Origin: a virus
Lineage: Duplodnaviria > Caudoviricetes
Direction: 5' to 3' (one strand)
Length of the DNA: 64,000 nucleotides
Virus record (IMG/VR): IMGVR_UViG_3300024229_000651
Shown: one piece after another, positions 1-64,000 of the stretch
Numbering within the stretch: position 1 is the stretch's first letter
How the letters are laid out: every line of letters begins with the position of its first letter
The notes under the pieces: model-generated
The model's database searches: none
The model's input: only the letters and a program-made list of their open reading frames with translations
Told to the model about the DNA's origin: nothing
Program-made: the position numbers and the translations under genes

Positions 1-2
1 AA

Positions 3-1922
3 TCCGTCAGTAGGATCATCGAAAAGTAAGTACTGACGTCTGTCGTCGCTTTGTAAATAAATCTCATCGTTAACATCCGGTTTCAAACTTGCCTTTAGCC
101 AAATGTTCTTACCGTTAATAGTAGATAACACTCCGTTAAGTGTACTTGATGCAATATTTAAATGGTATGCTTCACTTACAGTGAGCCGATCATCTGCAGA
201 TATGTTGCTAAGAACAGGATACCAATTGCCCGTAATCTCACTAGTGACATCAGAAGATGTAGGAATATAAAATGCATTTGTGCTTTCGTTGAACGGTTGT
301 GGAGTAATTTGTGAGCCTGCTGTGTGGCTTCCAATAGCCTGATCTGAAACTATAGCAATATTTGCTACGGGCAACGAATGACTGTTTGAAACCAATTGCA
401 CAACCTCTCCGTTAGAAGTTCCATAGTTAACAAACGAAATTGTGGAATTTGTTTCTGCTGTAGAAAATATTTGTTGGCCTAGCCCGCTTAGTGTGGTGCC
501 GTCAGCTGGAAGACAAATAATATTACCGCCTACTAGCCTATCTACAGTAAATACTTCGTTGTGAAGTGTTTGATTATTTGCATCAGCATCAATAACAAAC
601 AGTTTATCACCTTCTTCAATACCTGATAAATTTGCTCCAACAAATGTAACTAAGTTTGCTGTTTCTGAAACGTTTGCATTACTGACAGCTCTAACAGTCG
701 TAAATGCATTTCCAGGAATACTAGTAGTAAACGATGTACCTGAAGAGTTTGCTAACACCGGTAATAGTCTACGGTGCAAGTAATTTCTTTCTGCAAATCC
801 GCCTGCTCCGCCAGCGACTATGCCGCCGTTCTCGCCTTCTAAGTAAACATACCCGTTACTGCCAGTATCAGAACTTTCTGATTGTGTTAGTATTAAGTTT
901 TGACTGATTGTTGAAAAAGATACAAAGTTTATATCCGTGTTACTAGGATCAGTAAAATCTTGTGTGGCTACTGCCGTAACATTACCTACACCAGAATATA
1001 CACCATCTGCATCAAACAGCGCAGGATCAATAGGATCTTTTGACAATATAATATTACCAGTTGTCAAACTAGATGTATCAAGTACACCTGTTCCTTCTGC
1101 AACAATATCGATATGCTTGGCTTCTAGCCCAATGTAACCGGTGCCAGTTTCTGCATTTATTAATACTAAGTCGTTATCAATCTCTCTGTATTTTGGTATA
1201 CTCGCATTGGCATAAAATCCTGTAAGCTGGGCGCCTGAAGCAATTACAGCATTACTTAAAATATTATGTACGTGGGTATTACTATAATACGTAACTGCTA
1301 CATCTGATGAGTTCACCGGTGATGCTTTTAAATTTAGAACATGGTCATCTGTTCCAGTGGAACCTGAAATAAAGTTATAGTCAAATGCTGCATTAACGAC
1401 CACACTAGAACTTGTTTTGTCACCTTCTTGTTTGATACCGTCAACTACGACAGTGATATCTTCTGCGTTAAAAGGTCTACCTGTTTGTGCACTAGTAATA
1501 AAACTATTACTCGAGACAACATCATCGAATACAGCTCTAGAAACGGCATTACCTGTGCCGTCTATAACGCCTGCATTAGCAGTAATATCTGTGTTTGCAT
1601 ACCAGGATTTAGTTTTGCTGACACCGTCAAAAGAATTAGATCCCCTTGGCCATCTGATATGCGGTACAGTGAATTTGATTATTTGTGTATTTGCTATGCT
1701 AAGAGCTCTAGCAGATGCACCGAGTGTATTTTCTAAATATACAGTTTTGTTATTTACACTAGCTCGTGTATTTTCTGTGTCTGCGCCTATATATACTTGC
1801 TGACTATCTACTGCAAAACCAATTTCTCCAGGACGTAACGGCTGAGGAAGGTCCTGTTTTAGGCCTCGCCGTTGCTGGATTCTACTGATTATAACTTTTA
1901 AATTTCCGTCGTCTTGCGCCAC
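3..1922 (-). CDS. Large virion/tail-associated protein, partial (runs off the window start; absent from the ORF track)
   Basis: GTG start at 1922 with GGAG SD. Begins MAQDDGNLKVIISRIQQRRGLKQDLPQPLRPGEIGFAVDSQQVYIG, a RIQxRRG..LP.L..GE.G N-terminal motif typical of phage tail-fibre/structural proteins. Frame is open at both ends where I translated it. Late promoter at 1957-1964. Confidence 0.75.
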   Translation of the reverse strand, partial: MAQDDGNLKVIISRIQQRRGLKQDLPQPLRPGEIGFAVDSQQVYIGADTENTRASVNNKTVYLENTLGASARALSIANTQIIKFTVPHIRWPRGSNSFDGVSKTKSWYANTDITANAGVIDGTGNAVSRAVFDDVVSSNSFITSAQTGRPFNAEDITVVVDGIKQEGDKTSSSVVVNAAFDYNFISGSTGTDDHVLNLKASPVNSSDVAVTYYSNTHVHNILSNAVIASGAQLTGFYANASIPKYREIDNDLVLINAETGTGYIGLEAKHIDIVAEGTGVLDTSSLTTGNIILSKDPIDPALFDADGVYSGVGNVTAVATQDFTDPSNTDINFVSFSTISQNLILTQSESSDTGSNGYVYLEGENGGIVAGGAGGFAERNYLHRRLLPVLANSSGTSFTTSIPGNAFTTVRAVSNANVSETANLVTFVGANLSGIEEGDKLFVIDADANNQTLHNEVFTVDRLVGGNIICLPADGTTLSGLGQQIFSTAETNSTISFVNYGTSNGEVVQLVSNSHSLPVANIAIVSDQAIGSHTAGSQITPQPFNESTNAFYIPTSSDVTSEITGNWYPVLSNISADDRLTVSEAYHLNIASSTLNGVLSTINGKNIWLKASLKPDVNDEIYLQSDDRRQYLLFDDPTDG

Positions 1923-1956
1923 TGTGTAAACTCCAAAGATGATATTGTTCTATATG

Positions 1957-1964
1957 TATTTATC
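1957..1964 (-). promoter_or_regulatory. T4-type late promoter GATAAATA
   Basis: Matches the recurring xATAAATA motif upstream of structural genes. Confidence 0.65.
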
Positions 1965-1983
1965 ACTTTGCACAGTATTGTGT

Positions 1984-3036
1984 TTAGAGTTTACATAGAG
2001 ATTTGCCAGATCTGGCTCCTTCTGTGTCTGTGAAATGTTCCACAAACTGCCTAGGTATCTTATCTAACCCCTCATATATAGTTTCCAGTTGTACTATTTG
2101 ATCTCCGTACTCATTGTAAAACTCGTACATTTTATCAACACTATCTAAGACTTTTAGCGCACCATTAATAACAATGTCTTTATAAATCAGTGCTTGAATA
2201 TTTGGACCTGGTTGCGGAAGCGTTGCATTGTAGTGCTTCATACAACCACAATAGCACATAATACTATCCATAGACATGTGTCCTATTGCAGACACAAAGT
2301 AGTCATTTCCGACATTTTCAAGGTACTTATCTATCGATATGTGATTAATAACGTTAGAAACTTCTTCCCGCATTTTATCTAAACTAGAATTCCTTTCTAC
2401 AACAATTGGTGTTACACCTACTGTTCTAAGCCACTCTGCTTTTTCCTCTGTGGAAGTAATACCGTATACTGTTGCCCCTAACAACTTTGCAATCTGTACA
2501 GCAATGTGGCCTACGCCGCCTGTAGCGCCGCTGACTAGTACAGTGTCGCCTGGTTGTACAGCTAATTGAGTCGCTATTGCATGGAATGCTGTTCTGCCTA
2601 CTAGCCCTTCTCTGACCATTGCCCGTGTGTACATGTCGTCAGTAGTTTCGCCGTCCCTGAGCTCAATTCCGTAAACTGCTCCTGGGACTGACAAATTTTC
2701 TTCGGTGATGCAACTTACTGTTTTCCATCCCGACATATGTACTACATAGTCTCCTACAGCGTAATCCGGGTTGTTGGATGCTATTACCTGGCCTGAAGCA
2801 AACACGCCTTTAACAGGTTTTTTAGGTTCTATATTTGGAAAATTAGCAGGTGTGTATCTTTTCGACAGCATCCTAGGGCGCATATAAGGATCGGTACTAA
2901 TATATGCATTCCTTACAAGAAATTCATTTTCTTGCAGATCATCTAGGTCAATCGATAAATTTTCTACTTTTAAAACATCGTCGGTGATCATACCGGAAGG
3001 GTAATAATCCATTACTACTTCGTACTCTTCTAACAT
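1984..3036 (-). CDS. NADP-dependent oxidoreductase, MDR family (prostaglandin reductase/CurA-like)
   Basis: YISTDPYMRPRM N-terminal motif, GATGGVG nucleotide-binding loop, DKYLENVG, C-terminal GKxLxKL. Confidence 0.85.
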   Translation of the reverse strand: MLEEYEVVMDYYPSGMITDDVLKVENLSIDLDDLQENEFLVRNAYISTDPYMRPRMLSKRYTPANFPNIEPKKPVKGVFASGQVIASNNPDYAVGDYVVHMSGWKTVSCITEENLSVPGAVYGIELRDGETTDDMYTRAMVREGLVGRTAFHAIATQLAVQPGDTVLVSGATGGVGHIAVQIAKLLGATVYGITSTEEKAEWLRTVGVTPIVVERNSSLDKMREEVSNVINHISIDKYLENVGNDYFVSAIGHMSMDSIMCYCGCMKHYNATLPQPGPNIQALIYKDIVINGALKVLDSVDKMYEFYNEYGDQIVQLETIYEGLDKIPRQFVEHFTDTEGARSGKSLCKL

Positions 3037-3698
3037 TTTCTGTAATACTCCTCAATTCTGTTAGCCCATAACTGACAATACATGTCAAACCTTGCTCCTT
3101 CAATTACAAATTCTTTAAATTTGAAGTCCCTACTCACCATGAGAATGACACCTTTTTTAATGTTTGTTCCGTACATTTCATTGTGTGCAAGAGCATAAGC
3201 ACAACACTGTATAAAATAGTCTTCGATCCATTCTTCTTTTTTAATCTTTTTAGATGTTTTGAAATCTATGATTGCTTCATCACCGTTATGGAGTCCAACA
3301 CAATCAGTTGTTCCTGCGTACAATTGAGGAGCTATCAATCCAATCTCTGTGCCCCAAACTTCGTCGACGTTTTTAAATCCTTCGTTAATAACTAGATCAG
3401 TCATTTGTTTTGCCATCACACTGACGTGGTTATTACCAAAAGAAACATCCTCTCCTAAGATATGTTTCTCTAATGCATTATGCACTTTAGTGCCGAGTCC
3501 AGCAGATTCTTTACTAACTCTATTAGCTTCGACATCACCTACACGTTTGCGCCAGGCAATAAGAGCAGTTTTATCTGATGTCTTATCCAGTATAGTAGTT
3601 ACACTTGGTACTGGTATGTTATCGTCACCGATATATCGTCTACCTTCTGCTGTAGTAACTCTTTCTAACTTTTTATACTGTATCTTTTCGTTTAACAT
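3030..3698 (-). CDS. PD-(D/E)XK family exonuclease
   Basis: VPSVTTIL, GTKVHNALE, YAGTTDCVG...IIDFKTS and YFIQCCAYA motifs. Start placed at MLNEK (ORF track extends it to 3749). Confidence 0.85.
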   Translation of the reverse strand: MLNEKIQYKKLERVTTAEGRRYIGDDNIPVPSVTTILDKTSDKTALIAWRKRVGDVEANRVSKESAGLGTKVHNALEKHILGEDVSFGNNHVSVMAKQMTDLVINEGFKNVDEVWGTEIGLIAPQLYAGTTDCVGLHNGDEAIIDFKTSKKIKKEEWIEDYFIQCCAYALAHNEMYGTNIKKGVILMVSRDFKFKEFVIEGARFDMYCQLWANRIEEYYRKC

Positions 3699-4329
3699 TA
3701 AATAATCCTGCAAAATTTTTGTGTGTGTTTTCGCCGTAATGGACGCCATCTGCGCCTTTGTCTACTATTAAGTCTTTGTGCTCTTTTAAAAATCCGATAC
3801 TGCTGTAATTAAGAATTTGCAGTTCGATGCTATTGTTTTTACAAAAGTCCGATAAATGGCTAATTGACCTACTATTATAATACATTTTTGTTGCTGTGTC
3901 AATGTTTTTATAATCGTTAAAATGTTCGCTATATGGCATAAGTGCGTGTGACTTGCCGTCCTTGAAAATTACCAGTCGTTCACCGTGTGGGGCAAAAAAC
4001 ATTAATCTGCTGTATTGTTTTTCTTTATATATTGCAAAGGCAATATCTATCATATCAAAAACAGTTGCGCCTGGTACTCCGGCATTATAGGTGTTTTCAA
4101 AATATGTTGGCCATGGATTACTAACGCCTATTCCGAATGTATGACTACAACCAACTGCTAAATTAAAGCCGTCCGAAAACTCACTTAATTCTCGTTCTCT
4201 GTGCCAGTGTGTATTTAGAACGTACTCTATTTTTCCACTTGTGTCTGTAAAGAACTCGGTGTGGGGAGTATGTCGTTCGTATACAGTTGCACGAGCAACA
4301 ATGTTTTCCATTGTGTCGCTTATGTTCAT
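3673..4329 (-). CDS. SGNH-hydrolase-like protein
   Basis: GCSHTFG (block I), NAGVPG (block II), DGVHY (block V). Confidence 0.6.
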   Translation of the reverse strand: MNISDTMENIVARATVYERHTPHTEFFTDTSGKIEYVLNTHWHRERELSEFSDGFNLAVGCSHTFGIGVSNPWPTYFENTYNAGVPGATVFDMIDIAFAIYKEKQYSRLMFFAPHGERLVIFKDGKSHALMPYSEHFNDYKNIDTATKMYYNSRSISHLSDFCKNNSIELQILNYSSIGFLKEHKDLIVDKGADGVHYGENTHKNFAGLFNVKRKDTV

Positions 4330-4347
4330 AATTTTATTTAGTAAGGA

Positions 4348-4695
4348 TTATTGTGGTAATTGGTCTTTTACGGAACTGAGTGCTTGGTCCCCGGCTAAGC
4401 CAGGAACATCAACTTCAGGCTCTTCAGGCTCTTCGCCGTCGAGCATATCGTTATCAATTTTACCTTTGGGAGTAATGGAATCTGCTGTAATACCGCTAAC
4501 AACATCCAATTTGTTCATAGCTGCAATAAGTTCTTCTACACTTAATAAAAACCCATCATCTGCTAAATCGTTTTTGAATTCTTGCGTAGGTATATCACTG
4601 ACATCTTCTCCAGCATACTTTGCAAGCCTGTCGCGGATTGCAACTTCTAGTTCGTCAAAAAATGACTCTAGTAAAAATACTTCCGCGATTCGCAT
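4348..4695 (-). CDS. Acidic hypothetical protein, probable head/internal protein
   Basis: Leader MRIAEVFLLE; directly downstream of 4697..6010. Confidence 0.6.
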   Translation of the reverse strand: MRIAEVFLLESFFDELEVAIRDRLAKYAGEDVSDIPTQEFKNDLADDGFLLSVEELIAAMNKLDVVSGITADSITPKGKIDNDMLDGEEPEEPEVDVPGLAGDQALSSVKDQLPQ

Positions 4696-4696
4696 T

Positions 4697-6010
4697 TTAA
4701 ATCTCTTCTACAGCGTCTACGTCAACTGGTGCTCTACCCATTGGCTCTTCTTCTGGACCTGCAGCTGCAGGAACATTGTCAACTGGTGCATCTAACTCAG
4801 GTTCAGCTAATCCAGCTTGCTGATCCATTCCAGCGCCTGCCATACTGCCTACGCCTGTTAGTGAACCTACCGTAGCATCAATTCCTTCCTTGCCCATTTT
4901 GTTAGCATCAAGTAATGCACCAAGTGATGCTTCCATACTAGACTTCATTTGTGCTGCTTGCTCTGCACCAAATTCAGCTGACATTTGATCTGCGATTGCA
5001 GGAATATCTTCGTTCATCATTCTGCCAATACGCTCGATGTGATCTTGTACGTCATCGGCTAACGCTCGTAGTGCCATTACAACTTCTGCTTGCTCAACTT
5101 CAACTTCTTCACTCAACATACTGCCTATAATGTCGTCGAACATGTTTTCGCTTTCTTCAACAGATTCTGTTTTGCTCATAGCATCTTTAACAGCATCTAC
5201 CGACATGTCAAGTTCTTGTGCAATTTCTTCAACGCTCTTACCATCATTCTTTAGCTTATGCATATATTGAATGCTGTCCAGCAAGTTTCTTTCTGCAATC
5301 TTTTTGCCAAACATCTGGATGCCGTTAACTAATGCTTCTTCGTCTAATCCATTTAAGAAACCAACTACAGCATCTCTGCTCTTGCCAGTTACTTCTGCAA
5401 ATGTATTAACTTTTTCTTCTATAGCGTTATAGCTTTCCATGCTGTTTAACTCTACACCACATTCTTTAGCAAGTTCGCTCAACAGATATTCTGTTAAATC
5501 AGTTTCGGGACTGACAAACTCTGCTAATGCTTCATCCATTACACTATCTTCAGACATGCTGCAAGATTCCATATAATCCTTAGTAGCTTTAAGCACTAGT
5601 GGCATAATAACTTGATCGTCGTATGCATATCTAGAATCTTTTCTAAATCTATTCATACATTCGGAACATGCTTCTTCATCAGTGTAGCCTCCGTCCATAA
5701 GCTCTTGAACAGTTTGCTTGACTTCATTGCACATGCTTTCGTATGCTGGGCTTTCTGCATACATGCCCTCACCTAGCATTACATCAATAACGTCTTTGAC
5801 TCCCAAGTACTTTGCATACTCTGGATCCAATTGGAAACGCTTATTAGTGTTTTTAATGCTAATTATTTTATTTTGTGCCTGCTCTCGCACTTTTTCTAGC
5901 TTGGCTTTTGGATGAAAGCCTTTTACAGAGATACCAAAATTTTCTTTTAGGTATTTGTTTAAATCGCTGACACGTTGTGCGGCAGGTTTGTTGAATGTAG
6001 TTAATTTCAT
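4697..6010 (-). CDS. Acidic helical protein, candidate prohead core/scaffold
   Basis: 437 aa, very E/D-rich with many (I/L)xE sites; late promoter at 6041-6048. Function is inferred. Confidence 0.5.
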   Translation of the reverse strand: MKLTTFNKPAAQRVSDLNKYLKENFGISVKGFHPKAKLEKVREQAQNKIISIKNTNKRFQLDPEYAKYLGVKDVIDVMLGEGMYAESPAYESMCNEVKQTVQELMDGGYTDEEACSECMNRFRKDSRYAYDDQVIMPLVLKATKDYMESCSMSEDSVMDEALAEFVSPETDLTEYLLSELAKECGVELNSMESYNAIEEKVNTFAEVTGKSRDAVVGFLNGLDEEALVNGIQMFGKKIAERNLLDSIQYMHKLKNDGKSVEEIAQELDMSVDAVKDAMSKTESVEESENMFDDIIGSMLSEEVEVEQAEVVMALRALADDVQDHIERIGRMMNEDIPAIADQMSAEFGAEQAAQMKSSMEASLGALLDANKMGKEGIDATVGSLTGVGSMAGAGMDQQAGLAEPELDAPVDNVPAAAGPEEEPMGRAPVDVDAVEEI

Positions 6011-6040
6011 ATCTAGTCCCGAAGTAGATTATATTACAAC

Positions 6041-6048
6041 TATTTATC
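6041..6048 (-). promoter_or_regulatory. Late promoter GATAAATA
   Basis: TATTTATC on the + strand in the intergenic gap. Confidence 0.65.
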
Positions 6049-6066
6049 AAAAAGATTAATTTTTTA

Positions 6067-6516
6067 TCAAGAAAAAATGTGCTTTAATTTTTTAACAAGA
6101 TGTCCCAGACGATGCGTAGAGAGATCGAGCCTAGTTTCTACAATAAAATAGCGCATTTCATCAGATGTTGTAGACATAGTATTTTTATAGAAAAATATAT
6201 CGTTATAATGCTTTTCTAATTCTGATCTATGTTTATGCAAATGTTTTTGTATGTGTGCAATTTTATTAATTACACGGTTTTTATCTGTTCTGTTTAAGCT
6301 GTTTGCACAAGTTTGTGCAAGCTCATGGATAATTATGTTCTTAATAATAGGCTTTTGAGTTTTAGCATCAACAATATCATACATGTCATACATGTTCTTT
6401 GCTGAAAAGAACATAGCCTTTCGAGCAACGTTATTCGATATTAACTCAAGTTGCTTAGATAACTTTTTCTTATCAATATTACGAGAATACTTTGTATTTG
6501 ACTTTGCCATTATCAT
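6067..6516 (-). CDS. Hypothetical protein
   Basis: Co-oriented ORF, 149 aa, basic. Confidence 0.6.
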   Translation of the reverse strand: MIMAKSNTKYSRNIDKKKLSKQLELISNNVARKAMFFSAKNMYDMYDIVDAKTQKPIIKNIIIHELAQTCANSLNRTDKNRVINKIAHIQKHLHKHRSELEKHYNDIFFYKNTMSTTSDEMRYFIVETRLDLSTHRLGHLVKKLKHIFS

Positions 6517-6682
6517 TTACCCTTATTAATACACCACTCATATATAAGTGATTTGCTTGATTATTGTCGCTCGGTGAAAGGTCACACAAATATATACCGC
6601 CTTCGTTCCGTATCTTGTCATATATCTGGAACCCTTTGCTGGACATTACAGTTTGTCCGTGTTTACCTGGTACTACTTTCAT
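6479..6682 (-). CDS. Hypothetical protein
   Basis: 67-aa co-oriented ORF. Confidence 0.55.
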   Translation of the reverse strand: MKVVPGKHGQTVMSSKGFQIYDKIRNEGGIYLCDLSPSDNNQANHLYMSGVLIRVNDNGKVKYKVFS

Positions 6683-6692
6683 ATCTACACCA

Positions 6693-6860
6693 CTACTTAA
6701 TAGATGATTGTACTTTTGGTCCAGGCTTTTTCTTAGGGCCGATCTTTTTAGGCTTCTTAGGTCGTTGCACTACTCTCTGTACATCGTTAGCAATGGACGG
6801 AATTGACGTTGCTACAGCGCCAGCTGTTATTGTTTCACCAATTATATCATGTATTTTCAT
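6693..6860 (-). CDS. Small basic protein with CTS-like leader (not in the ORF track)
   Basis: Translated by hand: MKIHDIIGETITAGAVATSIPSIANDVQRVVQRPKKPKKIGPKKKPGPKVQSSIK*. Late promoter 6 nt upstream of the ATG. Confidence 0.75.
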   Translation of the reverse strand: MKIHDIIGETITAGAVATSIPSIANDVQRVVQRPKKPKKIGPKKKPGPKVQSSIK

Positions 6861-6869
6861 ATGTACTAT

Positions 6870-8189
6870 TTATCTATTGTAGCAACTAAACACGTCTGTG
6901 AACCCGGGGTATATTTCTAACCATGATGAAACATCCTTAATTAGCATAGAATCAATGTGCTCTCGTTTACTAATAAAATTGTTGAAATTATGCTCAGTGA
7001 TTTCAATGTTTTTACTCTGTATATCTTGCCATAATACAGGAGAATCTTTTTTCATCTGTAAAGTTTCTAACTCTGCTAATATCATGTTAATTTTGTCCAT
7101 CACATTGTTTTGCTTGTCAAACATATTTGGATCATTATATAAATGGTCAAACGTTTTATACCCGTTTTTTCTTAAAAATTCAAATGTTCTACATGAACCT
7201 AAAATCATAAACGGTTGTTTCATTATGATAGGTTTATAAATTTTTTCTGTAACGTACACAGTATAGTCTACGAAGGTTTCTGTTATTATGTCGATCTCGC
7301 AGGATTTAAGTTGTTTTATAAAATCTTTATCTTGTGAGATCGACTTCATATGCACTTCTTCTTGTGATCGCCGATCAAGCACTAACGGATAATGATCTTC
7401 TAATGCTTCCAAATAAGATATGCCTTGCAACAACTCCGTTTGTGTTATACGATTTTCTAAATGTTGTTTGCCTAAGTATAGCACAGATTCTGCAAACAGT
7501 TTATTAAAAGGGACTGTAGGTGAACTAATCATACCATCTACATGCAGACCTCGCTGAATTAATCCTCCTAAAAGAAGTGCTCTGTGCGGTCTAGGAGCAT
7601 TATTAAGGCAACTAAACAACAGAGTTTTCTCTACACCATATGGATCAGCATCTTGTACTTTCTGAAACAAGTCTGCCATTGTGTCTTCTTTGTAGTTGTT
7701 AAGAAAAAACACTCTAAAATCATTTTTATATACACTGTTGTTATGTATATCAACAATGTTTTCAGCAGAATTACAATAAAATGTTTTACTTGGGTCTAAT
7801 CCAAAGGTTGTTGTTACCTGTGATATAAAATTAAATATAGAATTATCACAGTGGCCTTCTGCACTATTGTCAAACAATACGATTGGATTATTGCAATCTA
7901 GTATGTATTCGGGTATTATCTGTTTTGCTGCATCAAGTAATCTATTTTCCTCCCACAGTTTATAAATATTATCCGAGCCGATACCATCTAGACTAATAAT
8001 AAACAATACCGGCCTTTTGGACAACTTAGATATTTTATTATAGTGTATCCAGTTATCCGACATAAACTCGCACATACCTAACGCACAGTCTTTGCTAGTT
8101 GCTGGGACATTTTGGAGATCTATAATTTCAGATTTTCCACAGGAGGAAAGGAATGCTCGGAATGGGTTATCGATATCAGCAATAAACAT
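6870..8189 (-). CDS. Glycosyltransferase-like protein
   Basis: FSCLNNAPRPHR and IITET..YVTEKIYKPI..QPF..LG motifs, similar to the GT10-type TEK motif; paralog of 36648..37640. Confidence 0.5.
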   Translation of the reverse strand: MFIADIDNPFRAFLSSCGKSEIIDLQNVPATSKDCALGMCEFMSDNWIHYNKISKLSKRPVLFIISLDGIGSDNIYKLWEENRLLDAAKQIIPEYILDCNNPIVLFDNSAEGHCDNSIFNFISQVTTTFGLDPSKTFYCNSAENIVDIHNNSVYKNDFRVFFLNNYKEDTMADLFQKVQDADPYGVEKTLLFSCLNNAPRPHRALLLGGLIQRGLHVDGMISSPTVPFNKLFAESVLYLGKQHLENRITQTELLQGISYLEALEDHYPLVLDRRSQEEVHMKSISQDKDFIKQLKSCEIDIITETFVDYTVYVTEKIYKPIIMKQPFMILGSCRTFEFLRKNGYKTFDHLYNDPNMFDKQNNVMDKINMILAELETLQMKKDSPVLWQDIQSKNIEITEHNFNNFISKREHIDSMLIKDVSSWLEIYPGFTDVFSCYNR

Positions 8190-8219
8190 GTTTGTTATTT
8201 ACCGGTATAGTAAGTAGTT

Positions 8220-8615
8220 CTATTTAATCTTTGGATTTCGGTAATTTTTTAAAGAATCGACTGCTGTATCAAGCATTTGTAGATAGAAAGGGTGCATTAT
8301 ATTTTCGCCACCAGTTGTGTTCATGGTCTGCAATTTAGACTTCAATCGGCGCCATTGGCCTTTTCTGCCGTCCGGGAAGGTTTGATGAACATGTGCAAGT
8401 ATATCTTGTAATATGATTCCTTTGTATGTATCTTTTGATTGATCTAACTTAGGAAAAAAATCTCTTACAAGCTGTCTATCACTTTCGTTTGTTTTCTTTT
8501 TCCTTTTAGGAAACACACTTGGGTTAGGTCTACGCAACATTTTACTAGCTGTTGCCGTGGAAGTAGCGATGGCGCCGCTGGTAGTAGTTTCTGTAATAAT
8601 ATCCGAAATCTTCAT
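8220..8615 (-). CDS. Hypothetical protein with CTS-like leader
   Basis: True start is probably MKISDIITETTTSGAIAT, 5 nt after the GATAAATA at 8621-8628. N-terminus resembles 6693..6860. Confidence 0.7.
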   Translation of the reverse strand: MKISDIITETTTSGAIATSTATASKMLRRPNPSVFPKRKKKTNESDRQLVRDFFPKLDQSKDTYKGIILQDILAHVHQTFPDGRKGQWRRLKSKLQTMNTTGGENIMHPFYLQMLDTAVDSLKNYRNPKIK

Positions 8616-8616
8616 A

Positions 8617-9204
8617 CTAGTATTTATCTGCAAACTGGTGATTAGCAGCTGCATGCCTGGCTTCGTCATCTCTAACTGCTTTCACCATATCAAAAAGTTT
8701 AGCATCTTTATCAAGTCCATAATAATCGATAGCTAGTTGAGGTGCATCTACATTCCTAACTTGTCTATTTTCTATCATAGTTAAATATGTCGTATAGCTA
8801 AGTACTGCTTCTTCTTCAAAAAATGCAATCATTTTGTGTGCTGTTCGAGGGAAAAGTACAAACATTACAAAATAAAAATTCCAAAATATAAATTGTGCTA
8901 ATAAAATTAGAAATCTTTCAAATATATTAGGTTTTGCAATTTCTATGAAGAACATTAGATGCATGCGTTCATTCTCTGCTTCTGCAAGCAGTTCGCGAAT
9001 CATTGGGCCGTATCCGGTTTGCAGCTGGCGTAAACTTTTTAAATGTATCCACATGCCTGCAACCATCCCCGGTACGCCAGCAATAGTTTCCAATACTACT
9101 GCCCTATGTCCATAGCGTTTTGCAAAAAAGAGATCAGCAAAAAAACGGAAAAATTTTGTCATAAACATAGCCGTCATGTCCGACAGCTTGTGCTGAAATG
9201 TCAT
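8617..9204 (-). CDS. aox: Alternative oxidase (ubiquinol oxidase)
   Basis: LETIAGVPGMV, EAENERMHL, FEEEAVxSY and VRDDEARH di-iron motifs. Confidence 0.95.
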   Translation of the reverse strand: MTFQHKLSDMTAMFMTKFFRFFADLFFAKRYGHRAVVLETIAGVPGMVAGMWIHLKSLRQLQTGYGPMIRELLAEAENERMHLMFFIEIAKPNIFERFLILLAQFIFWNFYFVMFVLFPRTAHKMIAFFEEEAVLSYTTYLTMIENRQVRNVDAPQLAIDYYGLDKDAKLFDMVKAVRDDEARHAAANHQFADKY

Positions 9205-9216
9205 GGGTTGAAGCCT

Positions 9217-9756
9217 CTAGTTGTTTATTCTGATATTCACGACGTCCCAATCAATGATACGCCATATATTACTAAGGTATTTAGCTTTGTCGTGCTGATA
9301 GTCTAATGCCCACGCATGCTCCCACCAATCAATGAGCATTGCTATGTCATTTTTAATTTGGTGGTTAACTATTGTTTTGATATCACCGGATAAACTCATG
9401 TACACCCATCCGCTGCCTTGAATCTTCATTGCTACTTCTTCAAACTGCTCTTTGAAAGTCGCAAAGTCGCCGTATTTGCTATCTATAAGCTCTTTACTTG
9501 CCCCTGCAGGGTTATTACTACTACTTGGTGTTTTTAGCTGTGGGAAGAATACGTTGTGTAAGAATGCACCTGCTTCCATGAACTGTGCATCTCCTTTGCC
9601 TTCATTATATTTTGTAACGTATGCTTTAGCAAGTTTGCCGTAGTGAAAATTGATTGTGTCTTCACTCATTACAGGATCCAAGTCACTCTTGCTGTAAGGT
9701 AACTTTTCTTGCACTAACACTTTTTTATCTTCTGTTAAAAAATCGTGTAGTTTCAT
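9217..9756 (-). CDS. sod: Fe/Mn superoxide dismutase with an N-terminal leader
   Basis: LPY...FHYGK...LHNVFF...GSGW...DWWEHA..LDY; four metal ligands present. Confidence 0.92.
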   Translation of the reverse strand: MKLHDFLTEDKKVLVQEKLPYSKSDLDPVMSEDTINFHYGKLAKAYVTKYNEGKGDAQFMEAGAFLHNVFFPQLKTPSSSNNPAGASKELIDSKYGDFATFKEQFEEVAMKIQGSGWVYMSLSGDIKTIVNHQIKNDIAMLIDWWEHAWALDYQHDKAKYLSNIWRIIDWDVVNIRINN

Positions 9757-9950
9757 TTTTTCTTACCGCCTTTCATATTAGCACACCAGTGATACATTTT
9801 ACCCTTTTCACCACTGTATTTTTTAGCTTTTGCCCGTAAACTACTTACCGAACCTTTGCAACTTGCGCCTGCTTTTTTGACTCTACCTGGTCTGCTCTTG
9901 CCTTTCTTCTTACCGTCAGCAAAGTTTTCTGTAATTTCAACTATTTTCAT
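9753..9950 (-). CDS. Small Lys/Gly-rich basic protein with CTS-like leader
   Basis: MKIVEITENFADGKKKGK...HWCANMKGGKKK; translationally coupled to its neighbours. Confidence 0.75.
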   Translation of the reverse strand: MKIVEITENFADGKKKGKSRPGRVKKAGASCKGSVSSLRAKAKKYSGEKGKMYHWCANMKGGKKK

Positions 9951-12900
9951 GCGTCTGGCTTGAATTCAAACGCAAACTTTCCGCCAATGCGTGAACTGTA
10001 ATAATTCTTGGCGCCGTCTAAGCGAATTTTACCCCGGAAATTAGGTGGATACAACGCTTCCCATCCTGTTACTCTAGCATTGTCGCCTTGTTTACCCATC
10101 TTGCAGTATAACTGAACAATACTGGACTGGTTAAGGAATGCAATAGCACCTGCACTAAATTGAGGTTCTTCGTTAATCATTGCTGCTACTTTTTTAGCCA
10201 GTAACGCAATTAACGCATATCCTACATTGAATCCAGGTATGTCCTGTTTAGGTGTTCCATAGTTAAATAGTTCTTTCGCCGATTTGCTTAATCCATCGTA
10301 ATCAGTTTTTCCTGCTTTAACGTACTCCATGATTTCTAGTTCTAACTTTTTAGGTAATACACCCAACAGTTCTGCTAATCTAAATGGTCCGTCGATTGCA
10401 GTAGATTCTTGTACAATCTTAATTATTTTAACTGTGTATGCATGTGCTTTGACTAATTCTGGTGGTGCTTTATCGATAGCATCTGCAATGTTCTTAGCAC
10501 TTGCTTTTGCACCCTTGCCGCCTTTACTACTGATGCCAACTTCGGTTCCGTCTGGGCCAATGAAAACACTATCAACCAGTGCATAGTTCATTGCTTGCGG
10601 CCAGAATACTCCAAACGTAGACCACTCGGCTCCGCCCATTAAATCTTGTCTAGCATCTTCAGCTTGTCCGCCCACCATGCCGCTCATCAATGCAACTGGT
10701 CCCATGATTTCACCAAAGTAATCTCTTAGTGCCGGTAAGTTCTGTATTTGGCCTTCAAATTCAGGATGTTGCTGTGCTTGGATACTGTGCAAAGCATCTA
10801 ATAGCTGTTGCTGTATTGCGTGTCCCTGGCTGTTATTCGAGACAGTGTTTATTATGTCATCTACGCTTGTATGCTGATTTTCGTTTTTGATTAAGTGCTG
10901 TGGGTCGATACCAAGGTCTAATTTTAATGCGCCAGCTTTTTGTAATTTCCAACCAGTTGGAACTTGATTATTAGCCCATGCTCCCATCATATCTACACGC
11001 TTCTGCTTAAAATATCGACCCCAGTACACTGGCTTATCATTATTACTAGGATCTGTAAGTGTTGCAATACCGAAAGCTAGACTACCGCTGTTTGGAGTGT
11101 TAGTCCACTCAATTTGTGCATTGAGCTGTTGTTCTATATCTGATGCAAAACTTTCACGCTCTGGTGCATCATCGAACTGTGCACGATCCTGTGGGTAAAC
11201 TTCTACACTGCTGAACTCAAGCGTACTGTCCCCTTTCTTAAATTGGTCGCCCACCACTCGTCCCATTAAACCTTTTGCTTCCGCAAGTATGCTCTTAACG
11301 TGAGAGGAACTCCACTCGTTTAATTTTATTTGACTTTGAACTTCTTCAGGTAGTGCTTGAGAGAAATATTTAACTATACCTCTAGCACATGCATCGTCGC
11401 CAGCTTGCGCTCTAAGATCATGAAATGCATCTAGCATTTCAGGTATAGGCATTACTTGGTATGCAAGCATTTGCTTCTTTAAATCACATACTGGAAAATG
11501 GTCTGCCATTAACCCATTAATAATTTCTGCTCTATTAAAATCGTGCACACTCTCAAAATTCAATGCTCGCATCTCACGCTCGAATTCCAAATCGTCTAAT
11601 TTTTTACGAGTGGCTGCTTTTTTAGCATCAAATTTTGCTGGACCATACTTATCCTGGTCTTTATAAGTTTTCCTATTAGCCGATCTCTTAACTGTTTTCT
11701 TTTTACCAGGTAAACCTTTTGTCCATGCTGTGTCTGGTCTACGATTAGGCAATGAAACTTTTTCTACCCGTTGAATACCCAGTTCTTTACTTGTGGGATT
11801 GGCAGGATCTTTGTATTTTCCATCAGCTGATGCTACTTTCCTTTTGGCACCTAGTCTTGTTTGAGCAACAACTTTTTTATTTGTGCCATCCCTATATACG
11901 ACATTATACAGATATTCACCAGTGCGCAATTCTACTTTTTCATCTTCAGGTGAGGCTTTAGAAGTATCTCTGCGAGCTTGTTTTGCAATTGCTTCATCAA
12001 TTTTATTTTTATCAATTTTTTCTAAAATGGCTAGTTGTTCCAATATTGGCAACTTATCAAATTTGTCAAACGGTGTCATTTTACTTTCCTGTACATCAAA
12101 TTTTATATTAAATCTCTGGCTTAGTAATTTACGATGGTCAGTTTTTAAAAAGCTGTGCGGAACGCCGATTGGTTCGCTCTGATATGTAGTACCAGCTGGA
12201 GCAAAGCCATACTTCTTGACAAACGCATCAACAACAGGTTTATATTCCATCTTTTTGGCTTCAAATTCTGCAATATCCTGTTGTCTTTGTCTAATAGAGC
12301 CTTTGAGTCTTTCTACTTTTTCTGGTTCAGCAACTTTAAGACCTTGCTTTATACCGTCGATCAGTCCTTGTTCATGTTCGATATAACGAGTAGCCTCGTC
12401 CACTTCAAAGCGAGCACGTTTAACTTTGTCTAACTCGTCATCGCTAATCACTTTAAAATCTTGTTGACTGATTGTTGCATTACTATCGGGCTTGTTATCG
12501 CCGAATAGGTCACCGAACAGTGCACGATGCTTATCTGTGGGTATTGCTATAACGTGTCCTTTAGGTGCAGTAATAGTGTATGATGCTTCCGGTGCGTTAG
12601 CATCCTGCTTTTTCAACAAGCTGTTTACAGCCGAAGCCATCTTTTCTAGTTTGTTGTGATGATCTCCCGGGAAGTTTTTCACAAACTCTGACTGTTGTAG
12701 TTCAGTCCACAATGCTTTAGGCGTTAAGCTGAAGTCTTTTAACGCTTGTCTAAATGCTGCAATAGCCGCCGATTTAGGTTCAGCCCTATTAGCACCGCTT
12801 GCAACGTCACTGGCTAACATAGCAAAAGCTCGCACAAAGTATTTCTGTGCTTTAATCATTGTTCTACGCCAGTCTTCGTCATCGCCTTCGGCTTCGAACG

Positions 12901-15028
12901 GCATCTCTTGTTGTGGATTAGCGTTCTTTGCACTTTGTGCATCTGCTAATTCCATGTATGCATTGCTCAATGATTCAATAGCATCTGTATAATGTTTTTC
13001 ACTTGCAATACTTTGGAAAGCAGCTAACACTTTATCGTTAATGCTTTCTGGGTCAACCATTGTTTGAGCTCTTTTAACAACATCGCCGCTTACTTCGTCT
13101 TTGCCTGCAATCATTTTAAACAGTGCTTTGATGTAGTCCTTGCGATATGCTTCTTCATCATGCCCGGCTTGCATCACTGCGGCATAACGGATAACTGCTT
13201 TCATCACTTTGTCGCTCATAGTGTGATAATCGTCGCCACCTGCAACACGGAATTCAATAAGTTTATTTTGCTCTACGTTTTTAGCATCTTTAAAGTTGAT
13301 ACTGCTGAACTTGCCATTACTGATGCCGCCTAACAGTATGTCTTCGAGACCAGCAAGGCTCTTTTCATCCTTGATATCGTTTTGTAGATTTTTGATATAC
13401 TTTCGTACTGTTTCTTGTTGACTCTGTGTATAAGTGTTATGCTCTCTGCCAAACTGCTTTAACACATACTTGTCGCCTAACAGCACAGCCATTTTTAGCT
13501 TGTTAGTTTTAGCGTAGTCCGAATCCATCCAACTCATTGTGACATGCAAACCAGTTGAACTGTTTGTTTCCACATTGTTGTTGTTCATGTACTCAAACAA
13601 ACTCTTCATCTCTTTGAGCATTTCTGCTGGGTTGTCATATACAGGTGAAATAATCTCTGCTTTTGCACCTTCGCCTTCGATTGAGGTGTCATCTTCCACA
13701 CGCCAATGGTCATTGTCTACGCCTTGGCCACTGTGATATACGCCCGGACGTACATCGTTGCTCTTACTGTTGTTGCTGGCCCAATCCTCTAGCATACTAG
13801 CTACAGCATCAACACCGCCGCCTTCGCCGCCTTCGTTGTACAAGTAAATGTCCATTTCGCCTAATAGGCTCCACCAACTGCCGCCGTGTTCTCTGCGAAC
13901 CCAATCGTCCATGTCGTATTGATCCATTGCACGTTGCCAGGATTCGTCCCATGCTTCGCCATTGTCGCGGATCTGTTCCTCTAGCCACTCAATAAATTCG
14001 TCTTCTTTGTACATTTCAACATATTCACGAGGCCATGCTTCATCGTCCCAATTGCTGTACTCTTCCAGCTCGTCCTGCATGTCGTCGATTTCTAATCGCT
14101 CCAGTTTGTCTGCCTTGTACTCTTCCACTTCGTCCATGTCAACATGATCGTTTACAAACTCATCTATGTACGCTTCATCTTCTTTGCGTTCGTTGACTAG
14201 CTCTAGGACAACGTCACTCTCTATTTCGTATACAACTTCTTCTTGTAGCCATTCGCGGTATGCTTCTTCCACACTCTCCACTGCACGTGATCCTTCTTGA
14301 TCGTAAATCAAATCACCGACACGGTTCCAATACAGGTCGTCTAGCCAACTGGTGTCGTCCTCGTCACTGCCTTCGCCTAGGTTAGGCCACACAGTTTCCG
14401 CTTCAAAGCCGCACTGTATGTTCGCATTCAGTGCACCTTGTGCAAGCTCTTTGCTGTTGAAGTTGATTTCAAAAATAGGCTCACCTTGTTCGGTCATTTT
14501 AATTTTACGGGTGAGCTTTTTGATCTTTTTTTGCAAACGATCCCGCTTAAAATGAAAATTACTTGTGCTACTTTTAGATAATTTGTCTAACTTGCCTTCA
14601 GTAAACTCTGGATTAGCCACAAACACTTCTTCGTCGGGGTCGTCTATAACTGAATATTCTTTTGTTTTAGGGTTCTGCACTACTACTGCTTCAGGCTTTG
14701 TGCCTTTTCCGATAGGAGATTTTACTACACCTGCTGATTTTCCATCTTTATCAAAGTATTCCATATCTGTTTTTAGTTCGCCTGCTTTAGCATTAATAAA
14801 TTTTGGAGTCTCTTGATCATTTGCTTTAGGAACTTCTAGACCAGGCGTGGTAGTAGGGCTTCCTAAATCAGGTTTGGCTGCTGTTTTACTTGTAGTAGGT
14901 GATTTTGTAGATGCATTTGCTTTTGCACTTGATCCCATGGATTGTTGGGAAGTAGGTGTACTTGCCCCTGGCTTCATACCATACTCCATAAGTAAATGAT
15001 CTATAGTCCTAATATCTGTGAATTTCAT
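9947..15028 (-). CDS. 1693-aa multidomain protein: COOH-NH2 ligase type 2 (amidoligase) domain plus C-terminal PD-(D/E)XK-like domain
   Basis: GFEAE, WRVEDDTSI..AEIISP, TGLHV, KFSSINF and IEFR amidoligase motifs; YFGE..GP / LVDS / ISSK near the C-terminus. Confidence 0.7.
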   Translation of the reverse strand: MKFTDIRTIDHLLMEYGMKPGASTPTSQQSMGSSAKANASTKSPTTSKTAAKPDLGSPTTTPGLEVPKANDQETPKFINAKAGELKTDMEYFDKDGKSAGVVKSPIGKGTKPEAVVVQNPKTKEYSVIDDPDEEVFVANPEFTEGKLDKLSKSSTSNFHFKRDRLQKKIKKLTRKIKMTEQGEPIFEINFNSKELAQGALNANIQCGFEAETVWPNLGEGSDEDDTSWLDDLYWNRVGDLIYDQEGSRAVESVEEAYREWLQEEVVYEIESDVVLELVNERKEDEAYIDEFVNDHVDMDEVEEYKADKLERLEIDDMQDELEEYSNWDDEAWPREYVEMYKEDEFIEWLEEQIRDNGEAWDESWQRAMDQYDMDDWVRREHGGSWWSLLGEMDIYLYNEGGEGGGVDAVASMLEDWASNNSKSNDVRPGVYHSGQGVDNDHWRVEDDTSIEGEGAKAEIISPVYDNPAEMLKEMKSLFEYMNNNNVETNSSTGLHVTMSWMDSDYAKTNKLKMAVLLGDKYVLKQFGREHNTYTQSQQETVRKYIKNLQNDIKDEKSLAGLEDILLGGISNGKFSSINFKDAKNVEQNKLIEFRVAGGDDYHTMSDKVMKAVIRYAAVMQAGHDEEAYRKDYIKALFKMIAGKDEVSGDVVKRAQTMVDPESINDKVLAAFQSIASEKHYTDAIESLSNAYMELADAQSAKNANPQQEMPFEAEGDDEDWRRTMIKAQKYFVRAFAMLASDVASGANRAEPKSAAIAAFRQALKDFSLTPKALWTELQQSEFVKNFPGDHHNKLEKMASAVNSLLKKQDANAPEASYTITAPKGHVIAIPTDKHRALFGDLFGDNKPDSNATISQQDFKVISDDELDKVKRARFEVDEATRYIEHEQGLIDGIKQGLKVAEPEKVERLKGSIRQRQQDIAEFEAKKMEYKPVVDAFVKKYGFAPAGTTYQSEPIGVPHSFLKTDHRKLLSQRFNIKFDVQESKMTPFDKFDKLPILEQLAILEKIDKNKIDEAIAKQARRDTSKASPEDEKVELRTGEYLYNVVYRDGTNKKVVAQTRLGAKRKVASADGKYKDPANPTSKELGIQRVEKVSLPNRRPDTAWTKGLPGKKKTVKRSANRKTYKDQDKYGPAKFDAKKAATRKKLDDLEFEREMRALNFESVHDFNRAEIINGLMADHFPVCDLKKQMLAYQVMPIPEMLDAFHDLRAQAGDDACARGIVKYFSQALPEEVQSQIKLNEWSSSHVKSILAEAKGLMGRVVGDQFKKGDSTLEFSSVEVYPQDRAQFDDAPERESFASDIEQQLNAQIEWTNTPNSGSLAFGIATLTDPSNNDKPVYWGRYFKQKRVDMMGAWANNQVPTGWKLQKAGALKLDLGIDPQHLIKNENQHTSVDDIINTVSNNSQGHAIQQQLLDALHSIQAQQHPEFEGQIQNLPALRDYFGEIMGPVALMSGMVGGQAEDARQDLMGGAEWSTFGVFWPQAMNYALVDSVFIGPDGTEVGISSKGGKGAKASAKNIADAIDKAPPELVKAHAYTVKIIKIVQESTAIDGPFRLAELLGVLPKKLELEIMEYVKAGKTDYDGLSKSAKELFNYGTPKQDIPGFNVGYALIALLAKKVAAMINEEPQFSAGAIAFLNQSSIVQLYCKMGKQGDNARVTGWEALYPPNFRGKIRLDGAKNYYSSRIGGKFAFEFKPDA

Positions 15029-15029
15029 C

Positions 15030-15314
15030 TTATCGCCTATTTAAAGATTGTACTCTTCTGCTCTGAGGATTCAATCGTTTTGTTCGTCTAGCCTTTCTAG
15101 CCATTCTACCACCCATCTTTGCTTTTGTACGCTTGAGTGTTAGACGCTTTTTCATATTAATAGGCTTAGAGCATTGGCTAGGATTACTAACTACTCGGCC
15201 TTTTCGTCTACCAGATGTGCAACGAACTGCACGTTTTACAGTTTTCCCGGATCGACGCCATACCATACGGGTCTCCAGTAAACTATCTTCCTGTAACAGT
15301 TCGTCTAAACGCAA
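15030..15314 (-). CDS. Highly basic Arg/Lys-rich protein
   Basis: TTG start immediately after the upstream stop gives MRLDELLQEDSLLETRMVWRRSGK...; the remainder is strongly basic. Confidence 0.7.
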   Translation of the reverse strand: MRLDELLQEDSLLETRMVWRRSGKTVKRAVRCTSGRRKGRVVSNPSQCSKPINMKKRLTLKRTKAKMGGRMARKARRTKRLNPQSRRVQSLNRR

Positions 15315-15315
15315 T

Positions 15316-15564
15316 TTATATACCGCCAAACATATTAAGTAATAAACCAACTAATATTGCTACCATAGTAGTAAACGTAGTGCCTACTATAGCCACAAGC
15401 CAGTTCTCAATTTTATTTAGGCGCACTTTTGTATCTTGCTTGAACTCTCTAACTTCTGTTGTGATACTTTCAATACGCAACATATCTGCAATAATGTGTG
15501 CTTCTAAATTATTACTCTCAGAATACTGAGTTTGTTGCTTTCGTTGTTGGTCGTAATCGTTCAT
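15316..15564 (-). CDS. Small membrane protein (coiled coil plus C-terminal TM helix; holin/XhlA-like architecture)
   Basis: C-terminal hydrophobic run WLVAIVGTTFTTMVAILVGLLL. Confidence 0.55.
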   Translation of the reverse strand: MNDYDQQRKQQTQYSESNNLEAHIIADMLRIESITTEVREFKQDTKVRLNKIENWLVAIVGTTFTTMVAILVGLLLNMFGGI

Positions 15565-15963
15565 TTATAATAAGTCCTGTTTTGTAAATTCCATATTAAT
15601 AGAATTCTTAGTGTCGATGACACCCGAGTTTAAAACAATATCGTGCAACTCATCTATCAAGGTTTGTACAGTGTGTGCACCAGGCATTTCTGTAGCAAAT
15701 TTAAAGATGAATCCCGAACCAGTTATAGAAGAAGCACCATAGTTCTCTAGTAAATTTTGTCCTGTGCCGTTTAAATAAACTGGGTTGTTCATAACCGTAG
15801 GCATAGCCCGTAATCCAATCACTTGAACAACACTTTCAAAATCTTTTTGACTACTATCAGTGTAACTACCGGTAACACGAATATTCAAATTAGTATACAA
15901 TGTGAAAAATTCAATATTGCCTGTTAGCACTTCCAGCGAGCCCATTGCTCCGCGTCTAATCAT
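15565..15963 (-). CDS. Hypothetical protein (probable virion protein)
   Basis: SD GGAG; late promoter at 15982-15989. Confidence 0.65.
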   Translation of the reverse strand: MIRRGAMGSLEVLTGNIEFFTLYTNLNIRVTGSYTDSSQKDFESVVQVIGLRAMPTVMNNPVYLNGTGQNLLENYGASSITGSGFIFKFATEMPGAHTVQTLIDELHDIVLNSGVIDTKNSINMEFTKQDLL

Positions 15964-16009
15964 GTTTATCTCCTGTACGTGTATTTATCACGATACCGAT
16001 TATACAGCC

Positions 16010-16038
16010 AAAAAAAATCCCCAACTAAGTTGAGGATC
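16010..16038 (-). terminator. Intrinsic terminator
   Basis: Minus strand AUCCUCAAC-UUA-GUUGGGGAU followed by a U7+ tract. Confidence 0.75.
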
Positions 16039-16060
16039 TTTAATTTATAAATTTTTAAAT

Positions 16061-16303
16061 TTATACGTTGTCGAAAGTTGCTACTACAGTTACACCTGTT
16101 ACTGCTGGTGTTGGGCCGCCTTGTACAACAAGGTGACTGCCGTCTGTTGTGCCTTCAACTGCTGCGATTGTGCCGCCTTCAACCATAATTTCTGCGCATG
16201 CAGCTTCTACGGATACTGTTGCTGTTGCTACAGATACGATAAAAGTCTTAGGGCCTAAACCGTTGGACTGACGTACTGCTGCATTTGGATTAGCTTGTGC
16301 CAT
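16061..16303 (-). CDS. Small Ala/Val/Thr-rich protein (candidate decoration/structural protein)
   Basis: Strong SD AGGAG, own late promoter CATAAATA at 16357-16364 and own terminator, i.e. a monocistronic high-expression layout. Confidence 0.65.
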   Translation of the reverse strand: MAQANPNAAVRQSNGLGPKTFIVSVATATVSVEAACAEIMVEGGTIAAVEGTTDGSHLVVQGGPTPAVTGVTVVATFDNV

Positions 16304-16396
16304 TTTATATCTCCTAAACTATTTTCATGCTTAATTAAATAAGCTCTGGTTACTGTTATTTATGCAAAAGAAAAGATTTAGTGTTGTTATAGATTT

Positions 16397-16900
16397 TTAC
16401 TTTCTAGGCTTACGAATATTGCTTTTCATAAGTTTATCTGCAACATTAACAAAATCTTTGCTAATATCTGCGCCTAATTCAGCTGAATCAACGTTGAATA
16501 CATCCCTAGCAACTTGTTTAATCTTGTCTTTTGCTGCTTTGTACTTGGCGCCGGGTGTTGTTTTCTTATCCTGATAATACTGATTACCCCATTTCTTTCC
16601 TGATTTATCGCTAACTCTGTCAACTGTAGTGCTCGTAGTTGGCTCTGGTCTGGTCATAGGAGTTCGTTTTATTTTTTGGGCAGGTTCTTCCTTTGTATCA
16701 GGGGATTGCTTTTGTTTTCTGCGTTCGATGTCCTGAGCCATGCCAATAGCGTCTAATGCACTTATACCTTTATTAGACACTATACGTTTAGCTCTGGATA
16801 TAACATTATTACTTAACGAAGATCCGTGCTGTGCTTGTATTTGAGCTATCTGGTCAACGGTTAAATTTTCGTCTTCTAGAATTATATCGCTGATTTTCAT
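16397..16900 (-). CDS. Hypothetical protein with CTS-like leader
   Basis: Begins MKISDIILED. Confidence 0.7.
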   Translation of the reverse strand: MKISDIILEDENLTVDQIAQIQAQHGSSLSNNVISRAKRIVSNKGISALDAIGMAQDIERRKQKQSPDTKEEPAQKIKRTPMTRPEPTTSTTVDRVSDKSGKKWGNQYYQDKKTTPGAKYKAAKDKIKQVARDVFNVDSAELGADISKDFVNVADKLMKSNIRKPRK

Positions 16901-17679
16901 TACTGCTTTTTCCTTCCGCTAGCCCAGTATCCGGCAATTGCCCCTATACCTGCGCCAGTAGTGCTAGATATTTTGTTTTTAGACACTTTAGGTACAACTT
17001 TACTGCCTACGTATGCTCCAGCTGCTGTTGCTGCAGCTCTTTTTAACTTACTTGGCTCATTGCTAACGGGCGTATCTTTGTAGGCTCGTTCTCTTTTCAT
17101 AGAAATCAAATGATTGAATATTTCTGTAGTTTGTGCTTTTACTGAACGCAAAGACTGTAGAATTTTTGCAACCACATATTGCTTCTGGCTGTATTTTAAA
17201 TTATCCCAGTCTACAACTAAGCGTCTTAGTTGTTTGTATAATGCGTTCTTGATACTTAACTGAGATTCAAGTCTAATTAGAAATGCAGACATTTCACTTT
17301 TTGTAATATCTGTGGTTGCTACTGTACGCATCATTCTGTAATGTCTGCGATTATCAAAACTTAAACTAGCAAGCGACTTTTCAACACTGCCTTTAAACCT
17401 TAAACTTTTGTAGTCTGGGTTCTTAATTGCAAACCCCAACATATATAAATCTGTTGCTGCTGTTCTATAAGCAGCATAAGGTCCGTATTGTGATGTTTTT
17501 TGTGCATAGGCTTTTGCATAATCTCGTTGATCGCCATCTTGCGAGAACATTAATACTGCTAGTGTTTCTAGAAAAAATACGTCTGCAATATTTTGCGCAG
17601 ACATACGGCGAAATCCATCTGTGTTTCTATACAGTCTGCTTTCGCATAAATCCTCAGAATTAACCAGTAAGAGATCCAT
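16900..17679 (-). CDS. Hypothetical protein (probable internal head protein)
   Basis: LCE^SRLYR near the N-terminus; C-terminal Gly/Ala hydrophobic segment. Confidence 0.6.
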   Translation of the reverse strand: MDLLLVNSEDLCESRLYRNTDGFRRMSAQNIADVFFLETLAVLMFSQDGDQRDYAKAYAQKTSQYGPYAAYRTAATDLYMLGFAIKNPDYKSLRFKGSVEKSLASLSFDNRRHYRMMRTVATTDITKSEMSAFLIRLESQLSIKNALYKQLRRLVVDWDNLKYSQKQYVVAKILQSLRSVKAQTTEIFNHLISMKRERAYKDTPVSNEPSKLKRAAATAAGAYVGSKVVPKVSKNKISSTTGAGIGAIAGYWASGRKKQ

Positions 17680-18974
17680 TATGCTCCAGGCTTCCCGGAG
17701 CCGAAATTCAATCTGCTAAATTCTAATCTATCAACTAACTTTAACGCATTGCCAATCCTGTCAACTGCTACGAAACCTTCCTCGCCAGTAACTTCAAATC
17801 CGTCACCTGTTTCTACAAAAGTTCCTATTTGCCTGATTTGTTCTAACTTTTTAACTATACGAATTTTTGCTTCGATCAACTTTAAATATAAATCGTATAC
17901 TGCAACAATTCCAGGAATGTGCTCTTTGATAAACTTAACACCGCCTACCATTTTTTCAGTTTTAGCATCTTTAGTTTTTTGCATAGAAACTTTGTCTATT
18001 TCTTTCTTCATAAAGTTAACATATTTTTCAACAAAGCCTTGCGCAAATTTAGTAGGCTCATCGAAGTGGCCTTGACGCACTTGATTATTTGCATGAGCTT
18101 TTAGCTGTTGCAAAAAGTCTTTACCGATCAAGTCGTTGCCCTTCTCTAGCCAAGAAAATGTTTCAGAATCAACACTCTTTAGATATGATGCTGCATCTTG
18201 TATTGCTTGCATTGTAGCAGAGCTTTCCTGTGCAGTCATTGTAACAGTGCCGCTAAGATCTTTAATTATCGCATCTCTGTGCCAAACACCATTGGTCTGT
18301 CCTAACACACTGCTGTCGAAGCCAAATTTTGCAGTTGTATCAGCTAGTGTTGGGCCGCCTACGTATTCTGTATGCCAAACTATACCAAAGCCTGCTGAAA
18401 GAATTTGTTTTCCTAAATCACTATCAGCTGGAACAGCATATGTGATAGTGTTGGGCTTGAATACAATATGTTCTGTATTGTCTATAACAACTTTACGTAA
18501 ATCTTCTTGTCCTGCGAATAGCATGTCGCCTTGCGCTACAGTGTCCCAATTTAATCCTTGCAAATATTTTAATGCTAATTTTAATTTAGTACGCAATCCG
18601 CTCGAATCTTTACCCTTGGGATCTGCATGATTAACATCAATATCTTTGTTTGTAAAATTTATTTTAGGTGTTTGCGCAAAAACGCCCTTAGTTCCTACAA
18701 AAAACTTACCTGTTGCAGGATCTTTACCTGCTATAATAGCAGGAGCACCATCCCATTTTGTTGTCATACTGATCGGTGCTTTTGAATTACCTTCCAGCAT
18801 ATCGTGTAAACTGTACAAATATTCTACTGCTTCTTTAGCGCCGGCATACCCTTTATTAAATATGTTGTCTTCTAGGTGCTCAAGGTGCGTGTTTTTACCA
18901 TCCTTGCTTTCTGTAATTACAGATTCAGATAATATGTTAACAACTTTAGGCTTTGATATTTCTATAAACTTCAT
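17679..18974 (-). CDS. Covalent nucleotidyltransferase-fold (RNA/DNA ligase-like) protein
   Basis: TTKWDGAP (motif I KxDG), QGDMLF (III), EEGFV (IV), LKLV (V). Confidence 0.6.
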   Translation of the reverse strand: MKFIEISKPKVVNILSESVITESKDGKNTHLEHLEDNIFNKGYAGAKEAVEYLYSLHDMLEGNSKAPISMTTKWDGAPAIIAGKDPATGKFFVGTKGVFAQTPKINFTNKDIDVNHADPKGKDSSGLRTKLKLALKYLQGLNWDTVAQGDMLFAGQEDLRKVVIDNTEHIVFKPNTITYAVPADSDLGKQILSAGFGIVWHTEYVGGPTLADTTAKFGFDSSVLGQTNGVWHRDAIIKDLSGTVTMTAQESSATMQAIQDAASYLKSVDSETFSWLEKGNDLIGKDFLQQLKAHANNQVRQGHFDEPTKFAQGFVEKYVNFMKKEIDKVSMQKTKDAKTEKMVGGVKFIKEHIPGIVAVYDLYLKLIEAKIRIVKKLEQIRQIGTFVETGDGFEVTGEEGFVAVDRIGNALKLVDRLEFSRLNFGSGKPGA

Positions 18975-20332
18975 TATATTCCCGCAAGTAACTTCATTTC
19001 ATAAATCTTAATTTCTTTTACTGGTATAAGCATTACATGACTAGTCACGCTCTCTGATACAAGAATTTCAAACCCTACATCTTCCCACGTAAACCCTGCG
19101 GCCTCTAATACTTTGCACATATGCTGATATGCTTCTTGTCGCATACTTCTTGCAAGTTTAGTGAAATGCGTATATGCCTGGGGGTCACTTTTGGCTAAGC
19201 CGCCTTTCTTCATTACTGGAGCAGCTGCTTGTATAAATTTATCTGCATCGTATCCTTTGGTTTTTAAATTACTTAATTTACCAACAAGTGCTTTTGCAGC
19301 TGCTAAATCACCTTGCAATGTCTTGGATTGTAGCATTTTAATTTCTGATGCAGTGGGACCTGGAACTGGCTTAGGGCCTTTAGGCTGTGCTGGTGCATCC
19401 GCAGCTGGTTGGTCAGTTGCTGGTTGGTCAGTTGCTGGTGCATCTGCGGCAGGTTGTTCTCCACCTTTACCTAACGCAGACATAGCTCGGCCGATACCAG
19501 CTCCCACTGTTGCGCCAGCTTTCTTTATAGTGCCAGCATCTGGATCTGATCTTGTTGCTGTAGCAAGTGGTCCGCCGATAGCATCTGCGCCTGCTTTTTT
19601 AATTTTGTCAATACCTTGTCTAATTTTTCCGCCTAGACTATCATCCGGTGCTTGTATAACACCTGTTTTAGGATCAGGTGTTCCAGCGGCTTTATCCAAC
19701 GATTTAGACATTCTACTGTTAGGATTTTCAGCACTCGCATTTGGATCAACAACACCCTTTTGATCTGACGGCATCCAACCTTGATCATTTCGTACAAAAT
19801 GCTTACCTTGAGGCGTCTTAACAATAGCGCCAGGTATCTTACTTGGGTCTTTAGACGCTGGAGCGGCTTGTGCAGGTGCTGCTTGTGGAGCGGCTTGTGC
19901 TGGTGCTGCTTGTGCTGGTGCTGCTTGTGCAGGTGCTGCTTGTGCAGGTGCTGCTTGTGCAGGTGCTGCTTGTGCAGGTGCTGCTTGTGCAGGTGCTGCT
20001 TGCCCTGCCTTCTTAGCGGCTATTGCTGCCTTCTTTGCCTGTATGGCTGCTGATCCGCCGGCTAGTGCATCCTGTGGTTGGGCTGTACTGTTTCCTTTTA
20101 CTTGGGATCTTAAGGCCGGGTCTGTTAAAATATTGCCTTTCTTGCCGGCGGCTGTTTGTTTTACAGGAGCAACTTTAGGTTGCTTAGGCTGTGCCGGTGC
20201 TGCTTTTTTCTTTTTATTAAAAATAGCATCGTAATTGCTACTAAAGTTTTTCTGTGCTTTTGCAGACTGATCTCCACGTAATGCGCCTGGTTTTCCGGGG
20301 ACGGGTGCTTCTTCTATTTGTTCAAGTCTCAT
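18974..20332 (-). CDS. Low-complexity Ala/Pro/Gln/Lys-rich protein with QAAPA repeats
   Basis: Leader MRLEQIEEA; tandem pentapeptide repeats. Confidence 0.75.
   Translation of the reverse strand: MRLEQIEEAPVPGKPGALRGDQSAKAQKNFSSNYDAIFNKKKKAAPAQPKQPKVAPVKQTAAGKKGNILTDPALRSQVKGNSTAQPQDALAGGSAAIQAKKAAIAAKKAGQAAPAQAAPAQAAPAQAAPAQAAPAQAAPAQAAPAQAAPQAAPAQAAPASKDPSKIPGAIVKTPQGKHFVRNDQGWMPSDQKGVVDPNASAENPNSRMSKSLDKAAGTPDPKTGVIQAPDDSLGGKIRQGIDKIKKAGADAIGGPLATATRSDPDAGTIKKAGATVGAGIGRAMSALGKGGEQPAADAPATDQPATDQPAADAPAQPKGPKPVPGPTASEIKMLQSKTLQGDLAAAKALVGKLSNLKTKGYDADKFIQAAAPVMKKGGLAKSDPQAYTHFTKLARSMRQEAYQHMCKVLEAAGFTWEDVGFEILVSESVTSHVMLIPVKEIKIYEMKLLAGI
19856..20002. repeat. Coding tandem repeat, 10 units of a 15-bp unit (one unit of 12 bp), consensus TGCAGGTGCTGCTTG, encoding QAAPA
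   Basis: Counted directly; five identical consecutive units at 19928-20002. Confidence 0.95.
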
Positions 20333-20594
20333 CTTTATTACTCTCCAACGTAACTTTTTTTAGTCCTCGAGAAAATTTAGCAGAATCACCTGATTTTAAA
20401 CTATTCATCAGTCGCTTTTCCAAATCTGCGGCTGTATCATCTTCATACAAATCGGATAACATTGATCTTATATTGTTCACTGTACTCACTAGATGCTGAA
20501 CTCTATTTTCTAAAATGTGGTTTTTATCTCTATCCACACTAATAGAGTTAAGCTCTTCAAGTATACTACGTGATCGTTTATCAGTCATTCTCAA
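20322..20594 (-). CDS. Hypothetical protein
   Basis: 90-aa helical ORF; late promoter at 20613-20620. Confidence 0.65.
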   Translation of the reverse strand: MRMTDKRSRSILEELNSISVDRDKNHILENRVQHLVSTVNNIRSMLSDLYEDDTAADLEKRLMNSLKSGDSAKFSRGLKKVTLESNKDET

Positions 20595-20651
20595 AAGTCC
20601 TAATCTTTCTTATATTTATCAAAATATTTAAAATTTATTTAAGTAAGAATG

Positions 20652-22025
20652 CTAGAAATCATTCTTCTTCATAAACTCACGCATGTTAAGTGCTGTACTC
20701 ACTGTATCCTGCGCTTCAGGTTCTTGCGCAGAAATACTACTATTTCGTTTTAATTGATCTACTAGGCTACTTGTGGTAACAGTCATTGCATCGTCGTCGT
20801 CGTCATCTAAATCTTCAATACGTAATGTGTCAGGATTAAATTTTAAATCCACTTTACTACCGACACCACTACTGCTACGTGTTTTCATAAACTGTATTTG
20901 ATATCTACCACGTTCTCTCATAGCATTACTTGTAAATATACCTACAACATTATCTGCTGTTTGTATTTTACTAATGCCGCCTGCAATATGACTATGATCG
21001 AACTCAATCTCTTCTACAGCACTCCTGCCTAACTGCGATGCTGTTACTAATAATATATCTCGTTCAGAAGCCAAATTGCGTAATTCTTCGGATACATACT
21101 TGTCTTTCACGTATAGATTTTCAGGTGATATCTTAGCACTGATAGGCATCATCAAATCTAAGTAATCCACTAACACTGCATCCACTTTTATATCACTGTT
21201 AATCTCGTATTCTCGAATAAATGCTCTAATATCATTTGTATTAATTCCACTAGGCATTTGTTTTACTCTAAACTTTCCTGCGCCTTTGCCTTTCATTCGG
21301 ACTTTTAAGTCTACATCATCCATATTTTTCATAATTTCTCTGGCGCCGTAACCACTAACCATACTGTCCAGTCTCATACTAATAAGTGGCTCACTAAGTT
21401 CTAAACTTATGTATACAACATTAAGTCCAGCTAAACTCCAATTAACACCAAAGTTCTGTAAAAACAAACTTTTGCCTGCGCCCGATCCTCCTGCGAATAT
21501 TGTTATTTCGCCTCTGTTCAGGCCACCGTATAATTTTCGATCAATGCCTTGCCAACCTGTGCTAACTGCACCTGATTGACTTTTGATATACTGCAATCTT
21601 TCCTTAGGATTTTCAAAATACTCTAAACCTAAATCTTTGACTAGTCCAACTTGTACAGCCTCTTTAATTTTAGTTTCTACTGTACCGTAATCTTGGTTCT
21701 CTAAGAGATCTGTACTTTCAAGAATTGCTTTTTCTAGTGCTTTATGTCTACAAAACTGTTCGAAGTTATCTAGGAACCATTCTATATGATTTTCATTGAT
21801 TCCTTCAATACGTTCTAGTTCCACTCCGGTCTTTGCAGTTATTTGATCAATGGTAGGAATACTATTGTATTCGTTAGCATGATCTTGTAAAAATCCAACA
21901 GTTTCCCTAAAGCGTCTATTAAACATCTCCGGTTGCACTATATTACTTACACGTATAAACAACTCAGGATCTGTTACTAAAAACTTTAAATATAACTCTT
22001 GTATTTCTTCTGTGTATTCCTGCAT
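20652..22025 (-). CDS. Replicative DnaB-like helicase (T4 gp41-like)
   Basis: Walker A GGSGAGKS, YISLEL, VLVDYLDL, TASQLGR, KTRSS. Confidence 0.95.
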   Translation of the reverse strand: MQEYTEEIQELYLKFLVTDPELFIRVSNIVQPEMFNRRFRETVGFLQDHANEYNSIPTIDQITAKTGVELERIEGINENHIEWFLDNFEQFCRHKALEKAILESTDLLENQDYGTVETKIKEAVQVGLVKDLGLEYFENPKERLQYIKSQSGAVSTGWQGIDRKLYGGLNRGEITIFAGGSGAGKSLFLQNFGVNWSLAGLNVVYISLELSEPLISMRLDSMVSGYGAREIMKNMDDVDLKVRMKGKGAGKFRVKQMPSGINTNDIRAFIREYEINSDIKVDAVLVDYLDLMMPISAKISPENLYVKDKYVSEELRNLASERDILLVTASQLGRSAVEEIEFDHSHIAGGISKIQTADNVVGIFTSNAMRERGRYQIQFMKTRSSSGVGSKVDLKFNPDTLRIEDLDDDDDDAMTVTTSSLVDQLKRNSSISAQEPEAQDTVSTALNMREFMKKNDF

Positions 22026-22031
22026 TTTAAA

Positions 22032-22838
22032 CTACTGCCTCTTAGAAAGTATTCTAGTCAATTCTTCTTTAATGTATGATGCTATCAGTTGATTGCCTTC
22101 TTGGTTTGGATGACCGTCTTCAAACCTGTGGTCTACAGATGCCGATGTTAGAGGTTGCGCCCAATTATCTAAATCGACTAACCCCATTAGTATTCTCATA
22201 TAATCCACACTGATCCCAGCAACGTCATTCATCATTTGTAATACATTTGACCCTATTGACATTGACGTAAACAGATAGGGGACTCCTGCATCTTTTAAAT
22301 AATTTTGCAAAAATAGCACTTTTTGTAAATACTCGATCTGCAAATTATTCTTATTCCACGTATATTTTAACATATCGCTTACTGCTAGTAAAGACTTTTG
22401 ATGCATCTTATTATCTTCTATCTTGTTTTGTAAATAAGCGTTGTCTACATGGCTGTCATACAAAAAATTATTGTTTAAAAAACGGGCACCCTCCCTAGTT
22501 TCAAACACGCATTCGCCTGTACAATAATTTATATAGTCTGCCACCAAATCACTATAAAATTCGTGGCGGAATATACTAGAAAATTGTATTACAGCTATCG
22601 TATCGTCAGTACCGTTTTTTTCTAACCATTCCACTGTCTGTCTAATTATTTTATCGTTGCTGTTTCCAGGTAGAGAAATATTATGCAATTCATAATCACT
22701 GGAATCGCTAATAAGGTTGGGCCACAAAAACCCCTCATCCTTAGAAGGACAATGCAAATCTTCTGCTGTTTCGCCGTCTACAATATGCACTAAATCTGCT
22801 CCGGCACTAAAACTGCATCCACTAACTAATAATCTCAT
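22032..22838 (-). CDS. SGNH-hydrolase-like protein
   Basis: GCSFSAG, NISLPGNSN, EDGHPN. Confidence 0.65.
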   Translation of the reverse strand: MRLLVSGCSFSAGADLVHIVDGETAEDLHCPSKDEGFLWPNLISDSSDYELHNISLPGNSNDKIIRQTVEWLEKNGTDDTIAVIQFSSIFRHEFYSDLVADYINYCTGECVFETREGARFLNNNFLYDSHVDNAYLQNKIEDNKMHQKSLLAVSDMLKYTWNKNNLQIEYLQKVLFLQNYLKDAGVPYLFTSMSIGSNVLQMMNDVAGISVDYMRILMGLVDLDNWAQPLTSASVDHRFEDGHPNQEGNQLIASYIKEELTRILSKRQ

Positions 22839-23824
22839 AACATCTTTGCCTGTACTTGTGCCTTAATCTTGTTATCTACTGCATACTTAATTATGCTGGA
22901 TAAGGTTAACAACCTACCATATTTTTGTACAGCGTCGGCAGCGTCTTTGATGTCTTTTTCCCATGGAGGAAAACTTACTTCCCATCCTAATTCCAGTGCT
23001 TGCTCTATTAATTGCTTACCTGGTTGATCTCTGTCAGGACACAGTATAACACGCTTACCCAGTTTATCTATTAAATGTGCTTGCTCTGCTGTAACACTGT
23101 TACCTAATACACTTATACTGTCTATTAATACTGCATCTAGCACACCTTCTGTGACTACTACAATTTCACGCTGGGTATCAACGAACTTGTCAATATTAAA
23201 CACATACCCAGGTGGCATATTACTAAGATATTTAGGAGTCTTCTTGTCTAAAGGATTCACATGCCTGGACGTCCAACCAATCAAATTACCGTTATACATG
23301 AACGGCACTACTAATCGCTTGCTGTACTGTAATTTTAATTCAGTATTGTAGCCAAAATACAGTAGCGTTTTACCGAGCAAACCTCTTTCTCTAGCATACT
23401 GCTTAACATCATGGTCATCGGGTAGTAAATCAATTGTAGTTGCATTCTCGGGTAATTCTATAGTTTCAAACTTAGAAGCACTATACACATATTCGCCTGT
23501 GTCCTCTACATCCAATTCCTCACCGTACTTCATCAAATTCATAATTGTATCATGTATTTGTTTGTCCGGGACAGCTAATGCTGATAGTAATTTTTTGTAC
23601 TTTATACCTAATCTAGGACTCGGTGACCATCCTGTAGTGTAATCACAATTGAAGCAATGGTAACTAATCTTAGGTCCTGTTTGTCTGATGCCACCTCGTT
23701 TGCGCTTATCATCGCATATAGGACAATTAAGCGTAATCCAGCCGCTTGGAGTTTTACCGGATTTAATAGGTAAATTATCCAATAACAGTCGATGTACTTG
23801 TTCTACTAAGTCATGGTGTTGCAT
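22835..23824 (-). CDS. DNA primase (T4 gp61-like)
   Basis: Zn finger CPIC..HCFNC; TOPRIM motifs VTEGVLDA, DRD and DAAD. Confidence 0.93.
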   Translation of the reverse strand: MQHHDLVEQVHRLLLDNLPIKSGKTPSGWITLNCPICDDKRKRGGIRQTGPKISYHCFNCDYTTGWSPSPRLGIKYKKLLSALAVPDKQIHDTIMNLMKYGEELDVEDTGEYVYSASKFETIELPENATTIDLLPDDHDVKQYARERGLLGKTLLYFGYNTELKLQYSKRLVVPFMYNGNLIGWTSRHVNPLDKKTPKYLSNMPPGYVFNIDKFVDTQREIVVVTEGVLDAVLIDSISVLGNSVTAEQAHLIDKLGKRVILCPDRDQPGKQLIEQALELGWEVSFPPWEKDIKDAADAVQKYGRLLTLSSIIKYAVDNKIKAQVQAKML

Positions 23825-23830
23825 AAAACA

Positions 23831-23858
23831 ATTATAACACCTTAAGGGAGAAAGTCAA
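23831..23858 (-). promoter_or_regulatory. Sigma70-type promoter TTGACT-N16-TATAAT
   Basis: Directly upstream of the primase gene. Confidence 0.6.
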
Positions 23859-24689
23859 CTAATTTCTAAGAAGTATTTTATCAACGGAGCCTGATGTTTT
23901 CACAAACTCTACACGTATCCAGTTAGTATTAATTGTAAAATTAAAAGGATCGACTCCTGAAAAAGCAGTTGTGTAAGGAATAACACTCTGGCCGAAATCA
24001 CCTTGCGGATTAATGTTATACCAATCGCTTTCCTGTGTAGGTGTAGACTCTAACGCACTGCCCTGAATTTGTATTTTACCAACAAACTCGTTAAGATAGA
24101 ACCCAATCGTGTGTCGACTATGTCTGTAATTCTTAGCCTGGTTTCCATACATAGCACTAGTGACAAATTTGTCTTCGGCATCACCTAATGTAACATTACC
24201 TGTTTGTATAAAAGATACACTTGATTGGCTAGGTAACGGATGATATTCTAACGGACTTTTTATTTCAAACTGTGTAATTACACCTTCATTTTGATTAGCA
24301 TAAAGTGCATACTGTGATTGTCCCGAATCTGCGCTTTTTGATATAGCCATTTTGTAAAAGCCCGGTCTTAGATCAGTTAGATCACCTGTGCTTAAATCTA
24401 AACGTACTTCCCCCACAGAATCAGCTACGTGCGTTAATTGTTTGAACATAACTCGAGTATTTGTATTCGGATCTATGACTGTGATATACAATGTTTCAGA
24501 TGAAACGTCTTGTAATACCCTATCTCTATTCCTAATAAAGAAATTCACTGTGTTAGTAAATCCTTTTTGCACGACTATTGATGTTTGATTCATTGGTTTG
24601 TTATCCACCTTGATTGTATCGCTAGAAAGAACCAAGTCAATTGACTGATTTTCCAACAAATATAAAATTTTGGCATTATTATTTGACAT
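23859..24689 (-). CDS. Hypothetical beta-rich protein (candidate baseplate/structural)
   Basis: Late promoter at 24720-24727; Ig-like beta pattern (inference). Confidence 0.55.
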   Translation of the reverse strand: MSNNNAKILYLLENQSIDLVLSSDTIKVDNKPMNQTSIVVQKGFTNTVNFFIRNRDRVLQDVSSETLYITVIDPNTNTRVMFKQLTHVADSVGEVRLDLSTGDLTDLRPGFYKMAISKSADSGQSQYALYANQNEGVITQFEIKSPLEYHPLPSQSSVSFIQTGNVTLGDAEDKFVTSAMYGNQAKNYRHSRHTIGFYLNEFVGKIQIQGSALESTPTQESDWYNINPQGDFGQSVIPYTTAFSGVDPFNFTINTNWIRVEFVKTSGSVDKILLRN

Positions 24690-24748
24690 ATCATGTTCTC
24701 TGTACCATTCTTTGTATAGTATTTATCTCCTGCATATAAATATTACTG

Positions 24749-25120
24749 ATGACAAGTAATGATGATTTACAAAAAAAATTCCCTTTCTTAACGTGCATTA
24801 TCTTCAATAACGCAGAATATGTTGGTATAGTTCAGAACAAAGACAATCATATAATAAGTTTTTATGATATAGAGAAGTGTGCAAACAATAAAGAAAAACG
24901 ACTCATGTTAGACCATGGCGACCTATGGTGGTGGGAGAGCAACCGGCTCTTACCGATAGATGTATTTTTATACACTGAGATGAAGTCATTCAAACATACC
25001 TTAAGATCATTTATGGTGAAAGAAGTTGAAGTTGTCTTTGGCCCTGTAACCAGTATGCAGAATATTTTAAAGAAAAGAATCAAGCGCCGCACTGTGCAGC
25101 TAGTTAAAAAAGTAGACTAA
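24749..25120 (+). CDS. Hypothetical protein
   Basis: Divergent gene with TATAAATA (24735-24742) 6 nt before the ATG. Confidence 0.7.
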   Translation: MTSNDDLQKKFPFLTCIIFNNAEYVGIVQNKDNHIISFYDIEKCANNKEKRLMLDHGDLWWWESNRLLPIDVFLYTEMKSFKHTLRSFMVKEVEVVFGPVTSMQNILKKRIKRRTVQLVKKVD

Positions 25121-25692
25121 GTTAACCCCTCGCAAATCAAGTTTAATTGCACAATAATTGCTGTTGCAAACGCAATTGCATGCGCCTTCTTAAAATAATA
25201 CTCACCACTTACGGGTTTATCCCACACTGTTTTGACAATTTCTTCAAACGACTCGCCTATTAAATGCTTTTTAGCAGGACGTATAATAGCCAATATCATC
25301 GCCAATTGTTCTACATTTACAGGTTTATAGTCTTTAACTATGTGGGCATAGTTGTTAATGTGATATAACTGACTGACAACCTCTGCATGCAGTAGTAGGT
25401 CCCACATAGGCTCAGTATTTAATAGCTTATCTAAATGTGTTTCATCACGAACGGTTTGATAGATAGTGTTATTTAAAAAATCTACTTTGAAATATCCAGC
25501 TTTTTCAGCTTCTTTATGATCTATGGTACTGTAGCCCTTTAAAGGAAAAGTTGGTATAGGCTGGAAATAAACGCCAGTCTTATGCTTCTCAAATTCTGAG
25601 TCACGCTTTATAGCAGCAGGTATATGGTTGATCAAGTTCAAGAACTTGTCTCTATCAGCCATATCGATATCTACATCAAAATTAATCTGCAT
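25117..25692 (-). CDS. Miniature DNA polymerase III alpha (DnaE)-like protein
   Basis: FDVDIDMAD (DxD), KHKTGVYF, YFKVDFLN, LAIIRP and FKKAHAIAFA parallel DnaE PDxDxD / HAAG / KxDFL / ALxRP / FNKSH motifs. Confidence 0.75.
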   Translation of the reverse strand: MQINFDVDIDMADRDKFLNLINHIPAAIKRDSEFEKHKTGVYFQPIPTFPLKGYSTIDHKEAEKAGYFKVDFLNNTIYQTVRDETHLDKLLNTEPMWDLLLHAEVVSQLYHINNYAHIVKDYKPVNVEQLAMILAIIRPAKKHLIGESFEEIVKTVWDKPVSGEYYFKKAHAIAFATAIIVQLNLICEGLT

Positions 25693-26023
25693 TTTTCATC
25701 TTATTAAGCATTTGAACATTTTCAAACAGTGAGCGTAATTCATTGTCTTCGGGTAAGTTATTAATTGTTTCAATTAGTGCATCAAGTAACTTAATTTTTT
25801 GCTCGTCGATTTTTGCACTTCCTACGTATAAAGAGTTATCTAGTTCTATAGTGTCACTAGAAGTGGGACCGGTTAGGATAATATCATCTAGATTCAATGT
25901 ATTCAAATCAAAGGATGTAATAGTATCAGTATACATTGAATCGTGTGTAGAAATACTTAAAGGTGAGTCTACTGTAACAACGTTAAAATCTAACGGGTAA
26001 TATGGGTCATTGGGGTCATGCAT
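25682..26023 (-). CDS. Acidic hypothetical protein
   Basis: Co-oriented ORF overlapping its neighbours. Confidence 0.55.
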   Translation of the reverse strand: MHDPNDPYYPLDFNVVTVDSPLSISTHDSMYTDTITSFDLNTLNLDDIILTGPTSSDTIELDNSLYVGSAKIDEQKIKLLDALIETINNLPEDNELRSLFENVQMLNKMKNAD

Positions 26024-26264
26024 ATAAATTACTCCATTTTATTAATTTCTTTTGCTTCGCTATTTTACGTTCTTCTATATGGTCGTCGGTGACATAGCCG
26101 TGCTGTTTTAGTAATTCTATCATTAGTATAACATCACCGATCTCATCCTGCAAGTTATTTAAGTATTTTGTTTTTCCGTTACTGCGGATAACTTTACTAC
26201 AGGCTTGTATTAATTCGCCGCATTCTTCCATAGTGTTAACTAATAATTCAACTTGTCTTTCCAT
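26016..26264 (-). CDS. MazG-like nucleotide pyrophosphohydrolase
   Basis: MEECGELIQA...LQDEIGDV (EExxE...EIxD). Start set at MERQV, after the GAGGAG SD. Confidence 0.8.
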   Translation of the reverse strand: MERQVELLVNTMEECGELIQACSKVIRSNGKTKYLNNLQDEIGDVILMIELLKQHGYVTDDHIEERKIAKQKKLIKWSNLYA

Positions 26265-26309
26265 ATTATAACTCCTCATATAAAAGGGCGTCCATGCCCT
26301 AGTAATCAA

Positions 26310-26750
26310 TTAAGATTCGCCATCCCAAGGATCGCCGTTATTACATAAGTCTTGCCATGCTGTTTCCTCAAAGGAAGCTACACCAGTAGGTTCATACCAA
26401 TCACATTGATTGTATTGACCATCGCCTGTGACATCACAATCACGGTACCAAATTTGATCATCGAACGTGTAACCATTTTCATGCAACTCATGCGCTTCAC
26501 ACCATTCCTGTGTTCCCTTCGGATTTGGATTTGGTGTGTATGGTGGTGCATCGACCTTTGTAGAAGGCCACAACTTTTTAAATTGTACGGTCTTCTGGTA
26601 AGGATGATAACTGTACAAGTTATCTTGTTGGGTGATAAAGACCTTCTCATCCTCACCAACAGTGTACACTTCACCATTACCATATTCGATAACGGTTTGT
26701 GCACTAGCACTCAAACTAACGAGTGTCAAACATAGTAGTAAATACTTCAT
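26310..26750 (-). CDS. Exported protein with Sec signal peptide
   Basis: MKYLLLCLTLVSLSASA-QTVI, with an AxA cleavage site; four Cys in the mature region. Confidence 0.7.
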   Translation of the reverse strand: MKYLLLCLTLVSLSASAQTVIEYGNGEVYTVGEDEKVFITQQDNLYSYHPYQKTVQFKKLWPSTKVDAPPYTPNPNPKGTQEWCEAHELHENGYTFDDQIWYRDCDVTGDGQYNQCDWYEPTGVASFEETAWQDLCNNGDPWDGES

Positions 26751-26830
26751 ATATTGTCTCCTGTGTGTTAATTACCACGACATGCATTCACGTGAACGCA
26801 TGTATCGTAACCCCTACACAGTACTGCAAA

Positions 26831-27490
26831 TTAAATTTCCTTATTTTTAAACTCTTCTGCAAGTGGGAATATCTTTGCAATAACATCTGCTACAACATGG
26901 GCAATATCCATATGCTCTTGTTGTGTACCATTGGCCCCACGTAACTCAATGTAATGAATCCAACTACGCAACGTACCGTTAACGTACAGCCTGCTTAACG
27001 TGTTTCCTTCCGGTAGTACTGCTCTTGCCTGCTCTTTAGCAATACCGTTGCTTACAGCCCACGTATAAGCGTCTGTGGCGGCTTTTATCACTTCCCGTTG
27101 GCGTTTATGCCATTCGATTTCTAAGCCGTCATTGTCTGATTTAATGCTGTTCTGTCTATTCTTAGGATCTTGTAATCGTGCTTCACGAGTCATAAAGTCT
27201 AAGTCCTGTGTTGGGTCAGCATAACGTTGACTAAACTCCTGGAAACTAAAACTTCTATGACGTAGCAATTGTCTTGCTATGTCTCTGGTTGTTTCTACTT
27301 CCAAACAAACGCTCACCATTTCAAGTGGGGACCAGTGCTTGTGTTTCATCAAATACTTTACAAGTTTTTCATTTGTTAGTTTATTGTTTTGATTATCTGG
27401 ATTACTTACTCTTGCACAGTATGCAACTAAATCTAATGCTGAATCACTGTGATCCGGCGCTTGACTATGACTGATTAATTTTACTTTCAT
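26831..27490 (-). CDS. thyX: Flavin-dependent thymidylate synthase
   Basis: HWSPLE, RQLLRHRSFSFQEFSQRY (ThyX motif), LRSWIHY. Confidence 0.96.
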   Translation of the reverse strand: MKVKLISHSQAPDHSDSALDLVAYCARVSNPDNQNNKLTNEKLVKYLMKHKHWSPLEMVSVCLEVETTRDIARQLLRHRSFSFQEFSQRYADPTQDLDFMTREARLQDPKNRQNSIKSDNDGLEIEWHKRQREVIKAATDAYTWAVSNGIAKEQARAVLPEGNTLSRLYVNGTLRSWIHYIELRGANGTQQEHMDIAHVVADVIAKIFPLAEEFKNKEI

Positions 27491-28155
27491 ATATTTGCAT
27501 CCTTGCATGCTTGTTTAATTGTTTCGACTTCCGCCTTGTTGGTTTTAAAGACTTTCATCCAAAAAGGAGGATCGATCAGTTCTTTAATCATTTCAACTTG
27601 CTCCGAAGACAGTCTTGTTAAAAGTTGATCTCCTGTGTTACACAGGTATAATACCCAAGGGCTAATTTTTGCAGCTCGGATATCATATACAGCTCTAGGC
27701 GAGGAAACTGTAGCAAAATAATCTTGCCAACTGTAGTCGCTTTCCTTGCTCCATTCTGCAAGATATATAATTGTGCGTTCTAGTGCTTTTAGTCCGGGTT
27801 CTTTTTTTAAGAACTCCCTCAAATATGTTTCATATTGTTTGTCGCTGGGCCAATCTTTTAATTTAATGCCGTTCTTTATAAGCCACTCTGTGTAAAGTTC
27901 TGGACTCATCCATTCATTTAATTTGCAAGCTCTTCCGAATTTGACAAACGCCTCATAGTACTGACTTTGTATAAAGTCTTCCATACTTTTAGGCTTAGTT
28001 GCAGATGTATTCATCTCATAAAACATTTGAAAGGCCCTATGGCCCAAGCGTACATGGCTCAAATCTTTATCGGACCAGCGTCTTTTTTTAACACACATAT
28101 GTGCACTTAGAGTACGCTCGGTAGTAAAGGACTTTTTACACCACTTGCATTCCAT
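27487..28155 (-). CDS. Hypothetical protein with N-terminal C2H2-like zinc finger
   Basis: CKWC...HMC. Confidence 0.65.
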   Translation of the reverse strand: MECKWCKKSFTTERTLSAHMCVKKRRWSDKDLSHVRLGHRAFQMFYEMNTSATKPKSMEDFIQSQYYEAFVKFGRACKLNEWMSPELYTEWLIKNGIKLKDWPSDKQYETYLREFLKKEPGLKALERTIIYLAEWSKESDYSWQDYFATVSSPRAVYDIRAAKISPWVLYLCNTGDQLLTRLSSEQVEMIKELIDPPFWMKVFKTNKAEVETIKQACKDANI

Positions 28156-28619
28156 TACTTGAACACTTCCTTTATTTCTTTATTAGACATACCTGCAGAC
28201 ATAGCAAGGTCTTTTAGTTCTTCGTCTGTATTAATCGACAGTAACAAATCGACTTCGTCCTGTTTGAGGTGCGGTAGCAGATCTGCTATAAATTGAGAAC
28301 GCTTGTTCTTTTTACGCTTGCTATTGGGAGGCTTAATATAAGGATGATTCTGCACTTTACCGATTCCGGCGGCTGTAAATAATAGCCACTGTAATTCGGG
28401 ATGTTTGCTAACATCACTAAACTTGTGATTTACAAGCTCGTTAACCATCCACAAATAGTCAGGTGCACATGCACCTTGTACACTACTTGCATACCTCATC
28501 ATCATCCATGCGCTGAATGCTTTTTTCTTTTCATCAGTTAACTTATTATACCATCCTCTGTCTTTTTTGTCAATTGCTTTCATGACTTCTGATAAAGGTA
28601 TTTGGGGTGCTTTAGCCAT
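28155..28619 (-). CDS. Probable clamp-loader small subunit (T4 gp62-like)
   Basis: AIDKKD..Y...KAFSAWMMMRYAS..VNELVN pattern resembling gp62-family proteins. Confidence 0.6.
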   Translation of the reverse strand: MAKAPQIPLSEVMKAIDKKDRGWYNKLTDEKKKAFSAWMMMRYASSVQGACAPDYLWMVNELVNHKFSDVSKHPELQWLLFTAAGIGKVQNHPYIKPPNSKRKKNKRSQFIADLLPHLKQDEVDLLLSINTDEELKDLAMSAGMSNKEIKEVFK

Positions 28620-29133
28620 TAATAATGCCTATGTAATGTGATTCGCCGTTGCTTACAGACTCTACCCAATCAACATCACTGTTCTCATTAGCAGAGTCGC
28701 TAACATACTTATAACAACGGAACTCGACACCTGCTGATTTACAGGCTTTTGCAATTGCGTATGCTTCCATTTCTACTACATCTGCTGGAAGTTCTAAGTT
28801 AGAATCCATTACAAAATCATCTCCGGTGCTACAAGTATACCCTTCACCCAAACTGATCAGATTAGGCTCTGGGGCAACTACAGCATCTAGTGTTTCAGGA
28901 CATCGATCCCTGTCACGCTCTACAAAGTTTTTTATTTCATATAATCCAGTACCCAAAGTAATACCTCCGCAAGTACCAAAATTCCAAACACGTTTCGGCT
29001 TATACCGCTCAATTAGTGTTGCCGCGGTGATAGCGGCATTAACTTTGCCTACTCCAGTAAAAAATACACTGGGCCATGTTGCCATCTCTGGCGCTTCTGC
29101 TTCTAATGCAATTAAAATTATATCATTCATCAT
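28612..29133 (-). CDS. mtnN: MTA/SAH nucleosidase-like (PNP_UDP family)
   Basis: GVGKVNAA, NFGTCGG, STGDDFV, VEMEAYA, YVSD. Confidence 0.85.
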   Translation of the reverse strand: MMNDIILIALEAEAPEMATWPSVFFTGVGKVNAAITAATLIERYKPKRVWNFGTCGGITLGTGLYEIKNFVERDRDRCPETLDAVVAPEPNLISLGEGYTCSTGDDFVMDSNLELPADVVEMEAYAIAKACKSAGVEFRCYKYVSDSANENSDVDWVESVSNGESHYIGIING

Positions 29134-29683
29134 CGTACTCCAGTAGCGAAACACACTTGTATCCGCTATCTACAATTTTAGTAGAGCCGCCTAATACAGG
29201 AAGATCAATAACAGACAAAATCATTATATCCTGCTTAGGTATGCGCCACTCTTCGTGTATTAAACTTGCACATGCTATAGCTGTGCCGCCGGTGGCAATT
29301 AAGTCATCAACAACAAGTACTTTGCCGTGTATAGGAGACATTTCCTGTATGTGTAACTCTGCAGAACCGTATTCCAACTCGTACGATTTGTTAACGGTAT
29401 TATTTGGCAGCTTGCCCGGCTTTCGTGCCATTACAAAAGGAATAGTCAGTTTATTTGCTAACGGTGCACCGAATACAAACCCTCTGCTTTCAATACCCAC
29501 AACACAGTTAGCAGAAAACTGTCTTGCAACTTCTTCTAACGCATGTAATGTTAAAGAAAATCCAGTTGGGTGTTCTAACAGACTAGTTATATCTTTAAAT
29601 TGTATACCGGGTATCGGGAAATCTGGTACTGTTCGAATATATTGATCGAGATAATTATGGTTATAGGTCATCAAAATATCCAT
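29123..29683 (-). CDS. apt: Adenine phosphoribosyltransferase
   Basis: PDFPIPGIQFKDIT, GIESRGF, RKPGKLP, YELEYG, VVDDLIATGGT. Confidence 0.95.
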   Translation of the reverse strand: MDILMTYNHNYLDQYIRTVPDFPIPGIQFKDITSLLEHPTGFSLTLHALEEVARQFSANCVVGIESRGFVFGAPLANKLTIPFVMARKPGKLPNNTVNKSYELEYGSAELHIQEMSPIHGKVLVVDDLIATGGTAIACASLIHEEWRIPKQDIMILSVIDLPVLGGSTKIVDSGYKCVSLLEYDDE

Positions 29684-30407
29684 TCTCTTCTAAATATTCT
29701 TCAGAGTACAGATCATATTTGTCGTGCCATTTTTTATTCATATAGCCGACAGATGCGTAGTAGCCTTTACCAGTTGTGTCTGCGTAATCGAACTCAGCTT
29801 CTAATTCCTCTTTGTTATACCATACACGTTCTACGATGTCTGCAATAGTTGTTTCAACAGAACTAAAACACACCTTATCTGCATCAAAATCTTCACCTTC
29901 GGTTTCTACAAACCAGCAACCGAAGTTCCCCTTCTCTCCACTATGAAACGCTAAGACAGGAATTAAATCATCGTCATCTGTGTCTGGAATTTCAACATTG
30001 TGGTATGCTTCTCTGCTGAAAAGATGATTAGCTTCGAAATTTTGATCATTGTCGTAATCATAATCATCGGATCCGTCTGCAGGAACTTCATACGCTACCC
30101 ACTGACCGTCTGAGTATGCGCCGTTGACGTGTTCAACATCGTCAGTATCGAACCAAGCATTAAAATCCTCATCTATCTCTGGAGCGGCAGTATCTCTGCC
30201 ATCTTCTGTATCCCATTCGTAGCTATTGATATGGTCGATTAAATCGCCCTCGTCAGCCTCTTGGTCTAACCAATAATCCACAAAGTCCGAATTAATTTGA
30301 CCTATGGTTAACTCGCCGCCATATCTTCCTGCTTCGATACGAAAGCGTCTTTTACGACCTCTCAACTTTTCAGTCATTTTATCAATGTCTTCATCTAATG
30401 TGCTCAT
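29661..30407 (-). CDS. Very acidic hypothetical protein
   Basis: 248 aa, D/E-rich. Confidence 0.65.
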   Translation of the reverse strand: MSTLDEDIDKMTEKLRGRKRRFRIEAGRYGGELTIGQINSDFVDYWLDQEADEGDLIDHINSYEWDTEDGRDTAAPEIDEDFNAWFDTDDVEHVNGAYSDGQWVAYEVPADGSDDYDYDNDQNFEANHLFSREAYHNVEIPDTDDDDLIPVLAFHSGEKGNFGCWFVETEGEDFDADKVCFSSVETTIADIVERVWYNKEELEAEFDYADTTGKGYYASVGYMNKKWHDKYDLYSEEYLEENGYFDDL

Positions 30408-30437
30408 TTGTCTGTCCTCTGTCTCAAGTTTTAAAAG

Positions 30438-30941
30438 TTAATCTAATAAATTAGCAATGTCTAATGTGTTAGGTATCTTGTTAAGTTCTTTAACGAACAA
30501 TGCACAAGGTGGGTTAGGTCCATCACTTAAAGGAACTACTAGCATATGTCCGTTTTTTAATTTAGGAAAAAACCATTTCACATCTTGATAGATATTAGTT
30601 ATCGAAATATCCTTGCACTCTAATCTACGATTGGATAACGGATTGATTGTAGCAGTTAAAAATCCTCTGTTGTTCAAACTAGTAAGAGGAATAACTTCTA
30701 GAGCTGTTAAATCCTCGTCAGTAATTGCTATACTCCAATCCATAGGCATCTGTATATCATGGTCTCCGATACGCAAGCAAACAGCTGGTGCATAGAAACT
30801 TTCTAAAAATATCAATGGTAGGAAGTAGTAGTCCATCCATTCCTTGTCGGACGTATCAAACACACTAAATCGTATGTCGTCTATCTGATCTGGTACTGTG
30901 TCTAGTTCGTAGACTGTGTTTTCAACAGTTAATATCTTCAT
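30438..30941 (-). CDS. Hypothetical protein
   Basis: Coupled to uvsW (1-nt overlap). Confidence 0.7.
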   Translation of the reverse strand: MKILTVENTVYELDTVPDQIDDIRFSVFDTSDKEWMDYYFLPLIFLESFYAPAVCLRIGDHDIQMPMDWSIAITDEDLTALEVIPLTSLNNRGFLTATINPLSNRRLECKDISITNIYQDVKWFFPKLKNGHMLVVPLSDGPNPPCALFVKELNKIPNTLDIANLLD

Positions 30942-32395
30942 TAATACTCCAGTTTTGTTATTTTAAACGGAAAGCCCTGTTCTCTATAAAACACTTTACG
31001 TTTTGTTAAATGCCTTTTACTATACTTTAAATTGCTAGTAATGTCAACCACACGCAAGTATTCTTTGTCTTCAGCTTTACGTATGCCCCTACCTATGCTT
31101 TGTATTACCCTTACAAAACTTTTGCCTGGCTCTAAAAGAACTAGATTAAAGATTCTGGGTATGTTAATACCTACTGCCGCTACGCCATATGTAGCAACAA
31201 TTACCTTATTATCCGCTTCACTAATTTCTGCATACTCGTCTTGCCGGTCAGTTGTTTTCATCCTGCCGCTAATAAATGCCCAGTCTGGATTCCTTTCCGC
31301 TAACATTTCTCCCGTTGCAATTCGATCAATCAGCACAAGTGTATTACCAGCGTCAGCTAACTTTGATATAATTCCGGTGAGCACATCTATTCGTGTAGGA
31401 TCTGTGACCAACCACTTCAGCTCCTGTGCATAGTTACCAAAGCCCATAACACCATCTTGTAGCTGGAATATATCAATATCTAACTCTGCTAATACACCTT
31501 TGTCCTGGAGTTCCTTACTACTCAAGTTACCAACTACAGGACCTATAGAGCACACACATCCTATTGCTTCATGCTCATCTTTAGGTATAGTGCCTGTTAG
31601 TCCCCACCTAATAGGAACATTAGCAAATGCGCCGCCTAATAAATTGCGCAATACATCAGCTTTTGCTTTGTGCACCTCATCGACCATAATACATACTACG
31701 CCGGTGAGAAATTGATCTATTGGAAAGTCTGCTTCAAATTTCTTACTTTTCTTATCCATGATACTGAGACTTTGCCACGTACAAATAGTATGCGTTTTGT
31801 CGTATTCCTTTCTGTCCCCGAAAAGTACGCCTACATCGAGCCCCAAGTTCTTGTAATCTTTTTCTGTTTGAACTACAAGATCCTTGTTGGGCACAATAAC
31901 TACACTGCGCCCGTAAGGCTCGCACAAGTTACTTAATGCGGCTGTAATCAATGTCTTGCCTGCGCCAGTAGCAATTTCCTGTATAGATTGCGGGTTTGCT
32001 AAAAATTCATTAATGACATCTACTTGGTAATCTCTGAGTATGACTGGGGTTCCTTCAGCAGGATGTCCCTTAGGCCATAATGTATCCTTAAACCTATCAA
32101 GTTCAATCTTATCAAAGTTAAAGGACCATTGCTGGCGCTGATCATCTAGCTCTATTTCATAGCCTTCCTTTTGCACAATAGGCAGAAGTCTATCAAGTAA
32201 ATTTAAATATGTTCTGCCGCCGACATCACAGAACCTGACACACCCATCCCATCTACCTAACTTATAAGCTGGCATGTGGTATGCATACGGCAACATGTAC
32301 TTAACAGCATCAGATAGCTTTCGTCTAGTCTTAGGTTCCACACCTACAAACTTAACGTTTACTTCATCTCTGATTTCAAGTGTGCATTTAGCCAT
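30941..32395 (-). CDS. uvsW: UvsW-like SF2 helicase
   Basis: LRDYQ, ATGAGKT, DEVH, GLTGT, QSIGRGIR. Confidence 0.93.
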   Translation of the reverse strand: MAKCTLEIRDEVNVKFVGVEPKTRRKLSDAVKYMLPYAYHMPAYKLGRWDGCVRFCDVGGRTYLNLLDRLLPIVQKEGYEIELDDQRQQWSFNFDKIELDRFKDTLWPKGHPAEGTPVILRDYQVDVINEFLANPQSIQEIATGAGKTLITAALSNLCEPYGRSVVIVPNKDLVVQTEKDYKNLGLDVGVLFGDRKEYDKTHTICTWQSLSIMDKKSKKFEADFPIDQFLTGVVCIMVDEVHKAKADVLRNLLGGAFANVPIRWGLTGTIPKDEHEAIGCVCSIGPVVGNLSSKELQDKGVLAELDIDIFQLQDGVMGFGNYAQELKWLVTDPTRIDVLTGIISKLADAGNTLVLIDRIATGEMLAERNPDWAFISGRMKTTDRQDEYAEISEADNKVIVATYGVAAVGINIPRIFNLVLLEPGKSFVRVIQSIGRGIRKAEDKEYLRVVDITSNLKYSKRHLTKRKVFYREQGFPFKITKLEY

Positions 32396-32427
32396 TAATA
32401 AGATTCTCTTCTATAGGAACAGCGTAC

Positions 32428-32457
32428 ATTATACTACCAATCATATGCCAATGTCAA
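32428..32457 (-). promoter_or_regulatory. Sigma70-type promoter TTGACA-N18-TATAAT
   Basis: Upstream of uvsW. Confidence 0.55.
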
Positions 32458-34044
32458 GGAAAATTGTCTACCAATATTACTATAAAACGGAACTACCTCA
32501 ATCTCATCATTTAACAAGTTTTCTATTTGCAAGGTCAGTATAATATCATTAAAATCTTTTGTAGCAAATACATTAATTTTGTGTAGATCTTCTAGCACAG
32601 TACCGTCATATGGCCCGGGCTTTCTATCCAAATTAAACGCATACGTTGCTGTGAAGGTAGTATTCCATAAATCTTTAGTCGCTTCTATTGTGCCTGCGTA
32701 CTTAGGTGTACGAGGTTGCGTTGTATCTGTGTATCTTGCTGTCACAGACACTGGGCCAAATGCCTGACTGTATGTTACACCTTTTGAGTTGTACTTGCCA
32801 GCGTTATAATAAATATTATCAGAATAGTTATAATCAATGGTTTCATGAAATCTATATTTGAAAAAACCGATCGGCCCATAACCAAATTCAACGCCACGAC
32901 CTTCTTCAGGTTCTAATTCTGGATTTGATTGTACCCACGAGTCTCCATGTAGTTCGTAAAGATTAGGACGTCTAAAACTTGTGCCTATACTGGCATATAA
33001 TTTGCCTTGCTCGAAACCAAATCTGTGCGAGTTTTGTCCATCGTTGCCTCTGCGAATACCAATGCTGTATTTTGTATGCACTAAATCTATCTTAGTGCTG
33101 AAGAAACCCGCAATATTTTGTTGGCTGTGTTCGTTATATTCCTCGTTACTGTAATCTACACCGTAGTCAAAAGTAAAATTAGCAAACAGCCAACCATAGT
33201 CATCGAGCGAATTTGGTCCGTATGTAGTAGATCGAGTATCCATTAATTTTACATAGTCTCTACTACTAGTATTACTAAATGTAGAGTCTTGTTCAGTGAA
33301 GAATTCTGCCTTGTTCTCGCTACGGCCCAATACAAAATGATCATTAGAAGCAGTTAAAACATACCGATCTCCTATTTGACGACAATCGTTTGATTGAGAA
33401 AAACTAGCAGTATAGCAATTATCGTAGTCGTATTCATAATCTGTATACTTGCCTGTCACAGTAAATCTGTCAAAATCGTAGTTAAACTTTCCAGACACGT
33501 TACTGTATCGATCTTTTTCTGTATTATCATTCCTAACACTAGGATGTTCCGAATTGAATTTTAAAAGCTGTACACTGTCCGATGCAACCGATGCATACGA
33601 ATGGTCTGTCCCGTGCCTAATTATTACACCAGAATCTATTGTGTCTTCGATTAATACTGTGCCAGCAATGCTTCCTGAACCATATAGTACTCCATTAGGA
33701 CCAGATATGTATCTAACTGTCTGCCCCGATGCTATATCATGTCCAAAGTCATACAGCCCTGTTCCGGGCTCGTTAGCGGGTATGCCGTTAACAAATACTG
33801 TTGTGTGCACCGATTGTGCGCCTGTTTGGTTGAACCCAATAACGCCGCCGTAGCCGCCTGGATTATAAGTAAACGCAGGCAGAACAGCACTTGCTAATCG
33901 TGACGTATGAACTGGGTCTACTGCTGTGGTTGTTATTCGTTGTCCGACTACAACGGTTTCTTCTATATCAATGTCTTGTGCATTCACAGAAGATACGGAA
34001 GTAACTAGTGCGATACAAGTCAAAAAGTTAATTTTATTACTCAT
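32434..34044 (-). CDS. TonB-dependent outer-membrane receptor (BtuB-like architecture)
   Basis: Signal peptide MSNKINFLTCIALVTSVSSVNA; IEETVVVG TonB box; plug motifs VFVNGIP and GPNGVLYGSGSIAG; FRRPNLYEL; ENLLN; C-terminal GRQFSLTLAYDW. Confidence 0.88.
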   Translation of the reverse strand: MSNKINFLTCIALVTSVSSVNAQDIDIEETVVVGQRITTTAVDPVHTSRLASAVLPAFTYNPGGYGGVIGFNQTGAQSVHTTVFVNGIPANEPGTGLYDFGHDIASGQTVRYISGPNGVLYGSGSIAGTVLIEDTIDSGVIIRHGTDHSYASVASDSVQLLKFNSEHPSVRNDNTEKDRYSNVSGKFNYDFDRFTVTGKYTDYEYDYDNCYTASFSQSNDCRQIGDRYVLTASNDHFVLGRSENKAEFFTEQDSTFSNTSSRDYVKLMDTRSTTYGPNSLDDYGWLFANFTFDYGVDYSNEEYNEHSQQNIAGFFSTKIDLVHTKYSIGIRRGNDGQNSHRFGFEQGKLYASIGTSFRRPNLYELHGDSWVQSNPELEPEEGRGVEFGYGPIGFFKYRFHETIDYNYSDNIYYNAGKYNSKGVTYSQAFGPVSVTARYTDTTQPRTPKYAGTIEATKDLWNTTFTATYAFNLDRKPGPYDGTVLEDLHKINVFATKDFNDIILTLQIENLLNDEIEVVPFYSNIGRQFSLTLAYDW

Positions 34045-34072
34045 TATTATCCTTATGTTAATTAACCCAGTA

Positions 34073-34100
34073 ATTATACATGTAATCAAGAATAAGTCAA
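34073..34100 (-). promoter_or_regulatory. Sigma70-type promoter TTGACT-N16-TATAAT
   Basis: Between the terminator and the TonB receptor gene. Confidence 0.6.
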
Positions 34101-34102
34101 GT

Positions 34103-34134
34103 AAAAAGTGAAGCCCGGAGGGGTTCCGGGCTTC
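34103..34134 (-). terminator. Intrinsic terminator
   Basis: 10-bp stem GAAGCCCGGA/UCCGGGCUUC followed by ACUUUUU on the minus strand. Confidence 0.85.
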
Positions 34135-34136
34135 GT

Positions 34137-34186
34137 GGTGCTCTTGGGGGGATGACTAACGGTTGAGCACCGGGGGAATCGTTAGT
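34137..34186 (-). ncRNA. Putative H-type RNA pseudoknot
   Basis: Two perfect interdigitated 7-bp helices, ACUAACG/CGUUAGU and GGUGCUC/GAGCACC. Confidence 0.5.
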
Positions 34187-34199
34187 ATGTATACTTATA

Positions 34200-35234
34200 T
34201 TAGATACCACCCTTCATGCACGTAGTCTGGGCAAGTCTGACCCAATTGTCGTTGTCCATTTGCTTGAGGTCTGCAATCTTCAACACCATACGCAAACTAA
34301 TCTCACGAAGTTTTTGTGCATTATCGACCATGAAGTTAATTACTTCACTCTTACCTTCTTCACCGAAGTTGTAATCGTCTAGCATGCCGTCTCGCACAAT
34401 TTGCTTGATGCGGATGAATTTATCCTTGACACTGTTCATAGTCAAATCCAAGTAGTGACAACGACTCATCAACGCACTAAGGTGATCTTGAATCTTCTTA
34501 GAACGGACATTTTCAAAGTTCACGTTAGTAATGAATACTACGCCGCCTGCAAAGTCAAACCGATCTGGGATTCCTTCCCTACGCAATGCTGAACTCTCAG
34601 ACTTCCAACTAATTGTACGCTTCTTGCCTGAGTCAAGTACTGCCTTCAGCATGTTCAAACAAACTTCATCAAACAGGATACTATCACAGTCATCAAAAAC
34701 AAGAACATTGCCTTTGTCACTGTTCATGTACAGTGTCTGGTATAGACCAATTGGGGTCATAGAACCTTTTACAATTTCAGTGCGGGCTGGCTTGCCAGCA
34801 ACTTGAGTTAACATGTCATAATCTTCTAATACAGTTTCAACACCAAATGACTTACCAACACCTGGAGGACCACTTACTATCATACCACGCACTGTGCCTT
34901 CTGCTACAGCATGAGTCATACGATCAAGGATATCGAAACGCTCTTTGATCCGCTCAATAGCATCATCTTCGGACTCCTCTTCGGTTGTGTCCTCTACTGA
35001 TGCAACTTTTGGTTGCTCTGCAAACACACCTGGTGTTACATACTCTACATCGTCCGATGGGTTAGTAATAAGTACACGAATTTTTGCAAACTGATCGCCT
35101 AATGCATCAGTACCATCTACAGTGATAAATGCACCTTTCTTACCAATATTAAGAGGCTTAATAACTGGGAAAACTAAGTTCTCAATAACCTTAGAACGGT
35201 AAGTGCCTTGCTTGATCTTTACAAACTGTTTCAT
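34200..35234 (-). CDS. AAA+ ATPase
   Basis: Walker A GPPGVGKS, Walker B LVFDDCD, FITN, SRC. Confidence 0.85.
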   Translation of the reverse strand: MKQFVKIKQGTYRSKVIENLVFPVIKPLNIGKKGAFITVDGTDALGDQFAKIRVLITNPSDDVEYVTPGVFAEQPKVASVEDTTEEESEDDAIERIKERFDILDRMTHAVAEGTVRGMIVSGPPGVGKSFGVETVLEDYDMLTQVAGKPARTEIVKGSMTPIGLYQTLYMNSDKGNVLVFDDCDSILFDEVCLNMLKAVLDSGKKRTISWKSESSALRREGIPDRFDFAGGVVFITNVNFENVRSKKIQDHLSALMSRCHYLDLTMNSVKDKFIRIKQIVRDGMLDDYNFGEEGKSEVINFMVDNAQKLREISLRMVLKIADLKQMDNDNWVRLAQTTCMKGGI

Positions 35235-35268
35235 AAAATGTCATCCGTTTATTTAATTTACAAGTACT

Positions 35269-35296
35269 ATTATACGGATTTTGAAGGGAAAGTCAA
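35269..35296 (-). promoter_or_regulatory. Sigma70-type promoter TTGACT-N16-TATAAT, with an adjacent inverted repeat (TTGCCAG-N5-CTGGCAA, 35302-35320)
   Basis: Read directly, upstream of the AAA gene. Confidence 0.6.
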
Positions 35297-35339
35297 CCTT
35301 TTTGCCAGTTTTTCTGGCAACTTTTTTAAGGAAGGTAAG

Positions 35340-35543
35340 TTATTGATTTATAAGGCTTTTTAATATTCGATAACTTATGTATGTGCATACGAAGTTATAT
35401 AAACCTAAGTAAATCAAGTAGTTAACGCTGAAATAGACACCTGAAAAAACTGCCAAACACCCAAGTATTCCATTGCCATGCATCATGAATTTATGATATT
35501 TTTTCCCCAATGCCAAGTACTCTGTAAGATTTTTGCACTGCAA
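35340..35543 (-). CDS. Small hydrophobic hypothetical protein (true start may be downstream)
   Basis: Two hydrophobic stretches; 5' end overlaps the exonuclease gene. Confidence 0.4.
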   Translation of the reverse strand: MQCKNLTEYLALGKKYHKFMMHGNGILGCLAVFSGVYFSVNYLIYLGLYNFVCTYISYRILKSLINQ

Positions 35544-36045
35544 TAGCCTGGTTATATGCGTCTGCCAGGGCCGAATGATGGTCTATTTGGTTTCCGGCAA
35601 CGTCTTTTCTAGGATCACCAGGGACTAATTCAAACAAGGTCCTGCTATCTGCTTCTTCCCAATAAAACCAGTTTTTATGTATACCGTACTGCTCATAAAG
35701 ATGTTCTAGAATACCATAGTCAAATCTGGGGCCTTGTGCCCACTTCTTATCACAACCAACAAACCACTTGTTTAGTTCGTTGCAAAAATGCTCCACTGAT
35801 ACTCGACCGTCAACCTTAAACGCATCTTCTTGGATATCCTTATCTTGCTTAGACCACCACTCAACTGTGTTGGGATCAACAATACGGCCTTTCTCCGATT
35901 GTTCGTCAATATCTAATCGCATCATTAGCGGAGAATGTGGTACTGCATCGGATGTGGGGTCAAACTTTACTCCGCCAACACTTAGCACAACTGCATCGCT
36001 TTTTGTAGCTAGAGTCTCAATATCTATCATTGCATGAGTTGGCAT
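35491..36045 (-). CDS. DEDDh 3'-5' exonuclease (RNase AS/Rv2179c-like)
   Basis: MIDIET, WAQGPRFD, H.AL.DA..QA. Confidence 0.85.
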   Translation of the reverse strand: MPTHAMIDIETLATKSDAVVLSVGGVKFDPTSDAVPHSPLMMRLDIDEQSEKGRIVDPNTVEWWSKQDKDIQEDAFKVDGRVSVEHFCNELNKWFVGCDKKWAQGPRFDYGILEHLYEQYGIHKNWFYWEEADSRTLFELVPGDPRKDVAGNQIDHHSALADAYNQAIAVQKSYRVLGIGEKIS

Positions 36046-36197
36046 TACTTAAAATTTCCGTAAAGTTGATCGAATATCTTCTTCGCTTCATCAGCACTAA
36101 GTGCTTCTTCTTTATACAACGAGCGTTCTTCTGTGTTTAACCACAGCCACTCATTAAAATTTATACTGTATGACTTTGTTTTATCGTATTCAAACAT
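36045..36197 (-). CDS. Small hypothetical protein (not in the ORF track)
   Basis: MFEYDKTKSYSINFNEWLWLNTEERSLYKEEALSADEAKKIFDQLYGNFK*; GGAG SD; promoter TTGACT-N17-TAATAT at 36233-36261. Confidence 0.65.
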   Translation of the reverse strand: MFEYDKTKSYSINFNEWLWLNTEERSLYKEEALSADEAKKIFDQLYGNFK

Positions 36198-36249
36198 CCG
36201 GTTACTCCTACATAACGTTAACATTAATCAATATATTAGCACCACTCCA

Positions 36250-36651
36250 TCAGGAAGTCAAGAACTTTTTGAAATATTTTTCACATAAAGCGTCTTCGTT
36301 GCGGTATGCTTCAATCTCCCAGGGCTGGTCTTCGTAGCGCCTTTTCATCAAACCGTGGTCGATTTCGTGCAATATCAACTGTTTAGCATGTATGAGTTCA
36401 TGCATAAGGTTGCGAAGTACTTCATTTCTTGTAAAGTAGCCCCCATGGCTCTTCCTGCCCAAGCCTATCACAATATGTTCATTATCACCATAACAAAAGC
36501 CGCCCAACTGATCTTCTAGCTCAGTTATTAAATCAATTGTTATATCTACATCGTGTGTTATGTCCTTGCACTGATCATACAAATACTGTTCGCACTCTTG
36601 TACTACTAGGCTCTTTTTAGCAAATCGTCCTGCCCAAAAAATATGTATCAT
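36250..36651 (-). CDS. Zincin-like metallopeptidase
   Basis: MHELIHAKQ (HExxH) and PWEIEAY. Confidence 0.7.
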   Translation of the reverse strand: MIHIFWAGRFAKKSLVVQECEQYLYDQCKDITHDVDITIDLITELEDQLGGFCYGDNEHIVIGLGRKSHGGYFTRNEVLRNLMHELIHAKQLILHEIDHGLMKRRYEDQPWEIEAYRNEDALCEKYFKKFLTS

Positions 36652-37640
36652 ACACGTATCTCAACAAGTTGTTTAAATTCATTGCTCTGCAAATGCAAAG
36701 AGTTTTTCTGGCGGCGGTTTGCTGTATAATGGTATATGTCCAATATATCATTGTTTAAGCGATCTATCTCTTTGGCGCAAGAATCTACACGTTTTACCAA
36801 ATTAGTTTCTTCGTCATAAGAATGGTCTATTAGGTCTTTAAAGGTATCAAATCCAAACTGCTCTAATTTTTTGATAGATCCAGGAGCATTTATTGATAAG
36901 AACAACTGTCCTGCATATATAGGCTTCCAAGTTTTTTCTGTAAAGAACATACGTTTGCACGAACTCTCTGTTATAATATTCAGTGCTGTTTGATTATATG
37001 CTGGGCTACTTACTGTATGATCGTTAACATAAGGATCAGTATCTGAAAGATCATCGATTGTGATCGGACAAATATGCTTGAGCATGCTTAAAAAATATTC
37101 ATACTCGTCCGAGTAATCCAGTATGTCTTGTTGCCAGTAGTCTTGTTGTAAATGAGTCTTAGCATGCTGTTGCTTATCCCAAAGAAAACTGTGCAACACA
37201 GACTCTTGTAAATTGTGCGAGTAAATCTTATTCAGCATGATAAGCCTGTGTATCTTAGGAACAGAATTCAAACAAGAGAATTTGTGTTCGATTGATTTTT
37301 CTTCTATTGGATATTCGGCTTGGCTGTACGGTAAATGAAAGTAAGATGTATAGTTATCCTCAGTAGCATCGTCACTAAGAACCACTACTTTCTTATTTTT
37401 GTGTGTATCTACAAATGACCGAACTTGCTGTTGACTGAGTGCGTCCATTGGGTTGTGACTCACGTCCAATACAATAGTGTTAAACCAAGCGAGCTCAGGT
37501 AATTCGTAATTTAGTAAATTATCGTTAACTATGACATAATTGTCATGTATACCCAATTTACTAGATAGCCATGGTATAAGGTATCTTCTACTGACTGTGC
37601 CAGTGTTGTAAACCTCAGACAAATCAATAATTTGTTTCAT
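36648..37640 (-). CDS. Glycosyltransferase-like protein
   Basis: FSCLNSVPKIHR, IITES..FFTEKTWKPI; paralog of 6870..8189. Confidence 0.5.
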   Translation of the reverse strand: MKQIIDLSEVYNTGTVSRRYLIPWLSSKLGIHDNYVIVNDNLLNYELPELAWFNTIVLDVSHNPMDALSQQQVRSFVDTHKNKKVVVLSDDATEDNYTSYFHLPYSQAEYPIEEKSIEHKFSCLNSVPKIHRLIMLNKIYSHNLQESVLHSFLWDKQQHAKTHLQQDYWQQDILDYSDEYEYFLSMLKHICPITIDDLSDTDPYVNDHTVSSPAYNQTALNIITESSCKRMFFTEKTWKPIYAGQLFLSINAPGSIKKLEQFGFDTFKDLIDHSYDEETNLVKRVDSCAKEIDRLNNDILDIYHYTANRRQKNSLHLQSNEFKQLVEIRV

Positions 37641-37641
37641 C

Positions 37642-38100
37642 TTAACTAATAACTATATCTTCCATACCAGCAGTTCGTAACCGAGTGATATGCCCTATTT
37701 GCCATTGCTTAGTATCCAGGCCTTTCATTATTCCTAAATACTTATTCCTAATTAATGCATACTGATTACACAGGTGTGTTAAGTTTATTACGCTATCGTC
37801 GCTGTCAACAAACTTTTCGGCGTCTCTGCTACTTAACTGCCTATTGTATGTTTCCAGATACTTTCGAAAAACCTTACTGCGTTCTTTACGCAATTCTATA
37901 TTCAGGTGCTCCAGTATTGCTTCAATTTCCTGTAACTGGTTAAAACGATGCTCAGTAATGCCAGGCAGAGCAGCACTAGATTTCTCTAGGCTGCCCTTAA
38001 TGTGGCATTCGTATTTGGATTCCTCAAGTTCGTTCTCATAGAAGTCAATTGAGTCAACTAGGGTACTGAGATCGTCTACTACGCTTCGATACCATCCCAT
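37642..38100 (-). CDS. uvsY: Recombination mediator UvsY
   Basis: YLETYNRQLSSRDAEKFVD, KGLDTKQWQIGHITRLR; located next to uvsX. Confidence 0.85.
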   Translation of the reverse strand: MGWYRSVVDDLSTLVDSIDFYENELEESKYECHIKGSLEKSSAALPGITEHRFNQLQEIEAILEHLNIELRKERSKVFRKYLETYNRQLSSRDAEKFVDSDDSVINLTHLCNQYALIRNKYLGIMKGLDTKQWQIGHITRLRTAGMEDIVIS

Positions 38101-38105
38101 TTACT

Positions 38106-38339
38106 TTACTCCCAGTCAAACCCTTCATCATCGTTTTCTTCCTCTACATCAAAATGAGATTTTGCTGCAGCTTTCAGAACAGAATCAAAGGAACTAAATT
38201 CTTCCTCAATGCCCACGAAGTCAAGTTCTTCGTCAAGTACACGGATAAGTTGCTCCGAGGCCTCGATTCTATCCTTCTTTGGAATAAAAGTTTTGATAGT
38301 GTCCCAAACACTAATAAGTACTTGTATGTCAGGATTCAT
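38106..38339 (-). CDS. Small acidic hypothetical protein
   Basis: Co-oriented ORF between uvsX and uvsY. Confidence 0.65.
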   Translation of the reverse strand: MNPDIQVLISVWDTIKTFIPKKDRIEASEQLIRVLDEELDFVGIEEEFSSFDSVLKAAAKSHFDVEEENDDEGFDWE

Positions 38340-39438
38340 CGATCAGTTCTCCAGTGTCATTATTTTCAAATGCGCTATCATCTACATCACCTACATCAAT
38401 ATCATCTTTCTGTGGGTTCTGTCCCCATTCATCAATAATCAATTGGAGTTTTTCGCCTGTCCACTGCTTCCTAAACTCTTTGATAACTTCGCCTGTGATA
38501 GGGCTAGTGTACTCGAGTTTATTACCAGTTTTTTGCACAATGCCCTTTGCTTCAAACATCTCTAACAACCCACTATACGGGTTCATGCCTGATTCATAAG
38601 GAATCTTAATTTGTACACCCTCAAACGGTTTGCTGTAACGACTCTTCATTACTTTACATGCGGCACGAATACCTTGTACAGTTGAAGTTTTATTGCCGTC
38701 CTCGTCTTCCTTGAGTTTCAGTTTACGCATAGCAACAACAATACTACTTGCATAGATAAAGCCTTGACCGCCGCTGATTTTATCATCTGGGTCAAACATA
38801 TCTTGCGATGCGTATGTGTGGTTAGTTGCAACAATACCTACTGGGAATGGTGCAATTTGGTTAACCATGTTACGCACTAGGGCAGTCAGAGCCTTTGGCT
38901 TTCTACCCATATCGCCTTTCATGTCGCCTTTTTCAAATTGTGCTACATCAGTTGGTGTAAGTAACATACCTAGACTATCAATAACAAATAACAATTTAGG
39001 CATATCTTCATAATCTAAATCGCCATAGTTACTTTTATAGTCTTTCATAAAATCACTCAAGGTCTTAGCAACATCGTCAATCATGCTAACACCAATTTTG
39101 AGTAATTTATCAGGTGTAGTATCTACTCCTAACGCTTGTAGCCAATCCTCATCAAGTGCGTTTTCGCTATCAAATAATACCACTTGGCATCCTTGATCTT
39201 GCGCTGCTTTAGTGATATTGCCGGAGCAGATAAAACTTTTACCTGATCCGGATTCACCTGCAAAAACACTAACCTTACCCAGTGGAATTCCTTTATTAAA
39301 GTCACTACTGATTAAGTAATTAAGTGTTTTGTTTCCTGTGCTGATCCAGTCTTTAGGATCATGGAAGCCAGCACTAATGCCTGCAATAGACTTAGTGACT
39401 GACGTCCTGAACTTAGTCAAGTCGAATGGTTTTTGCAT
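38329..39438 (-). CDS. uvsX: RecA-like recombinase UvsX
   Basis: GESGSGKS, FDSENA, IDSLG, TNHTY, SGGQG. Confidence 0.95.
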   Translation of the reverse strand: MQKPFDLTKFRTSVTKSIAGISAGFHDPKDWISTGNKTLNYLISSDFNKGIPLGKVSVFAGESGSGKSFICSGNITKAAQDQGCQVVLFDSENALDEDWLQALGVDTTPDKLLKIGVSMIDDVAKTLSDFMKDYKSNYGDLDYEDMPKLLFVIDSLGMLLTPTDVAQFEKGDMKGDMGRKPKALTALVRNMVNQIAPFPVGIVATNHTYASQDMFDPDDKISGGQGFIYASSIVVAMRKLKLKEDEDGNKTSTVQGIRAACKVMKSRYSKPFEGVQIKIPYESGMNPYSGLLEMFEAKGIVQKTGNKLEYTSPITGEVIKEFRKQWTGEKLQLIIDEWGQNPQKDDIDVGDVDDSAFENNDTGELIDES

Positions 39439-39449
39439 AATTTAACTCC

Positions 39450-40478
39450 TTAACTACGAGAGCGAATCATATTTAAAATATCATCCGCGCTAGGCTTTTC
39501 GCCAGTTTGCTCTGCAGATGCTACTTCAGCTGTAGGCGTTGGCTCAACAACCGGTGTAGTATCTGCTACTGTTTCTACTACTGGAGCAGGTGCTACTGGA
39601 GCAGGTGCTGCTACTGGAGCAGGAGCAGGAGCTGCCGCTTGTGCTGGCGCTGCTTGTGCTGGAGCACTAGATGCCTGTACAGCAGTGCTTGGAACTTCTA
39701 CGCCATACGGCTTGTAAAAGTTGCCCCACTGTTCTGGATCATACAAATCACCGTTTACACTTGCTTCAAACATCTGTGCAATTGCTTGGAGATGTGCTTG
39801 ATCTGGTCGCTTAGGTAAAAACTCCTTCAGTGTATGCAAGCCGTTTGCATCAATTGCCGCAAGTTCAACTGCGTCTAATGCACGTTCTTTCCTAGAGTAC
39901 TTTGATGTACTATAGTCAGCATACTGTCCTTTAGTAGTTTTAGTAACACGGAAGTCTGTACCGTTAACATAGTCAACTGGCAAGTTTTCCATATCAGGAT
40001 CCATTAATGCAGCCTTGATAATGTTAAAAATTTGAGGTGAAATAACAAATCTGCGAACAGGGTTGTCAGGTGCTGTTTCGTTTAAAGGATTATCTGTAAC
40101 GAAACCTTGGAAAATATAGGAACGCTTCTTCCAATACTTGCGGCCCATGTCTTCTAAACTTGGGTCTTTAAACCAAGGACGAACCTCAGTTAGTACTGGA
40201 CAAGTGTCTCCGTACATTTCTGCACAAGGTACTTGTACAGTTACTGGCTTCATGTCGCCACCTTTTACTCCTGGGAAGGTCAAACGAATCATTTGTCGTT
40301 CTACCCAAAAGAAGTCATTGGTAGTGTCAGCATCAGGCAAGAAACGTAGTGTTGCACTTGTTCCTTCGTCGATGTTCCAGTGTGGATAAATTGCGTTGTC
40401 ACTTTGCTGTGACGGTGAGTTGGAACCTTTTGATTCCATAGATTGTAGCTTTGCTCGAATTTCTGCTAAAGATGCCAT
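39450..40478 (-). CDS. Single-stranded DNA-binding protein (T4 gp32-like)
   Basis: LRFLP, CPV, YWKKRSY, GTDFRVTK, YADYSTS; Ala/Pro-rich C-terminal linker. Confidence 0.9.
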   Translation of the reverse strand: MASLAEIRAKLQSMESKGSNSPSQQSDNAIYPHWNIDEGTSATLRFLPDADTTNDFFWVERQMIRLTFPGVKGGDMKPVTVQVPCAEMYGDTCPVLTEVRPWFKDPSLEDMGRKYWKKRSYIFQGFVTDNPLNETAPDNPVRRFVISPQIFNIIKAALMDPDMENLPVDYVNGTDFRVTKTTKGQYADYSTSKYSRKERALDAVELAAIDANGLHTLKEFLPKRPDQAHLQAIAQMFEASVNGDLYDPEQWGNFYKPYGVEVPSTAVQASSAPAQAAPAQAAAPAPAPVAAPAPVAPAPVVETVADTTPVVEPTPTAEVASAEQTGEKPSADDILNMIRSRS

Positions 40479-40542
40479 AATGTTTTCTCCTAATATGTGC
40501 CATGTGTGTCGCTGCGTCTGGGTTTATGCAGTAACTTGGGTT

Positions 40543-40571
40543 ATAATATATTCTTTTAGCCATGTTGTCAA
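40543..40571 (-). promoter_or_regulatory. Sigma70-type promoter TTGACA-N17-TATTAT
   Basis: Upstream of the gp32-like gene. Confidence 0.6.
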
Positions 40572-40658
40572 CCTTTTTTTGTCTTACGACAATAACCGCT
40601 GTCTTTGTTATGATACTATTTATTCTATGTTAAAAAATTATCAGTTTTTTTTGGATTA

Positions 40659-41927
40659 TCAATCACTTGTAACAAAAGTGTTCAAAAATGCTTCGTATTC
40701 CTTTGTTCTGCCTTCTGCTAAATCTTCTGCTATTGGTGAAGATGCAGGGTTTTGTGCTGAGAGTAACGATGCTTTTACAGCCCTATACTCCATTGCATCT
40801 AGTGTGCCTCCATTAGATAGTTTGCTACCAATACTACCTAAGTACCTTGACAACTGCTGATCTTTTACAACTGAACTCATCTGGCCTACTTGATAGCCTA
40901 ATCTAGATCGCGGGTTTTCAAACTCTACACCGCTTTCTGCAATCATATCTTTTAGGTCGCCAAACGACTCATTAGATATAGCAGACATAATATAACTTTC
41001 AAATGCATTTCTTCTATTAACCAAATGCTTAATAGTGTCTACTGCATTAGCAACCTTGTCGTCAAAGTGAGTTTGAGTAAAATGCTGTTCTAAGTCAACT
41101 TCTTGTATGAGCTCAACGCTACTGTGATCTGTAACACTTTCAACTGCTGACGCATATGTTTTAACACCGCTTAATTTTTTAAATGTTTTTCTAATTTCTT
41201 CAATATTTTCAAAAGCAAGAGTAACATATTCTTGATTGCTTTCTGTTACTAAATTATTGGTCTGGACATAACGTACAAACTCTCGTAATGTTTTTAGATC
41301 GCCGCACATAGCAACAATGCTTTCACCGATATTATCGTGCATTGCTCCGCCATTATGAATATGTCGTGCCATTGCCCTTGCGCCAGCTAAATTTTTACTT
41401 GGGAAGGCAAATCGCTCTTCTCCTCGTTGTATAAAAATTTTACTAATATTCCTACTTCTTGCTCCGCGCACTTCTTCATTTACTGGCTTTGCATGTCGAA
41501 CAATTATCTTAACATTATCCAGTGGCTGGTAGCTTGTTTTTACGCTTCCGGTCATTGTGCCGAAACCTTCCATTACGCCTGATTCTTCCATTTTACTCTC
41601 TTTTTTAATATTTGTGGATTCACTACTTGGTTTAAGTGTTTTTCCAAATACTCTAAAATCTGTTGTCATTAAGTATGTTTTTGCAAGATTTGTTAGTTGC
41701 TCTCGAAGTTTATCTGTTTGCTCTGTGTTTTCTGACACACTGAGTCTTATCTCATTATCTTCGACATTTAGTGTTACAAGCAAATTGGGGTCTTCTACAA
41801 AAAATCTAAGTGCTTCTGCTGGATCGCCGGTTACTTCACCTGCACTATCGAAAATATCGACAGAGAATCCAAAACCTTTTAAAAGCCCGTATACTTTATC
41901 TGCGACTGTTTTTACACTAATAGCCAT
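40659..41927 (-). CDS. Hypothetical late protein (probable head/structural)
   Basis: Late promoter at 41949-41956; SD GGAG; follows the terminase gene. Confidence 0.65.
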   Translation of the reverse strand: MAISVKTVADKVYGLLKGFGFSVDIFDSAGEVTGDPAEALRFFVEDPNLLVTLNVEDNEIRLSVSENTEQTDKLREQLTNLAKTYLMTTDFRVFGKTLKPSSESTNIKKESKMEESGVMEGFGTMTGSVKTSYQPLDNVKIIVRHAKPVNEEVRGARSRNISKIFIQRGEERFAFPSKNLAGARAMARHIHNGGAMHDNIGESIVAMCGDLKTLREFVRYVQTNNLVTESNQEYVTLAFENIEEIRKTFKKLSGVKTYASAVESVTDHSSVELIQEVDLEQHFTQTHFDDKVANAVDTIKHLVNRRNAFESYIMSAISNESFGDLKDMIAESGVEFENPRSRLGYQVGQMSSVVKDQQLSRYLGSIGSKLSNGGTLDAMEYRAVKASLLSAQNPASSPIAEDLAEGRTKEYEAFLNTFVTSD

Positions 41928-41982
41928 AAACTAAAAATCTCCTAATAGTATTTATCATTTCAGACTATTAATATAGTCGTTA

Positions 41983-43581
41983 TCACAGGACACCGATTGG
42001 CATTGGCCCTTCATCGGATCCGTCATCGTATTCATTATAATTGTATGTTGTTCCGTCACCGATATTGCTGTGGATGACATCGTACACTTGGTCTTCAAAT
42101 GTTCCGATAAATGATATCATTCGACATGCTATTAACATGCTCATGACTAAGTCATCTTTTGCACCTGATTGTGCTGCAAATGATGTGCCATTTGACACAA
42201 AGTTTTTTAGCTCAGACAATAAAGGCTTGCTTGCTATCGTTAATTTATCTGACTCTATTAATCTTTTTAAAAGTATACACCCTTCCATTTTAGTTTTACT
42301 ACTAGTATGGAATCCTTTTCTTCCACGATGTCCTTGTACTTTAACAGGATCATGCAACATTTGGCCTGGAAAACTTTCTTCGCCTGTTTCCCTAATTACT
42401 AAAAGGGCCGCTTCGCCGATGGTGTTATTTTCTACAGTCCAATACAAATCTGCAGGATCGTACTGTTGTATCTCTTGTAGTATGCGTCTGAACAAAATTA
42501 ATTGTTTTTCTACAGGAGTTTTATTATGGCACCATTCTGCAACCTGCGTCATACTGGGTAGTTCAACTACTTGTATAGCTGCATTATCTCTACCTGTGCC
42601 CGACGAAGGATCTAATGTAACGGCATATATGTTACCGGGAGTTGGGCGTTTGTACCACCGAATATTTTCAGCTGAGTACAAAGGGTCTGCTCCTTCTAAT
42701 GCATTAATCTTTAACGGGTCGATGAGTGTTTCGTTATATATAACAAACTCACACTCGTGTTCTCTCCTAAAACGTTCTTCGCCTAAACTGGCTCTTTCCT
42801 GTCTAGCCCAATTATCATCCCGTTCCGGGTGCTGGTCCCAAGTTGCAAGATAACCTCTAAAGCCGTTAACGCCAACTGGAGTTTCGAATCCAGACTCGTC
42901 AAACGTACTATTCGCACCGTACCATATATTAGCAAAAGTATCTTCGTCACTGTTAGGCGTACTAGTAACAATACACTTACCGCCCGTAGCAAGTGTAGGA
43001 CTCAGAGACGTCCAAAATTCCGCAGCAATTCTAGGTGGAACAAACGCAAACTCGTCCAAGTACACAAGTGTCAAAGACATACCACGACCAGTTGTTTCTG
43101 TTGTGGTACTTGCAACTATTCTACTACTGTTATCAAAAGTAATGCTGCCTTTGTTGTATTCTGTCACTCCAGCTCTAATGTGGTCTGGGCAACTCTCGTA
43201 TGCATATCTAATACGTTGCATAATTTCGCTGGCGCCAGTTGCTTTGTGTGCTGCAACAAGTATTGTACTGTCAGGCTTAAACATAGCATACCACAGCAAG
43301 TATCCTGCGGCTACAGTGGTTTTACCCATCTGTCTGCCCAGCATATTAATACTGTAACGATATTCATTATAGTTTTTAATAAGATCGAGCTGATATTCGT
43401 AAGGGTCAAAATCTATGCCGCCCCTAGTTGGGTGTTGTATTTTAACAAAATTTTCCATAAAATACAACGGGCCGCTATCGTCATCTGCGCATTTCTTAAA
43501 TTCTATGAGCATATCCCCATCGTAATCAATTTTGAGATAGGGCGGTTTGACAAGTTCTGTGTTTGCTGTTCCTTTTGGCAT
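41983..43581 (-). CDS. terL: Terminase large subunit (T4 gp17-like)
   Basis: PYEYQ, RQMGKTT, VYLDEFAF, TSTPN, LDPSSG.GRD, KDDLVM. Confidence 0.96.
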   Translation of the reverse strand: MPKGTANTELVKPPYLKIDYDGDMLIEFKKCADDDSGPLYFMENFVKIQHPTRGGIDFDPYEYQLDLIKNYNEYRYSINMLGRQMGKTTVAAGYLLWYAMFKPDSTILVAAHKATGASEIMQRIRYAYESCPDHIRAGVTEYNKGSITFDNSSRIVASTTTETTGRGMSLTLVYLDEFAFVPPRIAAEFWTSLSPTLATGGKCIVTSTPNSDEDTFANIWYGANSTFDESGFETPVGVNGFRGYLATWDQHPERDDNWARQERASLGEERFRREHECEFVIYNETLIDPLKINALEGADPLYSAENIRWYKRPTPGNIYAVTLDPSSGTGRDNAAIQVVELPSMTQVAEWCHNKTPVEKQLILFRRILQEIQQYDPADLYWTVENNTIGEAALLVIRETGEESFPGQMLHDPVKVQGHRGRKGFHTSSKTKMEGCILLKRLIESDKLTIASKPLLSELKNFVSNGTSFAAQSGAKDDLVMSMLIACRMISFIGTFEDQVYDVIHSNIGDGTTYNYNEYDDGSDEGPMPIGVL

Positions 43582-43589
43582 ATTGCTAT

Positions 43590-44462
43590 TTATGTACTGA
43601 CTGCTTCCAAACTCGTGAAAACTAAGCTCTCCTCGAAAAGATCATACATATGCTTTTGAATATCGACTTCATGCTCTACAAACAGTTGGTGCATAGAATT
43701 TTGCGAAGAGGTTTTGTCAAAATAATCATAGACAATTTTTTTGTAATAATTATCAGCACTAATTACTTTTTCCCATACATCGTCTGGCAATTTTATATCA
43801 AACACACTGGTAATAAAATTAGCATGCTCTAAAATAGAGGGGTGGAAGTCTGAATAGTCTGGGTGGAACTCAGTGATCACTGAATCTCGTTTGTTGTCTA
43901 TATTATTAGACCAAAGAACTTGGTAAAAGCTATCTGTTAAAAAAGGAGTTATGTGCGGTTTATAAAAGTCTACTATAGAGGCAAATCTAGAGGATTTAGT
44001 TATTTCTGTTTCCCATTGGTCGAGAGATTCAAACATGTCGACCATTTGTAAAAATTTAAAATTAGTTTTATACTGCAATAACTGCGAAGATGCATACACA
44101 ACTGTATAATCTCTTAATGCAGAATTACAATCGTTAACGTAATTTTCTACATAGTTGTCATTATATAAACTCTGAGTGTATACGTTGCCGGGCGTGATCC
44201 ATTTGTCTGTTTTGTCAAAGAAACGATCTTCGCGACGAATATTTGTCCACTGCACAATTACAAGGTCACGTTTAGTAAATTTATAGTGTATATCAGCTTG
44301 TTGTAATTTTGTAAAAATAAACTGATTGCCGGCGCCGCCTGTGGCGTAATTATAATATTCTATGTTGGGGTTAGCTGTAGCGAGTATATCGGCCCAAGTA
44401 GGATAACACCATTGAGTGAAACTACAGCCGAATACAAACAGCCGATCAATTTCGGAAAACAT
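43590..44462 (-). CDS. SGNH-hydrolase-like protein
   Basis: GCSFTQW, NYATGGAGN, SDFHPS. Confidence 0.65.
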   Translation of the reverse strand: MFSEIDRLFVFGCSFTQWCYPTWADILATANPNIEYYNYATGGAGNQFIFTKLQQADIHYKFTKRDLVIVQWTNIRREDRFFDKTDKWITPGNVYTQSLYNDNYVENYVNDCNSALRDYTVVYASSQLLQYKTNFKFLQMVDMFESLDQWETEITKSSRFASIVDFYKPHITPFLTDSFYQVLWSNNIDNKRDSVITEFHPDYSDFHPSILEHANFITSVFDIKLPDDVWEKVISADNYYKKIVYDYFDKTSSQNSMHQLFVEHEVDIQKHMYDLFEESLVFTSLEAVST

Positions 44463-44941
44463 TAGCGGCTGTTTCGTAAATAGTCTCTAAGACGGTCTCT
44501 CAAGACACCTGTGATTACTGATTTATCTGTAGTTGTAGGCATAGAACTATGTGCGTCTGGGTCCATTTCTGTAGGTGGTTCACACGGCATTTCTTCTTGC
44601 TCTGGTTCTACTTCTTGCGCTGGTTCTTCTTGCTTAGGTAATGTAATGCCTGCTAGTTTAAGTACATCATGCAGTTCTTGCATACTTTCTGCTCTTGCAC
44701 TCACTGTAACACTAGCTGATCCTTTGCTCTTCGTTTTGGTATAATTAACACTTTCTGTTTCTTTCGGTTCTGTTTCGGATTGTTGATCTGTTGGCATTAC
44801 CATCGGTAATCCTTCTTCTACTGGGTCACAATCACATTCACCTGGAGGACATGTGCAGTCTGCAGATCCGCATTGTGGGCATTTTTCGCCCTCATTGAAC
44901 TCTTGTTCAAAAATATCTAATAAATCACGCATGCTTGCCAT
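44462..44941 (-). CDS. Acidic hypothetical protein with a Cys cluster
   Basis: CPQCGSADCTCPPGECDC; E/P-rich. Confidence 0.65.
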   Translation of the reverse strand: MASMRDLLDIFEQEFNEGEKCPQCGSADCTCPPGECDCDPVEEGLPMVMPTDQQSETEPKETESVNYTKTKSKGSASVTVSARAESMQELHDVLKLAGITLPKQEEPAQEVEPEQEEMPCEPPTEMDPDAHSSMPTTTDKSVITGVLRDRLRDYLRNSR

Positions 44942-44942
44942 C

Positions 44943-45638
44943 TTAGTGCCTCAGTCCTTGATCATGTAAACTGACCATTTTATCGTCTGGGCCGCCTGCT
45001 CCGCCATGTGCAAGTCCAGTAATTGAATCGTGCATTGCGCTCAAATCGTCACCCATTAATTGATCTTTTGTAGGGTATGATTTGAAGTAATCCTCGCCCT
45101 TTTCATCTCTAATTCTTTTTAGCTCTGCAACAAATTTGTCGCTGTAGCCTTCGCCGAATGTACTCAAGTCGTCATCAACGGAATCCTGTTCATCGACATA
45201 ATGTGCCATATCGTCCTTAAGGAGTTCTGCTTCATCCGCATTAACAACACGGTCCTTGTCTCTGCTAACTCGATCTTCTGCCATTTCAGACTCAATACGC
45301 CTAGGATCATTTACACCATAACATAATACACGATCATGTGGTACGTCTAAATTAACAGATAACCATACTTCTAATATACGCTGGTTTACAGGATATTTTA
45401 GGATAACATCTGTACTACATACTTCGCTTGTGAATGTGGAGCCTTTCAGTCTTTGAAATTCCATAGGATTTTCTTGAATAGGTAATCTTTTCCATGGGGT
45501 GGTACTTACCAAATTATATTTTTGTAAGCACGACTCTAGCTTGGACATGTCGTCTGCTGTGCAGTCCTTAGCAAGTTTGATCCGATAACCGTATTCTTTA
45601 CTAAAGGATTCGTTTATAATATCTTTTAGTTCTCTCAT
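44943..45638 (-). CDS. Hypothetical late protein with CTS-like leader
   Basis: MRELKDIINES; late promoter at 45663-45670; GAGGAG SD. Confidence 0.7.
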   Translation of the reverse strand: MRELKDIINESFSKEYGYRIKLAKDCTADDMSKLESCLQKYNLVSTTPWKRLPIQENPMEFQRLKGSTFTSEVCSTDVILKYPVNQRILEVWLSVNLDVPHDRVLCYGVNDPRRIESEMAEDRVSRDKDRVVNADEAELLKDDMAHYVDEQDSVDDDLSTFGEGYSDKFVAELKRIRDEKGEDYFKSYPTKDQLMGDDLSAMHDSITGLAHGGAGGPDDKMVSLHDQGLRH

Positions 45639-45685
45639 AAGTGTAAAACTCCTCGTTACACTTATTTATCATAAATAGTAAAAGT

Positions 45686-46321
45686 ATGTACATTAAGATT
45701 AGACCAGACCAATTCAACCGTATGAGATCGTGGACTGTTCCACTAGAAAATCAGTGTTGCCCTAATATCAAATTGTTAAACAAATTTGATCAGACTGGTT
45801 ACGACTTATGTGAGCTAGAGCAACAATATGCCGCAATAAACACAGACATTGTTACTAAAATGAGATACAAAAACTCTATACGCAAAGATTGGTTAGAGTT
45901 TGACATTTTAGATCGAGGTGCGCACATAAACCATGCAGACTTATACGAGAGAAAAGGATTCGGTGGATACGCATTAGAACAAATAAATCATTGGGCTCCG
46001 TGCTGTCCTATTTTGTACAAACTTTCCAAATTAAAAGGAAAATGGGGGATAGATCTCAGCATAGATTATGTTGATAATCAGGGTAATGTATTTGAATTGT
46101 TTCACTACGAATGGGACGACTTTGAGTTATCGTCTGTACAAGATAAAAAAGAACAGATTGAAGAGATTTTGCTCAACACCGATTGGGATGATGTTGCATT
46201 AAAAAAATTAGCTAGAAAAGACGAATGGAAGAACTTAAATTTCTTTGAGCAAAGTGCTTGGACTACAAAATTTTTGGGTTTGCCGGAAGAGAGATATAAA
46301 CTTAATCCTTGGAATTTATAA
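45686..46321 (+). CDS. Hypothetical protein
   Basis: Single + strand gene; CATAAATA at 45670-45677. Confidence 0.7.
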   Translation: MYIKIRPDQFNRMRSWTVPLENQCCPNIKLLNKFDQTGYDLCELEQQYAAINTDIVTKMRYKNSIRKDWLEFDILDRGAHINHADLYERKGFGGYALEQINHWAPCCPILYKLSKLKGKWGIDLSIDYVDNQGNVFELFHYEWDDFELSSVQDKKEQIEEILLNTDWDDVALKKLARKDEWKNLNFFEQSAWTTKFLGLPEERYKLNPWNL

Positions 46322-46796
46322 TTTTTAGCAATTCGTTCCTGTCTAACGAACCACCAGACCCTGCATCACTAGATTTACCAACATTATTCCTGTCTAACCG
46401 CTCTTTCTTAATCATAAGATCAATTTGTCGCAACTTTGCAGTAATTTTACTATCCCTTGCTTGCAGTGCGGTAGTCAACATCTTACTTGCGCTATCAAAA
46501 ATGCTTCCAGCTTCTCTGTCACCTACATTCATACCTAGATTCATTAGCTGCTGATAACTGTCGACTGCTTGTTGAGCAATATCATCCATCTCATCACTGT
46601 GGTCTTCTAACCCTTTTACACTAGACAGAGCTTTATCTATTTTTTCAGCGTTAGTAAGTGCACGTTGCACTTCTTCGACACTGATAATTTCTGTAGATTC
46701 GACTTCGTCGGGCATATCAAACAATTCGTCATCTGATTCTATAGATGTTTGAGACATTGGCGGTAAATTAAATTCTTCTTCGAGTTTCTTAGTCAT
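46302..46796 (-). CDS. Probable terminase small subunit (T4 gp16-like)
   Basis: Helical 164-aa protein ending LDRNELLKII; near terL; start MTKKLEE lies 5 nt after CATAAATA. Confidence 0.5.
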   Translation of the reverse strand: MTKKLEEEFNLPPMSQTSIESDDELFDMPDEVESTEIISVEEVQRALTNAEKIDKALSSVKGLEDHSDEMDDIAQQAVDSYQQLMNLGMNVGDREAGSIFDSASKMLTTALQARDSKITAKLRQIDLMIKKERLDRNNVGKSSDAGSGGSLDRNELLKIINSKD

Positions 46797-46821
46797 AACA
46801 GTATTTATGATAAGTATTATC

Positions 46822-47496
46822 ATGATAGGGATAATTGCAGGCTACAGGACGGGGTCTACTACACTCATTCACGAGTTAAGTATAACACAGAATCTAACTT
46901 ACGAACGTGAACATACTGGTGAGCTAGACTTTTATACAAACCTATTCAGTTACCCAACGTCTATAAATCAGATATATAAAATAATGCCAACTGATAATAA
47001 TCTTAGTGGGGAGACTAGAGAGTTATTTTATAAACACTGGCTAGACAATAGTTCTAACTTATTTTACACTGTAAGACATGATCTCACTGCTCAGATAAAA
47101 AGTTGGGCATTAGCTAGTATAACACATCGCTTTCACCCGTTTGAATTATCTGAGGTTCCTGAGATTCATATTAGACATCTTGATACTGATTCAATTCATG
47201 TTAGTAGGTATAACAATGCAAACAATACTGAATTTGAGACTATTCAAGAATGTCAATCTCATATAGACAACACATTTACTGAATCATTATTACTTTCTTT
47301 TGGGGGTCAAATTATAAGCACCATTAAGAATCAATACGAAATATATCGAAAGTATAAAGGCACAGTTTGTTGGTTAGAAACTAGAGAAAAAACTAATATT
47401 AAGAATAATAAGAAATATTCAATGGTTTTTTCGTTGCCAGCAGAGTTCGAGTCGTGGCATTGTGGTTCTGTTGGTGAACAACATTTTAAACAGTAA
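46822..47496 (+). CDS. Sulfotransferase-like P-loop protein
   Basis: N-terminal IIAGYRTGSTTL resembles the PAPS-binding RxGST loop; YTVRHD..AQIKSW resembles the 3'-phosphate-binding helix motif. Confidence 0.45.
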   Translation: MIGIIAGYRTGSTTLIHELSITQNLTYEREHTGELDFYTNLFSYPTSINQIYKIMPTDNNLSGETRELFYKHWLDNSSNLFYTVRHDLTAQIKSWALASITHRFHPFELSEVPEIHIRHLDTDSIHVSRYNNANNTEFETIQECQSHIDNTFTESLLLSFGGQIISTIKNQYEIYRKYKGTVCWLETREKTNIKNNKKYSMVFSLPAEFESWHCGSVGEQHFKQ

Positions 47497-47510
47497 ATTT
47501 ACCTGCTGTA

Positions 47511-47978
47511 TTACTTTCTGCGTTTGCGTTTTGGAGTGGTTCGTTTCTTAGGATTATTTCTAAAGATTTGGTCTTCCGTAATTACCTTAAAGTGTATGCC
47601 TTTATTTTTAGCCCACTCCATTGCAGCGGTCCACTTAACTGCATTAACTTGAGTAGCCATTTTGTCACCGGGGCCTTTAGCATTTTCGATTACTGTTTGG
47701 CTTTTGGGCTTAATTTCAATTAGCTCTACTCGAGTTTTGCCATTTTTATCTTCGTATTGTACCATAAAGTCGGGTACGTAATTAGTTATTTTACCTGTAA
47801 ACGGATGTCTATAAGGTATTTTAACATTCTCGCTTGCCCATTTCTTTATGTTAGGATGTTGATCGCAAAAACGCATAAAGGTTGTTTCCCAGCTACTCCG
47901 TGCAAAGGGAGGTTTTGTGCCGGCGTACTTTTCTGGGTTTTGTATTGTATAAATACCTTGCGAATATTTAGAAGCCAT
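47511..47978 (-). CDS. Head completion nuclease (T4 gp4, TnsA-like)
   Basis: RSSWE..FM.FCD, WASE...IPY, YVPDF, LIEIKP, NAVKW.AA. Confidence 0.9.
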   Translation of the reverse strand: MASKYSQGIYTIQNPEKYAGTKPPFARSSWETTFMRFCDQHPNIKKWASENVKIPYRHPFTGKITNYVPDFMVQYEDKNGKTRVELIEIKPKSQTVIENAKGPGDKMATQVNAVKWTAAMEWAKNKGIHFKVITEDQIFRNNPKKRTTPKRKRRK

Positions 47979-47983
47979 TCGTA

Positions 47984-48415
47984 TTATGGCCTTATGATTT
48001 TAGCAACTCTGCTTTTAGAATTATCTTTTAACAATGATAAGCCTACTAAATTGCCTTTAGGCCGAACAGTGTTCAACGCAGAATATGTGTCTGCTGCTAA
48101 TCTGATAGCATCGTCATTTAAGTCAAAATAACTCATAGGATGTACTCCTTGCATCTTTGCGATCTTTATTAATGCTATAGCTAGAGCGTTTGTAGTCAAC
48201 TCACCGAAACCAATATTAGTTAGCCGGGCTTTAACAGCATCTACACGAGTTGCTTCGATGCCTTCCTGGTCTGGATCAAGCATAGATGTTAATATGTCTA
48301 CACTAGCTTCAGGAATAGGAAACGCTACAGTACTGTTTTGTAAAAACTTTACCAGCTTTCCTCGTCGAACAGTGTAACTTACTTCATTTCCAAATGTTTC
48401 GTATAAACTTTGCAT
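47984..48415 (-). CDS. Hypothetical protein (tail/baseplate region)
   Basis: Co-oriented ORF in the structural block. Confidence 0.65.
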   Translation of the reverse strand: MQSLYETFGNEVSYTVRRGKLVKFLQNSTVAFPIPEASVDILTSMLDPDQEGIEATRVDAVKARLTNIGFGELTTNALAIALIKIAKMQGVHPMSYFDLNDDAIRLAADTYSALNTVRPKGNLVGLSLLKDNSKSRVAKIIRP

Positions 48416-48421
48416 AAATTA

Positions 48422-49471
48422 TTAACCCGGATTAAAATTATTCCAAAAATCTTGATTTTGCTCGGCTCTCAACGAGGATGTTTCTTTACCTGTTTCACTT
48501 GGAGCGAGGAAACCAGCAGAATAATTGATTAAGTGTTTATTTTCAGCGGTCGTCTTGCCTGCAACTGATCCTCCTGGAATATCTTCACCTAGATCTTCGT
48601 CGGTGCCAGCTGATGTACGCAGTCTTTCCCAAATTCCCTGACTAAAATTACCCCATCGCTTCATATCATCTTCGGGTATAAAGCTGTTAATGTTTGGATC
48701 AATGCTGAAACTTTCGTAACTGATTTCCATCTGTATTGTTATAGGCTGAGAAGAAGAATAATCTAAACTGTCTACTTTAAAACTTGTAACTATAGGATTA
48801 AACATTGTATACCGCACATAGCGTTGAGCATGATAAACTAGTAAGTCTATATGAGTTAAGAAATTACGTTCTGCGCCTGGTCTAATATTTAACCCGTTAT
48901 TATTTTCGTTCCAAATTTGAGTGAAGCCACTCATTGTATCAGCTGTTGCACTACCTGTAGTTAATTTCTCAGGAACAACATCATATGGACGTATCTTAGG
49001 TATCGATGTTCCGTCAGACTGAGTTTCAAACTTATTCATAGGATTCAAAAACATGTGTTGATACATTCTCATTAGTGTGATAACCCATGCACTGTCTATT
49101 GTGTCATAAACTGTGATACTAATAGGCTTATATTCGATACCGCTTACTGTAATACGTTTTTTATTATACTGATTATGGGTATCTGTTTGCATTTCGAACG
49201 ACGGGAACTCTGCTGTTTTAACTAAACTGCTTAATCCATTTAGAAAATCTTTCGTTGCAGAACCACTCGGTATTGCATCATTAAAATAAAAATTAACAAG
49301 GCCTTGAAACTGCTGTCTTACTAAATTTTGATCAGGATTTAAATGTTTAGCGTTGTTTGCTGTACTTAAATAAGCACCTTGATCGCCGCCAATACCATCT
49401 TCTATCTCAACCGATGTTCCGTTGAACGTTTCAAGTTGCGATTCGTATATTTGTTTTAATAATTTGCGCAT
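48422..49471 (-). CDS. Tail-tube-fold baseplate/tube initiator protein (gp19/gp54-like)
   Basis: VKTAEFPSFE...QYNKKRI..SGIEYKPISITVYD; NPIVTSF..DSLDYSSSQPITIQMEISYE. Confidence 0.7.
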   Translation of the reverse strand: MRKLLKQIYESQLETFNGTSVEIEDGIGGDQGAYLSTANNAKHLNPDQNLVRQQFQGLVNFYFNDAIPSGSATKDFLNGLSSLVKTAEFPSFEMQTDTHNQYNKKRITVSGIEYKPISITVYDTIDSAWVITLMRMYQHMFLNPMNKFETQSDGTSIPKIRPYDVVPEKLTTGSATADTMSGFTQIWNENNNGLNIRPGAERNFLTHIDLLVYHAQRYVRYTMFNPIVTSFKVDSLDYSSSQPITIQMEISYESFSIDPNINSFIPEDDMKRWGNFSQGIWERLRTSAGTDEDLGEDIPGGSVAGKTTAENKHLINYSAGFLAPSETGKETSSLRAEQNQDFWNNFNPG

Positions 49472-49490
49472 ACTATTATTTATCCTTTAT

Positions 49491-49520
49491 AAAAACGAAT
49501 AACCGCCTGGCGGCGGTTAT
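49491..49520 (-). terminator. Intrinsic terminator after the tail tube gene
   Basis: UAACCGCC-GCCA-GGCGGUUA then UUCGUUUUU. Confidence 0.75.
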
Positions 49521-49564
49521 AAGTTATATAGGTGTTCCTAAAAAATACTATAAAATAAAGTATT

Positions 49565-50191
49565 TTATACGCCGTCTGCGCTTGGACCTTCGAATGCGTT
49601 ATCACCAGTACCGGACATATCTAATCCGCCACCTGAGCCAATTGCGCCTGCGCCTGCCTTGTGAATAGCATTGTCGTAACGTATGCTCAATGTAATTTGA
49701 ACTGGTTCGTTAGTTGCGTAATCACTGTCACTGTAATCAACGTTAGTCAAGAAGCAACCTTCTAATTCCCAAAATTCTAATTCATTTGCAGTTGAACCGT
49801 CTAGGATTTCAATTCGCATATCAAACTTGTAGTCTTCGCCCGCTAATGGAGCTGTTTGCTCTAAGTGGTTTAACTGACGCTGCTGTTGTGCACCAACAAT
49901 TCTAGAAACGCTGTTGGTAACATCGTCACGTAGAACAATTTGAATCGCTTCCCAGGCATGCTTGCCTTGTACATATACACGTGAGTTGTAGCTGTGAATT
50001 TCTACTTCTTCATAACTAACTTTAGGTCGTGATACGTTTACAACATTTTGTGTAAATCTTCGCTGCCCTGCTTCGTCATCGCCGCCGAATCCGCTTAACA
50101 TTGTTACACGGAATCTAAACTTTAGTTTAGGCATTAAAATGCCAGCTTCGCCTGCTACTACAGGAACACCAAATTTATCTTTAGTAGCCAT
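49565..50191 (-). CDS. Tail tube protein (T4 gp19-like)
   Basis: RFRV, VSRPKVSYEEVEI, GKHAWEAIQI, WELEGCF, YSDSDY..PVQITLSIRYD. Confidence 0.9.
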   Translation of the reverse strand: MATKDKFGVPVVAGEAGILMPKLKFRFRVTMLSGFGGDDEAGQRRFTQNVVNVSRPKVSYEEVEIHSYNSRVYVQGKHAWEAIQIVLRDDVTNSVSRIVGAQQQRQLNHLEQTAPLAGEDYKFDMRIEILDGSTANELEFWELEGCFLTNVDYSDSDYATNEPVQITLSIRYDNAIHKAGAGAIGSGGGLDMSGTGDNAFEGPSADGV

Positions 50192-50292
50192 TTATGTTAT
50201 CTCCTAATTACTTTTTAAGTCTATAAGACTGTCGTTACTTTTATTTATCAAAACTGGCAGAAATTTGTTAAAAGGCACTTTAATTTGCCAAT

Positions 50293-50316
50293 AAAAAAGG
50301 GCGTTTCCGCCCTTTT
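50293..50316 (-). terminator. Intrinsic terminator after the sheath gene
   Basis: AAAAGGGCG-GAAA-CGCCCUUUUUU. Confidence 0.85.
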
Positions 50317-50333
50317 CTATAGTTCTTATATAA

Positions 50334-53120
50334 TTAAGAACCTGATGAACCCAATGTGTTCTGGACTCTGATTGGAATGTAGATAAACTCAACTGCCTTG
50401 ACTGGCTGAATAGCAATGTCAATGTACAATTCGTTTCTATCGATTCTTGCTGGAGTGTTGTTTGTCGTATCACATACTGTGACAAAGTCAAACAAACCAC
50501 GTTGAATAACAAGATTAGATAACAACCCGTCTACTACGTTCTTAGCTTTTGCTCTAGTCAATGCATCGTTTGGCTCAAACAAGAAAGGCTTAACAACATC
50601 GTCTAGTCTTTCTCTGAGGTATACAATTAAACGTGCAACGTTAACTCTGTCCAACGCACTTGCTGTTGGGTTAAGAGTCTTTTGACCAAATACTGCAAGG
50701 CCTCTTCCTGGGAACTGTGCGATTGGGTTTACTTTATTCAAGTAAAGCGTGTCACGTTGCCCTTCGTTGAGTGTAACTGGAACATATTCGCCGCTATCTG
50801 CGTCAACATATCCTACACTTGTTGCATTTTGTACGATACCACGCTGGAAGCCAGCTGGTGCAAACCAAGGGAATGCAACCTGATCGTTGAATGCAAATGT
50901 GCGTAATGCAACATGACTAGGTGGTACTACAACATTTGTACCGTCTAAGTTAGTTGTCATTGCACTTGGGTAGTAAACAGCCGCATATGGAGAACTTGAT
51001 AGTAAGCCGTCTTCGCCGTTTTCACTAGCATTGTTAGCATTAGTTGCCCACGCTTGAACAGTAGTTGCAGAAGCATCTAGTCTCATTGGCGTATCTGCAA
51101 TAACAAATGCAGTATTACGTCTGTCGCCACTTAATGCAATCATCTCGTCAAGCAATTCTGGATAACCAGGTGCTGTGATCAAGTTAAACGCATTAATTTC
51201 ACTTCTGATTGCATCGTTTTGAGTTATGATTGCTTGCATCTTAGTTTTAACTAAGTTGTGTACAGCCTTTCTCATGCCATGCATCTTACCATCTACTTGG
51301 TTGCCGCTTGCGTCAACCCAAACGTTACCAACAGCTACACCGTTAGCAACATAATCAACTTGCCATTCTTTAACGTTGCCGCCGCTTGCTCGCTTGTTCC
51401 AGCCTAAAATACCTACTGGATACTTCTCTTTAGCAGGAGCATCTGCAGACAAGCTGCCGCCTTTAACTGCACGGAAGTCTTGGTATATAATACCGTCTGC
51501 TGTTACCTGGTCAGTACCGTCTACACCTACCCATGCGCTTGCGCTTGCAGAGTATCTGTAAATTTTAGGGAAGTTGTCCAAGTCGTCGCTGTCAAGCCAT
51601 AACTCTCCACCAGCAAGTGGTGTAGTACCGTCACTTTGCTTACTAGGCTTAGTTGCAGTAACATTTAAATCAGCTGAAACACTCTGCCAACCATTTGTTA
51701 CATGGTTTTCCAACAAGTCAACATTAGCAAGAGCAACACTTGCATCATACCAGTACGTACCGGATGCTAATGTGCCAGCTGGCTTTGTTTTGCTTGCTTT
51801 GTAAGTTAAATCTGCCCAGTTAGTGAACAACACATCATCTGATGCGCCGCCGCTGCCTAAGCCAATACTACTTGGTCCAAATGCAGGGTCTGTGCTTAAA
51901 AGTTTAATATCATAACCTGAACTTGATGTCATAACAATGTTATCACTGTCGCCTTCAGATGCAACAACTTCTGTTACGCCTGCGCCTGATAGTGCACTGT
52001 TAATGTCAAAGATACTGTCGTCTACTGTAGATGCTGCAATTGTGCCGCTTACAGAAGCAGTAAAGTTAACTGGTGTTGTAACGCCTTTGTATACAATAGA
52101 CAACGTCTTAGCTGTAACATCTACTGTACCGTGTGCGCTACCAGTAGCAACTAAACTTGTGCTACCGTCATGCTTTCTAAATTCAATTGTTGCAGTGTCT
52201 TCACCGTGTATAGCGATTACATCGCCGGCAACAACATTTGTAATACCCATGTCGTCATATGCTGCATCACCGCTTGCGTATACTGGGCTTGCTATGTTAG
52301 CGTATGCCTTAGTACTGCTGCTGAATGCTTTAACACGTAAATCCATGCCACTGTTTGGTGTAGTTGTTTGAATAAACACATCACCGTCTACTAGTGAGCT
52401 TGCGCCATCGCTTTGAAGAGTTGGTACTCTCAAGTGAGTTGCAAACTGGAAGTCGCCGCTTGTTGCAGCTGTCCAACTTGTAGAGCCAATTTCGTACCAG
52501 TCATCACTGAACTTTTCGAAGTACTTAATTTGCTCTGATGCATCGCCAGCGGATGTTTGTGCAACGATTGCGTAGTCGCCGTTTAAACCAAAGGACTGCT
52601 TTGGTTCGCCTGTTACTCGAATATCGTTCTTTTCACAAACTTTTGCTGTTTTCTTAACCCATGCGCCAGACGCATACTCTCTAACACCATATCTAGAATC
52701 GTCAATGTCTACCCAATGTGCGCCATCTGCTGTTGCGCCGCTTGGTGATGTAGCTGATGCTTCTAGTTCACCTAAATCGATGTCTGCTCTTAAAATCCAC
52801 GCTCTGTTAGACAAACCCAAGAAACTATGAGCTGCTAATAGACCGTATTCGTTAAGGTCGTAACCGTTAAGTTGAGTGCTTCCGCTTGAATAAAATAATG
52901 GATTACCATAATTTTGTAATAACTCGCGTTGGCTTGTTATTAATTTTACTTGTCCTGTTTCAGCACTAGTAGTAAATGCAGCAGTTCCTACGCCGTCAGG
53001 ACTTGCTTTGTCCTGAGCCGTTGCAATAATGATTAAAGGAACTGTACCTGCACCAGCAGAGGCGTAAAACGACTCGTCTGTTACACTAATACTTACGCCA
53101 GGTGATACTAATTCTGCCAT
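50334..53120 (-). CDS. Tail sheath protein (T4 gp18-like, with large insertions)
   Basis: LVSPGVSI, VVPPS, FPWFAPAG.RG, LYLNKVNPI, FGQKT, RVNVARL, FLFEPND, PVKAVEFIYI. Confidence 0.96.
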   Translation of the reverse strand: MAELVSPGVSISVTDESFYASAGAGTVPLIIIATAQDKASPDGVGTAAFTTSAETGQVKLITSQRELLQNYGNPLFYSSGSTQLNGYDLNEYGLLAAHSFLGLSNRAWILRADIDLGELEASATSPSGATADGAHWVDIDDSRYGVREYASGAWVKKTAKVCEKNDIRVTGEPKQSFGLNGDYAIVAQTSAGDASEQIKYFEKFSDDWYEIGSTSWTAATSGDFQFATHLRVPTLQSDGASSLVDGDVFIQTTTPNSGMDLRVKAFSSSTKAYANIASPVYASGDAAYDDMGITNVVAGDVIAIHGEDTATIEFRKHDGSTSLVATGSAHGTVDVTAKTLSIVYKGVTTPVNFTASVSGTIAASTVDDSIFDINSALSGAGVTEVVASEGDSDNIVMTSSSGYDIKLLSTDPAFGPSSIGLGSGGASDDVLFTNWADLTYKASKTKPAGTLASGTYWYDASVALANVDLLENHVTNGWQSVSADLNVTATKPSKQSDGTTPLAGGELWLDSDDLDNFPKIYRYSASASAWVGVDGTDQVTADGIIYQDFRAVKGGSLSADAPAKEKYPVGILGWNKRASGGNVKEWQVDYVANGVAVGNVWVDASGNQVDGKMHGMRKAVHNLVKTKMQAIITQNDAIRSEINAFNLITAPGYPELLDEMIALSGDRRNTAFVIADTPMRLDASATTVQAWATNANNASENGEDGLLSSSPYAAVYYPSAMTTNLDGTNVVVPPSHVALRTFAFNDQVAFPWFAPAGFQRGIVQNATSVGYVDADSGEYVPVTLNEGQRDTLYLNKVNPIAQFPGRGLAVFGQKTLNPTASALDRVNVARLIVYLRERLDDVVKPFLFEPNDALTRAKAKNVVDGLLSNLVIQRGLFDFVTVCDTTNNTPARIDRNELYIDIAIQPVKAVEFIYIPIRVQNTLGSSGS

Positions 53121-53177
53121 GTTATATCTCCTATCTAAATACTTTGTACCCTTGTTAACAATAGTATAGTATGTAGA

Positions 53178-53185
53178 TATTTATC
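53178..53185 (-). promoter_or_regulatory. Late promoter GATAAATA for the sheath gene
   Basis: Motif match upstream of the sheath SD. Confidence 0.7.
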
Positions 53186-53260
53186 TAAAGTAGCGCAAAA
53201 CCGTATTATTTAGAAAGGGGGTACAAGGTTTTTAGAAGTTTTTGATAAATAAACGATTTT

Positions 53261-53923
53261 TTAAATTGCCCGGAGCGATTTTTGAAATATCTCTGACTGT
53301 ATCTTAGAAACTACATCAGAAAGATGCTCAATTGTAGTATTATTTTCAATTTCATAATCAAAATCGAATCCTATCCAATTCCATTCACTTGAGTGTACGT
53401 TACTAAACCTTGTATTCATGATATGTTTTGAAGGAACGTGGCCGTCGACATTAGCTTTATATGCATATTCGTACCATTCAGGTAACTCATTACGCTTGAC
53501 ATTAATCACTATGCCTCCTAAATCCTTGATAAGAGACAATTCATTTACAAATCTTGCATCACTAACTACAACACATTTCGATGTGTTCAATGCTTTTCTC
53601 ATTCGATATTCCAAACTGCTTAACCAAATGTTCTCATTGAAATGTGTGCGCATGATGTCTGTGCCTATCAACTGCAAAGCAAGCCTGGGTGTAAAACTAT
53701 CAATGCCTAGCTTCTTAGTCCAATATAAATCAGGTGTTTCTCGGAAGTCTCTGCTGTCAATAGTATCGCCTTCAAGCATTGCTCTATCCCAACCAAAAAT
53801 GCTTGCACACATATCTTTCAAAGGTGCCGCAAAACTGTCCTGGGCGCAACCATGGGACTTTACAAACAGTTTTGCTACTGTGTCTTTACCCGAGCCAATT
53901 AATCCTGTAATTCCAATTATCAT
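53261..53923 (-). CDS. Deoxynucleoside monophosphate kinase (T4 gp1-like)
   Basis: GLIGSGKDT, SFAAPLKD, TPRLALQLIGTD, SDARFVNE, HSSE. Confidence 0.93.
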   Translation of the reverse strand: MIIGITGLIGSGKDTVAKLFVKSHGCAQDSFAAPLKDMCASIFGWDRAMLEGDTIDSRDFRETPDLYWTKKLGIDSFTPRLALQLIGTDIMRTHFNENIWLSSLEYRMRKALNTSKCVVVSDARFVNELSLIKDLGGIVINVKRNELPEWYEYAYKANVDGHVPSKHIMNTRFSNVHSSEWNWIGFDFDYEIENNTTIEHLSDVVSKIQSEIFQKSLRAI

Positions 53924-53967
53924 TGTGTATAGTCTCTGTATTAGGTGTATATTATTATTAGATGTAT

Positions 53968-53995
53968 ATTATATAGTATTGCTATAGTATGTCAA
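53968..53995 (-). promoter_or_regulatory. Sigma70-type promoter TTGACA-N16-TATAAT
   Basis: Upstream of the dNMP kinase gene. Confidence 0.6.
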
Positions 53996-53997
53996 GT

Positions 53998-54834
53998 TTA
54001 TTTTAACAACTTACCTTCATTATGTAGTTGCTGTATATGATCGAACGAATATTTCTCCCAGTTACCATGTATTCTCATTGCTACCCTGGGCTGAGGTATA
54101 GGCGTCATATCTACTCTATGGAATTTCGATAGATTAATAATGTATGGTTTTTCAAAGCCTTCTTTTTTCGCCACTGTTGTAATATAATCGTGTTGATTTA
54201 GATCACTATGGCGCCAAAAACCCGATCGTCTATGCCTATACTGATATGCGGGTTTATCGTTAACCATGTGTACATAGTAAGGATCTGTGTCATATGTTTT
54301 GTGTGTACGATAATACGCTTCGCCATTATCCCCTCCGATTTTATCCCATTGTAACACAGTATCAGACGGCTCTCCGAAAAAGGTTCCGGCGTTTTCTGTA
54401 GGGCCAAGCATTTTAAAATTTAATGAATAATTTATTCTACCGTAATGTGCGTTTACTCTGTCAGAATTTGTACGCATGTCGTCAGTAAAGCCTTCCTTAT
54501 GAAACCAATTATCGTCACTGAAACATAGTAGCGTAGCAGGAAATGCATATCTTCCTGTCATACCTATAGGAACACTTCTAGGTAAAAATGGTATAGCAAA
54601 CGTATCGAGCATGTACTCTTGTAATCGCCGCTGTATAACTTTACTGTGTATCCAAGCCGCATTACCTATTTCACGCTCTGCAAAAATCCAGTATAAATTA
54701 GCTGTACGTACAGCGCCGGTAGTGCGTTCTACTTGAGATATTACATCATAGTCCTGATCCGTGAAAAGATCATCTACAGTGAAAGGTAGTTCTATGTCTA
54801 ATTCTTGAAAGTAACCTGGGTGCGATTGTATCAT
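53998..54834 (-). CDS. 2OG-Fe(II) dioxygenase-like (DSBH) protein
   Basis: FHKEG ... SLNF ... INLSKFHRV ... RVAMR; paralog of 58684..59502. Confidence 0.55.
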   Translation of the reverse strand: MIQSHPGYFQELDIELPFTVDDLFTDQDYDVISQVERTTGAVRTANLYWIFAEREIGNAAWIHSKVIQRRLQEYMLDTFAIPFLPRSVPIGMTGRYAFPATLLCFSDDNWFHKEGFTDDMRTNSDRVNAHYGRINYSLNFKMLGPTENAGTFFGEPSDTVLQWDKIGGDNGEAYYRTHKTYDTDPYYVHMVNDKPAYQYRHRRSGFWRHSDLNQHDYITTVAKKEGFEKPYIINLSKFHRVDMTPIPQPRVAMRIHGNWEKYSFDHIQQLHNEGKLLK

Positions 54835-55502
54835 GATATCGCCGTACTTTTTATTAGTCGATTGTTGCTATGCATTTTTTGTATCTGCTTTACTGTTATA
54901 TTATCAGCTACACATACAGATAACAAAATTCTAGATTTATCAGAATTTACATTGTACGACCTATGCAGACATGCAGTGTTGTAAAAAAACGGAGTATACA
55001 ATGAATTGTGCAATTGTCCTATTACGTCAACATCGGTGTCTGGCACTATACCCGAAAAATGTTTTTCTATTTCGTCTGGTGGTACATCAATGTGCTTGTG
55101 TTCCCCCCATTGTGCTGATGTCACACCTTCTTGCCCTTGTATCATAAAATTCAATGCACATTGTCGGCCCTTAAGGAGTGGGCCTTCACTATGCCACGGG
55201 CCTATGCTATCAGGCTTTGTTCTAATATAAAATACGCCTGAAAACTTTAAATTAAATGTGTTGCGGCACCATGCAGTAAGTTCTTTCGCTGTATCGGGAT
55301 GAACCGTACTTGTTTCCCACGATGACTCGCGAGATGTTGTAATAAAATTTGTTCCTTGGGAGCTATCGAATCCAACACCAGACATCAAATCTATTGCCTG
55401 CTGTTGTTGCTTTGTTACGTGGGGTTCTGTTTTGTTTCTTAAGGATACAGGCATTGCTAATTCCGGTGATTGCAAGAAGAGGTTTTCTGCCGAGTATCCC
55501 AT
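54831..55502 (-). CDS. 2OG-Fe(II) dioxygenase-like (DSBH) protein
   Basis: WHSEG ... ALNF ... YNTACLHRS ... RILLS. Confidence 0.6.
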   Translation of the reverse strand: MGYSAENLFLQSPELAMPVSLRNKTEPHVTKQQQQAIDLMSGVGFDSSQGTNFITTSRESSWETSTVHPDTAKELTAWCRNTFNLKFSGVFYIRTKPDSIGPWHSEGPLLKGRQCALNFMIQGQEGVTSAQWGEHKHIDVPPDEIEKHFSGIVPDTDVDVIGQLHNSLYTPFFYNTACLHRSYNVNSDKSRILLSVCVADNITVKQIQKMHSNNRLIKSTAIS

Positions 55503-55511
55503 AAGTACCTC

Positions 55512-56279
55512 TTATCCTATAACAAATCCTAATGGAGAATTGCCTTCTTCCATGTTGTGTATTTCTGCAATCAGCGTTTCCATTTCAGACATTGCTTCTG
55601 TTTTTAATGCATCGCCGTTTAAAGTTACTGCGCCGCCGGGGCCAGGTAGGCCACTAGTAAACTTACTTCTAGCTTCTCCTAGCATAAACTTAGCTTGGGC
55701 TAAAGCAAAATTGGACAACCAAGGACTTGCATACACATCCGTTAATAATACTGATTCCGGAATGAAGTTATATGTGCCTACAGCAACATCCTCGCCGTGT
55801 CTAACATTACGTAATATTGTTAGCTCTTTGGTATTTCGATTATAAGTGAAATTATATTCGCTACCGAATATTCTACCTAATGTTTCTTTATACTGTGCAA
55901 AAGCATCAAATGTTGCTAGTCCACCTAACTGTCCGGCTTGTAGCATATACATGTTATTAAATGCCACATCAAACGGATCAAAGTTTGTGCCGCCGCCGCT
56001 GTTAGTACCTACACCACGTCGGTACAGTCGTTTAACGTCTATCACTTCGCTAGGTAACGTGTACTTAGTTACATCAGGTTGCGTCTGGATCCAGACAATG
56101 CTTTCTTCTACAGACCCCGAACTAAGTTGTCTATACTTAGCCATTGCTTTGTTAATAGCAATGTCATAATGGTCTCTGTCTAATTCAACGTCAACCATGC
56201 CGTCTCCTAATCGGAGTTTCAATTCTCTAATTAAGTCGTCCCGCGATCCGTAACCGCTACTATCTATTCTAGTGTTCAT
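55512..56279 (-). CDS. Neck protein (T4 gp13-like)
   Basis: LRLGDGMVDVELD, ALAQAKFMLGEARSKF..LPGPGG.VTLNG..LK.EA. Confidence 0.9.
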   Translation of the reverse strand: MNTRIDSSGYGSRDDLIRELKLRLGDGMVDVELDRDHYDIAINKAMAKYRQLSSGSVEESIVWIQTQPDVTKYTLPSEVIDVKRLYRRGVGTNSGGGTNFDPFDVAFNNMYMLQAGQLGGLATFDAFAQYKETLGRIFGSEYNFTYNRNTKELTILRNVRHGEDVAVGTYNFIPESVLLTDVYASPWLSNFALAQAKFMLGEARSKFTSGLPGPGGAVTLNGDALKTEAMSEMETLIAEIHNMEEGNSPLGFVIG

Positions 56280-56315
56280 AACACTATTTATCTTATTCTG
56301 CTGTACTTGAAGGGA

Positions 56316-57449
56316 TTAAAAGGCTTTCAAAATTATAGTAGTATCGTTTAACCTGCCATTTAATTTAGTGTCTGTTGTTTTGATGTCGTCAAACGCTTTT
56401 TGAAACTTTGTCCTGGCGTTGCCTTTAAAGGCTTTAATTTGATCTTGTGGTTTCCTTAACGTTTTTTGTATACTCTTAGTCTCATCAAAATCCTTAATTG
56501 TAGTGCCTTTTACAGTAAGTCCTGTTGCGAGGCCAGCTACACGATATACTCCTAGCTTTCGATTTTTAGTATTGTAAACCCAAACTTCGGCGGCATCTAC
56601 AACGTCTGTAGGATTAATACTTGCTATGCCTAGCTCGCTGTCGTTAATTTGGAACTTTAACTTTGATACTAACTTATCTCTACTAACTGCTTTAGGCTTC
56701 CTAGTCTTACGTTGTGCTTTTCCGGTGCTTATCATTGTGTCACAAGCAGTATTAATCTTTTCATAGAACGACAAATACTGTTTACGAAGTTTCGCACCCA
56801 TGTACGAAAACGCTTCTTTAATCTCTTCATCTTGCCATTGTACTATTTCTAATGCTTCTTTGTGCTGACCTTCATACATGTCTTTTATAATTTTTGCATG
56901 TGCTGGTTTAATCACTCCACCATCATATGATCTCATATCTTTATACGGGTCGAATTTATCGACATCGTATTCGGCCCATAGAAGCTCGTCTATAAGACTT
57001 TCCCAAACACCACATAGCTCTGCTACTTGTTCACGCATTCGCTGTTGTATGCTTATTTTGGGCTTTGTAGGGGCCTTCTCTTCTTTCTCTTTCTCTTCAA
57101 CAAGGTGTTCTGCTTTGGCTTTTAATTCTGGGATTGCTGATAATATGTACTGCCTAGCAGCATCTCTCATATAACCGCTTTTTTTCCAAATATAACAATG
57201 TTTAGATAGAGAGCCGAACCAGCCGTCAGGAACTTTTTTAAGTTGCTTAACAGTTTCCTTGTCTAAGCCACTGTCAGCAACCAACCACTCTCTCAGTGCT
57301 TCTGCTTGTTTTTTGTCGCTAACTTCGTAGTGGACAAAATACTCGAACCCTCGTAGAATAGTTTCTATCTTGTCTTCCGGAGCAGTCTGGATCTCTTTCC
57401 ACTTTGGCTCGGGCATCAAGTATATTTCTTTGCTTTTACGTTTTGGCAT
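56316..57449 (-). CDS. Hypothetical early protein
   Basis: 377 aa, Lys-rich; consensus sigma70 promoter upstream. Confidence 0.75.
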   Translation of the reverse strand: MPKRKSKEIYLMPEPKWKEIQTAPEDKIETILRGFEYFVHYEVSDKKQAEALREWLVADSGLDKETVKQLKKVPDGWFGSLSKHCYIWKKSGYMRDAARQYILSAIPELKAKAEHLVEEKEKEEKAPTKPKISIQQRMREQVAELCGVWESLIDELLWAEYDVDKFDPYKDMRSYDGGVIKPAHAKIIKDMYEGQHKEALEIVQWQDEEIKEAFSYMGAKLRKQYLSFYEKINTACDTMISTGKAQRKTRKPKAVSRDKLVSKLKFQINDSELGIASINPTDVVDAAEVWVYNTKNRKLGVYRVAGLATGLTVKGTTIKDFDETKSIQKTLRKPQDQIKAFKGNARTKFQKAFDDIKTTDTKLNGRLNDTTIILKAF

Positions 57450-57489
57450 TTCTCATTCCGTTTATAAAGACATTAATTATAAGGTAGTT

Positions 57490-57518
57490 ATTATAAGTTC
57501 AGAAAAAAGTAATGTCAA
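57490..57518 (-). promoter_or_regulatory. Perfect sigma70 promoter TTGACA-N17-TATAAT
   Basis: Exact consensus with 17-nt spacer. Confidence 0.8.
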
Positions 57519-57527
57519 CTGGTATTT

Positions 57528-57953
57528 TTACAGTCGTTTTGCTGTTAAACCAATCTTTGCCGACGATATGCGCTTGCTATCCTTATAAACTGCACACTCG
57601 TAAAATAAATGGCTTCCTTTTTCTTTAACTAATTCCGCAGTGTATTTGAGTTTGTCTCCAGGAAAACAAGGTTCCCTAAATTTAACTTTATCCACACTTG
57701 TCACGAATGTTATTATTTTAGTTAAATCGATGTCGCCACTAGGAAGATTTTTGGCTAAGTTTAAAGCATGCAGTCCAGCAGTTTGATTCATTCCTTCAAT
57801 AAGATGCACTCCGGGCCATACCGGAATGTGGGGGAAGTGTCCTTTTAGTACAGGATGATCATGCGGAATAGTGTATACTGCTGTCACCATACCGGTAGAG
57901 AGAATATTATGTGTGTCTATAAATTTTATCGGGTCTTGATGAGGTAGATCCAT
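57528..57953 (-). CDS. fabZ: 3-hydroxyacyl-ACP dehydratase, FabA/FabZ family
   Basis: LPHQDPIKFID, GHFP..PVWPGVHLIEGMNQ, KVKFREPCFPGD. Confidence 0.88.
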   Translation of the reverse strand: MDLPHQDPIKFIDTHNILSTGMVTAVYTIPHDHPVLKGHFPHIPVWPGVHLIEGMNQTAGLHALNLAKNLPSGDIDLTKIITFVTSVDKVKFREPCFPGDKLKYTAELVKEKGSHLFYECAVYKDSKRISSAKIGLTAKRL

Positions 57954-57965
57954 TATTTTTGCCTG

Positions 57966-58691
57966 TCAGTCAACAAATGCACGTTCTAACACAAAGTCGT
58001 TCGGTTCGCCTAAGTTACCTTCGATCCATCCAATGTCTTCGAAATAATCTCTACACTGATAATTCATTTCGGGGCCGCCGCATACCATAACTCTGTCAGT
58101 ATCTTTGTTAAACCCACCGTTAGTAAATGAATCTACATGTTCCCATAGCCTACCTTTTCGTATATAGTCTTCTTGGGTGCAAGTGTCGTAATATTTAAGT
58201 GGAAATGTGTCTGCTAGTTCTGCCATTAAGTCAGTATATGTGTGTTCGGTGTGCGTTCGAGTTGTATGAACTACAGTGACCGTTTTAAACTTTTCATATG
58301 TTTCAGGGTCTCTGATTATACTTAGGAACGGTGCAAGACCGGTTCCAGTTGACAACAGGTATAGATTATCTGCTTTGGTTAAATTATCAATCGTCAGTGT
58401 GCCCGTACACTTAGGCATGACTAATACATCGTCTCCGACTTTTAAATGCTGTAAACGACTTGTAAGAGGTCCGTCTGGTACCTTAATACTGAGGAACTCC
58501 AATTCATCTTCATAGTTTGCACTTGCAATACTGTATGCCCTAAGCACTGGGCGACTGCCTTCTTCTTCTGCCGGCAACCCAATCATGGCAAACTCGCCGT
58601 TTCGGAATCTAAAACTTTTATTTCTAGTAGTTTTAAAACTAAATGTTTTATCAGTCCAGTGGTGGACCCATGTAACTTTTTCATTAAGCAT
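57966..58691 (-). CDS. fpr: Ferredoxin-NADP(+) reductase
   Basis: HWTDKTFSF, GEFAMIGL, RAYSIAS, GPLTSRL, TGTGLAPF, VCGGPEM, ERAFVD. Confidence 0.95.
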   Translation of the reverse strand: MLNEKVTWVHHWTDKTFSFKTTRNKSFRFRNGEFAMIGLPAEEEGSRPVLRAYSIASANYEDELEFLSIKVPDGPLTSRLQHLKVGDDVLVMPKCTGTLTIDNLTKADNLYLLSTGTGLAPFLSIIRDPETYEKFKTVTVVHTTRTHTEHTYTDLMAELADTFPLKYYDTCTQEDYIRKGRLWEHVDSFTNGGFNKDTDRVMVCGGPEMNYQCRDYFEDIGWIEGNLGEPNDFVLERAFVD

Positions 58692-59502
58692 TTTTAAATA
58701 ATGTCCCAGTGTTATATAAATTTTCTATATCTGACCATTGATATTCAGTGGATGCCATATAGCGTAGACTTACTCTAGTTGCATCCGTCGTTGTAACTTT
58801 ATGATAGGACGATAAATTAATAATGTACGGACAGTCATACGCATATTTTGTACCAACAATTTCAAGGTCGTCTTTCCACAAGTCCTCATCCAGAACTTGA
58901 TCTAGTGACCTAGATACTCGTATACTTTGCTCTGTTTCAGAGTCTGTATCATTTTCCATCATTTGCATCATTAATTTTTCTTCTAAATCCTGTAACCGTT
59001 TTGATGTTTTAGCAAATTCTACTTTAGTATTTTCTGCATCTTTTATATACAACGGATAATTTACAGAATAGTTATACCGAGTTCTTGGACAAAAAGAATG
59101 GTAAGACTTTTCAAACTCTTTAGTAGACCATGCTTGAGGGAAGCCTTCTCTATGCCATGGAGTGTTACCCGAAAATGTAATCAGCGTAACAGGCATCATT
59201 GTCCTGCCATGAGCTATAGGATAAATATCGCCCATTATATCTGAATTATAGGTTTTGTCGAAATGTTCCTTCATCGCATACATTATGTCTTTATCTAAAA
59301 TAAAGCCTAAAACAGACACATCGCGATATTTCTGTTGTGTTTCTTTAGCACCAATCCCCCAACCAACTTTGCCGGTCATTGTACCGCCTGGTGGGGCTGT
59401 TCTGGTTTCTAATATTTCGTAGTCTTGATCCGTAAACAAATCTGCATGTGTAAATGGTAGCGAAATATTGGGTAAATCTATAAATGCATCTTTATGCAAC
59501 AT
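58684..59502 (-). CDS. 2OG-Fe(II) dioxygenase-like (DSBH) protein
   Basis: LPFT..DLFTDQDY shared with 53998..54834; WHREG ... SVNY ... INLSSYHKV ... RVSLR. Confidence 0.55.
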   Translation of the reverse strand: MLHKDAFIDLPNISLPFTHADLFTDQDYEILETRTAPPGGTMTGKVGWGIGAKETQQKYRDVSVLGFILDKDIMYAMKEHFDKTYNSDIMGDIYPIAHGRTMMPVTLITFSGNTPWHREGFPQAWSTKEFEKSYHSFCPRTRYNYSVNYPLYIKDAENTKVEFAKTSKRLQDLEEKLMMQMMENDTDSETEQSIRVSRSLDQVLDEDLWKDDLEIVGTKYAYDCPYIINLSSYHKVTTTDATRVSLRYMASTEYQWSDIENLYNTGTLFKNA

Positions 59503-59541
59503 ATGTAATTACATCCCGTGATTGTTATCCTCATATGAGGA

Positions 59542-59617
59542 TGGTGGAGCTGGAGGGGATCGAACCCACGACCTTCTGGATGCAAACCAGACGCTCTCCC
59601 TACTGAGCTACAGCCCC
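59542..59617 (-). tRNA. tRNA-Ala (UGC), CCA encoded
   Basis: GGGGCUG acceptor, anticodon arm UCUGG-UUUGCAU-CCAGA, GUUCGAUC T-loop; 76 nt. Confidence 0.95.
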
Positions 59618-59625
59618 ATACCTTA

Positions 59626-59838
59626 TTATTTATTCGGATCTCCCCACGGGGTGGACTCTTCGATGGCATCTTGAGCACACTGTATATAGTCTTTGTCTTC
59701 CTCTGTCAACACAGACCAAAACTTGCTGACAGTAAGTGTGTGTTCATAAACTTCTAGTGGGTTTTCTAGATGGTAATCGCTTTCCATCCAGGCTTGCAAT
59801 TGATCCATTCTATCATTAATCTTTTCTTTAAGATTCAA
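59626..59838 (-). CDS. Hypothetical protein
   Basis: TTG start with AAGGA SD immediately after tRNA-Gly. Confidence 0.65.
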   Translation of the reverse strand: MNLKEKINDRMDQLQAWMESDYHLENPLEVYEHTLTVSKFWSVLTEEDKDYIQCAQDAIEESTPWGDPNK

Positions 59839-59854
59839 AACAGTTCCTTAAAGT

Positions 59855-59930
59855 TGGAGCGGGTAACGAGGCTCGAACTCGTGACCTCAACCTTGGCAAG
59901 GTTGCGCTCTACCAACTGAGCTACACCCGC
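59855..59930 (-). tRNA. tRNA-Gly (GCC), CCA encoded
   Basis: GCGGGUG acceptor, CAACC-UUGCCAA-GGUUG anticodon arm; 76 nt. Confidence 0.95.
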
Positions 59931-59936
59931 ATGTCA

Positions 59937-60224
59937 CTATTTATTTCGCTTAACCCACAGATGCCCGTTCTTCTCGGCGTCATGGAATACTGTAGCTGTG
60001 ACAAAGAATGCCCCGACAACTAACAGGTGTCCTCCCACACTGTAGATTCCGTAGTAAATCGTATAGCCTGCCCATGCAGTAAATACTGCTGACCACATTA
60101 CAGACAAATAAAACATCAGAATAAATTGTGTATACGGACTAGGAATATGACGTAATGGGTTGTACTTTAGATTAAAAAAGTAATTATAAAGATCGTAAAT
60201 TGCAAATCCAAGTTTCTTAAACAT
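59937..60224 (-). CDS. Small membrane protein
   Basis: NPLRHIP motif followed by two hydrophobic helices; AGGAG SD. Confidence 0.7.
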   Translation of the reverse strand: MFKKLGFAIYDLYNYFFNLKYNPLRHIPSPYTQFILMFYLSVMWSAVFTAWAGYTIYYGIYSVGGHLLVVGAFFVTATVFHDAEKNGHLWVKRNK

Positions 60225-60245
60225 TGATGTTACTCCTATTATGTT

Positions 60246-60335
60246 TGGCCGAGAGGGAGGGATTCGAACCCTCGGTACGTTTTCACGTACGGTTCCTTAG
60301 CAGGGAACTGGTTTCAGCCACTCACCCACCTCTCG
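60246..60335 (-). tRNA. tRNA-Ser (GCU), long variable arm, CCA encoded
   Basis: CGAGAGG/CCUCUCG acceptor, GUUCC-CUGCUAA-GGAAC anticodon arm, long variable stem; 90 nt. Confidence 0.93.
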
Positions 60336-60348
60336 TATGTAAGATTAC

Positions 60349-60377
60349 ATTATACTAGTTATCAATGTTTGTGTCAA
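60349..60377 (-). promoter_or_regulatory. Perfect sigma70 promoter TTGACA-N17-TATAAT for the tRNA operon
   Basis: Exact consensus just upstream of tRNA-Ser. Confidence 0.8.
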
Positions 60378-60406
60378 GAACTATTTAAAGTGATAAATAT
60401 AACATT

Positions 60407-61435
60407 ATGCCAAGACTTAGCCTATGGAATCAACACAAGACAAACGATCACAACTTTATAGATAATTTAGTTGGTGAGAGTATTAATGCCGGTGGAACGG
60501 GTGTATTCGTACACAAGTACATAGGCACTTACAAGGACGACACTAGTAGTAGTATTGGGTCCGGTGATACGTATATACAAGATGTACTATTCTTAGAAAA
60601 TCGAGATAGAAAGTACGATCAAAATATATACGAGTTACGTGGTGCTTATAATATTGCTGATCCCGAGTTTGACCTTACACAATTCGGTTTATTTGTTGCA
60701 GACCAAGGGCTAAGTATGACTTTTCATATGAATACCATAGCAGAAGTATTAGGTCGAAGGTTAATGCCAGGAGATGTGCTTGAGTTACCTCATCTACGTG
60801 ATGATTTATTGTTGGATGGTGGGGAAGCAGTAAACAGATTTTTTGTAGTAGGCGATGCTGGAAGACCAGCTGAAGGATATGATGCTAGATGGTGGCCTCA
60901 TTTGTGGAAGGTTAAATTAGCAAACATTACAGATAGCCCAGAGTATCGAGATATATTAGGAACAGGCGCAGAGGCTGATGATTTAAGAAACATTCTCAGT
61001 ACTTATAGCACAGAAATTGCTATATCAGACAAAGTCTTAGAATTAGCAGCAGAAGAAGTGCCGTATGACGGCGGCTATTATGAAGGTGGTCACCTTTATG
61101 TAGATCCTGACAGCCGCGACAAACCTGGTGTATATTTCCCGGGTGATGGCGAGCCGCCAAACGGTGTAAGTATTGTAGGTAGCGGTGAAACTTTTCCGGT
61201 TGCTGCTAATAACGAAGACTATTTTTTAAGAACAGACTTTTCACCTCATCGACTTTTTCAAAAGTCTGGTAATACATGGAAACGTATTAGCGACGACAAC
61301 AAGAAAGTCTGGAATGCTGCAAACCGAGTACTCACATCGTTCATTAACAATGATACTATCACAATAAATACAGACGGCACACAGAAGCCTGAGAAAACAA
61401 ATTTAAGTAAGGCTGTTAAGCCAAAGGCGGACTAG
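60407..61435 (+). CDS. Neck protein (T4 gp14-like)
   Basis: MPRLSLW, QDVLFLENRDRKYD, FDLTQFGLF, GRRLMPGDVLELPH; GATAAATA at 60392-60399. Confidence 0.85.
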   Translation: MPRLSLWNQHKTNDHNFIDNLVGESINAGGTGVFVHKYIGTYKDDTSSSIGSGDTYIQDVLFLENRDRKYDQNIYELRGAYNIADPEFDLTQFGLFVADQGLSMTFHMNTIAEVLGRRLMPGDVLELPHLRDDLLLDGGEAVNRFFVVGDAGRPAEGYDARWWPHLWKVKLANITDSPEYRDILGTGAEADDLRNILSTYSTEIAISDKVLELAAEEVPYDGGYYEGGHLYVDPDSRDKPGVYFPGDGEPPNGVSIVGSGETFPVAANNEDYFLRTDFSPHRLFQKSGNTWKRISDDNKKVWNAANRVLTSFINNDTITINTDGTQKPEKTNLSKAVKPKAD

Positions 61436-61438
61436 CAC

Positions 61439-62848
61439 ATGGATTATTGGTACGACGAACAACTAAGAAGATATCTTTTGCAGTTTATGCGAATCTTCGG
61501 AGGCTTTCAGGTTAAGGAAGGCAAGCGAGACGGTGTCGAGTACTATAATAAAGTGCCTGTTAGATATGCCGATATGAATCGAATGGTTGCTCACATACTA
61601 AAGAAGGGCAGCGAGAACATGGTAAACAGTACACCGTTTATATCTTGTAGTATTTCGTCATTACTTATCGCCCGGGATCGAGCGGCTGATCCGTTACTAG
61701 TTGACAAAGTGCAAATTGCAGAAAGACAGTATGACGATGATGCTGGGGAATATGTGGGGCAAGACGGCGAAACTAAATTTCCAGGAAATCTTTATACTAC
61801 AGATAGATACATGCCTGTTCCGTATAATTTAACCATGAACATCGACATATGGAGTGGCAACACTGATCAAAAATTACAATTACTCGAGCAAATATTAATA
61901 CTGTTTAACCCAAGCCTAGTACTTCAATCAAGTACTAACCCGTTAGACTGGACTAGTTTGTTCGAAGTCGAGTTAACAGACATTCAGTGGAGTAATAGAA
62001 GTATGCCAGCTGGTGTCGATGAGACAATCGACATTGCGACTTTAACATTCACTCTACCTATTTGGCTTAATCCGCCTGCGAAAGTTAAACGACAAAAAAT
62101 TATTAACACAATCGTTACGAATATAACAGACACTAGCAGTATCAACGACTTGGGCTATGATGAGGACATTTATGACTTTTTCAGAACCTTAGACAAGCAA
62201 TTTCAATTACATACTATTAGCCCTAACAACTATCGTCTAGAGGTTGTAGGCTCAGAAGCAACATTATATAAAGATAACGGAACAATATTAGCAAATTGGA
62301 ATGATTTATTAGAAGTTTTAAGCCCGCAAGGAAGTTCGGGAACAGCAGATACGCAAAATGTTGACCTGGACGACATACCATTAACGCCTGGCAGCACCAT
62401 TCAATTGAATTTATCTAATAATGTATACGACACAGATCAACAAATAACAGGATCTGTGGTCCGAAACACTATTGACTCAACAAAATTAATATTTACACTT
62501 GACCAAGACACATTACCTGCTAATACACTGACTAATTTAACAAGAATTGTCGACCCAGTTGCTAGTTTTCCAGGTGACGGTAACTTAGCTGCTGTAGCAA
62601 CTGGACAAAGATACTTGTTAACTAACGAAATACAAGGAAATGTCTGGGGTATTACTGCATATACCAATGACATTATCGAATATAACGGTGCTGCATGGGA
62701 TGTAGTATTTGACTCTCGTATGCAATTAGATAATACGCACTATATAGAAAACACATACACAAACAAACAATACAAATGGGAAGATGCACAGTGGACGAGC
62801 TCGCACGAGGGAATTTACAACCCGGGATACTGGATCCTAAATGTATAA
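61439..62848 (+). CDS. Tail sheath stabiliser/terminator (T4 gp15-like) with C-terminal extension
   Basis: YWYDEQLRRYLLQF, VPVRY, MPVPYNL, LEQILILFNPS, IDIATLTF..PIWLNPPAKV. Confidence 0.88.
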   Translation: MDYWYDEQLRRYLLQFMRIFGGFQVKEGKRDGVEYYNKVPVRYADMNRMVAHILKKGSENMVNSTPFISCSISSLLIARDRAADPLLVDKVQIAERQYDDDAGEYVGQDGETKFPGNLYTTDRYMPVPYNLTMNIDIWSGNTDQKLQLLEQILILFNPSLVLQSSTNPLDWTSLFEVELTDIQWSNRSMPAGVDETIDIATLTFTLPIWLNPPAKVKRQKIINTIVTNITDTSSINDLGYDEDIYDFFRTLDKQFQLHTISPNNYRLEVVGSEATLYKDNGTILANWNDLLEVLSPQGSSGTADTQNVDLDDIPLTPGSTIQLNLSNNVYDTDQQITGSVVRNTIDSTKLIFTLDQDTLPANTLTNLTRIVDPVASFPGDGNLAAVATGQRYLLTNEIQGNVWGITAYTNDIIEYNGAAWDVVFDSRMQLDNTHYIENTYTNKQYKWEDAQWTSSHEGIYNPGYWILNV

Positions 62849-63267
62849 AAGCCTGCGGTGCAGTGTTTCTGTCGCTCGACACCGGGCGTTGCCTATTACA
62901 ACTACGCAATAGTAAAAAGAAACATAGACATACCTGGGGATTTTTTGGAGGTATCATCGATTCGGGTGAATCTCCATACGAGTGTCTCCAGCGTGAGTTA
63001 ACTGAAGAGATGGGTTTTGTCCCAGAATTGCATAAACTAAATCCACTCGATACATATCAAAGCAAAGACAAGAGATTTATGTACTATAGTTTTGCATACA
63101 TAGTAGATAAAGAGTTTATGCCAACATTAAACAACGAGAGTGCTGGGTATGCTTGGGTAAACATAGGTGTATGGCCCAAACCGTTACACGAAGGATGTAA
63201 AGCAACACTAGAAAGGAATTCTGGGACTACTAAACTACACACTATACTGTCTATTAATAACCAATAA
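62845..63267 (+). CDS. NUDIX hydrolase (start codon ambiguous)
   Basis: Nudix box GGIIDSGESPYECLQRELTEEMG; see the finding on the start anomaly. Confidence 0.88.
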   Translation: MKACGAVFLSLDTGRCLLQLRNSKKKHRHTWGFFGGIIDSGESPYECLQRELTEEMGFVPELHKLNPLDTYQSKDKRFMYYSFAYIVDKEFMPTLNNESAGYAWVNIGVWPKPLHEGCKATLERNSGTTKLHTILSINNQ

Positions 63268-63275
63268 ATAGTAGC

Positions 63276-63899
63276 ATGAAAGAAATAATTGATTTCACTG
63301 CTGCTCGTATAGAGGCAGAGTTAAACAAATTTCAAAAAAACAAGCGTATACCAACTGTATTTATAGATGGTACTTACACCATTGCTGATGTAGAAAGCGT
63401 ATTTGATAAATTATCAAAAAAACATCAGCGCATTGCAATAAAGTTCATAGACCATTTCAAAGAAAATATTGCAGAGAGTTCTGAGCAACTATCGGAGAAC
63501 TTTTTTAAAGATTACCAATCGTTTATACAAGATCAGCGGACTAGAGATGATGGTTGGGCATTTCCAGCAGTTATGTCTAGGTTTAGAGACAATATTAATC
63601 CGGTTAGGGCAGTAATATACGATGCTAGAGAAATAGTGAGATCGTATTCTAGTGAAAATCCGCGACACATTTGGATGCATGCTATACTTACAGAAAATGA
63701 ATTTCATAACAGGCTGTTAGATGCGATTATAACTGACCGAAAGCGAGTAGATAAGATTTTAAATGCATACTTACCGTTGTATAATGGAGCAGATTTGCCC
63801 GAGCCATTACAAATGATACATCTTCGAAGATTACGAACAGATTTATTAGAATATGCAAACACTATTATAGAATTAAAAAACTGGGAACCGGAAGAATAA
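63276..63899 (+). CDS. Hypothetical protein
   Basis: AATAAATA 5 nt before the ATG. Confidence 0.7.
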   Translation: MKEIIDFTAARIEAELNKFQKNKRIPTVFIDGTYTIADVESVFDKLSKKHQRIAIKFIDHFKENIAESSEQLSENFFKDYQSFIQDQRTRDDGWAFPAVMSRFRDNINPVRAVIYDAREIVRSYSSENPRHIWMHAILTENEFHNRLLDAIITDRKRVDKILNAYLPLYNGADLPEPLQMIHLRRLRTDLLEYANTIIELKNWEPEE

Positions 63900-63900
63900 T

Positions 63901-63999
63901 TTATTTTGTGGTTGCTATAAATATTCCGTCCCAGTCTGCAGGCAACTCTTGTGTTTTCATATACTCGCAACGCTCAATCCACATGTCGTAGTAACCTGC
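63901..63999 (-). CDS. C-terminal fragment of a probable class III adenylate/guanylate cyclase (gene extends beyond the window)
   Basis: AGYYDMWIERCEYMKTQELPADWDGIFIATTK* matches the ..ERC...P.DWDG.f.atsK tail of CHASE2-type cyclases. Only 32 aa are visible. Confidence 0.5.
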   Translation of the reverse strand, partial: AGYYDMWIERCEYMKTQELPADWDGIFIATTK

Positions 64000-64000
64000 C

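Follow-up and report, generated by a model that had tools for sequence, protein, structure and literature searches.

Why would a large phage that already encodes a full family B replicase also keep a 191-residue protein with the motifs of bacterial DnaE? The question is raised by a gene in a 64,000-nucleotide stretch of phage DNA (the window), which represents bases 185549-249548 of the 339,794-base, 91% complete virus record IMGVR_UViG_3300024229_000651. An earlier note, made from the sequence alone, had regarded the gene product as a 'palm-only' DnaE polymerase, deliberately minimised and acting by itself in a non-replicative job. It had set this protein against the T4-like mode of replication by a B-family polymerase, and the genome agrees on this point: a 918-aa open reading frame (ORF) matching PF00136 represents the phage's own T4-type family B polymerase, and a gp23-type capsid protein is encoded as well (PF07068 Gp23, 2.3e-81).

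The 191-residue protein and its fold

The gene (P0001; its product is called the C-half in what follows) occupies positions 25117-25692 of the window on the minus strand. Read from 25692 down to 25117 it is one intact ORF of 191 aa with an ATG start and a TAG stop, in agreement with the length and the intact ends given in the earlier note; the plus-strand frame across the same positions contains many stops. All five motifs that had pointed to a DnaE relative are present, and in DnaE order. DVDID (D6-D10, 25663-25677, minus strand) forms the catalytic DxDxD strand and corresponds to E. coli D401/D403/D405. KHKTGVY (K36-Y42) holds the H..G motif after the thumb-deletion site; its H37-K-T-G40, encoded at 25573-25584 on the minus strand, corresponds to K510-H511..G514 in the E. 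coli segment GKHAGGVV at 509-517. The third catalytic aspartate lies in KVDFL (K69-L73), where K69-V-D71 (25480-25488, minus strand) pairs with K553 and D555, an equivalence obtained in the profile search of the PDB described below. Two fingers motifs follow on the same strand, IIRP (I136-P139), in which R138-P139 at 25276-25281 corresponds to the 'IRP' residues R639-P640, and FKKAHA (F167-A172), in which F167-K-K-A-H171 at 25180-25194 corresponds to F756-N-K758-S-H760.

In an alignment of 99 diverse homologues with identities down to 27% (A2), D6, D8, K69, D71 and P139 are invariant, among them the three catalytic acids that had been reported as intact, and D10, H37, G40, R138, K168 and H171 are at least 90% conserved. 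The E. coli equivalent of H171 is H760, which we take to be the sugar gate of family C enzymes; if so, the conservation of H171 would fit the use of dNTPs.

Profiles were required for the assignment to a family. With the single 191-aa sequence, Pfam gave no match and a PDB search returned chance matches only (E above 0.08). Among the PHROGs, the protein matches the 197-position profile of phrog_11778, annotated 'DNA polymerase', with E = 3.8e-65, and shows a weak match to phrog_405, a family of DnaE length. Searched against the PDB, the profile of the 99 homologues in A2 found DnaE chains only (E = 3e-5 to 5e-4), in three collinear pieces that pair profile positions 5-21, 54-140 and 152-179 with E. 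coli 402-418, 538-641 and 740-768, respectively. An hhalign comparison between an alignment of fused proteins plus halves and E. coli DnaE 322-642 reached 97.4% probability and crosses the junction of the halves. It pairs the DxDxD of the fused form, a natural single-chain version discussed in the next section, with E. coli D401, D403 and D405, and alignment A1 equates the same three residues with D6, D8 and D10 of the 191-aa protein. BLASTP and HMMER had placed D6/D8 on D403/D405. This register was dropped for D401/D403 because of the hhalign result, the correspondence of A-D-F-D-I-D in the fused form with P-D-F-D-V-D in E. coli, and the structural alignments, whose starting residues (Taq 458 and PolC 968) are consistent with D6/D8/D10 = D401/D403/D405. 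The motif matches lie far beyond chance, and the DnaE-like identity of the protein is confirmed.

The predicted structure leads to the same family. The AF2 model of the C-half has a pLDDT of 96 and a pTM of 0.86, and aligned with VIA it matches Taq Pol III alpha 458-837 at Z 10.3 (rmsd 3.5), PolC 968-1295 at Z 9.7 and E. coli Pol III alpha 397-780 at Z 8.6. Over the DnaE proteins of Taq, E. coli and Mycobacterium tuberculosis together with PolC, Z ranges from 6.5 to 10.3 with 185-190 of the 191 residues aligned, and the best unrelated fold reaches Z 3.4. The C-family identity that had been read from the motifs is thereby borne out by an AlphaFold model.

The comparison also defines which parts of DnaE remain. 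The C-half starts five residues ahead of the first catalytic aspartate and, because it begins at the DxD strand, lacks everything N-terminal of D401, including the first Pol-beta-like strand and the G-S motif that holds the NTP. The thumb (about 80 residues, E. coli 433-510) is deleted, and a tight beta-hairpin stands in its place (model strands 24-30 and 33-42). About one third of the fingers is left: E. coli 561-641 and 740-780 are kept, and 642-739 as well as everything beyond about 780 are gone. The label 'palm-only' does not fit this content, which amounts to the second half of the palm plus truncated fingers with the IRP and FKKxH motifs.

A second gene for the first half of the palm

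The missing half of the palm is encoded elsewhere in the same genome. A 170-aa protein (P0002, the N-half) is encoded on the minus strand at 105146-105658 of the record (G000:C1); its gene lies outside the window, 79,891 bases before the window start, and 105 kb upstream of the C-half gene on the same strand. The protein matches PF07733 (DNA_pol3_alpha; E = 1.4e-9) and phrog_11127, again annotated 'DNA polymerase', aligns with E. coli DnaE 237-392 and carries GVGRGSS. The corresponding motif, GxGRGSS..S, is invariant among 29 sequences. The N-half stops 3-4 residues beyond its counterpart of E. coli FERFL and thus immediately ahead of the DxD, at the point where the C-half begins; the same end point is seen in the 29 sequences. 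The defining elements of a DnaE/PolC palm, namely the GS, the DxD and the third Asp, are accordingly found on two proteins jointly, the GS on P0002 and the aspartates on P0001. A GroES-like chaperonin gene is located within two genes after the N-half, both here and in PA5oct.

No other part of a DnaE was found in the record. In the PF07733 profile search only the 170-aa ORF matched, not the C-half gene, and phrog_405 found the two ORFs and nothing more; neither profile reveals further DnaE-like DNA near the C-half gene, in agreement with the claim that it has no flanking remnants. The PHP, Pol III finger and HhH_6 families (PF02811, PF17657, PF14579) gave no match in the 91% complete record at E values up to 10, and none of the beta-clamp and DnaQ-type exonuclease families matched in it. 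Complementary DnaE fragments, for which the earlier note had recommended a search, are present as far as the N-terminal half of the palm is concerned, but the pair does not amount to a complete DnaE in separate pieces, because the genome has no PHP, thumb, clamp-binding or OB parts. Complete fingers are lacking as well. Such a minimal enzyme, with neither thumb, clamp-binding motif and OB domain nor a proofreading partner, may be less able to hold a primer-template.

In a few phages the two halves are joined in one chain. An exhaustive search of 1.84 billion representatives returned 411 relatives. Full-length alignments belong to proteins of about 180-219 aa and anything shorter is partial, with one exception of 375 aa. 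In this protein, residues 41-181 resemble the N-half (35% identity, E = 3e-16) and residues 191-372 the C-half, and PF07733 crosses the joint. Together with two proteins from other data sets it makes up a set of three fused forms (P0213, P0275 and P0276) of 375-376 aa that are 78-81% mutually identical and have a linker of eight residues between the halves. A quick maximum-likelihood tree groups the three in one clade (SH-aLRT 100) within a supported clade (96) of split C-halves; although the tree is effectively unrooted, this nesting suggests that the fusion is secondary. Two other 'longer' relatives, P0123 and P0124, are not N+C fusions but chimeras on contigs of 1.4-1.7 kb, the added parts being reverse-transcriptase-like and methyltransferase sequence.

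The fused form was modelled with a pLDDT of 89.8 and a pTM of 0.87, the small N-terminal domain of its N-half (about 85 residues) reaching pLDDT values of 52-76. Foldseek returned 19 significant matches for this model, all of them family C polymerases. In VIA alignments it reached Z 22.1 with Taq Pol III alpha as well as with Mycobacterium tuberculosis DnaE1, and 15.4 with the E. coli enzyme; the overall range is 13.8-22.1 for C-family polymerases and 3.9 or less for CCA-adding enzymes, MenT toxins, Cid1 and other nucleotidyltransferases.

The separate halves also tend to be found in the same phages. With the fused protein as query, tblastn matched 188 places in 96 cultured-phage records, none covering 80% of the query, and each of these records has either both parts at separate places or one part only. 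The C-half query likewise matches 96 cultured-phage records, with an identical genus breakdown; a megablast search of cultured phages with the 8 kb around the C-half gene gave no match. Both of the two viral records that carry the N-half and are at least 90% complete carry the C-half too. The halves are transcribed from distant loci, which are 79-180 kb apart in four uncultured records, 34 kb in K64-1 and 44 kb in PA5oct. In place of the stand-alone enzyme proposed earlier, we thus find two proteins that co-occur and that a few phages have fused.

Locus, selection and probable role

The surroundings of the C-half gene were compared in 80 related loci with flanks of 3 kb, a design in which the helicase often lies beyond the flank and most shortfalls reflect contig or flank ends. 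Directly downstream and in opposite orientation, a 123-aa gene (24749-25120, plus strand; phrog_11637, function unknown, E = 1.5e-35) converges on the C-half gene with a stop-stop overlap of 4 nt. It is found in all 80 loci, and PA5oct has an opposite-strand gene, EST35_0221, at this position. Three genes on the minus strand lie beyond it. The first encodes a 276-aa virion-structural-like protein (23859-24689; phrog_14467) that is syntenic in 68/80 loci; its positional counterpart in PA5oct, EST35_0222, carries the annotation of a structural protein detected by mass spectrometry. The second is a DnaG-type primase with zinc ribbon and Toprim (22835-23824; phrog_47, 1.5e-42), syntenic in 74 of the 80 loci and in K64-1 and PA5oct, and the third a DnaB-like replicative helicase (20652-22025; phrog_19, 2.9e-75). 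The gene order is the same in PA5oct (EST35_0220 to 0224) and similar in K64-1 (gp158 to gp162). This fixed position beside the primase and helicase genes suggests that the protein may work at the fork.

On the upstream side, a 113-aa ORF without a family match (25682-26023, minus strand) precedes the C-half gene, and the 11-nt overlap between its stop and the start of the C-half gene points to translational coupling. This ORF is kept in only 16/80 loci. MazG (26016-26309) and ThyX (26831-27508) are located further upstream, confirming the neighbours that the earlier note had named. Their link to the C-half gene is seen in only 33-44 of the 80 loci, many of which end within the 3-kb flank.

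Large uncultured phages, marine ones among them, carry the family very commonly: there are 2670 clusters of the C-half protein at 90% identity, and all of the 120 clusters listed measure 187-203 aa. Complete coding sequences from related viral contigs fall within 179-203 aa in 82 of 82 cases, and for the 397 pairs whose dS lies in the range 0.1-1.5, dN/dS has a median of 0.107 and a maximum of 0.28. These figures indicate strong purifying selection on the C-half and a gene that is not decaying in its relatives, and they sit well with the idea of a deliberately minimised C-family enzyme. Six seawater metatranscriptome runs contain 94-99% of the words from a 4.8-kb stretch around the gene. In four runs, contigs identical to the window span the whole C-half gene, contigs of this kind being silent on strand and level. 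The gene may accordingly be expressed, with carry-over of DNA as another possible source of these sequences.

Taken together, the gene very probably encodes the C-terminal, metal-binding and template/dNTP-binding subunit of a split minimal Pol III alpha, that is, of a two-gene minimal family C core whose heterodimer would act as a low-processivity templated DNA polymerase. To judge from the fusions, the co-occurrence and the logic of the fold, the N-half and the C-half most likely bind each other without a covalent link, so that both chains contribute to a single active site. The N-half would provide the GS and strand 1 along with the preceding helices, and the C-half the fingers motifs, K69 and all three aspartates. 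The assembled complex would add dNTPs to a primer on a template, and synthesis over short distances only is to be expected, because there is neither a thumb nor a contact to a clamp. The fingers motifs that have been kept, and the conserved primase and helicase neighbours, point towards templated DNA synthesis, through which the heterodimer could help the phage family B replicase to replicate or repair DNA, possibly where primase and helicase act. A more specific version of this role, in which the mini Pol III extends primers at the DnaG-type primase and DnaB, lays down a short stretch of DNA and then hands off to the family B replicase, is conceivable but rather doubtful. If true, the enzyme would be the family C equivalent of Pol alpha in eukaryotes or of DnaE in Bacillus, in the form of a two-chain, non-covalent heterodimer.

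Could the two halves form one enzyme and yet serve as a template-independent or small-molecule nucleotidyltransferase, in tailing, the synthesis of a signal nucleotide, or the modification of DNA or RNA? The loss of thumb, clamp-binding region and OB domain, fingers reduced to about one third, the full family B replicase already in the genome and the presence of MazG and ThyX, two genes of nucleotide metabolism, upstream of the C-half gene would all suit such a job. We nevertheless consider it unlikely: the IRP and FKKxH motifs and the K-x-D strand, which in DnaE make primer-template and dNTP contacts, are kept and are invariant or nearly so, and the fused model matches C-family enzymes only (Z 22), with terminal transferases, CCA-adding enzymes, MenT and CD-NTases below Z 4. 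Moreover, the link to MazG and ThyX is found in about half of the loci or fewer, whereas that to the primase is found in nearly all of them and across phage families.

The possibility that the 191-aa protein is self-sufficient and works alone as a 'palm-only' nucleotidyltransferase has the intact ORF, with its own start and stop, and the full set of three acidic residues in its favour. It is very improbable all the same, given that the first Pol-beta strand and the NTP-binding G-S motif sit on the separate 170-aa protein, that related phages tend to have both parts and that a natural fused clade exists. Covalent rejoining of the halves by a split intein, for which the trans-spliced split DnaE genes of cyanobacteria provide a precedent, is hardly credible here. 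Only 3-5 residues precede the DxD in the C-half and only 3-4 follow the FERFL equivalent in the N-half, which leaves fewer than six extra residues against about 100 + 35 for an intein; Pfam shows no intein or Hint domain in either of them, and in the fused forms a linker of eight residues suffices. Finally, a decaying fragment of a captured host dnaE, an idea that the coverage of only a fraction of DnaE might suggest and that the earlier note had tied to decay in relatives, is refuted by thousands of homologues of constant length, the low dN/dS, the invariant catalytic residues, and a split point and synteny that marine phages share with PA5oct, RaK2 and Atu_ph07.

Relation to known polymerases

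The phage enzyme has in common with bacterial DnaE and PolC (PDB 2HNH, 2HPI, 3E0D, 5LEW and 3F2B) the Pol-beta-like palm and the equivalents of D401/D403/D555, K553, R639-P640 and K758/H760, and the structural match rises from Z 10 for the C-half to Z 22 for the fused form. In contrast to DnaE with its more than 1100 aa, the phage halves together have about 360 aa. A PHP family match, the thumb, the beta-binding, HhH and OB parts and the tau-binding region are all missing, about two thirds of the fingers are gone, and the polypeptide is cut inside the catalytic fold. With about 360 residues in two chains, the family represents the smallest form of the bacterial replicase core that is known.

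A polymerase on two genes is also known from cyanobacteria, where dnaE-n and dnaE-c are distant genes that carry intein parts and whose products are spliced into full-length DnaE; the cut there lies in the fingers. Both systems thus place a family C polymerase on two distant genes, but the phage pair is minimal, has no intein and is cut in the palm just before the DxD. An active site that is split between the nucleotide-binding motif and the aspartates and reassembled from two proteins would, if shown, be new for family C.

The closest known system comes from the group 2.2 jumbo phages, for which Iyer, Anantharaman, Krishnan, Burroughs and Aravind described a minimal split DNA polymerase III alpha (Viruses 2021, 13:63; PMC7824862, sections 3.4.1 and 3.5 and Figure 3b). 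According to these sections, an N-terminal NTP-binding and a C-terminal Mg- and template-binding protein are encoded by distant genes alongside a family B polymerase, the other Pol III domains are absent, and the split enzyme is suggested to cooperate with the family B enzyme in one-strand synthesis or repair. The phage studied here shows the same two-protein architecture, with a C-half of about 190 aa and a distant N-half, the family B polymerase, the gp23-type capsid and the T4-like replisome with DnaB and a DnaG-type primase, and it has no other Pol III domains. Direct homologues with 38-54% identity are found in the cultured group 2.2 members PA5oct, Atu_ph07, RaK2, K64-1, 121Q and GAP32. 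The enzyme is therefore of the type typical of T4-like 'group 2.2' jumbo phages. No difference in kind separates it from the published system; what is particular is an uncultured marine phage of 340 kb with its halves 105 kb apart. The same sections of Iyer et al. describe split forms only, to which the small natural fused clade found here is added. This copy adds one more member to a family known from sequence analysis since 2021, and it brings no new principle.

Our literature search found no biochemical, genetic or other experimental follow-up on the split mini Pol III, and the accessible parts of the PaBG paper, the PA5oct omics paper, a 2026 jumbo-phage review and a 2026 bacterial-polymerase survey contain no mention of the enzyme. 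Similarly divided, as far as the accessible part of the report goes, is the split family B polymerase of chimalliviruses, in which a jumbo-phage main replicase is formed from separately encoded proteins (bioRxiv 2026, PMC13648687); it belongs to another polymerase family and another phage group and, unlike the enzyme discussed here, is the main replicase.

For experimenters, the family offers natural fused forms as a single-chain construct, confident models and a fixed link to the primase and helicase genes. The role of a second polymerase in a T4-type replisome, once learned, would also bear on the origin of two-polymerase replisomes, such as those of Bacillus subtilis with PolC and DnaE and of eukaryotes with Pol alpha and Pol delta/epsilon. 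The likeness to these is a functional analogy only: in them the second polymerase is linked to the primase, and in the phage the genes for primase and helicase come shortly after the C-half gene. The phage differs from them in that its main replicase belongs to family B and the enzyme with the predicted accessory role to family C.

Single-chain forms and other relatives

Apart from the split arrangement of the minimal Pol III alpha, natural single-chain versions exist. P0213, P0275 and P0276, metagenome proteins known as sequences without a locus, form a small clade of 375-376 aa in which the two halves are joined by a linker of eight residues. In a quick tree this fused clade is nested among the split forms; it is not mentioned in the consulted passages of Iyer et al. 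2021 (PMC7824862), the paper describing the split enzyme of group 2.2 jumbo phages. These proteins could be used in assays as a ready-made construct. Two metagenome and NCBI proteins of 540-551 aa, P0288 and P0289, are weakly related to the fused form and carry the PHP and DNA_pol3_alpha families within only about 550 aa. They may be DnaE-like proteins of intermediate length, or their gene calls may be truncated.

The model of the fused form (ma94660cf2873) also informs us on the N-terminal region of the N-half (P0002, 170 aa), whose residues 1-80 correspond to residues 1-90 of the model. At pLDDT 52-76, this small alpha/beta region is predicted less confidently. In the structural alignments it falls on part of the DnaE PHP region, with chain ranges beginning at residues 17-50, and a PHP family match is absent from it. 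The region could be a PHP vestige.

Neighbourhood of the C-terminal half

The gene for the 191-aa C-half (window 25117-25692, minus strand) lies in a long minus-strand replication module whose sole plus-strand gene encodes a 123-aa protein of phrog_11637, a family of unknown function (window 24749-25120). The two genes are convergent, with stops overlapping by 4 nt, and the convergence is found in all 80 related loci. In the cultured jumbo phage PA5oct an opposite-strand gene, EST35_0221, occupies the equivalent position.

Between the C-half and the primase lies the gene for a 276-aa protein of the 'virion structural protein' family phrog_14467 (window 23859-24689, minus strand), a position within the replication module that is odd for a structural gene. 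Its positional equivalent in PA5oct is EST35_0222, whose annotation describes a structural protein detected by mass spectrometry. The contigs assembled from four seawater metatranscriptome runs all end at window 24701-24746 and restart exactly at 24771; this gap (24701-24771), which falls between the structural-like gene and the small phrog_11637 gene, may mark the end of a transcript or reflect a break in the assembly. A 1693-aa ORF (window 9947-15028, minus strand) is located downstream of the module.

Synteny at the N-half locus

Downstream of the N-half gene (G000:C1:105146-105658, minus strand) come a 147-aa ORF and then a 121-aa GroES-like ORF (L001:1051-1494 and L001:686-1051, both minus strand; G000:C1 about 104.3-105.1 kb). 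PA5oct has the identical order of N-half, hypothetical gene and chaperonin, and thus the second locus, too, is syntenic across very distant phages.
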